Below, piece by piece: positions 1-40,679 of a stretch of DNA of 40,679 bases. Position 1 is the first letter of the stretch, and each line of letters opens with the position of its first letter. A model generated the notes under the pieces. It saw only the letters and a program-made list of their open reading frames with translations. It was not told the origin of the DNA and searched no databases. The stretch lies in contig JAYUBO010000021.1 in assembly GCA_043740815.1 (NCBI GenBank), positions 1-40,679 of the forward strand, given 5' to 3'. This stretch comes from Frankiales bacterium. GTDB taxonomy: Bacteria > Actinomycetota > Actinomycetes > Mycobacteriales > SCTD01. The position numbers and the translations under genes were made by a program.

Positions 1-785
1 TCCGTCTCGTCGAGCTCGCGGCGCAGGTCCTCGTTGTGTCCGCAGAGCACGACCGGCACGCCGGCTCCGGCATCGCGGATGGCGCGGGCAGTCGCGGCGA
101 TGTTGCCGACCCCCCACGAGCCGGCGACGACCAGGACGACGTTCTGCTCACTCCCGACGCCCATGAGCGCGCGGCCCTCGGTGCGCTCGAGGCGCGTCGA
201 GGGGGTCATGAACGAGTCCGGGAGCACCGGCCCCACGGCCTCTGACGGCACGCCGACCCGGCTGGTGGCCTCGAGAGCGCTGCCGTGCCAGACGGTGAGG
301 TTCTTGTCGATGCCTTTGTGCAGCCACAGCCCGTGCACATCCACGTCGGTGAGGAAGCCCACGGCCGGGATGGCGAGCTTGCCCTGTTTGCGCAGGGCAC
401 CCGTGGCCTGGCACCCCAATGGGTACGTCGAGACCACGACGTCGTAATCACGGGCGATCTTGCGGACGCGGTACTTGCCCTGTTGTCCGAGCCAGCGGGC
501 GATCGGCGCGAGGACGCCGCGGTCGATCCTGCCGTAGAGCCACTCGTAGGAGCTGGGGGCGTACTTGAGCTGCCCGGCGTAGAAGGCGCGGTAGAACGGG
601 CCCATGCGGCCGGGAAGCATCTCGAGGTAGTCGAAGACCTTGGCTTGGGCGCCGCGCGCATGCAGGCGGCGCTGGAGCTCGTAGGCCACACCGTCGTGCC
701 CAGCGCCCATGGCGGCGGAGATGATCAGGACAGCCGGCCCCTTGCCCACGGGTTGGCTGGCCTTGGATGCGCGCGCACGAGGCAC
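1..785 (-). CDS. Glycosyltransferase, MGDG-synthase/GT28-like; 3' end runs off the window
   Basis: My own minus-strand translation from GTG at 785 reads VPRARASKASQPVGKGPAVLIISAAMGAGHDGVAYEL...VVAGSWGVGN... with no stop down to base 1. AGGAGG lies 6 nt upstream of the GTG. The ORF is missing from the track because it has no stop inside the window. Confidence 0.7.
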   Translation of the reverse strand, partial: MPRARASKASQPVGKGPAVLIISAAMGAGHDGVAYELQRRLHARGAQAKVFDYLEMLPGRMGPFYRAFYAGQLKYAPSSYEWLYGRIDRGVLAPIARWLGQQGKYRVRKIARDYDVVVSTYPLGCQATGALRKQGKLAIPAVGFLTDVDVHGLWLHKGIDKNLTVWHGSALEATSRVGVPSEAVGPVLPDSFMTPSTRLERTEGRALMGVGSEQNVVLVVAGSWGVGNIAATARAIRDAGAGVPVVLCGHNEDLRRELDET

Positions 786-824
786 CGCGCACCTCCTGAT
801 CTGCAATGGCGGCACCGCCCCGGT

Positions 825-838
825 GGCAGTGCACTGCC
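825..838. promoter_or_regulatory. Perfect 14-bp palindrome GGCAGTGCACTGCC in a divergent promoter region; candidate operator
   Basis: Read directly from the sequence. It lies between the divergent starts at 785 (-) and 927 (+). Confidence 0.3.
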
Positions 839-926
839 CATTCTGCCGCATCGGGCTCCTTGCGTGGTGAAACTGTGTCGTGAACGGCGTGTGACGGTGG
901 CCATAGAGGCAAGGGTGAGGTGTGTG

Positions 927-1919
927 ATGACCACGAGCAGACAGATCCAGCTGGTGTCGCGGCCGGTGGGGCAGCCCACCGAAGCGTCCTTTCGACTTGC
1001 CACCACCGAGGTGCCGGAGCTCGCCGACGGACAGGTGCTCGTCCGCAACCTGTGGATGTCGGTCGACCCCTACATGCGTGGCCGGATGAACGACACCCCG
1101 TCCTACATCCCGCCGTTCCAGGTCGGTGCTGCGCTGGAAGGCGGTGCGGTCGGGGAGGTCGTCCTCTCGCGGGCTGCCACCCACCAGGTCGGGGACCACG
1201 TCCTGCACATGCAGGGTTGGCGGGACTACGCGGTCGGTCCCGCGAACAGCTTCCGCACGGTCGACGTGTCGCAGGTCGCCGCGTCGGCGTACCTCGGCGT
1301 TTTGGGGATGCCCGGCCTGACGGCCTGGGCAGGGCTGGTCAAGGTCGCCGCCATGCAGCCGGGAGAAACCGTGTTCGTCTCCGGTGCTGCCGGCGCGGTC
1401 GGCAGCCTCGTGGGTCAGATCGCCGCACTGCGTGGCGGCCGTGCCATCGGCTCAGCCGGTACGCCTGACAAGGTCGCCTGGTTGCGTGAGATCGGCTTCG
1501 CCGCCGCCTTCGACTACCACGACGGGGTCCTTCCCCAGCTGCGCGCAGCCGCCCCTGACGGCATCGACGTCTACTTCGAGAACGTCGGCGGGGAGCATCT
1601 CGAAGCAGCCATCGACGTTCTCAACCTCCACGGCCGGATCGCGGTCTGCGGTCTCATCAGCAGTTACAACGCCACGACGCCGCCCGCCGGCCCGAGGAAC
1701 TTCAGACAGGTGATCAGCAAGCGGCTGCGCATCGAGGGCTTCCTCGCCGGCGACCAGGCGCCGCACCAGGCGGAATTTTTCGCCGAGGTCGGCGCGGCGC
1801 TGGCCACCGGCAGCATTCAGGCCCGAGAGACCATCGTGGACGGGCTCGAGAACGCCCCGACGGCGTTCCTGGGCCTGCTCGGCGGTGCCAACACCGGGAA
1901 GATGCTCGTCCGGATCTGA
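927..1919 (+). CDS. NADP-dependent oxidoreductase, medium-chain reductase family (YncB/CurA/PTGR1-like)
   Basis: ATG at 927 is preceded by GAGG. MTTSRQIQLVSRPVG...DPYMRGRM...GAAGAVGS Rossmann motif...NTGKMLVRI. The 285-926 part of the 544-aa ORF is an out-of-frame artefact overlapping the divergent gene. Confidence 0.9.
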   Translation: MTTSRQIQLVSRPVGQPTEASFRLATTEVPELADGQVLVRNLWMSVDPYMRGRMNDTPSYIPPFQVGAALEGGAVGEVVLSRAATHQVGDHVLHMQGWRDYAVGPANSFRTVDVSQVAASAYLGVLGMPGLTAWAGLVKVAAMQPGETVFVSGAAGAVGSLVGQIAALRGGRAIGSAGTPDKVAWLREIGFAAAFDYHDGVLPQLRAAAPDGIDVYFENVGGEHLEAAIDVLNLHGRIAVCGLISSYNATTPPAGPRNFRQVISKRLRIEGFLAGDQAPHQAEFFAEVGAALATGSIQARETIVDGLENAPTAFLGLLGGANTGKMLVRI

Positions 1920-1961
1920 CGGTGCGCGTGTCGCAGTGCGGTCCACCTCCGGGGTAGTCCA

Positions 1962-2283
1962 GAATAGAACGAGGCCCCTCCATGTATGAGATGGAGGGGC
2001 CTCGACGCTCTTCGATGCACCATCGACCGATTGCTCAGTCAACGCGTCTCGAGGAGCGGGTCCCGGCCAGTCGACTCGAGCCCCGAAGGTCTCGTGCGCG
2101 ACGTTCCGGTCGGGCTGGCTGCATGGCCCGCCGATTGCTCGGCTAGCTTGCTCTGCCGTCCCGGCCACCGGTCGCTCAGTCCTGCCTGACGTCCCGGTTT
2201 CCCGGTGCGCCTGGTGCGGAAGCGAACTCCCGCTCGGCCTTCGTTCCTGGTGACAGGACTGAGGTTTGCCTGCTGGACCCCAG
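1962..2283 (-). ncRNA. Candidate structured non-coding RNA of about 320 nt, class unassigned (Ms1/6S-like is one hypothesis); ends approximate
   Basis: 530-bp gap between convergent genes with no credible ORF. Minus-strand hairpins: GCGGGAG-UUCG-CUUCCGC (2216-2233), CGAGACC-UUCG-GGGCUCG (2077-2094), CCGG-GAAA-CCGG (2193-2205), GCCGA-GCAA-UCGGC (2130-2143), GACUGA-GCAA-UCGGUC (2025-2040). Long-range helices: 2175-2184 with 2254-2263 (10 bp perfect) and 2058-2063 with 2275-2280. A promoter-like element lies upstream and a terminator downstream. Confidence 0.45.
1971..2003 (-). terminator. Intrinsic terminator hairpin with a 13-bp perfect stem; can serve both convergent directions
   Basis: GAGGCCCCTCCAT-gtatgag-ATGGAGGGGCCTC. 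On the minus strand the stem is followed by GTTCTATTCT (U-rich). On the plus strand the tail is not U-rich. Confidence 0.65.
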
Positions 2284-2289
2284 CCGTCA

Positions 2290-2318
2290 AGCCTTATGGG
2301 ACAGGGATTTTTCGTCAA
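2290..2318 (-). promoter_or_regulatory. Sigma-70-type promoter candidate for the RNA: -35 TTGACG, 17-nt spacer, -10 AAGGCT
   Basis: On the minus strand TTGACG is at 2318-2313 and AAGGCT at 2295-2290. A second TTGACG (2290-2285)-N17-AAACCT (2267-2262) follows, but its start site would fall inside the 10-bp helix. Confidence 0.3.
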
Positions 2319-2322
2319 CAAG

Positions 2323-2407
2323 ATGTCCACAGGACATGCCCTGTTGGTCCCCCGATTTCTCGGAGTTGTCCACCAGTTGTCCCCAGCTATATCCCCAGCT
2401 GTCCCCA
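2323..2407. repeat. Array of five same-orientation 9-mers related to TTGTCCACA, plus a 15-bp palindrome; candidate regulator-binding array
   Basis: ATGTCCACA 2323-2331, TTGTCCACC 2366-2374, TTGTCCCCA 2377-2385, ATATCCCCA 2389-2397, CTGTCCCCA 2399-2407. The last four start 11, 12 and 10 bp apart. Palindrome ATGTCC-aca-GGACAT is at 2323-2337. Confidence 0.4.
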
Positions 2408-2449
2408 GGGGAGCCACCCGCAGTCGTCCTCAGCGGTCGTGAACGATCC

Positions 2450-3313
2450 TCAGTGGGGCAGCGGGATCTGCAAGACCTGCTCGGTGACGTCCCACAGTCG
2501 GGCTGCTGTCGCCGGGTCCGAGCCGGTCGTGTAGACGTCGAGCACCTCGGCCGGTCCACGGACCTGGTTGAACCGCTTCGGCCCGATGAAGGACCCGCTC
2601 GGCTCGAGCAGGGCACGCAACGTCGGTTGGGCGCCGGCCTTGGCGGGCTGCAGGAAGACCGGACCGAGCACTTTCGCCACGGGCACCAGCCAGCCGCGGC
2701 CGTTGTCCTCGAGCTGTCGGGGGAACAGGTTGGTCCAGCTCACCCCGGGGTGGCACGCGACGCTGGCGACCCGGTCGCCGACCCGTCGGTGCAGCTCCTG
2801 CGCGAACAACAGGTTGGCCTGCTTGGTGTTCGAGTAGACCTTCTGCGACAGGTACGCCGGAGGGCTGATCAGGTCGTCGACCGTCAACTGGGGACCGAGG
2901 GATCCACCCCGGGCCGCGATGCTGCTGACCAGCACGACCCGTCCGCGGGACTGCTCTAGCAGCGGGAAGAGCCGGGCGATCAGGGCCGCGTGGCCGAGGT
3001 GGTTGGTGCCCATCTGCCGCTCATGACCCTGCACCGTGCCGAGTAGCGGGCCACCCATGACGCCGGCATTGCAGACGAGAGCGTCGACGCGGTCGGTACG
3101 GTCGGCGAACGCCTCGACGCTGTCGAGGTCCGCCAGGTCGAGCTCTCGCACGGCCATGCCCTGGGCGACGGCCGCAGCGCGGTTCGTATCTCGACAGGCC
3201 AGGACGACGTCGGCCCCGGCAGCCTTGAGGGCGAGCGCGGTCTGCAGGCCGATACCGGAGTTACCCCCGGTGATGACCACGGTGCGGTCACGCCAAGGCC
3301 GCAGGTCGATCAT
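2450..3313 (-). CDS. Short-chain dehydrogenase/reductase (SDR) family oxidoreductase
   Basis: TGGNSGIG cofactor motif, YSNTK catalytic motif, 287 aa. Confidence 0.9.
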   Translation of the reverse strand: MIDLRPWRDRTVVITGGNSGIGLQTALALKAAGADVVLACRDTNRAAAVAQGMAVRELDLADLDSVEAFADRTDRVDALVCNAGVMGGPLLGTVQGHERQMGTNHLGHAALIARLFPLLEQSRGRVVLVSSIAARGGSLGPQLTVDDLISPPAYLSQKVYSNTKQANLLFAQELHRRVGDRVASVACHPGVSWTNLFPRQLEDNGRGWLVPVAKVLGPVFLQPAKAGAQPTLRALLEPSGSFIGPKRFNQVRGPAEVLDVYTTGSDPATAARLWDVTEQVLQIPLPH

Positions 3314-3340
3314 GCGACCTCGATCATGTGTCGGTGACGG

Positions 3341-3526
3341 TCACTTGAAGCCGGGGGGCCCGACGGTGACCCCGTTGGGAGTGTTGCTGTAGCTCGGCTC
3401 GATCTTCGTCCCGCCGGCAGCCTCGATCACGACGTAGGTCCCGACGGTGTAGACCACGATGCCCAGAACGGCAGCCAGAATCACGCCGGTGTTGCTCTTG
3501 CCGACAGTTGTCCCCGACCTCGCCAT
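3341..3526 (-). CDS. Small hypothetical membrane protein (61 aa, one TM helix)
   Basis: High GC3 and a hydrophobic segment VILAAVLGIVVYTVGTYVVI. It lies 16 nt downstream of the rqlH-like stop. The ribosome-binding site is weak. Confidence 0.45.
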   Translation of the reverse strand: MARSGTTVGKSNTGVILAAVLGIVVYTVGTYVVIEAAGGTKIEPSYSNTPNGVTVGPPGFK

Positions 3527-3542
3527 GTACTCAATCTACCCA

Positions 3543-5609
3543 TCACCCGTCCAGGGCGAGTACCAGGGGCAGGACGGCGCTGGCCCCGGCGCGTCGCAGG
3601 ACTCGCGCGGCCTCCGTCAGGGTCCAGCCGGTGTCGCTGCGGTCGTCGACGAGCAGGACCACCTGACCGTCCAGCTCCCAGTCCGGGGGCACCGCAAACG
3701 CGCCGTGCACCGCGCGCAACCGCTGGGCACTGTTGGACCGCAGACCGGCCGTGGGCTGCACCGCCGTCAGTGTTCCGAGAGGCACGAGCTGGCCGACCTG
3801 GGCCAGCCGGGCCGCCAGCGAGCCGACGAGCTGCGGGTGAGCGGCCGAGGGCACCGCAGCCACCCGGGTGGGGCGCTCGGTCCACTGCCAACCGGTCAGA
3901 ACCGTGACGACCGCGGCGACGATGTCGTCGGGGACTGGTTGGTCCGGTGCGGACAGCAGCGCCCGCAGCCGGGTGCCCCAGCCGATGTCGGACAGCCTGC
4001 CGAGCGCCCGGCCGGCCTCGGCCCGCTCGCCGGGGGCGATCTTGCCGCCGACACCGAGCTCCTTCATGGCGGTGGGCCACATAGCGCGAGGCTCGAGGAC
4101 GACACCTGGACGACCCAGAGCAGCGTGGGCCGCGTCCAGCGCATGAGCCGAGACCTCCTGGGAGAGGGCGGTGCCGAGGCACCGGTCGCACCGCCCGCAG
4201 GGCGCGGCACCCGGGTCGTCGAGCTGACGGCGTAGGAACTCCATGCGGCACGCGGCGGTGCTGACGTAGTCGCGCATGGCCTGCTGCTCCGCCGCCCGGT
4301 CGGCGCTCACCTGGGCGTACCGCTCGGCGTCGTACGCCCAGGGCTGTCCGGTCGAGGTCCAGCCGCCCCGCACGCGGCGCACCGCCCCGTCCACGTCGAG
4401 CACCTTGAGCATGGACTCGAGCCGGGTCCGGCGAAGCTCGACCCGCGGCTCGAGGGCCGCCGTCGAGAGCGTCACCCCCGCAAGGGCCGCCAGGACCGTC
4501 CGGACCTGCTCCTCCGGCGGGAAGCCGAGCGAGGCGAAGTACGCCCAGATCGCCTCGTCCTCACGGCCAGGCAGCAGCACCACCTCGGCCCGCTCGACGC
4601 CGCGACCGGCGCGGCCGACCTGCTGGTAGTAGGCGATGGGGGAGCCCGGTGCCCCCAGGTGCACGACGAACCCCAGGTCGGGCTTGTCGAACCCCATGCC
4701 CAGCGCTGAGGTGGCGACCAGCGCCTTGACCCGGTTGGCGAGCAGGTCGTCCTCGGCCTGCCGCCGTTCCGCGTCGTCACTCTTGCCGCTGTAGGCGACG
4801 GCTGAGATCCCCCGGGAGCGAAGGAAACCTGCTACCTCCTCGGTGGCCGCGACGGTGAGCGTATAGACGATCCCGCTGCCGGGGGCCTGCCCGAGGAAGT
4901 CGGCGAGCCAGGCCAGTCGGTGGGCCGCGTCGGGCAGGACCGCGACCGAAAGGTGTAGCGACTCGCGCTCGAGGCCACCCCGCAGGACCAGCGTGTCGTC
5001 CCCGAGCTGGGTCGCCACATCCTTGACCACGCGCGCGTTGGCGGTGGCAGTGGTGGCGAGCACCGGCACGCCCTCGGGGAGCTCGGTGAGCAACGTCCTG
5101 ATCCGGCGGTAGTCGGGACGAAAGTCATGCCCCCAGTCGCTGATGCAGTGCGCCTCGTCGATGACGACCAGCCCCGCTGTCGCGGCCAGCTGCGGCAGCA
5201 CCTCGTCGCGAAAGCCCGGGTTGTTGAGCCGCTCGGGGCTGACCAGCAAGACGTCCGCGCGACCGGCGGCGATGTCGTCGTACACGCCTTGCCACTGCTC
5301 GAGGTTGCTGGAGTTGACCGTGACAGCCGTGATGCCCGCGCGCTCAGCAGCCGCGACCTGGTTGCGCATCAAGGCAAGCAGCGGGCTCACGATCACGGTC
5401 GGCCCGGCGCCGCGAGTGCGCAGCAGGGCTGTCGCGACGAAGTAGACCGCTGACTTGCCCCATCCGGTCCGCTGCACGACGAGGGCCCGGCGATGGTCGT
5501 GCACGAGCGCCGAGATGGCGCTCCACTGATCCTCGCGCAGGACCGCAGTCGGCCCGGCCAGCGCCTGCAGGACCAGCTCTGCGTCAGCGCGGGGGTCGGA
5601 CGTCACCAC
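3543..5609 (-). CDS. rqlH: RecQ-like ATP-dependent DNA helicase with a C-terminal ComF/phosphoribosyltransferase-like domain (RqlH type)
   Basis: Walker A TGWGKS, DEAH box VVIDEAHCISDWGHDFRPDY, tetracysteine CRMEF...CGRCDRC, PRT-like VVLLVDDRSDTGWTL near the C-terminus. 688 aa. Confidence 0.88.
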   Translation of the reverse strand: MVTSDPRADAELVLQALAGPTAVLREDQWSAISALVHDHRRALVVQRTGWGKSAVYFVATALLRTRGAGPTVIVSPLLALMRNQVAAAERAGITAVTVNSSNLEQWQGVYDDIAAGRADVLLVSPERLNNPGFRDEVLPQLAATAGLVVIDEAHCISDWGHDFRPDYRRIRTLLTELPEGVPVLATTATANARVVKDVATQLGDDTLVLRGGLERESLHLSVAVLPDAAHRLAWLADFLGQAPGSGIVYTLTVAATEEVAGFLRSRGISAVAYSGKSDDAERRQAEDDLLANRVKALVATSALGMGFDKPDLGFVVHLGAPGSPIAYYQQVGRAGRGVERAEVVLLPGREDEAIWAYFASLGFPPEEQVRTVLAALAGVTLSTAALEPRVELRRTRLESMLKVLDVDGAVRRVRGGWTSTGQPWAYDAERYAQVSADRAAEQQAMRDYVSTAACRMEFLRRQLDDPGAAPCGRCDRCLGTALSQEVSAHALDAAHAALGRPGVVLEPRAMWPTAMKELGVGGKIAPGERAEAGRALGRLSDIGWGTRLRALLSAPDQPVPDDIVAAVVTVLTGWQWTERPTRVAAVPSAAHPQLVGSLAARLAQVGQLVPLGTLTAVQPTAGLRSNSAQRLRAVHGAFAVPPDWELDGQVVLLVDDRSDTGWTLTEAARVLRRAGASAVLPLVLALDG

Positions 5610-5612
5610 GCC

Positions 5613-5873
5613 TTAGCTGACGAGCTCGTCGGCCTCGGGCTCGGCCCATGCGCGCGCGCGCCGCTCCTGCACGCGGCGCTGCTGGGCGTTGAAGCGCACC
5701 TCGCGGTGGATCGCGAGGTCCGCCGCCAGGACCCGGCGGCGGCGGCCGTCAGAGCCAAGATGACAGGGCAGACGGCCAGATTCCAGCAGGTGGATCACCG
5801 CGGCCGGGGCCATTCCGAGCTCGACAGCTGCTTCCTCGATGCTCACGTCCTCGAGATCGAGCTGCTCGGCCAC
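5613..5873 (-). CDS. Helix-turn-helix DNA-binding protein (excisionase/MerR-like HTH), first gene of the rqlH operon
   Basis: SIEEAAVELGMAPAAVIHLLESGRLP. I prefer GTG at 5873 because GGGGGAG sits 4 nt upstream. The track ORF extends to GTG at 5894. The stop lies 4 nt from the rqlH start. Confidence 0.7.
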   Translation of the reverse strand: MAEQLDLEDVSIEEAAVELGMAPAAVIHLLESGRLPCHLGSDGRRRRVLAADLAIHREVRFNAQQRRVQERRARAWAEPEADELVS

Positions 5874-5929
5874 GTTGCTCCCCCATAGTTCCACGGCGAC
5901 ATGCTGTCATCCCGCGTGGCAAGGTGCCC

Positions 5930-5945
5930 ACACGGCATGCCGTGT
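5930..5945. promoter_or_regulatory. Perfect 16-bp palindrome ACACGGCATGCCGTGT; candidate operator in a divergent promoter region
   Basis: Read directly. It lies between the HTH-rqlH operon start (5873/5894, -) and the FAD-oxidoreductase start (6010, +). Confidence 0.35.
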
Positions 5946-6009
5946 TGCCTCACACGTTCATCTGTTGATCTTGGTGTGGAGCAACTAGCGACCGGGCTAG
6001 GGTCACGGT

Positions 6010-7362
6010 GTGCCGACCCGCGCCGACTACGACGCAGCTGTGGCCGAGCTGAGAGGTCAGCTGGCCGCGCTGCCGCTTGGCGCGCCCATCCGACTCGGCA
6101 AGAAGACCTCAAACCTGTTCCGCACCCGCACCGGACCCTCCCAGCGACTCGACGTCAGCGCCTTCAGCGGAGTCCTCAGTGTCAAGGACGGTGTGGCGGA
6201 CGTGCTGGGGATGACGACGTATGAGGCCCTGGTCGATGCGACGCTGCCCTCGGGGCAGATGCCGCTGGTGGTTCCGCAGCTCAAGACGATCACGCTCGGC
6301 GGGGCCGTCACCGGGCTGGGCATCGAGAGCTCGAGCTTTCGCAACGGCACACCGCACGAGTCGGTGCTCGAGATGGACATTCTCACCGGCGACGGTCAGG
6401 TCGTCACGTGCAGCCGTACGCACAACGCCGACCTGTTCCACGGCTTCCCGAACAGCTACGGCACGCTGGGCTACGCGCTGCGGCTACGCATCGAGCTCGA
6501 GCCGACCAGCCCGTACGTCCACCTCGAGCACGTTCGATGCGGGTCGGTGGGTGAGGCCGTCGAGGTCATGCGTCGGCACTGCACAGCCGGGACGGGGCCA
6601 AGGACAGCGGACTTCGTCGACGGAACGTGGTTCGGCCCGACCGAGGTCTACGTCACCCTGGCCCGCTGGGCGGACCGTGCCCCGCTGCTGAGCGACTACA
6701 CGGGCATGGCCGTGTACTACCGGTCAGTGCAGGCGCGCCGCGAGGACTGGCTGACGGTCCGCGACTACCTCTGGCGCTGGGACACCGACTGGTTCTGGTG
6801 CAGCCGCGCCTTCGGTGTCCAGAACCCCGCTGTACGCCGGTGGATCCCGCGCCGGTACCTGCGAAGCGACGTCTGGTGGAAGCTCGTCGCCTTCGAGCAG
6901 AAGCACCGCTGGAAGACCCGCTACGACCGGCGTAAAGGCCGGCCGGAGCGCGAGGAGGTCGTGCAGGACATCGAGGTCCCGATCGACAACCTCCAGGCGT
7001 TCATGGACGTCTTCGCGCGCGAGCTGGAGATCGAGCCGGTCTGGTTCTGCCCGCTGCGGCAGCGCTCTGCCGAGGACGTCTGGGAGCTGTACCGGATGGA
7101 CCCGGACACGCTCTACGTCAACGTGGGCTTCTGGTCCTCGGTGGCGCTCGAGCCGGGCGAAGAGCCGTCCACCCACAACCGGATCATCGAGACGCTCGTC
7201 GACAGCCTCGGAGGTCGCAAGTCGCTCTACAGCACCAGCTACTACGAGCCCGACCACTTCTGGCGGCTCTACAACGGCCCCACGTACGACGTTCTGAAGA
7301 AGGCGTATGACCCCGACGGCCGGCTGCTCGATCTCTATGCGAAGTGCGTCCAACGACGCTGA
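6010..7362 (+). CDS. bfaA: FAD-binding oxidoreductase, BfaA/TmsA-like (reductase step of 10-methyl fatty acid synthesis)
   Basis: 450 aa with an FAD-binding region TITLGGAVTGLGIESSSFRNG. It sits directly upstream of a cfa-family methyltransferase, which is the known gene pairing. Confidence 0.8.
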   Translation: MPTRADYDAAVAELRGQLAALPLGAPIRLGKKTSNLFRTRTGPSQRLDVSAFSGVLSVKDGVADVLGMTTYEALVDATLPSGQMPLVVPQLKTITLGGAVTGLGIESSSFRNGTPHESVLEMDILTGDGQVVTCSRTHNADLFHGFPNSYGTLGYALRLRIELEPTSPYVHLEHVRCGSVGEAVEVMRRHCTAGTGPRTADFVDGTWFGPTEVYVTLARWADRAPLLSDYTGMAVYYRSVQARREDWLTVRDYLWRWDTDWFWCSRAFGVQNPAVRRWIPRRYLRSDVWWKLVAFEQKHRWKTRYDRRKGRPEREEVVQDIEVPIDNLQAFMDVFARELEIEPVWFCPLRQRSAEDVWELYRMDPDTLYVNVGFWSSVALEPGEEPSTHNRIIETLVDSLGGRKSLYSTSYYEPDHFWRLYNGPTYDVLKKAYDPDGRLLDLYAKCVQRR

Positions 7363-7389
7363 GAAGGCCGCTCAATCCTGGAGGAACGC

Positions 7390-8637
7390 ATGACCCGACT
7401 TCCCGTTGCCGACGCGCTGGCTTCGGTCCTGCCCGGCCGTGCCCGTTTTGAGGCCTACGACGGTTCGAGCGCCGGTTCGTCGGACTCCGGAATCACCTTG
7501 CGGATCCAGTCGCCGAGGGCACTGTCGCACCTGGTGTCCGCCCCGGGACAGCTGGGGATGGCTCGGGCCTACGTGTCCGGTGAGCTCGACGTGGATGCCC
7601 CTGACCACTACACGCTGCTGCGGGCAATGACCCGCACCAACATGGGCGACCTGTCTTGGTCTGAGCGGATGCACGTTCTGCGTTCGCTCGGCCTGGAGGC
7701 GCTGCACTGGGTCGAGCCGCCCCCGCAGGAGGTGGGTGCCAAGCGTTACCTCGCCGGACTCCGGCGGCACACCAAGGGCCGCGACGCCCTGGCGATCTCC
7801 CACCACTACGACGTGTCGAACGCCTTCTACCGCTGGGTCCTCGGGCCATCAATGGCCTATACCTGCGCGATCTATCCCACCGAAACGACGACCCTCGAGC
7901 AGGCGCAGTACGCCAAGTTCGACCTGGTCTGCCACAAGCTCGGGCTGCAGCCTGGGATGCGGCTGCTTGACGTCGGTTGCGGCTGGGGCGGCATGGCCAT
8001 GCATGCCGCTGAGCACTACGGCGTCGACGTCGTCGCGGCAACCCTGAGCCGGCAGCAGGCCGAGTGGGGTCGCGAACAGGCCGCCGAGCGGGGCCTCGCC
8101 GACCGGGTCGACATCCGTTTCAGCGACTACCGCGACGTCCTCGACACCGGGTTCGACGCCATCAGCTCCATCGGCCTCACCGAGCACATCGGGATCGCCC
8201 AGCTCCCGTCGTACACGGACTTCCTGGCTGAGAAGCTGGTGCCGCGCGGTCGGCTGCTCAACCACTGCATCACCCGGCCCGACGACCACTCGCCGCCCAT
8301 CAGCAAGCGCGGCTTCATCCCGCGGTACGTCTTCCCCGACGGCGAGCTGCCCGGTGTGGGGCGCATCGTGCGGGAGCTGCAGCGTTCCGGGCTCGAGGTG
8401 CGTCACGAGGAGAACCTGCGTGAGCACTACGCGCTGACCTGCCAGGCCTGGTGCGACAACCTCGAAGCGCACTGGGACGAAGCCGTGGTGGCGGTCGGAC
8501 TCGGTACCGCGAGGGTCTGGGCGCTCTACCTGGCCGGGTCGCGGCTCGCCTTCGAGACCGGCCAGATCCAGCTACACCAGGTGCTCGCAGTCAAGTCCGT
8601 CGCCGGCGACTCGGGCATGCCACTGCGTGGCTTCTAG
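7390..8637 (+). CDS. bfaB: Cyclopropane-fatty-acyl-phospholipid synthase family SAM-dependent methyltransferase (BfaB/UfaA1/TmsB-like)
   Basis: SAM motif LLDVGCGWGGMAMHAA and CMAS-family length (415 aa). It starts 27 nt after the FAD oxidoreductase. Confidence 0.88.
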   Translation: MTRLPVADALASVLPGRARFEAYDGSSAGSSDSGITLRIQSPRALSHLVSAPGQLGMARAYVSGELDVDAPDHYTLLRAMTRTNMGDLSWSERMHVLRSLGLEALHWVEPPPQEVGAKRYLAGLRRHTKGRDALAISHHYDVSNAFYRWVLGPSMAYTCAIYPTETTTLEQAQYAKFDLVCHKLGLQPGMRLLDVGCGWGGMAMHAAEHYGVDVVAATLSRQQAEWGREQAAERGLADRVDIRFSDYRDVLDTGFDAISSIGLTEHIGIAQLPSYTDFLAEKLVPRGRLLNHCITRPDDHSPPISKRGFIPRYVFPDGELPGVGRIVRELQRSGLEVRHEENLREHYALTCQAWCDNLEAHWDEAVVAVGLGTARVWALYLAGSRLAFETGQIQLHQVLAVKSVAGDSGMPLRGF

Positions 8638-8658
8638 GGACTGGCCTCGGGCGGTCCG

Positions 8659-9768
8659 TCAGAGCTGGTACGGCGTCGGCGTCCGGTTGGCCGGTCGCAC
8701 CGGCGAGATTGGCGCGTCCCCGGTCCCCCGCGGACCCGTCCAGGGCCCCGGGACCGCGTCGAGGCGGTCCATGAGCGCGTAGGCGACCGCCTCGTAGTTG
8801 ACCCGCCAGCCGCGAAAGTCCGGCCAGGCCTGCTCGGGCGTGCGTTCCATCGGGAAGCTCGTCGAGGCGATCCGGGCGATGCCGCCGAGGTAGTCGTCGT
8901 AGGAGAGCATCAAGTCCGTGTCCGGGTCAGGGTCGTGGTCCACCTCCAGTCCCAGGGTGTCAGCCAGGGACCGCAGTGCCATGAAGCCCATCCGAAGGCA
9001 CAGCCGGGCCTCGATGATGGGGGCTCGACGCGGGGACAGGGCCATCCACAGGGCGGCGGAGTCGAGTACCGCAACCTGTGCGACCAGCCACGAGCTCAGG
9101 TGCGCGGGCGAGCGGAACCGGGTCAGCACCGGGTAGTTGGTGTGGCTCTCGGACAGGTCCGCGGCCCACCGCTCCCAGCTGAGGTAAAAGGCGTCCATGA
9201 CGGCCCCGTCGTCGTCGACGCCGAATCCAAAGCGGGTCCGGGCCAAGATCTCCGGTCCCCAGGCCGGTGTCCCGGCTCGGCTGGCCAGCAGGGTCACCTC
9301 CGTCTCGCGGCGGTTGAAAGCCGAGTAGAGCGTCGGCAGGTAGCCGATTTGGAGCGCCACCACCACGAGGCCGGTCGCGGCCGCGAGGTAGTCGACGACG
9401 GTGAGCGTCGCGTTACTGGGGGCGGCGTATCCCAGGGTGAACAGCGAGGAGCCGGCCTGCGCGAACGCGTGCCCGAAGCCCTTCTCATCGAATCGCTGCA
9501 GGATCAGCGCGAAGCCCAGGAAAAAAAGCATCAGCCAGGTCGCGAGCTGCAGCAAGATCGTGGTCGACGCCTGGCTGGCAAGGCGTCGGTCGCGGCTCTG
9601 GTAATCGCGGACCTTGTGCGACGCCAGCCGGTAGCCGGCGTTGACGACCCGGTCGACGCCCTGGCTGATCCGGTCACGAGAACGGCGCGGCACGACCAGG
9701 GTGGTGATGACGCTCGCCCAGGTGAGGACGACGACAAAGACACCGAGCACTGCACCGACGACATCCAT
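8659..9768 (-). CDS. Membrane protein with a K+-channel-like pore module and a large cytoplasmic C-terminal domain
   Basis: Start taken at ATG 9768 (MDVVGAVLGVF...), because the longer ORF overlaps the upstream gene. Layout is TM - SSLFTLGYAAPS (pore-loop-like) - TM, then about 200 aa predicted soluble. Confidence 0.7.
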   Translation of the reverse strand: MDVVGAVLGVFVVVLTWASVITTLVVPRRSRDRISQGVDRVVNAGYRLASHKVRDYQSRDRRLASQASTTILLQLATWLMLFFLGFALILQRFDEKGFGHAFAQAGSSLFTLGYAAPSNATLTVVDYLAAATGLVVVALQIGYLPTLYSAFNRRETEVTLLASRAGTPAWGPEILARTRFGFGVDDDGAVMDAFYLSWERWAADLSESHTNYPVLTRFRSPAHLSSWLVAQVAVLDSAALWMALSPRRAPIIEARLCLRMGFMALRSLADTLGLEVDHDPDPDTDLMLSYDDYLGGIARIASTSFPMERTPEQAWPDFRGWRVNYEAVAYALMDRLDAVPGPWTGPRGTGDAPISPVRPANRTPTPYQL

Positions 9769-9790
9769 GCCGGCAAGTCTGCCAGCCCGA

Positions 9791-11017
9791 CTAGTTGCCC
9801 CAACTCGCGAAGGGGATGTTCCAGTCGGACATGCCGGGGTCGGACAGCCGCGGCGACGCCGATGCGTGGATGACGTCGACGACGTCTCCGCGCTTGGCCT
9901 GGTCGAAGAACCAAGCGGAGTCCGCGGGCGAGACGTTGACACAGCCATGGCTCACGTTGCGGATGCCCTGGTCCTTGACGCTCCAGCCGGCCGAGTGCAC
10001 GAACTCGCCGCTGTAAGAGATCCGGACGCTGTTCGGGACCTTCTCGAAGTAGCCGTCCGGGCTCTTGCGGGGGATACCCACCGTCGCCGAGTCCATGATC
10101 TTGAGCTTGGTCTTCTCGAGCACCAGGTGAACGCCGCCCTGCGTGGGGTACTTGTCGCGGCCGGTACTGACTTTGACGGTCCGTGCGAGCGTCCCGTCGA
10201 CCGCGACCCGCATGACGTGTGCGGTCACGTCGACCGTGCTGACCACCCTTGACCCGATGCTGTACGACGTGGTGCGCACGCCCTCGCCCCACGTCCCACC
10301 AGACAGGTGGAGCGTGCGGAAGTCGGCGCGGACCTTGATCGTGGAGTGCGCAGCCCAGTACGACGGGCCGCGGTAGTGCAGCTCTGTCGGCGACATCCAG
10401 CGCCAAGCGCCGGTGACGGACGGGCTCGCGGTGACGTTCAGTCGCTGCTCGAGCGCCGCCCGGTCGGCTGCGCCGGTCACGGCTCTGTCCAGGGTCAAGA
10501 TGACCGGCATCCCGACGCCCACGACATCGCCGTCACCGGGGCTAAGAACGGCGTGCACGGTCGTCGCCGGTGGCGTCGTGCGCGTTGACACGGCCAGCGT
10601 GCGTACCTTGCCCGCCCTGTCGAGCACGGTGGCTGTGACGGTGTACGTCGAGGCAGGGAGCAGGGTCGTCGCCGAGGTCCAGCCAGTGTCGGTGAGCTCG
10701 CCGTCGACGGCAGCGTCGTTGGAGCCGACCGCCGTCACGCTCGTCAAGGTCCCGTCGGTGACGGCGACCGACAAAGGACGGTCCCACGGGACCGTGCCGG
10801 CCCGCTGGCCGACGGCCCTCACGACCGGGACCGGTATGGGTTTTTTGGCCGCCACCGGAACCGGCGCCACGGACCCAGCACCACCACCGTTGTGGCTCGC
10901 TGCCCAGCCGACCCCGCCGCCGAGCGCGACGGCACCGGCGAGCGTGCAGACGAGGACCCGCAGCCGGACGCGGCCGGTCGGAGAGGCTGTCCCGGGTGTC
11001 GCTGGTGCGGTGGTCAT
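9791..11017 (-). CDS. L,D-transpeptidase (YkuD domain) with N-terminal Ig-like domains
   Basis: Catalytic motif VSHGCVNV. N-terminal signal/anchor RVLVCTLAGAVALGG. ATG 11017 has GAGGGGA 7 nt upstream. The alternative ATG at 11071 has its SD sequence too close. Confidence 0.88.
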   Translation of the reverse strand: MTTAPATPGTASPTGRVRLRVLVCTLAGAVALGGGVGWAASHNGGGAGSVAPVPVAAKKPIPVPVVRAVGQRAGTVPWDRPLSVAVTDGTLTSVTAVGSNDAAVDGELTDTGWTSATTLLPASTYTVTATVLDRAGKVRTLAVSTRTTPPATTVHAVLSPGDGDVVGVGMPVILTLDRAVTGAADRAALEQRLNVTASPSVTGAWRWMSPTELHYRGPSYWAAHSTIKVRADFRTLHLSGGTWGEGVRTTSYSIGSRVVSTVDVTAHVMRVAVDGTLARTVKVSTGRDKYPTQGGVHLVLEKTKLKIMDSATVGIPRKSPDGYFEKVPNSVRISYSGEFVHSAGWSVKDQGIRNVSHGCVNVSPADSAWFFDQAKRGDVVDVIHASASPRLSDPGMSDWNIPFASWGN

Positions 11018-11168
11018 GCGGGGGTCCCCTCGCGGGCCGGGTGGGTCAGAGACCGGCCTCGTGTATGTCATCTTCCTTCAGGACGCGCGGCGACGGCGGA
11101 AAGTTGCATGTTAGCCAGGTCACTTCGTGGTGAGTGTTGCCAAGTGGACAGCGTCGGACGGCTAGCGA

Positions 11169-11879
11169 TCACCCAGGCGAGGCAGAGCCCACGGTCATGC
11201 GGCCGCGCAGCACCAGCCCTCGGTGCGTCCCAGGGAGCAACCAGCGTGCCAGGTCACCGGTGCTCTCGGTCTCGACGACGACCCTCGCCAGCCGCGAGCG
11301 GGACATCGACCGGGTGACAGAGCTGCTCACCGCGCCGGCGCCGTCGACCTGGGTCGAGCCGAGCCGAATGACCGACGGCAGCCACGGCCCCGCCGGTCGG
11401 GCCGTGGCCCTCACGCGCCAGCCGTTGCCCCGGACCTGCCGGTCGAGGGCTCCACCGCTGAAGGTCGCCAACGTCTTGGGCAACGACCAGTGCGAGCGGC
11501 CACCCTGGATCGAGGTCAGGCTGTCCACGGCGATGAAAGGAACATGCACCCTGGCCAGGACGCCCCGGCGCACGGCACCTGCCAGCAGCCGCGGGCTGGC
11601 CAGGACCTCCGAGTACGGCCCCACGGGGGTGTCGAGGTAGGTGATGAAGGCGCCAACGGTCACCTTCGGGCCCGCCGGCAGCCCCGGGGGGAGCAGGGCC
11701 TGGCCTGACAGGGTTGCCCGGTGCCACCACACGGTGGCCTCGATCCGACAGTCCCACGGTGGGCCTGGCGTGCCTGCCGGGAGCTGCCCGATCATGCTGT
11801 CGGAAAGGCCGGACTCCGGCACACCTGGCAGGTCCGCAAGCATCACCAACCCAGTGTGCGCCAGACTGGTGTCGCACAC
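11169..11879 (-). CDS. Acetoacetate decarboxylase-like family protein (tentative)
   Basis: ORF with good GC3 and ...VGAFITYLDTPVGPYSEVL...HVPFIAVDS...SHWSLPK. Start set at GTG 11879 so that it does not overlap the divergent gene at 11901. ATG 11843 is an alternative. Confidence 0.55.
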   Translation of the reverse strand: MCDTSLAHTGLVMLADLPGVPESGLSDSMIGQLPAGTPGPPWDCRIEATVWWHRATLSGQALLPPGLPAGPKVTVGAFITYLDTPVGPYSEVLASPRLLAGAVRRGVLARVHVPFIAVDSLTSIQGGRSHWSLPKTLATFSGGALDRQVRGNGWRVRATARPAGPWLPSVIRLGSTQVDGAGAVSSSVTRSMSRSRLARVVVETESTGDLARWLLPGTHRGLVLRGRMTVGSASPG

Positions 11880-11900
11880 AGCAACCTGGGCTAACGAAGG

Positions 11901-13163
11901 ATGAGCATGAGCGAGTGGGGTCGGGTCACCGACGACGGGACGGTCTTCGTGAAGACCACCGACGGAGAGCGGGCCGTGGGGTCCTGGCATGCCGGCACGC
12001 CGGAGCAGGGACTGGCGCACTTCGTGCGGCGCTACGAGCAGCTCGCTACCGAGGTCACACTGCTCGAGCAGCGCCTGCGCAGTGGAGCAGGTGACCCCCG
12101 TCAGGTCGCGACCAGCGCGGAGCGTCTGCGTGAGGGCCTGCCCACCGCCCCCGCTGTCGGTGACCTCGAGGCTCTAGGTCGTCGCGTCGAGGGGCTGCTG
12201 GAGAAGACCGCCAGTGCCGTCGAGGAGCACAACGCCGCCCGTGCGGCGGCCAAGGAGGAGAACGCCGCCAAGCTCGGTGCGCTCGCGGACGAGGCCGAGA
12301 AGCTCGCCGCCTCCTCGAACTGGAAGGACTCCGGGGAGCGGCTGCGGACCCTCGGTCAGGACTGGAAGCGCGTCACGGGCGTCGACAAGAAGACCGCCGA
12401 CGCCCTCTGGGAGCGCGTTGCCGCCGCCCGGGCGAAGTTCGGCGAGCGCCGTACGGCGCATTTCGGGGCCCTCGAGCAACAACGCAGCGTCTCGCAGGAG
12501 CGTAAGCAGAAGCTGGTCAAGGACGCCGAGAAGCTGTCGACGTCGACGGACTGGAAGGCGACAGCCGAGGCCTACAAGTCGCTCATGGCGGACTGGAAGG
12601 CGGCCGGACGCGCACCCCGTGAGGTCGAGGACACCCTGTGGAACGCCTTCAAGGGCGCGCAGGACGTGTTCTTCCAGGCCCGCAGCGCCTCCTTCGCCGA
12701 GAAAGACCAGGAGTTCGTCGGCAACCAGAAGGTCAAGGAGCAGATCCTGGCCGAGGCCGAGGCGCTCGAGATGCCCGGCGGCAAGAGCCGGTTACGCCAG
12801 CTCCAGGAGAAGTGGGACGAGGCGGGCAAGGTCCCCCGCGACGTGATGAAGTCCCTCGAGGACCGGCTGGCCAAGGTCGAGGAGAAGTTCCGGGGTACTC
12901 CGGACGTCTCGCACGTCAAGACGACCGAGTCACCGTTCGTGGTGCGGCTCAAGGAGAAAGTCGCGGACTTGGAGGGCAAGCTCGTCAAGGCCCGCGAGGC
13001 CGGCCGTCCGACGGGCGACCTGGAGGCGCAGCTAGAAACCCAGCGGCAGTGGCTCTCGCAGGCCGGGGTCACCGCAGCGCCGTCCACCCCGGTGGTCGAT
13101 CCGCAGCCGACGCCGGCCCCGGTCAAGAAGCCGACGACCGCTTGGGTGCGCGCCGACTCCTGA
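11901..13163 (+). CDS. DUF349 domain-containing protein
   Basis: Repeated Lys/Glu-rich helical units containing conserved Trp (NWKDSGERLR..., DWKATAEAYK..., EKWDEAGKVPRD) after a GRVTDDGTVFVKT N-terminus. Confidence 0.85.
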   Translation: MSMSEWGRVTDDGTVFVKTTDGERAVGSWHAGTPEQGLAHFVRRYEQLATEVTLLEQRLRSGAGDPRQVATSAERLREGLPTAPAVGDLEALGRRVEGLLEKTASAVEEHNAARAAAKEENAAKLGALADEAEKLAASSNWKDSGERLRTLGQDWKRVTGVDKKTADALWERVAAARAKFGERRTAHFGALEQQRSVSQERKQKLVKDAEKLSTSTDWKATAEAYKSLMADWKAAGRAPREVEDTLWNAFKGAQDVFFQARSASFAEKDQEFVGNQKVKEQILAEAEALEMPGGKSRLRQLQEKWDEAGKVPRDVMKSLEDRLAKVEEKFRGTPDVSHVKTTESPFVVRLKEKVADLEGKLVKAREAGRPTGDLEAQLETQRQWLSQAGVTAAPSTPVVDPQPTPAPVKKPTTAWVRADS

Positions 13164-13177
13164 CCGCGGCGTCTAGG

Positions 13178-13879
13178 TCAGCTCACGTTCTTTTTGAGGA
13201 AGTCCACCGCACGCTTCCACGCCAGCGCAGCGTCGTCGGGGGAGTAGGTCCCCATCGGGTTCTCGTCGTTATGGAAGGCGTGCCCGGCGGCGTAGTAGTG
13301 GAACTGCACCTGCGCCCCGGACTCGCTGCGGATCTGCTCCTCCTGCGCCTTTGCCTGGTCTACCGGATAGAAACCGTCCTGCTCGGCGTAGTGCCCCTGC
13401 ACTGCCGCAGTCAGCCCCGTGAACGTCGAGGGAGTGCCGGGGCCGACGCCGTAGAACGGGACGGCGGCGCTCACCCGCGCCCCCTGCTGGGCGGCAAGGG
13501 ACAGCACGAAGCCACCACCCATGCAGAAGCCGATGGCCCCCACGGTCGCCGACGTCACGCGGTCGTCGGCGAGCAGGAAGTCGACGGCGCCGGACAGGTC
13601 GCGCGCGGCACCGTCAACCGGCAGTGCCGTCATCAGGGCGCCGGCCTCGTCGGCGTCGTGGGCGGTCTTGCCGCCGTACAGGTCGGGGGCGAGGGCGACA
13701 AAGCCTTCCGAGGCGAGCCGGTCGGCGATCGAGGCGATGTGGTCGGTCAGACCCCACCACTCCTGGATCACGATGACGCCGGGACCGGAGCCGCCAGCGG
13801 GTACGGCGAGGTAGCCGTGAGCGGTGTTGCCGTTGCTCGGGAAGGTGACGTTCTGGCGGGGGTTCTCGTCGAGAGTCAT
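13178..13879 (-). CDS. Dienelactone hydrolase family protein
   Basis: VIVIQEWWGL, nucleophile elbow IGFCMGGG, C-terminal HAFHND. Confidence 0.9.
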   Translation of the reverse strand: MTLDENPRQNVTFPSNGNTAHGYLAVPAGGSGPGVIVIQEWWGLTDHIASIADRLASEGFVALAPDLYGGKTAHDADEAGALMTALPVDGAARDLSGAVDFLLADDRVTSATVGAIGFCMGGGFVLSLAAQQGARVSAAVPFYGVGPGTPSTFTGLTAAVQGHYAEQDGFYPVDQAKAQEEQIRSESGAQVQFHYYAAGHAFHNDENPMGTYSPDDAALAWKRAVDFLKKNVS

Positions 13880-13937
13880 CCCTTAGTCCTACCTGGTCAG
13901 GCCACAGCGTGCACCTTGCCGAGCTCGGCTGGTCTTG

Positions 13938-14651
13938 TCAGCCCGGGACGGGGTAGGCGACGATGTCCGTGACGCTCCGGCCGGCGTCCAGACCCTGCTG
14001 TTCGAAGCGGGTGACCGGCCGGTGTGCGGGGCGGGGCAGGACCGAGGCGGTCCAGCCGTCGGCGAGCATCTCGAGGGCGTGCTCGGCATAGGCGCTGACA
14101 TCGGTGGCCATGTGCAGCCGGCCTCCCGGTGCGAGCCGTGACGCGACCAGGGCGGCGAAGTCGGGCCGGACCAGCCGTCGCTTGGCGTGCTTGGCCTTGG
14201 GCCAGGGGTCGGGGAAGAACAGTCGTACCTCAGCCAGCGACGACGGCGGCAGTGCCTCCAGAACAACGACCGCGTCGTCGCGGGCGACCCGGACGTTGGT
14301 GAGGTCCTGCTCCTCGAGCCGGCGCAGCAGGGCAGCGACACCGGCAGGGTGCACCTCGACCGCGATCAGGTCGAGGTGGGGTGTGGCGGCCGCCATCGCT
14401 GCCGTCGCCTCCCCCATCCCGGAGCCGATCTCGATGATGAGGCCCCGTTCACCGGCCAACCCCGCGTACGGCGCGTCGACGCCGTACACCGACCAGAGCC
14501 GGGAGAGCGCCTCCTGGGAGACCGGGCCGAGCCTGCCGGCCCGGACCTTGTAGCTGCGGATCCGCTCCGGGTGCTCGAGGGCCGACCTAGGCGACGTACT
14601 CGCGCAACCCGTCGGCCCGACCGCCCAGGCGCAGCTCTGCCAGCGTGTCAC
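13938..14651 (-). CDS. trmB: tRNA (guanine46-N7)-methyltransferase
   Basis: [11 protein letters not shown] motif and [16 protein letters not shown]. The only canonical in-frame start is GTG 14651, which overlaps the upstream sigma gene by 65 nt. Confidence 0.85.
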
Positions 14652-16167
14652 GCTCGATCTGGCGGATCCGCTCGCGGGTCAGGCCCAGATGGCGGCCGAC
14701 CTCGTCAAGGGTACGCGGGCGGCCGTCGTCGAGGCCGAAGCGCATCCGGACGACGATCGCGGAACGCTCGGGCAGCGAGCCCAGGACCTCGGACAACTGA
14801 GTCTGCAGCATCTGGGTCTCGACCGCCGCGACCGGGTCGACTGACTCGGTGTCGGTGATGAAGTCGCCAAGGGTTGCCTCGTCGTCACCGACCGGGCTCT
14901 GCAGGGACAGCGTGTCGCGACCGAACGCGATGATCTCCTCGACCTTCGCTGCGGTCATCTCCAGCGGCAGGCCGATCTCCTCCGAGGAGGGGTCGCGGCC
15001 GAGCGACTGGGTGAGCTCGCGCCGGACCCGGGTCACCTTGGTGATCAGCTCCGCCATGTGCACGGGCACGCGGATCGTGCGTCCCTGGTCGGCCAGCGCC
15101 CGCTGCAGGGCCTGACGGATCCACCACGTCGCGTACGTCGAGAACTTGTAGCCCTTGGCGTAGTCGAACTTCTCCACTGCGCGCACCAGACCGAGGTTGC
15201 CTTCCTGGACCAGATCAAGCAGGTCCAGCCCGCGTCCCTGGTAGCGCTTGGCCAGGGACACCACGAGGCGCAGGTTGGCCTCGAGCAGGTGCCGCTTGGC
15301 CTTGTCGCCGTCGTGGACGATCCAGGCCAGGTCGCGTTTGGTCGTGGGGGTGAGCTTGAGCCCCTCCTCGGCGTTCTGACGCAGCTTCTCGGTGGCGAAC
15401 AGCCCCGCCTCGATGCGCTTGGCGAGGTCGACCTCCTCGACGGCGGTCAGCAGCGGGACGCGGCCGATCTCGCGGAGGTAGGCCTTCACCAGGTCGATGC
15501 CGGGCGGCGGCTCGTCCAGGGCGAGAGGCTTGTCCTCCTCGGCAACGACGGGGGTCGGCGTGCCGTCCTCGTCCTCGTCGTCCTCCTCGTCGGCTGCGGC
15601 CGGCGCTGCCGCGGGGAGGACCTTCTTCGCCGCAGCGCGGCTGGCACGGACGCGAGGTGCGGGGGCCGTGCTGCCGGTGCCGGTGGCAGCGGTCTGGAGG
15701 ACGACCGCCGGCTCGGTCGCGTCGGTAGTCGTGAGGGTCGCGGTGCTGTCGGTCACGGTGGGGGTGACCTCCTCGCTGGTGAGGGTGGCGGTGATGCCGG
15801 TGGCAGCGGTGCCGGAAGTGGTGGGGGTGGTGGGGGTGTCGCTCGGGTGCGAGCTGCGGGCCGCCGGCTCGGCCGTGGTCCGGCCGACGGGACGGCTGGC
15901 CTGCTTTGCCGCAGGGCGGGCGGCCGGGCGCGCAGCCGGGGTACGGCGCGACGGGGCCTTGGGCTCACTGGCGCTGTCGCCGGTCACGATTACCGTGCCG
16001 CCCTCGGTGAGGCGACGAAGCACCACGCGGCCTTCGTCGGGGCCGATGCCGGCCTGCTCGAAGGTGCTCCGTAGTTGGGCAAGGGACAGCTGTCCCTGCG
16101 CCTGGGCACGCGCGACCAACGCCTCCACCGCAACAGCAGTGTCGCAGGGGCGGGCAGCGGTGGGCAT
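14587..16167 (-). CDS. sigB: Sigma-70 family sigma factor, SigB-like conserved core with a long N-terminal extension (526 aa)
   Basis: ATG 16167 with AAGGAG upstream. Regions 2-4 are present ([26 protein letters not shown]). The C-terminus [16 protein letters not shown]...[10 protein letters not shown]...[12 protein letters not shown] is like mycobacterial SigB. The N-terminus has a region-1.1-like segment and a Thr/Ala/Pro-rich linker. Confidence 0.88.
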
Positions 16168-16338
16168 GGTGCTTCTCCTTGATGGTGGGGAACTCTGGGA
16201 CGAACGAGACACTGGGCTGCGGACGGGTAGGACTCGTGTGGTTCGTGGCCAACCGTGCTCGCCGTTGCAGCGAGTACGATGGAAAGCCACTACCGCGGGT
16301 GGGGCCGCGCAACGGCATGCTGACGCCCGTATGGGCTC

Positions 16339-16364
16339 AACGATCCCAGGCTTCTGGGTGTTCC
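16339..16364 (-). promoter_or_regulatory. ECF (SigH/SigR/SigE-type) promoter candidate GGAAC-N17-CGTT upstream of the sigB-like gene
   Basis: On the minus strand GGAAC is at 16364-16360 and CGTT at 16342-16339. It lies about 170 nt upstream of the ATG. Confidence 0.4.
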
Positions 16365-16444
16365 GAAAGTTGTTGGTCGGTGAACTCTCTCACAGGACGC
16401 AGCCAATCCTGCTTCACTATGGCATCGCGGCCGCCCTGTCGCCG

Positions 16445-17461
16445 TCAGTCCAGGTAGTCCCGCAAGGCCTGTGACCGGCTCGGGTGCCGCAGCTTCGACA
16501 GCGTCTTGGACTCGATCTGGCGGATCCGTTCGCGCGTAAGCCCGAACTCGCGGCCTATCTCATCCAGCGTCTTCGGCTCGCCGTCGGTGAGCCCGAAGCG
16601 CATCTTCACCACTGCCGATTCGCGCTCGGACAGGGTCGTCAGGACGTCGTGGAGCTGCTCCTGCATCATCGCGTAGGACACGACGTCGACAGCCACCGGT
16701 GCGTCGGCGTCCTCGATGAAGTCTCCCAGGCTGCTGTCGTTCTCGTCGCCGATGACCGACTGAAGCGACACCGGCTCGCGGGCGTACCGCTGGATCTCTA
16801 GGACCTTCTCGACGCTGAGGTCGAGCTCGGTGGCCAGCTCCTCGGGTGTTGCCTCCCGGCCGAGCGTCTGAAGCAGCTCGCGCTGCAACCGAGTCAGCTT
16901 GTTGATCTGCTCCACCATGTGCACCGGGATCCTGATGGTGCGTGCCTGGTCGGCCATCGCGCGGGTGATCGCCTGGCGGATCCACCACGTGGCGTACGTC
17001 GAGAACTTGAAGCCTTTGGTGTAGTCGAATTTCTCCACAGCCCGGATCAGCCCGAGGTTGCCCTCCTGGATCAGGTCCAGGAACAGCATGCCGCGACCGA
17101 GGTAGCGCTTGGCGATGCTCACGACCAGGCGCAGGTTGGCCTCGAGCAGGTGCTGTTTGGCCTTCTCCCCGTCGCGTACCAACCACGTCAGGTCTTTGTG
17201 AAGCGCGACCGACAGCTTCTGCTGGGTGAGCTTGTGCGTCGCGAACAGCCCCGCCTCGATCCGCTGCGAGAGCTCGACCTCCTGGGCGGCGGTCAGCAAC
17301 GGCGTCTTGCCGATTTCTTTGAGGTATGCCCGGACCAGGTCGGTCGAGATGCCGCCCGAGTCCAGCGGCGCGTCCTTCTCGTCCTGCTCCTCGACCTCGC
17401 CGACGACCGGCTCGACCTCCTCATCGAGGCCGTCGACCGTCTCGACCGTTGCTGTGCTCAT
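16445..17461 (-). CDS. sigA: Sigma-70 family sigma factor, principal-sigma-like (SigA/HrdB-like core) but short (338 aa)
   Basis: ATG 17461 with GGAGG upstream. [34 protein letters not shown] and C-terminal [16 protein letters not shown] closely match HrdB/SigA. There is only a short acidic N-terminus. Confidence 0.88.
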
Positions 17462-17509
17462 GGAGACCTCCGGTGGTGCTCGTGGTGCATGTTGTCCTTG
17501 TGCCCTCAC

Positions 17510-17535
17510 AACCGTTGGGCACACACGTGCGTTCC
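17510..17535 (-). promoter_or_regulatory. ECF (SigH/SigR-type) promoter-like motif GGAAC-N17-GGTT upstream of the sigA-like gene
   Basis: On the minus strand GGAAC is at 17535-17531 and GGTT at 17513-17510. The GGAAC-to-GTT spacing is the same as at the sigB-like gene. Confidence 0.3.
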
Positions 17536-17587
17536 CCGCGTCCATGACAATCACGTGACATCTCACCCGAACACGCCGGACGTGGAT

Positions 17588-20376
<2,789 letters not shown>

Positions 20377-20380
<4 letters not shown>

Positions 20381-20973
20381 CTGGCTGCTCCTTGTTGTCG
20401 GTCTTCAGCGACGTTAACGCGCCGCCGGACGGCGTCCTCCACGAGGTCGAGTACTCCGTGGAGGTGGTCTGAGGGCATGCCCGAGGCGAGTCCGGAGACG
20501 AGGCCGTCGAGGGCCAGGCGCAGGAAGTCCACGAGGATCGGCAGCGGTACGTCGTCCCGGACGACCCCGGCTTTGCGCTGGCGCAGCAGCCGGGCGGTGG
20601 TGGCGTCGAGAACGGCGCTCTGGTGCTCGGCCCACTTCCGGGCGAAGGCGGGGTCGGTGCGCAGCCGGCGGCGGACCTCGAGCTGGACGCCGAGCCAACC
20701 GGCGTCCTTGTCCTGCAGGTCGCGCATGACCTGGACGAGGCCGTGCTGGGCGACCGTCTTGGCCATCTCGACTGCGTCGTCCTCGGCGAGCGCGAGGAAC
20801 AGCGCGTCCTTGTCCTTGAAGTGGTGGAAGATCGCGCCGCGACTCAGGCCCGTCTCGGCCTCGAGGACCTTGACGGTGGCGCCCTCGTAGCCGTGCCGCG
20901 CGAAGGCTCGCCGGGCCGCCTCGAGGATGTCGGCGCGCTTGGCGGCGAGCTGCTCGTCGGAGACCTTGGGCAT
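20377..20973 (-). CDS. TetR/AcrR family transcriptional regulator (AcnR-like by context), translationally coupled to acn
   Basis: [55 protein letters not shown]. The stop overlaps the acn ATG by 4 nt (ATGA). Confidence 0.9.
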
Positions 20974-20979
20974 GGCGCG

Positions 20980-21009
20980 AGCGTAGCAAACCGTACGTCC
21001 GTCTTGCAA
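20980..21009 (-). promoter_or_regulatory. Promoter candidate (-35 TTGCAA, 18-nt spacer, -10 TACGCT) that predicts a leaderless TetR-acn mRNA; the spacer holds an imperfect palindrome (candidate operator)
   Basis: The -10 at 20985-20980 ends 6 nt before ATG 20973. On the minus strand TTGCAAGACG-gacgta-CGGTTTGCTA has half-sites matching 7 of 10. Confidence 0.4.
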
Positions 21010-21066
21010 TAGCGCCAGCCGCAGGTATCGCCACCAGTCCTGAGGGTGCGACTGACGCAGGGGTGG

Positions 21067-22812
21067 TCAGGCGTCGCGGTCGCGCCGGATGATCGCCTTG
21101 CGGCCCTTGATGACGCTGGAGCGCAACGCCTTGATGACCGCGTCGATCTCGGACTCAGGAACCTCGACCAGGGAGAACCGCTCGGTGATCTCGATGCTGC
21201 CGATCTGCTTGCCGGTCAGGTGGCTCTCCCCGGCGATCGCCCCGACCAGGTCCTGCGGGCGCACGCTCGCCGCCCGGCCGGCGCCGATGTAGAGCTTGGC
21301 CATGCCCTCCTTGGCCGCCTTGCGCTCGGGCGGCCCGGTGCGTTGGTGGGCGCCGCCTCGCGAACCCGAACCGGTTCCCGCAGGGCCGGTGTGCTTGGTC
21401 GCAGGCGAGGAGCTGGCGCGGGGGGCATCCACGCGCAGGGCCCGCGGGGGGCGATGGGAGGCGTCGGGGATGTCGCCGTCGTCGGCGGGGGCCTGCGCCC
21501 GGTGGGCCAGGGCGACAGCCGCGAGAGCCACCTGCTCGGGGGAGTAGGTGACGAGCAGGTCCCCAACCATCGCCTGCACGCCGGTGACGTCGCCGCCCTC
21601 GAGGACCTCGACCAGCGCGGCCCTGGTGACAGCCAGGCGGGACGCCATCAGGTCGGCGAGGCTCGGCACCTTGCTGAAGGCGATCTTCGTGCCCGTGAGG
21701 TGCTCGATGGCTTCGAGCATCCGGCGCTCCCGCGGCTCAGCCAGGGTGATCGCGACCCCCTCGCGGCCGGCGCGGCCGACCCGGCCGATGCGGTGGACGT
21801 AGGACTCGGGGGCAGAGGGGACGTTGTAGTTGATGACGTGGGTCAAGTGGTCCACGTCGAGGCCGCGGGCGGCGACGTCGGTCGCGACCAGCAGGTCGGC
21901 GGTCTGGTTGCGGAGCCGGTTCATGACGCGGTCACGCTGCTCCTGGCTCATGCCGCCGTGCAGCGGCTCCGCCCGATAGCCGCGGGTCTTCAACGCCTCG
22001 GTGAGGCTGTCGACCTCCTCGCGGGTCCGGCAGAACACGAGTGCGGACGAGGGTTGGTGGATGTCCAGCACCCGGGCCAGCGCCGCGGGCTTGTCGACCC
22101 GCATCACGAGGTGACCGGTCTGGCTGACCTTCGGCGTCTCACCCGCGGGGGCCTTCTCGCGCGTGACCGCGATCTGCACGGGATCGGACTGGTGCTTGCG
22201 CGCCATCCTGGCGATCTTTGGCGGCATCGTGGCCGAGAACAGCACCGTCTGCCGCTTGTCCGGTAGGGCAGCGAGGATCGCGTCGAGCTCTTCAGCAAAG
22301 CCCATGTCGAACATCTCGTCGGCCTCATCGAGCACGACGACCTTGAGCTGGTCGAGCTTCAGCGACCCGCGGTGGAGGTGGTCGAGCACCCGGCCCGGGG
22401 TGCCGACGACGACGTCGACGCCGCGCTGGAGGACCTTGAGCTGCGGGGTGATGGGCTGTCCGCCGTACACCGCCAGGACGCGCGCTGCGAGCGTCGTGCC
22501 GTAGCGCGAGACGGCTTCGGCAACCTGTACGGCGAGCTCGCGAGTCGGCGCCAGGATCAGCGCCGAGGGGGAGCGGCCGCGGTCGCCGGTTGGAAGCTGA
22601 TGGAGCATCGGCAGGGCGAAGGCGGCCGTCTTGCCGGTACCGGTGGCGGCCTGACCGACGAGGTCACGGCCCTCGAGCAGCGGCGGAATGGCTGCGCGCT
22701 GGATCGGGGTGGGCTCCTCGTAGCCGAGGTCGCTGAGTACCGCCACCAGCTCAGGACGCAGTGCCAGGTCAGCGAAGGTGCCGCTGTCCTCAGGGTCGTT
22801 CGCCAGATCCAT
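21067..22812 (-). CDS. DEAD-box ATP-dependent RNA helicase with a DbpA-type C-terminal RNA-binding domain
   Basis: AATGTGKT, VLDEADEM, FSATMP and HRIGRVGRAG motifs. A basic/Gly-rich linker and a C-terminal RRM-like domain follow. Confidence 0.95.
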   Translation of the reverse strand: MDLANDPEDSGTFADLALRPELVAVLSDLGYEEPTPIQRAAIPPLLEGRDLVGQAATGTGKTAAFALPMLHQLPTGDRGRSPSALILAPTRELAVQVAEAVSRYGTTLAARVLAVYGGQPITPQLKVLQRGVDVVVGTPGRVLDHLHRGSLKLDQLKVVVLDEADEMFDMGFAEELDAILAALPDKRQTVLFSATMPPKIARMARKHQSDPVQIAVTREKAPAGETPKVSQTGHLVMRVDKPAALARVLDIHQPSSALVFCRTREEVDSLTEALKTRGYRAEPLHGGMSQEQRDRVMNRLRNQTADLLVATDVAARGLDVDHLTHVINYNVPSAPESYVHRIGRVGRAGREGVAITLAEPRERRMLEAIEHLTGTKIAFSKVPSLADLMASRLAVTRAALVEVLEGGDVTGVQAMVGDLLVTYSPEQVALAAVALAHRAQAPADDGDIPDASHRPPRALRVDAPRASSSPATKHTGPAGTGSGSRGGAHQRTGPPERKAAKEGMAKLYIGAGRAASVRPQDLVGAIAGESHLTGKQIGSIEITERFSLVEVPESEIDAVIKALRSSVIKGRKAIIRRDRDA

Positions 22813-22863
22813 GCAGCCATTCTCGCAGAACAGCTGGCCTACTCCAGCTGGTCAACAGGTGCG

Positions 22864-23460
22864 TCAGGACGTGCCCGGGACCTTCGGCGCGGCCTGCTTG
22901 GCAGCCGCCTTGACCTGCTGCTTGTACGCGCGCACCTCCAACAGCGTCTGCTTGCTGACCACGTCCGCGACGCTGCGTAGGGCGCCCTCGTCGCCATAGA
23001 CACCGGCGGCTTCCCGCCACCCCTCGGGCTGTACGCCACGCTGCTTGCCCAGCAGGGCCAGGAAGATCCGGGCCTTCTGGTCACCGAACCCGGGCAGCTC
23101 CTTGAGGCGTTCCAGCAGCTCGCCACCCGTCGTGACGTCCGCCCAGACGTTTTGCGCCTTGCCGTCGTAGTGCTTGACGAGGTAACGACACAGCTGCTGC
23201 ACCCGGCCGGCCATCGACCCCGGGAAGCGGTGGATCGCCGGTGGCGTCGCGAACAGCTGGCCGAGGGTGTCGAGCTCGGCGAGCTCGGCCGCGTCCAGGT
23301 CGTGCCCGAGCCGCGTCCGCAGGTCATACGGTCCTCGAAAGGCTTTCTCCATGGGGATCTGCTGGTCGAGCAACATGCCCGTCAGCAGGGCGAGCGGGTC
23401 GCGGCTCAGCAGCGCATCAGCGTCAGGATCCTGCGCCAGGTGGAGGTCGTGGTTAGCCAT
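22864..23460 (-). CDS. HhH-GPD-type base excision DNA repair family protein
   Basis: Start at ATG 23460 (MANHDLHLAQDPDADALLSRDPLALLTGMLLDQQIPMEKAF), a typical N-terminus for this family. The upstream 63 codons of the ORF were not accepted. Confidence 0.8.
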   Translation of the reverse strand: MANHDLHLAQDPDADALLSRDPLALLTGMLLDQQIPMEKAFRGPYDLRTRLGHDLDAAELAELDTLGQLFATPPAIHRFPGSMAGRVQQLCRYLVKHYDGKAQNVWADVTTGGELLERLKELPGFGDQKARIFLALLGKQRGVQPEGWREAAGVYGDEGALRSVADVVSKQTLLEVRAYKQQVKAAAKQAAPKVPGTS

Positions 23461-23690
23461 GCGGACACCCTGCCACTTCTCGGCCGAGGCGACCGATAGC
23501 CGGGTGCGTATCCAGGCGGCGACGGTCGCCGCGTCCGGGACCTTCAGCCCTATCGGGATGCAGCCTGTTTCGGCACGCTGCCCGAACGAGGGTCTGTCGC
23601 CGATCCAGCCCGCAGCTCGAGAGGCTAAGGCATCATGATGGGTTATCACGACGGTTCGTTCAGTACCGCTGGCTGGGTGGTGAGGGGTTC

Positions 23691-23807
23691 ATGATGTTGC
23701 TGTTGTTTGCGCTGGTCGTCGGTGTCGTGGCCTGGTTTGCGGCGGCCCGCCGCCCGGCCGCAGCGACGACGGTTTCTGCGGCGAAGTCGGTGTCGTCAGG
23801 CGAGTGA
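23691..23807 (+). CDS. Possible 38-aa small membrane protein coupled to the SGNH hydrolase gene
   Basis: MMLLLFALVVGVVAWFAAARRPAAATTVSAAKSVSSGE, with GGTGAGGGG upstream. Its TGA overlaps the downstream GTG (GTGA). It is too short for the ORF track. Confidence 0.3.
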   Translation: MMLLLFALVVGVVAWFAAARRPAAATTVSAAKSVSSGE

Positions 23808-24682
23808 ACCGAAACGTGCTGATCCTCAGCAGCGCCGTCACCGCCACCGCGTTGGTGCTGGCGGCGGTGTGGGTTGTCAGAGTGGCCAGGTTGAAGGCCT
23901 CGGTCGAGAGCCACCGCGTCTTCTGGTCCCACCCTCATGGCCAGCCAGGTGGCTTGCTCTACGTGGCCCTGGGTGACTCGCTCGCCCAGGGGATCGGTGC
24001 GAGCTCTCCCGAGCTCGGCTACGTCGGCCTGCTGGCCGCGCGCCTGGAGGTCTCGACGGGGCGGCCGGTGCAGGTCGTCAACCTCAGCGTGTCAGGCGCC
24101 CGCGTGCGCGACGTCCTCGCCACGCAGATCCCGGCGCTCGCCGCGCTGCGGCCCGATGTGGTCACCGTCGACGTCGGAGCCAATGACATGAGCGGGTACG
24201 ACGCGTCCCGCTTCTCGCGTGAGGTGGCCGCACTGACGTCGGCGCTGCCGGCTGGGACGTTCCTGGCCGACGTGCCCTACTTCATGCACGGCCGCTGGGA
24301 GGCGCACGCCCGGGAGGCGTCGGCGGTCCTTGTCCGGGAAGGGGCCAGCCACGGGTTGGTCGTCGTACCCGTGCACGAGGCACAACGCGCGCAGGGCTGG
24401 ACGGCGATGGTCACGCAGTTCGCCGCCGACTGGTTCCACCCCAACGACAGGGGACATCGGGTGTGGGCCGACGCCTTCTGGAAGGCGCGCGAGCAGTCAG
24501 TCCTGGTCGATCGTCCGGCCGGGCTCGAGCGCGATGCGCAGTGGTTCGTCGGGACGGCCGACGATGGCGTTGCTGCGGTCGCGCTGCACCGTAGGGCCGG
24601 CGTTGGCCGCGACCACGCCGAGCCACGGCAGGGTGAAGGCACCGACGATGAAGATCAGCTTGGCCCAGAGCGGCACCGGTAG
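23804..24682 (+). CDS. SGNH/GDSL family hydrolase with an N-terminal membrane anchor
   Basis: Block I ALGDSLAQG and block V DWFHPND. The last ~60 codons overlap the convergent gene and may not be functional sequence. Confidence 0.85.
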   Translation: MNRNVLILSSAVTATALVLAAVWVVRVARLKASVESHRVFWSHPHGQPGGLLYVALGDSLAQGIGASSPELGYVGLLAARLEVSTGRPVQVVNLSVSGARVRDVLATQIPALAALRPDVVTVDVGANDMSGYDASRFSREVAALTSALPAGTFLADVPYFMHGRWEAHAREASAVLVREGASHGLVVVPVHEAQRAQGWTAMVTQFAADWFHPNDRGHRVWADAFWKAREQSVLVDRPAGLERDAQWFVGTADDGVAAVALHRRAGVGRDHAEPRQGEGTDDEDQLGPERHR

Positions 24683-24811
24683 GGCTACGGCGAGAACGAA
24701 GCAGGACACTCGGGCGAGCTGGGTCATCAGATAGCGACGCTGGCGTAGCTGGCGGTCCTGACTGCCGGAAAGCCCGGCCGTCGTCACGACGGTGTGCTTG
24801 TCGAAGGTCAC
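24497..24811 (-). CDS. DUF3099 domain-containing small membrane protein
   Basis: Two TM helices (VSCFVLAVALPVPLW, LIFIVGAFTLPWLGVVAANAGP) after RQRRYLMTQ. 104 aa. Confidence 0.75.
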   Translation of the reverse strand: MTFDKHTVVTTAGLSGSQDRQLRQRRYLMTQLARVSCFVLAVALPVPLWAKLIFIVGAFTLPWLGVVAANAGPTVQRDRSNAIVGRPDEPLRIALEPGRTIDQD

Positions 24812-24892
24812 CCCTTCATTGTGCGGCCTGTGGACCGAAGGCGCCTCCGCAACGCGTACCGTGACGTCACCGACGACCTACGAGGAGCCACC

Positions 24893-26371
24893 GTGACCCA
24901 AGCTGTCGAGCGCGTCGCCGCAGCCACGCCCACCTTCGACTCCTTCGAGCCGGCCACGGGAGCGGTGTACGCAAGCTTCCCCACGCAGGACGCCGCCGAG
25001 GTCCAAGCGGCTGTGGCGCGCGCCCGCTCGGCCGGCGCCTGGTGGCAGGGGCTCGGCTTCTCGGGCCGCAAGGACAAGCTCGACGCCTGGAAGGCCATTC
25101 TCGCCACCCGGCTGCCTGAGCTTGCCGGGGTCATGCACAAGGAGAACGGCAAACCCGTCGGGGACGCGCAGCTCGAGCTGGTCCTGGCCATCGACCACAT
25201 CGCCTGGGCCGGAAAGAACGCCCGCCGGGTGCTCGGTGCCCGCAAGGTCTCCAGCGGTATGATGATGGCCAACCAGGCCGCCTCGCTCGAGTACCAGCCG
25301 CTCGGGGTCGTCGGCGTCATCGGCCCGTGGAACTACCCGGTCTTCACGCCGATGGGCTCGATCGCCTACGCCCTGGCTGCCGGCAACACCGTCGTGTTCA
25401 AGCCGAGCGAGTACACCCCGGCTGTTGGCAGGTGGCTTGTCGACTCCTTCGCGGAGATCGCCGACGGCCACGACGTGCTCCAGCTCGTCACCGGCTTGGG
25501 TGAGACCGGAGCTGCGCTCTGCCGCGCCGGCGTCGACAAGATCGCGTTCACCGGCAGTGCCAGGACCGGCAAGAAGGTCATGGCGGCCTGTGCCGAGAAC
25601 CTCATTCCGGTCCTCATGGAGTGCGGGGGCAAGGACAGCATGATCGTCGCCGACGACGCCGACGTGCAGGCCGCCGCGGACGCCGCGCTGTGGGGCGGCA
25701 TGGCCAACGCCGGCCAGACCTGCATCGGCATCGAGCGCGTCTACGCCACCGAGAAGGCGTACGACGCCTTCTTGGCCGCCCTCACCGAGAAGGCCACGAC
25801 CATCGCGGCCGGACGGTCCTACGGCAACATCACGATGCCGTCGCAGGTCGAGGTCATCCGCACCCACATCGCTGACGCTGTCGCCAGGGGTGGCACCGTC
25901 GTCACCGGCGGCGGGATCGAGGGCACTCTCGTGCAGCCGACGATCCTGACGGGAGTGCCGGAGGACTCCCTGGCCGTCCAGGAGGAGACGTTCGGCCCGA
26001 CGCTGACGGTCACGAAGGTGTCCAGCGTCGAGGAGGCGATCACACTCACCAACGCCACGTCATACGGGCTGGCGGGGGCGGTCTTCAGCAAGCGGCGCGG
26101 TGTCGAGATTGCCACGAAGCTGCGCTCGGGGATGACCAGCGTCAACAGCGTGCTGGCCTTCGCCGGGGTGCCGGGGCTGCCGTTCGGCGGGTCAGGCGAC
26201 AGCGGCTTCGGACGCATCCACGGCGATGACGGGCTGCGCGAGTTCACCCGGGCGAAGGCCATCACCCGGCAGAGGTTCGCGCTGCCGGTCGCGCTCATGA
26301 GCTTCCAGCGCACCAGTCGGACCGACGCCCTGCTCGTCAAGGCGATGAAGCTGCTGCACGGCCGAGGTTAG
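24893..26371 (+). CDS. Aldehyde dehydrogenase family protein
   Basis: GTG 24893 with GAGGAG upstream. FTGSARTGKKV, MECGGKD, catalytic GQTCIGIERV. Confidence 0.9.
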   Translation: MTQAVERVAAATPTFDSFEPATGAVYASFPTQDAAEVQAAVARARSAGAWWQGLGFSGRKDKLDAWKAILATRLPELAGVMHKENGKPVGDAQLELVLAIDHIAWAGKNARRVLGARKVSSGMMMANQAASLEYQPLGVVGVIGPWNYPVFTPMGSIAYALAAGNTVVFKPSEYTPAVGRWLVDSFAEIADGHDVLQLVTGLGETGAALCRAGVDKIAFTGSARTGKKVMAACAENLIPVLMECGGKDSMIVADDADVQAAADAALWGGMANAGQTCIGIERVYATEKAYDAFLAALTEKATTIAAGRSYGNITMPSQVEVIRTHIADAVARGGTVVTGGGIEGTLVQPTILTGVPEDSLAVQEETFGPTLTVTKVSSVEEAITLTNATSYGLAGAVFSKRRGVEIATKLRSGMTSVNSVLAFAGVPGLPFGGSGDSGFGRIHGDDGLREFTRAKAITRQRFALPVALMSFQRTSRTDALLVKAMKLLHGRG

Positions 26372-26393
26372 CGCCCGGGTCCGGAGCAAGGCG

Positions 26394-27239
26394 CTAGAGG
26401 CCCAGGCCTGCACCGTCGGTCAGCTCGGGAAGCAGGTCCGAATAGACCGGGTCGCGTTTCTCGGCCTTCGCCGAGAAAGACTCGACCATGTCGGCAGGCT
26501 GGAACATCCCGGCCTGCCAGGTCGCGATCTGGTCCAGCCCGTCGTCGACGGGGTGGTCCCTGGCGTAGTTCATCGCCACCTTCGTGCCCCAGATCGCCAG
26601 CGGTGACTTCGAGGCGATCTCCCTGGCCGTGCCGAGGACGCCCGCGAGCAGGGACTCATGGTCGGCGTACACCTCCTGCACCAGGCCGACCTGGAACGCG
26701 CGAGCCGCACTCATCCGCCGTCCGGTATAGGCCAGCTCGCGGGCCACCCCCTCGGGGATGACCTTGCCGAGCCGCTGCAGGGTCCCGACGTCGGCGGTCA
26801 TCCCGATGTTGATCTCCATCACGGTGAAGAACGCGTCGGCGCTGGCATAGCGGCAGTCCGCGGCCGTCACGAGGTCGACCGCGCCGCCGATGCACCCGCC
26901 CTGCACGGCCGCGAGCACGGGCATGCGGGCCTTTTCCAGCGCCGTGAACGACCACTGCAGCCGGCGGGCCGTGGAGCGCACCTGTGCCTGCCGCCGACCG
27001 GCCTCGGCGTCGGCGTCGTGGCTGCCCCCGAAGACCGACAGGTCCATGCCGGCACTGAAGTGCCTGCCGGTGCTGGAGATCACGACCACCCGGGCGCTGC
27101 CGGCGTCGCTGATCCCGGTCACGATCTCGGGAAGCTCGGACCAGAATGCGGGCAGCATCGTGTTGAGCTCGTCCGGGCGGGACAGTCGCACGTGCGCGAC
27201 CCCGTCGGTGATGTCGACGTCGAAGCAGCGGTAGGCCAT
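26394..27239 (-). CDS. Enoyl-CoA hydratase/isomerase (crotonase) family protein
   Basis: MAYRCFDVDITDGVAHVRLSRPDELN...GRHFSAGMDL. Confidence 0.9.
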   Translation of the reverse strand: MAYRCFDVDITDGVAHVRLSRPDELNTMLPAFWSELPEIVTGISDAGSARVVVISSTGRHFSAGMDLSVFGGSHDADAEAGRRQAQVRSTARRLQWSFTALEKARMPVLAAVQGGCIGGAVDLVTAADCRYASADAFFTVMEINIGMTADVGTLQRLGKVIPEGVARELAYTGRRMSAARAFQVGLVQEVYADHESLLAGVLGTAREIASKSPLAIWGTKVAMNYARDHPVDDGLDQIATWQAGMFQPADMVESFSAKAEKRDPVYSDLLPELTDGAGLGL

Positions 27240-27277
27240 CCCACGATCCTGCACCACGCCTGGGTAGCGTCGGTTCG

Positions 27278-28063
27278 GTGAGTGTCCTCGCGCTGTCCGG
27301 TGTGACCGTCGTCCGTGACGGGGCCACGCTGCTCAGTGGCGTCGACTGGACCGTCGAGGAGGGTGAGCGCTGGGCGCTGCTCGGCCCGAATGGCGCCGGC
27401 AAGACCACCCTGATGGCCGTCGCAAGCGCGTCACTGTTTCCCTCCGCCGGCTCGGTCACGTTGCTCGGCGAGCGCTTCGGGGAGGTCAACCTCGGGGAGT
27501 TGCGCACCCGGGTAGGGCTGTCCTCATCGGCGCTGAACGACCGCGTCCCGCCGCAGGAGAAGGCCGTCGACGTGGTGGTCACGGCGGCTCACGGCGTCCT
27601 CGGCCGCTGGAAGGAGGAGTACGACGACACCGACGTCGACCGCGCCGTCGCGCTCTTGGCGCGGGTGGGACTGCGCGCCTTCAGCCAGCGGCGTTATGGG
27701 TCGCTGTCCGAAGGGGAACGCAAGCGGGTGCTGCTGGCTAGGGCGCTGATGACCGACCCCGAGCTGCTCCTGCTCGACGAGCCGGCCGCCGGCCTTGACC
27801 TGGGGGCGCGCGAAGCCCTGCTCCGGATGCTTTCCCGGTTGTGGATGACCCCTGACGCGCCACCTGCGGTTCTTGTCACGCACCACGTCGAGGAGATCCC
27901 GGTCGGCACCACCCACGCGATGTTGCTCTCCCGCGGCCGGGTGGTCGCCGCCGGGCCCATCCACGACGTCCTCACAGCGCGGCTGCTCAGTCAGGCTTTC
28001 GGTATCCCGCTGCAGGTCGCGACGTCCGGGGGCCGGTGGATGGCGCGGGCGACACCCGCCTGA
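27278..28063 (+). CDS. Stand-alone ABC transporter ATP-binding protein
   Basis: GPNGAGKTT, LSEGERKRV and LLLLDEP motifs. No adjacent permease gene. Confidence 0.9.
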   Translation: MSVLALSGVTVVRDGATLLSGVDWTVEEGERWALLGPNGAGKTTLMAVASASLFPSAGSVTLLGERFGEVNLGELRTRVGLSSSALNDRVPPQEKAVDVVVTAAHGVLGRWKEEYDDTDVDRAVALLARVGLRAFSQRRYGSLSEGERKRVLLARALMTDPELLLLDEPAAGLDLGAREALLRMLSRLWMTPDAPPAVLVTHHVEEIPVGTTHAMLLSRGRVVAAGPIHDVLTARLLSQAFGIPLQVATSGGRWMARATPA

Positions 28064-28075
28064 CCGGCAGCAGCG

Positions 28076-28288
28076 TCAGGGCTGGACGAGGGCGCTCTCG
28101 TCCAGCCACTCGACGGCAGTGTTGCGAAGCGTGGCTTCGTAGGCCTTCGCGTGGTGGGCACAGAAGACGAGGTCACCCGAGGTCAGGACGACGCGCACCC
28201 GCGCCTGGGCGCCGCACCGGTCGCAGCGGTCGGCAGGGGTCAACGTGGCGGGGGCAAGGGGTGTCACTGTTCCGGTCACAGTTATCAC
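28076..28288 (-). CDS. Small conserved Cys/His protein (about 70 aa), hypothetical
   Basis: ...ADRCDRCGAQARVRVVLTSGDLVFCAHHAKAYE... The start is ambiguous, with in-frame GTGs at 28288, 28279 and 28267. The upstream part of the 155-aa ORF overlaps the divergent gene. Confidence 0.6.
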   Translation of the reverse strand: MITVTGTVTPLAPATLTPADRCDRCGAQARVRVVLTSGDLVFCAHHAKAYEATLRNTAVEWLDESALVQP

Positions 28289-28327
28289 AACACCACACTT
28301 TGGGCTCGCGTTCCCACTGGGGGCAGG

Positions 28328-29473
28328 ATGTGCGGCGTGTCGAAACACAGTGTTCACGGGCCGCTCGAGGGTTTGCTCGTCGTCGACTTCTCCCGGGTCC
28401 TGGCCGGCCCCTTCGCGACGGTGATGCTCGCCGACCTCGGGGCCCGGGTGGTCAAGGTCGAGAAACCGGACATCGGGGACGACTCGCGCGGCTACGGGCC
28501 TTTCATGGGCGGGCGTTCGCTGTACTTCGCGCGTGTCAACCACGGGAAGGAGTCGATCGCCCTCGACCTGGGCCTACCCGCCGACCTGGCCGTTGCCCGG
28601 GCGCTGATCGCCCGCGCCGACGTCCTGGTGGAGAACTTCCGACCGGGTGTGATGGAGCGCCTCGGTCTCGGCCCGGACGCTCTGCTGGCCGTGCATCCGT
28701 CGTTGGTGTACTGCTCGATCAGCGGCTTCGGGCATACCGGCCCCTGGTCGCAGCGACCCGCCTACGACGCCGTCGTACAGGGGATGAGCGGCATCATGGC
28801 GATCACCGGCGCGGCTGACGGCCCGCCGATCAAGCCCGGCTCGCCGGTCGCGGACCTGTCTGCCGGCCTCTATGCGTTCGGTGGGATCTGCGCCGCGCTG
28901 CGCAGTGGCCGTGGCACCCACCTCGATGTCGCGATGTACGACGCGACGGTGTCCCTGCTCGAAGGCGCCGCCCTCGCGTGGTTGGCGACGGGGGTGGACC
29001 CCAGCAGAATCGGCAACGCCCACTTCGCGATCGCGCCGTTCGACACCTTCGCCTGCGCCGACCGCGACATCACGATCTGCGCCGCCAACGACCTGCTGTT
29101 CGGCGCCCTGTGCACGACGCTCGGCCTGCCCGCGGTCCTGCGTGATACACGGTTCGCCACGAACGTGGGTCGCCATAACGACCGGGAGGTGCTGAAGGGG
29201 CTGCTGGAGGGTGCGCTGCGGACGGCCCCGGCTGCGCACTGGCTGACCGTCCTGGAGGCCGCGGGCGTGCCCTGCGGACCCATCAGCGGGGTCGCGGAGG
29301 CGGTGGGCTCCGAGCAGTCGACGGTGCGGCAGATGGTCGTCGACGCCGGGGGCGTCCCAGTCCCTGGCAATCCGGTCAAGCTCTCGGCGTGGCCCGACGC
29401 GGGGTGGCGCGGGGCGGCCCCGCTGCTGGACGAGGACGGCCCTGCCCTGCGCGCCGAGTTCGGCGCACCCTGA
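28328..29473 (+). CDS. CaiB/BaiF family (class III) CoA-transferase
   Basis: ATG 28328. GPLEGLLVVDFSRVLAGPFATVMLADLGARVVKVE, a typical family III N-terminus. Confidence 0.9.
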   Translation: MCGVSKHSVHGPLEGLLVVDFSRVLAGPFATVMLADLGARVVKVEKPDIGDDSRGYGPFMGGRSLYFARVNHGKESIALDLGLPADLAVARALIARADVLVENFRPGVMERLGLGPDALLAVHPSLVYCSISGFGHTGPWSQRPAYDAVVQGMSGIMAITGAADGPPIKPGSPVADLSAGLYAFGGICAALRSGRGTHLDVAMYDATVSLLEGAALAWLATGVDPSRIGNAHFAIAPFDTFACADRDITICAANDLLFGALCTTLGLPAVLRDTRFATNVGRHNDREVLKGLLEGALRTAPAAHWLTVLEAAGVPCGPISGVAEAVGSEQSTVRQMVVDAGGVPVPGNPVKLSAWPDAGWRGAAPLLDEDGPALRAEFGAP

Positions 29474-29480
29474 GATCAGG

Positions 29481-30113
29481 TCAGCTGGCACCTGAGCTGG
29501 CCACGGGCGACGGTGTGGCCGTCGGGGGGGCGGTCACGGTGACAGTCGGGGTGACCGTGGCATTCGGCGTGACGGTCGCTGTGGGGCGTGTCGTGGCGGG
29601 TCGTGTCGTGGCCACGGCCCTGGCCGTCGGGGGGGCGGCCGGTGTGGTCGGTCTGGTCTTCGGGCCCGGGGCCACAAAGGGCAGAACCGCGGCGGTAGGG
29701 ACTGGTGCGACGACTGCTTTGGTGGGCGTCCCGACGGCGGCCCGCGCAGCGCCCGTCGTCCGCCGGACCGCGGCGACCGGAACCCCTCGACCGGGCGGCG
29801 TCAGGCGGTAGCCATTCCCGCTGCGGCGGGCGTCGAGGGACGCGGGCGGGGGAGCGATGCCACGGTGGGGCAGGGCGAGGGTAGGGACGACCGTGGCGGG
29901 GACGACCGAGCCCACGTGACTCCCGGCGGTGGCCCCCCGTGCGGGTGGGTGCGGCGCGACAGCCCAGGCCAGGCCGGCTGTCCCGGAGACGGCAGCGACC
30001 CCGGTCAGCAAGGTCAGACCACGGACAACCTGAACGGTGCGGTCACGACGCTGCACCGCGTCCGCGCCAGGTCCGGGGGAGCGTGTCACCTCACACGCAT
30101 CGACAGCAGCCAC
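29481..30113 (-). CDS. Hypothetical membrane-anchored Pro/Thr/Ala-rich protein
   Basis: One TM helix (GLTLLTGVAAVSGTAGLAWAV) followed by low-complexity sequence with ATVTPNATVTPTVTVTAPP repeats. Coding status is plausible but weak. Confidence 0.5.
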   Translation of the reverse strand: MAAVDACEVTRSPGPGADAVQRRDRTVQVVRGLTLLTGVAAVSGTAGLAWAVAPHPPARGATAGSHVGSVVPATVVPTLALPHRGIAPPPASLDARRSGNGYRLTPPGRGVPVAAVRRTTGAARAAVGTPTKAVVAPVPTAAVLPFVAPGPKTRPTTPAAPPTARAVATTRPATTRPTATVTPNATVTPTVTVTAPPTATPSPVASSGAS

Positions 30114-30156
30114 GGCGTTCTACAGCCCGCCGCCAGGGTGTCGGCGAACGTCCCGG

Positions 30157-31917
30157 TCAGGCGGTGGCGCGGGCCGGTCGCTCGAGGGGGCGCAGGTGCC
30201 GGCGGTCGTCGAAGGGCCGCACGCTGTCCCGACCGGACTGCAGCTCGCCGAGCCAGGACCGCAGGCGCCCGGCACCCTGGGCCGGGGAGGCCAGGACGCC
30301 CTCGAGGCGGACCAGGCGCACGCCGTCAGCCTCGAGCCAGCGCAGCACACAGCGCACCTCCTCGGCGGTCGCGGCTGGCAGCGGTCCGGCTTGGGGCAGG
30401 ACGGTCTCGGCGGTGGCAAGCAGCGCGTCGACGAAGGGCCCGGGTGCCTGGCCGCGCGGCAGGACGCCCGAACCGACGAGCCGTCCGCGGCGCAGGACGG
30501 CCAGCTCCCACCCCAGGTCGGCCGTCGGCCGGGCCGCGACCAGCTCGGGCACCGAGGTGAGGGCCGTCATCCGTTGCAGGGAGGCCACCGACCTGACCAG
30601 CGCGGCCAGGCGGTCGCGCTGGAAAGCGGCATCTTCGAACCGCTCCGCCTCGGCCAGCGCGGCGATCTTGCTCTGCAGCGCGTCGACGACGCCGCTCGGG
30701 TCGGCCGACACCAGCGTGCGGAACGCGTGGGCGTGCACGGAGTAGGCCTGGACGCTCTCGCCCTCCCCGAGCAGGCAGGGCGCGCCGCACCGGCCCATCT
30801 CGGCCAGCACGCAGGCCGCAGAGGCCACCCGCAGCGACAGCTTGCGGGTGCACTGCCTCAGCGGGATGGCCTCGTGCACTGCTGCGACGACCAGCTCCGC
30901 CGTGCGAGTGCTCGAGAATGGCCCGAGGTAGACAGCTCCGTCACCGACAACCTTGCGGACCAGTGACAGCCGCGGGAAGGACTCGACGGTGAGCTTGACC
31001 CACGTGGCCTTCTCAGGGAACTTCGAGCGCCGGTTGTAGCGCGGACGGTGCTCGGCGATCAGCCGCAGCTCGCGGATCTCGGCCTCGAGCTCGGTCGCGC
31101 AGACCACCGGGTCGACGCTTTCGGCGAGGCCGACCATCTCCGCCATACGGGTGCGCATCTCGGAGGCTGTGAAATAAGTCCGGACCCGGGAGCGCAGGTC
31201 ACGGGACTTCCCGACGTACAGGACCCGACCTTGGACGTCTCGGAACAGGTAGACCCCCGGGGCGTGCGGGAGGCTGTCGGCCAGGTGCCGCTTGCGACGC
31301 TGTTGCGGGGTGACCTGGGAGGAGAAGGTGCGCAGCTCCTCGAGCGAGTGGACGCCGAGGTTGCCCAGGCGGCCGATGAGGCCGTGCAGCACATCGACCG
31401 TGGCCTGGGCGTCGTGCAGGGCCCGGTGGTCGGGGGTGATGCGCGTGTGGAACAGCCGGCTCAGCGAGGAGAGCTTGCAGTCAGGGGCCTCGTCGCGGGT
31501 CAGCACGCGACGGGCCAGCCGGGCGGTGTCGAGGGAGTCGAAGCCGGGCCAGTCGAGGGCGAGCTGACCGCAGCCGGCCTTGAGGAAACCCAGGTCGAAG
31601 GGGGCGTTGTGCGCAACCAGGACCGACCCGCGGGCGAACTCCAGGAAGCTCGGCAAGGCCTCCGACAGGCGCGGGGCTCCCGCAACCATGCTGTCGGTGA
31701 TGCCGGTGAGGACCGCGATGAAGGGCGGGATGGCCCGCGCGGGGTTGACCAACGACTGGAACTCGCCGAGGACCTCGCCGCCGCAGACCTTGACCGCGCC
31801 GATCTCGGTGATGGCGCAGTCGAGGTGCGAGCCGCCTGTGGTTTCGAGGTCGACGACCACGAACACCGTGTCCCTCAGGGGTGTCCCGAGCTCGTCGAGG
31901 GTCATCTGCAGCGGCAC
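30157..31917 (-). CDS. DEDDh 3'-5' exonuclease (DnaQ-like) fused to a GIY-YIG (UvrC/Cho-like) nuclease domain
   Basis: VVVDLETTG, AHNAPFD and HRALHDA exonuclease motifs, then PGVYLFRDVQGRVLYVGKS...RTRM (GIY-YIG). 586 aa. Confidence 0.9.
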   Translation of the reverse strand: MPLQMTLDELGTPLRDTVFVVVDLETTGGSHLDCAITEIGAVKVCGGEVLGEFQSLVNPARAIPPFIAVLTGITDSMVAGAPRLSEALPSFLEFARGSVLVAHNAPFDLGFLKAGCGQLALDWPGFDSLDTARLARRVLTRDEAPDCKLSSLSRLFHTRITPDHRALHDAQATVDVLHGLIGRLGNLGVHSLEELRTFSSQVTPQQRRKRHLADSLPHAPGVYLFRDVQGRVLYVGKSRDLRSRVRTYFTASEMRTRMAEMVGLAESVDPVVCATELEAEIRELRLIAEHRPRYNRRSKFPEKATWVKLTVESFPRLSLVRKVVGDGAVYLGPFSSTRTAELVVAAVHEAIPLRQCTRKLSLRVASAACVLAEMGRCGAPCLLGEGESVQAYSVHAHAFRTLVSADPSGVVDALQSKIAALAEAERFEDAAFQRDRLAALVRSVASLQRMTALTSVPELVAARPTADLGWELAVLRRGRLVGSGVLPRGQAPGPFVDALLATAETVLPQAGPLPAATAEEVRCVLRWLEADGVRLVRLEGVLASPAQGAGRLRSWLGELQSGRDSVRPFDDRRHLRPLERPARATA

Positions 31918-32001
31918 CCTCCGGACGGTAGGTGCGGGGTCCGACAGGGCCTGGCAAGCACGGCGGCGACGCGCCGCTTAGGGTTTAACAAGGAGGTGCG
32001 G

Positions 32002-34620
32002 ATGGTGGCAGTGGGCCATCGCGGGCGTCGGCTCGCGACGGCGGTGGTTGCCATGCTCGCTCTGGGCTCCGTGCTGGTCACCCAACGCGGCGGTACGGCG
32101 GTCGCGTCGACCGTCCGGACCGTCGACGAGGACGTGAGCGTCCCGGGAGGCCCGACGTTTCCCGGAGTCGTGCGGCTGACGACGACGCTCTACCTTCCGG
32201 CCGGGGCGTCCGCGGCCCATCCGGCACCGGCGGTCATCGTGTCGCCCGGCTTCGGGCAGAACAAGGGCTCGGTCGCGGCCGACGCCCGGGCGCTTGCCGA
32301 CCGCGGCTATGTCGCCCTGGCGTGGACGATGCGCGGGTTCAACTTCGCGCCGGACGGCGGCAAGATCGCGCTGGATGCCCCTGACGCGGAGGTCGCCGAC
32401 CTCAGCCGCCTGATCGACCACCTAGCCCAGCGTCCGGACGTCCTGCACGACAGCGCCAACGACCCGCGGGTCGGCCTGGTTGGCGGGTCGTACGGCGGTG
32501 GCGTCTCGCTGATGGGTGCGGCCCTGGACAAGCGGGTAGACGCGATCGTCCCCGTCATCACCTGGAACAGCCTCGAGTCCTCCCTGCTGCCGGGGGGCGT
32601 CTTCAAGGCGCAGTATGCCGCGGTCTTCTTCGCCGGCGCGTCGGGCGGAGGCTGCCGGTTGTTCGCCGTGCGCGTCTGCCAGACCTACACGCGCATCGCG
32701 CAGACCGGCCTCGCGACCCCGGCCGACCGGGCGCTGCTGCGCGCCTCGAGCCCCGGCCCGATCGCGGACCGGATCACCGCGCCGACCCTGCTCATCCAAG
32801 GTGAGGACGACACGCTGTTCCCCCTGTCGGAGTCGCTTGCGACCGCAAAAGCCCTGAAGGCTAAGGGAACTGAGGTTCACCTGGTCTGGATGAGAGGCGG
32901 CCACGACGTGCCGTTCGGGGCGACCGGCGAGGCCCGTATCCGGGCCATGACGGCCACCTGGTTCGACCGGTGGCTGCGTCGCAACCCCCGCGTCAACACC
33001 GGCCCGGTGTTCGGCTGGGACCGCAGTGGCGGCGACGCAGGTACGTCGGCCTCGCTGCCTCCGATCCGCCCGGTCGGCACTGTCCCCGTCGAGGGTGCCC
33101 CCTCCGTCACGGTCACCAACCCGGCCGGCGGTCGACCCTCCTCCATCAGCAGCGTCCCCGGAGCCGGCTCCCTCGGGGGGCTCGCCTCGGGCCTGGGCTT
33201 CGACATCCCCGGCCAGGAGGCGCGCTGGCAGACCGCACCGCTGGCCCAGACCCGGGAGCTGCTTGGCGCCGGCAGGCTCACGGTGCACGTGGCCTCCACC
33301 ACCGGCCAGGCCGTGCTGTTCGCGAAGGTCTTCGACGTCGCCCCTGACGGCAGCGCGCGCCTGCCCAATGGGCAGGTCGCCCCCATCCGCCTCACTGACG
33401 TCGGCGGCTCTGGCCGGGACGTGACCCTCGACTTGCCCACCCTGTCTCACGTTTTCCCTGCGGGCAACCGGATCCGGGTCTCGGTCGCGTCGACCGACCT
33501 GGCGTATGCCGGACCGCTGGCCCCCGCGTCGTACGACGTGTCGTTGGTGACCACCTCGGCGCTGACCCTGCCACTGGTGGCCCTGTCGGGAGCCAAGGGC
33601 TACGGCAACCTGGCGTTGGTGAGCGGCCTGCTGCTCGCGGTGCTGCTCGTCGTAGCCGCTTTCGTCCTGCTGCGCCGCCGGCGCCGACCACCGGACCTCG
33701 GCGACGACGACGTACCCCCTGTCGTGATCCGCGGGCTCGCCAAGAGTTACGCGGACGGTTTCCGGGCCGTCGACGGGGTCGACCTGGTCGTGGAGCGCGG
33801 CCAGGTCCTGGGGCTGCTAGGTCCCAACGGTGCGGGCAAGACGACGACGCTACGGATGCTCGCCGGCCTGATCAGGCCGTCCGAGGGCTCCGTGCAGCTG
33901 TTCGGACGCGAGGTCGTGTCGGGCGCGCCGGTCCTTTCGCGGGTCGGGTTTTTCATCGAAGGCCCCGGGCTGCTCCCGCACCTGTCGGGCATGGAGAACC
34001 TGCGGTTGTACTGGACGTCGACCGCCTCATCGATGGAGGGCTCCTACGTCGAGGAGGCGCTTGAGATCGCCGGCCTCGGCAACGCCGTCGACCGACCCGT
34101 CCGGACCTACAGCCAGGGCATGCGGCAGCGGCTGGCCATCGCCCAGGCGATGCTCGGCCGGCCCGATCTGCTCGTCCTGGACGAGCCCACCAACGGTTTG
34201 GACCCGCCGCAGATCAAGGAGGTGCGCGAGGTGCTGCAGGCCATCGCCGCTGCCGGCCGGACCGTGCTCGTCAGCAGCCACCTGCTGTCGGAGGTCGAGC
34301 AGACCTGCTCTCATGTCGTCGTGATGAGCCGGGGCAAGATCGTGGCCCAAGGTTCGGTCGACGACCTGCTCGCCGACAGCGGCACGGTCCACGTCGAGGT
34401 GCCGGACAAGGAGCGAGACCGGGCCATCGAGGTGGCCACGAACCTGCCGGGGGTGTTGTCGGTGCACGTCGACGGGCACGCAGTCGTGGTCGAGCTCGGG
34501 GACGTGTCCCGCGCCGACATCGTCGCCGCTCTGGTGCGAGCCGACGTCGACGTGCTCGGGGTGGCCTCGCGGCGCCGACTTGAAGACGTGTTCCTTGAGC
34601 TCACCGGGACCGGCCGGTGA
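32002..34620 (+). CDS. Fusion protein: signal peptide + CocE/NonD (S15)-type alpha/beta hydrolase + one TM helix + ABC ATP-binding domain
   Basis: ATG 32002 with AGGAGG at 31991. Signal RRLATAVVAMLALGSVLV, nucleophile elbow GGSYGGG, TM LALVSGLLLAVLLVVAAFVLLRRRRR, then GPNGAGKTT / YSQGMRQRLAIA / LLVLDEP. Bases 31048-32001 of the ORF are antisense to the neighbouring gene. Confidence 0.85.
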   Translation: MVAVGHRGRRLATAVVAMLALGSVLVTQRGGTAVASTVRTVDEDVSVPGGPTFPGVVRLTTTLYLPAGASAAHPAPAVIVSPGFGQNKGSVAADARALADRGYVALAWTMRGFNFAPDGGKIALDAPDAEVADLSRLIDHLAQRPDVLHDSANDPRVGLVGGSYGGGVSLMGAALDKRVDAIVPVITWNSLESSLLPGGVFKAQYAAVFFAGASGGGCRLFAVRVCQTYTRIAQTGLATPADRALLRASSPGPIADRITAPTLLIQGEDDTLFPLSESLATAKALKAKGTEVHLVWMRGGHDVPFGATGEARIRAMTATWFDRWLRRNPRVNTGPVFGWDRSGGDAGTSASLPPIRPVGTVPVEGAPSVTVTNPAGGRPSSISSVPGAGSLGGLASGLGFDIPGQEARWQTAPLAQTRELLGAGRLTVHVASTTGQAVLFAKVFDVAPDGSARLPNGQVAPIRLTDVGGSGRDVTLDLPTLSHVFPAGNRIRVSVASTDLAYAGPLAPASYDVSLVTTSALTLPLVALSGAKGYGNLALVSGLLLAVLLVVAAFVLLRRRRRPPDLGDDDVPPVVIRGLAKSYADGFRAVDGVDLVVERGQVLGLLGPNGAGKTTTLRMLAGLIRPSEGSVQLFGREVVSGAPVLSRVGFFIEGPGLLPHLSGMENLRLYWTSTASSMEGSYVEEALEIAGLGNAVDRPVRTYSQGMRQRLAIAQAMLGRPDLLVLDEPTNGLDPPQIKEVREVLQAIAAAGRTVLVSSHLLSEVEQTCSHVVVMSRGKIVAQGSVDDLLADSGTVHVEVPDKERDRAIEVATNLPGVLSVHVDGHAVVVELGDVSRADIVAALVRADVDVLGVASRRRLEDVFLELTGTGR

Positions 34621-35423
34621 TCAAGGTCGAGGTGTTGCGCCAAGCGAAGCGTCGCCGGACCATCTACGCGTTCCTGGCCCTGCTCGCGATCCCGTTGATC
34701 GTCATGACCGCCCTGCTGGTCAACGGCGGGGCGAACCGCCCGGGGGGCGGGCGTCCCGAGCTGGTCGACGTGGCCTCGGCCAGCGGCCTGAACTTCGCAC
34801 TGTTCATGCTGCTGGCGACCTCACAGTTCCTGCTCGTGGTGGTGGTGTCACTGTTCGCCGGGGACGCCGTGGCGAGCGAGGGTCAGTGGGGGTCGCTGCG
34901 CTACCTGCTGACCAGGCCGATCCCGCGCGCCCGCCTGCTGCGGACCAAGCTCGTGGTTGCGTCCCTGTACGCCGCCGTCGCCGTGGTCCTGGTTCCCCTG
35001 GCCTCCCTGGCGATGGGTGCCGTCGCCTTCGGCTGGTCAGCGGTGCAGACGCCCCTGGCCGGCGCCCTTGGCATCAACACGGGCCTGTCACGGCTGGCGC
35101 TCGGCACCGGCTTCGTCGTCGTCACGATGGCCGTTGTCGTCGCGCTGGCGTTCCTGTTCTCCACGATGACCGACGCCCCGTTGACGGCCGTTGGGGGAGC
35201 GGTCGTCTTGGTCGTCGTGTCGGAGATCCTGGACCAGGTCTCGGCTCTCGGCACGATCCGCAACGGCCTCCCGACGCACTACTGGCTGTCGTGGCTGGAT
35301 CTGCTCGTCGACCCGGTCGACGCTTCCCACATGACGACCGGACTGCTCGCCATGGTTCCGTGGGTCGTCGTACCCCTTGCTCTGGCGTTCTGGAACTTCA
35401 GCCGTAAGGACGTCCTGAGCTGA
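34617..35423 (+). CDS. ABC-2 type transporter permease
   Basis: The GTG overlaps the upstream TGA (GTGA). The 268-aa product has multiple hydrophobic segments. Confidence 0.85.
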   Translation: MIKVEVLRQAKRRRTIYAFLALLAIPLIVMTALLVNGGANRPGGGRPELVDVASASGLNFALFMLLATSQFLLVVVVSLFAGDAVASEGQWGSLRYLLTRPIPRARLLRTKLVVASLYAAVAVVLVPLASLAMGAVAFGWSAVQTPLAGALGINTGLSRLALGTGFVVVTMAVVVALAFLFSTMTDAPLTAVGGAVVLVVVSEILDQVSALGTIRNGLPTHYWLSWLDLLVDPVDASHMTTGLLAMVPWVVVPLALAFWNFSRKDVLS

Positions 35424-35478
35424 CGCCCCCAAGCCGCCGTTCCAGCGGGCTCTCAGGTCGAGGTCCTAGGGTGCGCAG

Positions 35479-35739
35479 GTGCCCGTGCCTCTCCCCGGAC
35501 CTGACACCCGCTGGCGCTGCCGCCAGTGCGGCAACCTGACGCGCTTTGACGTGACACGAACGACCCACGCGCGGGAGTACGTGCACGTCGACCTCGCCGG
35601 CGAGCAGGCGGTCGAGGAGCGAGAGGTCACCGAGGACGTGGTCGAGCAGGTGTCGTGCCGATGGTGCTCGGCCGTCGACGCTGTCGAGGTCATCGCAAGA
35701 CCTTCCACGTCGTCGGTCACTTCCCAGGCTGCGCCCTAG
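35479..35739 (+). CDS. Small zinc-ribbon-like protein, hypothetical
   Basis: CRQCGN...CRWCS Cys pairs. 86 aa, ending 5 nt before the next gene. Confidence 0.6.
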   Translation: MPVPLPGPDTRWRCRQCGNLTRFDVTRTTHAREYVHVDLAGEQAVEEREVTEDVVEQVSCRWCSAVDAVEVIARPSTSSVTSQAAP

Positions 35740-35744
35740 CACCC

Positions 35745-37034
35745 ATGGACGTGCTGCCCGGCCCGGTGCGCAGGCGCGTTCTCGCCCTGGCCAGTGAGCG
35801 GCTCGGTGCCCTCACCCCCGAGCTCGTTCCGGCGTCCCTCAAGGCTGTCGCCCGCTTCACGCCTGCCAAGCGTGCGCGCCTCGGCGCGGCAGCGCTCGCG
35901 GCCGCGCTCGAGAGCGACCCGGTGTTCCGGCAGGGGGTCGCTGATCTCGCCAAGGTGGCCCGGCCCGAGCTGGTCGCGGCCCTGCTGGCAGGCACGCCGC
36001 TGCCGACCGCTGCTGTCGAGGAGGCCGCTGCCGTCGCCTACGTTGTCCGGGCGCCCGGCTGGCAGAGCCTGGTCGAGGCCGCAGGGGTGGAGCTTCGCGC
36101 CCGGTCCCAGGCGGTCGCCGGCAGCGCAAAGGTCGATGCCGTCGAACGGCTCACCGAGCAGCTCGCCGCCGTCCGGGAGACGGGCCGCAGCGAGCTCGCC
36201 GCCGCCCGGGCGCAGGCCGAGGCGGCCGCACTGGAGCTCACTGCCGTACGACGCAAGGTCCGGGAGATGGGGGACCGGTCCGGTCGCGCCGAGCAGGCGC
36301 AGCGGGCGGCGGAGGTGGCCCTCCAGGCGGCCCGGGGTGAGCTGCAGGCGCTGCAGGCCTCCCGGGACGAGGAGCTGCGCGGCCTGCGGGACCGGGTGGC
36401 CGACGCCGAACGGCAGGTGGCCCAGGCCAGGTCAGCCGCGCGGGAGGGCCGGCAGGACGACCAACTGCGACTACGGCTGTTGCTCGACGCCCTCGTCGGG
36501 GCGGCCCAGGGCCTGCGCCGCGAGCTGGCCCTCCCGCCGGCCGTGGGACGCCCGGCCGATGCCCTCGCGGGCGACTACGCCGCCAGGGTGGAAGCGCCGT
36601 CGCTGCAGGGGCGCGCGGCAGACGACCCGGCACTGCTGGAGGCGCTGCTCGGTGTCCCCGCGACGCATCTGGTCATCGACGGCTACAACGTCACCAAGAC
36701 CGGGTACGGCGCGCTTGCCCTCGAGGCCCAGCGCGGCCGGCTGCTGAGCGGCCTGGGTGGGCTCTCGGCGCGCACCGGCGCCGAGGTGACCGTCGTCTTC
36801 GACGGCTCGGACACAGCCGTGCCGGTAGCACTGCCGGCGCCGCGCGGGGTGCGGATGCTGTTCAGCCGGACCGGCGAGACTGCCGACGAGGTGATCCGGC
36901 GGCTGGTGAGACACGAGCCGGAAGGGCGACCTGTCGTGGTGGTGTCCAGCGACAACGAGGTCGTCGACGGGGTGGTCCGGGCGGGCGCACGGGCGGTGCC
37001 CGCTAGCGGCCTGGTCCGGCTGCTGGACCGCTGA
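35745..37034 (+). CDS. NYN/YacP-like domain protein with a long Ala/Arg-rich coiled-coil N-terminal region
   Basis: ATG 35745. C-terminal THLVIDGYNVTK...VVFDGS...FSRTGETADEVI...VVSSDNEV. Confidence 0.8.
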   Translation: MDVLPGPVRRRVLALASERLGALTPELVPASLKAVARFTPAKRARLGAAALAAALESDPVFRQGVADLAKVARPELVAALLAGTPLPTAAVEEAAAVAYVVRAPGWQSLVEAAGVELRARSQAVAGSAKVDAVERLTEQLAAVRETGRSELAAARAQAEAAALELTAVRRKVREMGDRSGRAEQAQRAAEVALQAARGELQALQASRDEELRGLRDRVADAERQVAQARSAAREGRQDDQLRLRLLLDALVGAAQGLRRELALPPAVGRPADALAGDYAARVEAPSLQGRAADDPALLEALLGVPATHLVIDGYNVTKTGYGALALEAQRGRLLSGLGGLSARTGAEVTVVFDGSDTAVPVALPAPRGVRMLFSRTGETADEVIRRLVRHEPEGRPVVVVSSDNEVVDGVVRAGARAVPASGLVRLLDR

Positions 37035-37106
37035 CGGTCGCCCTCGAGAGGTTCTGTCGGTGGGTCTGCCTAGGTTCGGGACACGGCCGAGGGTGCCGTC
37101 GGAGAA

Positions 37107-37358
37107 TTGGAGAGACCAGTGCTCATCGACTGCGACGCGTGCGCCGTGCGCGACCTGCAGTGCGGCGACTGCGTGATGACCGTCCTGCTCGGCCCGACTG
37201 CGTGGGCCAACCCGGACCGTCCTGGGGTCTACGACGTCGACCCGCAGGAGGCTCTGGCCCTCGAGGCGTTGGCCGACAGCGGCCTGGTTCCGCACCTGCG
37301 ACTGGTCCCACTGGGCCGTCCCGACGACCCTGGCCGTGCCAGCAGCGCTGCCTCGTGA
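37107..37358 (+). CDS. Small Cys-rich hypothetical protein
   Basis: VLIDCDACAVRDLQCGDCVMTVLL. TTG 37107 or GTG 37119 start. Confidence 0.5.
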   Translation: MERPVLIDCDACAVRDLQCGDCVMTVLLGPTAWANPDRPGVYDVDPQEALALEALADSGLVPHLRLVPLGRPDDPGRASSAAS

Positions 37359-37482
37359 GGCCTTCGCAGGCCGTGGACGGGCGCGTCGAGGTCCACGTGC
37401 TTGTGCGTGCGGGAGAGGGCCGAGAGACTGAAGTTCCAGGCCCGCGAGTGCGGGGCGTCGCAACACATGGACGGGGCAACCG

Positions 37483-38652
37483 GTGCGCGAGCTGCACGTC
37501 GTCGCGGTCAGTGAGGACGGACGCCACGTCGTGCTCGCCGGCACCCGGGGAGCCAGCCGTGGCGGCTTTCGGGTAGCCCTGGACGACCGGCTCGCAGCGG
37601 CGCTGCGCGGAGACCTGCCCCGTCCCGGCGAGGTCGGGCCACACGTCAGCGAACTCACCCCCAAGCAGATCCAGACGCGCTTGCGGACGGGTGAGTCCGC
37701 TGAGTCGATCGCCGCGTCGGCGGGAGTCCCGGTGGCCCGGGTCGAGCGGTTCTCCGGCCCCGTCGAGGGCGAGATGGCCCGGATGATCGACGCTGCCCGC
37801 GCCGCGTTCCTCGTCCGCGGCCGCCTCGGCCGCTCGGCCGCCCCCCTCGGCCAGACCGTCGACGCCGCGATCGCGGCGGCACCCTCGCTGCGTCCTGACA
37901 GCGCCGAGTGGTCGACGCTGCGCGAGGAGAGCGGCAGCTGGCTCGTCACCGTGACCTGGTATGCGTGGGGGCGCAGCCGCCGGGCCACCTGGCGCTACGT
38001 CCCGTCCTTGAAGACCGTCACCGCGCTGGACCCGGTCTCTGCCACGATGGGCTACTCCGGTAGCGAGGCCGCGGTAGCTCCCCGCCGGCCAGCCGCGACC
38101 GGCGTGGCCGTGATGCCCGCCACCAGCACGCCGGCCAGGAGGGCGCCGGCCCGCAAGAAGGTGCCGGCGAAGAGCGCAGCGCCAGCGAAGGCAGCCGCAG
38201 GAAGGCCTGCCGCAAGAAAGGCAGCGCCAAGAAAGGCAGTGGCGAAGCCGGCGACCAGGCGCGACGCCGCGAAAGCCGCGCCTGCGACGGTGTCTGCGGC
38301 GAAAGCGGCCCCGAAGAAGACGTCGGTGCCGAGGGCAGCGTCGGACAAGGCGCCCCGCAAGGCTGGCTCGAAGCGCGGCTCGACGGGGGCGACATCGATG
38401 ACGGCCCGAGTGGCAGCCGGCGTCGCCGCGAAGCCGGGCACGCGTGCACGAGGACCACGGACGCTGACCGTCGTGCCGGATCCAGAGCCGCACACGCAGA
38501 GGCCGACGGCGCGCGAGCGTCAGGGCCCGGCGGTGGGCAAGCGGAACGGTCCTGCCGGGCGAGCGGGCGCGAAGACCCGCGCCTCGGTACCCGGCTGGGC
38601 CGACGTCCTGCTGGGGACCACCCCCACCGCCCCCACCGTGGACAACCACTGA
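37483..38652 (+). CDS. sepH: DUF3071 domain protein, SepH-like septation protein
   Basis: N-terminal MRELHVVAVSEDGRHVVL...LTPKQIQTRLRTGESAESIAASAGVPVARVERF (HTH), a conserved central domain, and a Lys/Ala/Pro-rich basic tail. Confidence 0.8.
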   Translation: MRELHVVAVSEDGRHVVLAGTRGASRGGFRVALDDRLAAALRGDLPRPGEVGPHVSELTPKQIQTRLRTGESAESIAASAGVPVARVERFSGPVEGEMARMIDAARAAFLVRGRLGRSAAPLGQTVDAAIAAAPSLRPDSAEWSTLREESGSWLVTVTWYAWGRSRRATWRYVPSLKTVTALDPVSATMGYSGSEAAVAPRRPAATGVAVMPATSTPARRAPARKKVPAKSAAPAKAAAGRPAARKAAPRKAVAKPATRRDAAKAAPATVSAAKAAPKKTSVPRAASDKAPRKAGSKRGSTGATSMTARVAAGVAAKPGTRARGPRTLTVVPDPEPHTQRPTARERQGPAVGKRNGPAGRAGAKTRASVPGWADVLLGTTPTAPTVDNH

Positions 38653-38740
38653 GGCGTGCGACGGCCGCGCGCCCACGGTCGGCCCGGTACAACGGGTAAC
38701 GCCGCCGAGCCGGCTGGCTCCCGCGCCGTAGGCTACAAGC

Positions 38741-40072
38741 GTGCCGCCCACCGCCTCCCGCCGCCGTGTGGAGCGGGTCCTGACTCTCGTGCTGTCGGCC
38801 CAGCTGCTCGTCGCCGGCGCAGCCGCCGTGGAGCTGCAGCCCGGGCACACCGCGAAAGCGGCCAGCCGGCCTTTGGCTGCGCAGGTCGTCAACGGCCGCG
38901 CCGACGTACAGGCCCGCACCGCTGCCGTTCGGGCGCTGCTGAACGCCAGGGCCACCGCGGTGCTGCGCAAGGACCGGCTGGGCTTCCTCGCGACGGTCGA
39001 CCCGCTGTCGGCTGCCTTTCGCGGGCGTCAGGCACAGCTGGTCGACGCCCTCCACGACGTACCTCTGGCGAGTTGGTCCTACGAGCTCGACGTCACCCGC
39101 GACCGGACGCACACGGCCGCTCTCGACGCGCACTGGGGCACCTGGTGGGCGCCGGACGTGACCTTGCGGTATGCCCTGCAGAGCTTCGACCAGCAGCCAG
39201 CTGTGCAGCCGCAGGCGCTGACCTTCGTGCGGCGCGGCACCCATTGGTACGTCGGGTCCGACGACGACTTCGCCACCTCGGGCCACGCCACGACCCGGGA
39301 CCTGTGGGACGGGGGAGCTGTCGTCGTCGTGCGGGGGGCCGCGTGCCTGGTGCTGAGTCACCCGGGCCACGCGCCGCTGGCCCGGTCGCTGGTCGACGAC
39401 TGCGATGCGGCGGTCCCGCGGGTCAGCTCGGTGTGGGGGAGGGGCTGGAGCCGGCGGGTCGTGCTGCTCGTCCCGGACACGACCGCAGAGCTGGCCCGTA
39501 TCGTGCCCGACTCCGGTGAGCTGGGCCAGATCGCGGCGGTCGCGACGGCCGAGCTGCTGGACCCGGCGACGGGCTACCACCCGGTAGGGAACCGCATCCT
39601 CGTCAACCCCTCGAACTTCCGGGAGCTCGGGTCTGTTGGGCGCCGAGTCGTGCTCACCCACGAGGTCACCCACGTCGCGAGCCGTGCCGCGTCGGGGGTG
39701 CAGGTGCCGACCTGGCTGGTCGAAGGCCTTGCCGACTACGTCGGTTACCAGGGCGTACCCGTTCCGCTGTCAGTGTCGGCGGAGGAGCTGCGTGCTGACG
39801 TCCGGGCCGGCCGGGTTCCGCGGGCGCTGCCCGTCGACGCGGCGTTCGCCGGCTCGCGCAAGGACCTCGCGCAGACCTACGAACAGAGCTGGCTCGCGGT
39901 GGTCCTGATCGCCCGCACCTACGGGCAGCCGGCGCTGCTGCGGCTGTACCGCGACACCGGCGCTGACCCGACCGACGGCTCCCTGGGACGGGCCATGGTC
40001 CGGGACCTGCACACGTCGCTGCTCGCGTTCACGATGGACTGGCGGGCTGACCTGCGCCGCCGACTGTCGTGA
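38741..40072 (+). CDS. Hypothetical secreted/anchored protein with an HExxH motif (peptidase-MA-like)
   Basis: N-terminal anchor VLTLVLSAQLLVAGAAAV, plus VVLTHEVTHV...WLVEGLADY. Confidence 0.7.
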   Translation: MPPTASRRRVERVLTLVLSAQLLVAGAAAVELQPGHTAKAASRPLAAQVVNGRADVQARTAAVRALLNARATAVLRKDRLGFLATVDPLSAAFRGRQAQLVDALHDVPLASWSYELDVTRDRTHTAALDAHWGTWWAPDVTLRYALQSFDQQPAVQPQALTFVRRGTHWYVGSDDDFATSGHATTRDLWDGGAVVVVRGAACLVLSHPGHAPLARSLVDDCDAAVPRVSSVWGRGWSRRVVLLVPDTTAELARIVPDSGELGQIAAVATAELLDPATGYHPVGNRILVNPSNFRELGSVGRRVVLTHEVTHVASRAASGVQVPTWLVEGLADYVGYQGVPVPLSVSAEELRADVRAGRVPRALPVDAAFAGSRKDLAQTYEQSWLAVVLIARTYGQPALLRLYRDTGADPTDGSLGRAMVRDLHTSLLAFTMDWRADLRRRLS

Positions 40073-40679
40073 GAGCGCAGCTGATCGCCCTCGTCGGGAC
40101 GCTGGTGGCCATGGCGGTCACCGTGGTGCTGACGGTGCCCTCCACGGTGCTGCCCGGCGCCCACCCGCACGTGGACGTCTCCCGCGACTTCAGCGCCGCC
40201 GAGGTGGCCAGGGAGGTGGCGTTCCACGAGGCGGTCCGCCGACCGGCGTACCTGGCGTTGGCGGTGGGGCTGGTCATGGCGGCGCTGCTCGGACTGACCC
40301 GGCTCGGCTCCCGGCTGGTCGCAGGTATCCCGGGTCACTGGACCGTGCAGGCGATCGGTGGGCTCGCCATGCTGCTCGTGCTCGGGCAGCTCGCGACGCT
40401 GCCGTTCGACGTGCAGTCCGAGCGGGTCCTTCGTCGCTACGGCTTGTCGACGCAGGACTGGAACGGTTGGACCAACGACCTGCTGCGGGGGCTGCTCGTC
40501 AAGCTCGTCACGACCGCGCTGGTCGTTCTGGTGGTGCTGGCCCTGGCCCGGCGGCTGCCGACCAGCTGGTGGGCCTGGGCCGCAGGGGCCTCGGCTGTGC
40601 TGGTGGTGCTGGGGTCGTTCGCCTACCCGGTCGTCGTGGAGCCGGCGTTCAACCACTTCACGTCGCTGCCGGCGGGGAC
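40069..40679 (+). CDS. M48 (Ste24/HtpX-like) family metalloprotease, N-terminal membrane part; runs off the window
   Basis: The GTG overlaps the upstream TGA. Several TM helices are present, and the FDVQSERVLRRYGLSTQDWNGW segment is typical of the M48 N-terminal domain. Confidence 0.7.
   Translation, partial: MRAQLIALVGTLVAMAVTVVLTVPSTVLPGAHPHVDVSRDFSAAEVAREVAFHEAVRRPAYLALAVGLVMAALLGLTRLGSRLVAGIPGHWTVQAIGGLAMLLVLGQLATLPFDVQSERVLRRYGLSTQDWNGWTNDLLRGLLVKLVTTALVVLVVLALARRLPTSWWAWAAGASAVLVVLGSFAYPVVVEPAFNHFTSLPAG

Follow-up and report, generated by a model that had tools for sequence, protein, structure and literature searches.

A predicted structured RNA gene with an elastic tetraloop-hairpin array beside a DnaA-box-like cluster in uncultured Frankiales

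The locus and its predicted transcription unit

Two convergent oxidoreductase genes flank a gap of 530 bp in the window (the whole stretch of Frankiales DNA that was analysed, 40,679 nucleotides, to which all coordinates refer), and within this gap lies a predicted RNA unit on the minus strand, with an SDR gene upstream of it. The predicted transcript of about 294 nt (1961..2254, minus strand) would begin at 2254 +/- 4 and end within a U-rich tail; its limits were drawn from promoter and terminator geometry, strand-specific structure, and homologous units at 15 other loci. The original prediction had proposed an unannotated, structured, non-coding RNA on this strand, and all of the sequence features that it named were found where it had placed them. 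Its central claim was borne out by a promoter-like block, a terminator, and relatives with compensatory changes, and the gap very probably represents a self-contained, minus-strand non-coding RNA gene of an undescribed family.

The predicted promoter consists of a -35 hexamer TTGACG (2285..2290, minus strand; TTGTGC or TTGCGC in other subgroups) and a putative -10 hexamer AAACCT (2262..2267, minus strand), of which the location and the second base, A, are conserved. In 15/15 extracted units a constant 17-18 nt separates the -35 from a NANNNT hexamer; the -10 reads GAACCT, GAGCCT, GACCCT, GAACGT, GACCTT, TAAACA(T), TACACA(T) or TAGACA(T) in relatives, and NANNNT is a weak match to TANNNT. Upstream of the -35 is an A-tract, GAAAAATCC (2305..2313, minus strand), which belongs to the block GAAA(A/G)T(C/T)C..GTT.CCAGG.CTTG conserved in all units, and which, judged by its position only, may serve as an UP-like element. 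This promoter is 28 nt downstream of the one proposed originally, TTGACG-N17-AAGGCT (2318-2290), which we abandoned: the AAGGCT is not conserved, and its separation from the upstream TTGACG differs by 12 nt between relatives.

At the other end of the unit is an intrinsic terminator (1961..2004, minus strand) with a 14-bp stem, 10 pairs of which are G-C, a 7-nt loop CUCAUAC (stem and loop, 1970-2004) and the tail UUCUAUUCU (1961-1969). The GC-rich stem-loop and U-rich tract by which intrinsic terminators are recognized are thus both present on the transcribed strand, and a terminator scan agreed with the earlier claim that the U-rich tail occurs on the minus strand only. Changes within the stem are compensated in L196, L197, L010/L011 and L012, and 12 of 15 units have an identical loop. 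When all terminators were aligned with MAFFT, the arms of the type B units were shifted by one column, and this alignment was not used for pair counts.

The window RNA has five tetraloop hairpins in total; those listed originally (two capped by UUCG, one by GAAA and two by GCAA) were all present on the minus strand. Two make up the 5' domain. Hairpin H1 (2216..2233, minus strand; GCGGGAG-UUCG-CUUCCGC) was paired in 98% of cells across 13 sequences, with 5/7 pairs changed on both sides, and its loop varies between UUCG, UCCG, GCAA and GCGA. Hairpin H2 (2194..2205, minus strand; CCGG-GAAA-CCGG) was kept in 13 sequences with a GAAA, GCAA or GAGA loop, and two of its four core pairs (58-69 and 59-68) showed compensatory changes. 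Two modules follow in the middle region, both taken from the consensus fold of the window subgroup. Module M3 (2112..2162, minus strand) is an imperfect hairpin of about 50 nt with a GCAA cap; its apex (minus strand 2143-2130) reads GCCGA-GCAA-UCGGC, and in L002 the CCGA/UCGG stem is changed to CUAA/UUGG and the loop from GCAA to GUGA, so that a GNRA loop is retained. M3 is also a weak self-match to the 3'-domain model. Module M4 (2063..2109, minus strand) is a CCGG...CCGG hairpin with a UUCG cap and the apex CGAGACC-UUCG-GGGCUCG (minus strand 2094-2077). The 3' domain (2006..2058, minus strand), preceded by CCGGGACC, is a three-tier helix formed by a closing helix, the GCA/UGC pairing of GGUGCA, and a GNRA-capped apical hairpin, GACUGA-GCAA-UCGGUC (minus strand 2040-2025). 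The repeated motifs noted earlier were likewise found, CCGGGAC three times and GAGCAAUCGG twice, these two being its sole occurrences in the window.

Two long-range helices that had been proposed for the window RNA were dropped. The complementarities are present (10 bp, 2254-2263 with 2175-2184; 6 bp, 2275-2280 with 2058-2063) but are not conserved, since the 5' arm of each varies without compensation in L002 and L003; both 5' arms fall within the conserved promoter, in its spacer, -10 and start region. Also rejected was a closing helix between the 5' and 3' ends (GGAAC pairing with a GUUCC that follows the terminator), which was seen in the fold of the window subgroup and was absent in L179, L185, L186 and L197. 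The window subgroup may have an alternative 5' fold that never varies.

Homologous units, covariation and elastic length

Sixteen homologous units were obtained from uncultured Frankiales/Mycobacteriales assemblies, with their parts in the same order: the promoter-like block, the 5' domain with two tetraloop hairpins, a variable middle, the 3' domain, and the near-invariant terminator. All homologues came from metagenome assemblies (freshwater, glacier-stream and soil sources for the lineage), and 15 units were fully extracted. The comparison of relatives for compensatory changes that had been suggested as a check was run by alignment, and both end domains were supported against shuffles. The 5' domain was 92% paired with 8 of 12 pairs compensatory, values that 0/500 shuffles reached. 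In the 3' domain (10 sequences) 92% of cells were paired, and there were 11 compensatory pairs vs 5.6 +/- 1.5 in shuffles (0/500), with 1-4 compensatory pairs in slid controls. G-U pairs occur in the supported helices. The covariance model R1 recovered type B units outside its training set (E = 5e-13 to 8e-6), and when this model was run over 591 kb, made up of the window and 78 related loci, it detected exactly one copy per positive locus.

The units are 199-941 nt long, the spread being due to a middle array in which hairpins of about 46 nt, capped by GNRA or UNCG, number between 2 and 14. TRF periods were 46, 49 and 94 nt. Between paralogous modules, stem differences are compensatory; the unit of L011, with 14 modules, folded with z = -6.6. 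The apical loops (n = 77) comprised 51 GCAA, 8 GCGA, 7 GAGA, 3 GGGA and 2 GAAA, and the other 6 were single GNRA or UNCG-type loops, including 3 UUCG. The middle region is unalignable between subgroups, and its structure is drawn from folding and paralogue comparison.

The structure was specific for the strand. With the terminator included, the minus strand of the window region gave z = -6.1 vs -3.2 for the plus strand; with the terminator removed, the values were -3.2 (0/200 shuffles folded as well) vs +0.05. Hairpins capped by GNRA or UNCG loops numbered 87 on the sense strand of 15 extracted homologues vs 26 on the antisense strand and 11.8 +/- 3.5 in shuffles. Tetraloop identity and the shuffle z-scores were the telling comparisons of the strands; minimum free energy told less, being lower for the sense strand in only 10/15 units.

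As far as sampled, the RNA family appears to be confined to one uncultured Frankiales/Mycobacteriales lineage. It is dispensable, since close relatives (L180-L184 and L188-L195) are missing the RNA gene. No copy was found by blastn among plasmids and phages, or by a scan of viral contigs for the terminator motif.

The DnaA-box-like array and competing explanations

Upstream of the RNA promoter there is an array of seven DnaA-box-like 9-mers (2312..2407), all of them TTGTCCACA-like and reading on the plus strand, antisense to the RNA. They are box 1 TCGTCAACA (2312-2320), box 2 ATGTCCACA (2323-2331), the degenerate box 3 TTGGTCCCC (2344-2352), box 4 TTGTCCACC (2366-2374), box 5 TTGTCCCCA (2377-2385), box 6 ATATCCCCA (2389-2397) and box 7 CTGTCCCCA (2399-2407). 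Start-to-start spacing is 11, 21, 22, 11, 12 and 10 nt, i.e., a helically phased ladder of about 11 nt. With the consensus TTGTCCACA taken from Table 1 of PMC4285127, three of the five matches at no more than one mismatch in the 40.7-kb window fell inside the array, within 63 bp, as did all three of the window's exact matches to TGTCCMCA. Across 15 loci, box density was 16.7/kb upstream of the RNA vs 0.072/kb elsewhere (about 230-fold enrichment), and clusters of at least three close matches were found at this site only, in 590 kb. The boxes are near-invariant in alignments of relatives, with perfect TTGTCCACA boxes in L006, L185 and L199; in type B units a 12-nt insertion shifts them by about one helical turn. 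A metagenome scan with the conserved two-box motif returned oriC-like box arrays of unrelated bacteria and no homologue of the unit, which supports the identification as DnaA boxes. Neither dnaA nor dnaN was present in the Pfam annotation of the 40-kb window. These boxes probably bind DnaA; that DnaA regulates the predicted RNA promoter is a more tentative proposal. Three natural states were seen (boxes plus RNA, boxes only, and neither), and retention of the cluster in L181-L184, where the RNA gene is absent, indicates that the boxes serve some purpose independent of the RNA and are not necessarily there for its regulation.

These boxes-only loci also favor the best-surviving alternative, which we regard as rather unlikely: that the locus acts as DNA, being a site outside the origin at which DnaA binds, comparable to datA, DARS or the B. 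subtilis DBCs, with a functionless RNA product, where the hairpin array would be made up of REP/BIME-like palindromes or the region would be one whose transcription merely modulates DnaA binding. The variable copy number of the hairpins, as in REP/BIME arrays, and the position between convergent genes fit this explanation as well. However, the tetraloops on one strand, the G-U pairs and the excess folding argue for selection on RNA and not on cruciform DNA; the conserved end domains covary; and the unit is single copy per positive locus (590 kb) and is not found on plasmids or phages, unlike dispersed REP elements. A REP-like repeat was rejected, as no repeat family of the window includes the gap and each positive locus has a single copy.

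A little less probable is that the RNA represents a long and structured 3' UTR of the upstream gene, possibly processed to a stable 3'-derived RNA. The orientation of the unit always matches that of the upstream gene, no terminator lies between the stop codon of that gene and the RNA, and the -10 is weak, all of which speaks for such a UTR. Against this, the block is found behind more than one kind of gene (the SDR gene in the window, an M23 peptidase gene in L179, L185, L186, L196, L197 and L199), the promoter block being kept either way; the stop codon and the structured part are about 130 nt apart, the interval being occupied by the non-coding DnaA-box array; and the -35, spacer, -10 and A-tract are conserved ahead of the structured part in all units.

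The original prediction had raised Ms1/6S-like RNA as the class, and a highly diverged Ms1 (or 6S-like) RNA of this lineage, binding the RNAP core through an open-promoter-like bubble and accumulating in stationary phase, was next in standing and is unlikely. It is compatible with the size of the window RNA (about 294 nt) and with a stand-alone unit having a sigma-A-like promoter and an intrinsic terminator; moreover, Ms1 homologues are highly divergent and have been traced mainly by synteny, with none found in Frankiales (PMC9130861). Oxidoreductases adjoin the window RNA and an 'oxidoreductase' adjoins Ms1, but this is a generic label, and its family is not given in the Ms1 papers. The Rfam cmscan that had been advised (Ms1 and 6S included) was run on the window, 13 homologous loci and the long L011 version, with the gathering score as well as permissive E-value cut-offs; no family matched, even at E <= 10, apart from chance miRNA/snoRNA matches, and the best blastn match to the experimentally mapped S. 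coelicolor Ms1 was at E = 0.59. Pfam annotation of the whole 40-kb window showed no HAD-IB hydrolase / phosphoserine phosphatase, the synteny partner of Ms1 (PMC9130861), and no HAD-family gene appears in the gene tables of 20 related loci. Ms1 is one long hairpin of fixed form, with a central bubble that is conserved (PMC4191392), whereas the helices supported by covariation here are local hairpins strung in a chain, sevenfold variable in number, among which no conserved central bubble was found; the RNA length ranges from about 155 to 900 nt, and no conserved 5'-3' closing stem was seen across subgroups. The architecture and variable length are likewise incompatible with 6S, and none of the Rfam 6S models matched. 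For want of Rfam or Ms1 similarity, of a HAD-IB neighbor and of a rod-with-bubble fold, the Ms1/6S assignment is unsupported.

That the RNA is a cis-acting leader of an MGDG-synthase-like glycosyltransferase gene is highly improbable: this gene does lie about 175-210 nt after the RNA on the same strand in L012, L179, L196 and L197, but a convergent oxidoreductase gene intervenes in the window, L001-L004, L006, L177 and L186, and the RNA ends in a strong, invariant terminator with no conserved antiterminator pairing detected. A small protein, e.g., from the 83-codon minus-strand ORF at 2039-2290, can hardly be entertained, even with ORFs open in several frames, as this ORF begins at the -35 hexamer, close relatives differ by 1-nt indels in the region (inside the ORF between the window and L001, L002 and L003), length changes by whole hairpin modules, third-position GC is flat at about 0.75 in all six frames of the long homologues (0.83-0.94 in the real genes of the window), and Arg/Gly/Pro-rich translations are the expectation for random high-GC sequence. 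The region is non-coding, and the doubt expressed originally that the ORFs of the gap are proteins was justified by the flat third-position GC and the indels.

Proposed function and relation to known systems

We propose that the sigma-A-type promoter (-35 at 2290-2285, -10 at 2267-2262) would start minus-strand transcription near 2254, and that the intrinsic terminator would end the transcript near 1961. The RNA so formed would have the two tetraloop hairpins of its 5' domain, the GNRA-capped three-tier helix of its 3' domain beside the terminator, and the elastic array of hairpins of about 46 nt between them. It is almost fully paired with a U content of 5-13%, and should therefore be long-lived. 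As module number is free to change and the stable tetraloops are interchangeable, its function is most likely additive and multivalent. It might act as a scaffold or sponge, in which many copies of a protein would be bound via repeated stems, internal loops or CCGG/GGAC junctions and no one precise tertiary fold would be needed; multivalent protein binding by the RNA is a possibility that we advance with some reserve. The DnaA boxes, phased and lying 20-120 nt ahead of the -35, may well couple the promoter to DnaA occupancy, in which case RNA output would track replication status. It is more speculative, and on balance doubtful, that the box array and the RNA form one replication-coupled module, where DnaA would determine how much is made of a long-lived, multivalent RNA that sequesters or scaffolds protein, or where transcription would tune a datA/DARS-like site. 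For the best explanation taken whole (an RNA family with a hairpin array, a DnaA-box-coupled promoter and a scaffold or sponge role) we estimate a probability of roughly 0.5.

A literature search for a DnaA-box-associated sRNA, or for an RNA of tandem tetraloop hairpins, in Actinobacteria returned nothing relevant, and the unit was compared with better-known systems. It shares with Ms1 (MTS2823 / scr3559) a high degree of structure, an actinobacterial host and a stand-alone sRNA gene running from a sigma-A-like promoter to an intrinsic terminator. Ms1, which binds RNAP core devoid of sigma A, is located near ori and is transcribed toward it, and the window RNA adjoins DnaA boxes. It differs from Ms1 in sequence and by covariance model, in having no HAD-IB neighbor, in its about sixfold variation in length, and in its chain of local tetraloop hairpins. 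6S RNA, a rod of 150-210 nt with a central bubble, is likewise a structured, abundant-type sRNA that acts on a protein and not by base pairing, as we suppose for the present RNA, which gave no Rfam 6S match and has no conserved closing stem or bubble.

In repeat organization it resembles the CsrB/CsrC/RsmX-Y-Z RNAs, which also are stand-alone genes with strong terminators and repeated short hairpins whose number varies between relatives; by analogy with these sponges, the variation in hairpin number suggests multivalent protein sequestration. The Csr/Rsm RNAs present GGA in hairpin loops to CsrA/RsmA, whereas the present loops are interchangeable GNRA/UNCG types with no recurring GGA loop motif among the 77 apical loops. 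To our knowledge, Actinobacteria are without CsrA and without the classical sRNA chaperones and sponge partners Hfq and ProQ, and we know of few protein-binding RNAs in these bacteria besides Ms1. OLE, GOLLD, ROOL and raiA are similar as conserved, highly structured, covariation-supported RNAs found by comparative genomics, but their multi-stem architectures are complex and fixed, where the present RNA is built of modules and varies in length; their Rfam models gave no match.

At the DNA level, the array resembles the non-origin DnaA-box clusters (E. coli datA and DARS, the B. subtilis DBCs and a Streptomyces cluster) in having several close box matches that are intergenic and conserved, and those of B. 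subtilis also regulate adjacent promoters. It is unlike the known clusters in that a structured RNA gene usually has its promoter joined directly to the putative DnaA cluster, and in the box spacing, which follows a ladder of about 11 nt. REP/BIME elements share the arrays of imperfect palindromes, the variable copy number and the location between convergent genes. REP elements occur as hundreds of dispersed copies that act largely at the DNA or mRNA-3'-end level, whereas the unit is single copy in the sampled sequence, has unique covarying end domains and strand-specific structure, and carries its own predicted promoter.

Should the RNA prove to be merely a clade-specific sRNA of minor function, the Ms1 guess would still have been corrected and a well-supported family added for Rfam. 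Architecturally, a conserved RNA made of ultra-stable hairpins in an elastic array would stand as a new class, with module dose as an experimental handle, and the loci with boxes plus RNA, boxes only, or neither provide ready-made natural comparisons. The box cluster outside oriC makes it testable whether the replication initiator exerts control over a structured RNA locus or is itself controlled by way of one. If either version of the DnaA-coupled module is true, it would add a new class to the protein-binding RNAs and tie RNA regulation in Actinobacteria to the replication initiator in a new way; the RNA also marks unexplored biology of the uncultured members of this phylum.

Structure and conservation of the minus-strand unit

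The gap between the convergent oxidoreductase (stop at 1919, plus strand) and SDR (stop at 2450, minus strand) genes is 530 bp, and every feature that the original prediction listed within it is present. Five short minus-strand hairpins lie where they had been placed: two are capped by UUCG, two by GCAA and one by GAAA. There are three copies of CCGGGAC and two of GAGCAAUCGG, and the terminator (stem 2004-1970, 14 bp) ends in a U-rich tail when read on the minus strand but not on the plus strand. Folding of the minus strand exceeded chance and was strand-specific. In comparison with shuffled sequences the z-score including the terminator was -6.1 for the minus strand versus -3.2 for the plus strand, and without the terminator it was -3.2 (0 of 200 shuffles folded as well) versus +0.05. 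Stable tetraloops numbered 87 in the sense and 26 in the antisense orientation, versus 11.8 ± 3.5 in shuffles. Across units the RNA strand contains only 5-13% U and 54-61% purine.

Relatives were collected using the SDR gene as anchor (56 genome-collection loci, plus 12 SDR-anchored contig look-ups; locus handles are prefixed L), and the fetched loci were also searched with profile and covariance models. This yielded 16 homologous units, 15 extracted in full plus that of locus L199, and partial copies at the contig ends of L009 and L187. All have the same order of parts: TTGTCCACA-like boxes, an A-tract with a CCAGG.CTTG(ACG/TGC) block, a 5′ domain, a variable middle, a 3′ domain and a near-identical terminator. 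Depending on the genome, the upstream gene encodes either the SDR or an M23 peptidase, and the downstream gene is the convergent oxidoreductase or an MGDG-synthase-like gene; because the flanking genes vary on both sides, the unit behaves as self-contained at a syntenic position. It is absent from several close relatives (L180-L184, L188-L195), and is therefore not essential. No mobile-element relatives were found among plasmids, phages and viral contigs. One locus without the RNA (L195:3009-3443) carries a DDE_Tnp_1_4 transposase fragment downstream of SDR/DSBA genes, which marks a rearrangement-prone region. The closest SDR match to the window (97%) is a Frankiales MAG, and the source is an uncultured Frankiales/Mycobacteriales lineage; all related loci are MAGs or metagenome contigs, and one of the main weaknesses is that the RNA family is known solely from uncultured genomes.

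The 5′ domain comprises hairpins H1 (GCGGGAG-loop-CUCCCGC) and H2 (CCGG-loop-CCGG). Among 13 sequences, 92% of its cells were paired versus 26-52% with slid partners, and both-sided changes occurred at 8 of 12 pairs, a level reached by none of 500 shuffles. The H1 loop alternates between UUCG, UCCG, GCAA and GCGA and the H2 loop between GAAA, GCAA and GAGA; the conserved trait is therefore a stable tetraloop and no particular loop sequence. The 3′ domain is a three-tier helix that includes GCA/UGC pairing of a conserved GGUGCA and is tipped by a GNRA-capped hairpin (GAGCAAUC or GAGCGAUC). Here too 92% of cells were paired, with 11 compensatory pairs versus 5.6 ± 1.5 when shuffled (0/500) and 1-4 in slid controls. 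A covariance model of this domain, built on ten type A sequences, recovered five unseen type B units (E = 5e-13 to 8e-6) and found no further copy in 591 kb of window and related loci. The terminator stem shows compensated changes in L196, L197, L010/L011 and L012. Its loop, CUCAUAC (1984-1990, minus strand), is the same in 12 of 15 units despite these changes, and is thus conserved beyond what a terminator needs.

Measured from -35 to tail, the shortest unit has 199 nt (L004) and the longest 941 nt (L010), with the window at 336 nt and L011 at 780 nt, and the tetraloop-capped hairpins rise with length from 2 to 14 per unit. The middle is made of ~46-nt hairpins with GGACC/GGUCC or CCGG/CCGG bases, purine-rich internal loops and the apex ...GC-AG-GGC-A-NCC-GCAA-GGN-AG-GCC-GGC..., and TRF reported periods of 46, 49 and 94 nt. 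The L011 RNA folds as an array of such hairpins (z = -6.6). Apical stems of paralogous modules differ by compensated changes (GCC/GGC, CCC/GGG, CUC/GAG, GUC/GAC), and module pairing continues past the base pairs demanded when the hairpins were selected. The long units are not coding, since their third-position GC is flat (~0.75 in all six frames versus 0.83-0.94 in window genes); single-nucleotide indels separate sequences within the window subgroup.

Elsewhere in the window, a 61-codon ORF with no Pfam match (3341-3526, minus strand), immediately upstream of SDR, follows a RecQ/DEAD-like helicase with a C-terminal phosphoribosyltransferase-like tail (3543-5609, minus strand). The cluster HTH_17, helicase, 50-63-aa ORF and SDR is kept in most contig-look-up loci, and the helicase is missing from L185, L186, L187 and L199. 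Side by side on the minus strand lie two genes of the sigma-70 family with regions 1.2, 2, 3 and 4 (14590-16389 and 16448-17587). They form a sigA/sigB-like tandem and share DNA repeats of 74-77% identity (14899-15198 with 16760-17059; 15383-15496 with 17229-17342).

Comparison with known RNA families

The original prediction proposed that the gap encodes a structured RNA, which stands, and, as a hypothesis, that the RNA is of the Ms1/6S-like class, which, as far as it could be tested, does not. Rfam searches of the window and homologous loci, and blastn against S. coelicolor Ms1, gave no sequence or model similarity to Ms1. The folds differ as well, that of Ms1 being a long hairpin that contains a conserved bubble (PMC4191392) and that of the unit a chain of local hairpins varying in number, and the HAD-IB synteny of Ms1 was not found in the window or the locus gene tables. 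Membership of the Ms1 family is not supported; since the study of Ms1 distribution detected no Ms1 and no Ms1 synteny in Frankiales (PMC9130861), the unit may be a functional analogue of it. The unit resembles Csr/Rsm sponges in its variable repeat number, but lacks their defining GGA loops. Identity with 6S RNA fails on model match and architecture, and copy number together with strand-specific RNA features rules out a REP/BIME element. A full-text literature search gave no description of such an RNA. The family matches nothing described, and we found no close precedent for its architecture of conserved ends, elastic tetraloop-hairpin array and coupled DnaA-box cluster.

Predicted promoter and upstream DnaA-box-like array

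Each of the 15 extracted units has a -35 hexamer (TTGACG, TTGTGC or TTGCGC) and, 17-18 nt further on, a NANNNT hexamer (AAACCT, GAACCT, GAGCCT, GACCCT, GAACGT, GACCTT, TAAACA(T), TACACA(T) or TAGACA(T)). In the window the predicted -35 is at 2290-2285 and the predicted -10, a weak match, at 2267-2262 (both minus strand), with transcription predicted to start near 2254. The promoter proposed originally, 28 nt upstream, did not hold up: relatives do not keep its -10, and in type B units its spacing is altered by a 12-nt insertion. The proposed 10-bp and 6-bp long-range helices fall likewise, as their 5′ arms lie inside the spacer, -10 and start region and carry uncompensated changes in L002 and L003. 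Just upstream of the predicted -35, the conserved A-tract GAAAAATCC (2305-2313, at the equivalent site in all units) occurs, within a 70% GC genome, at the position expected of an UP element, which hints at a strong promoter.

Further upstream the window has seven TTGTCCACA-like 9-mers (2312-2407), all on the plus strand, with start-to-start spacings of 11, 21, 22, 11, 12 and 10 nt. TTGTCCACA is the high-affinity DnaA box in M. tuberculosis and S. coelicolor (PMC4285127, Table 1). When up to one mismatch is allowed, only five matches occur in the 40.7 kb, three of them in this array; over 15 loci the density within 150 nt upstream of -35 was 16.7 per kb versus 0.072 per kb elsewhere, and no other site in the related loci had a cluster of at least three boxes. 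The boxes form a ladder at about -40, -52, -62, -73, -83, -94, -105, -117 and -129, the distal box being inverted in most units, and L006, L185 and L199 carry perfect boxes. When metagenomes were scanned for the conserved two-box motif, the matches were mainly origin-like DnaA-box arrays from unrelated bacteria, which fits the identification as DnaA boxes; no homologue was found. About ten unrelated metagenome contigs (GC 0.61-0.68; L064, L073, L075 at about 945-1015, L109, L111, L130, L142, L148, L162, L170) have the motif followed immediately by at least three tandem ~23-nt direct repeats CACGTGCTATCRGGAACC, which resemble the iterons found at plasmid- or chromid-type origins of replication.

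Three natural states of the locus are seen among close relatives: boxes with RNA, boxes alone, and neither. L181 (4877-4950) and L182-L184 keep the cluster, though not the RNA gene, at the equivalent site in the SDR-oxidoreductase gap (90 bp in L181); two of its boxes are perfect TTATCCACA and the others TTGTCCACA-like. In L188 (6690-6710), with neither, the M23 peptidase stop abuts the oxidoreductase stop. Because boxes persist without the RNA, the cluster is an independently conserved element that in most cases adjoins the RNA promoter. Neither dnaA nor dnaN is present in the window, and the site is therefore not oriC.

Proposed nature and function

The unit is conserved, non-coding and strand-specifically structured, with covarying ends, a modular middle, a promoter-like block and a terminator, and a conserved DnaA-box array adjoins it. 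We put the probability that this is a real RNA gene at roughly 0.85. Its independent transcript would measure ~294 nt in the window, with lengths of roughly 155-900 nt among relatives, and should be stable because it is U-poor and almost fully paired. The boxes probably bind DnaA. Control of the RNA promoter by DnaA is possible at somewhat below even odds: bound DnaA might modulate the promoter, as suggested by phased boxes lying upstream of, not over, the core promoter, and by their shift of about one helical turn in type B. The existence of the box cluster without the RNA is a weakness of this best reading. More tentatively still, the RNA could be a multivalent scaffold or sponge whose protein partner would recognise repeated stems, internal loops or junction motifs; because module number varies freely and the loops are interchangeable, its activity would probably be additive.
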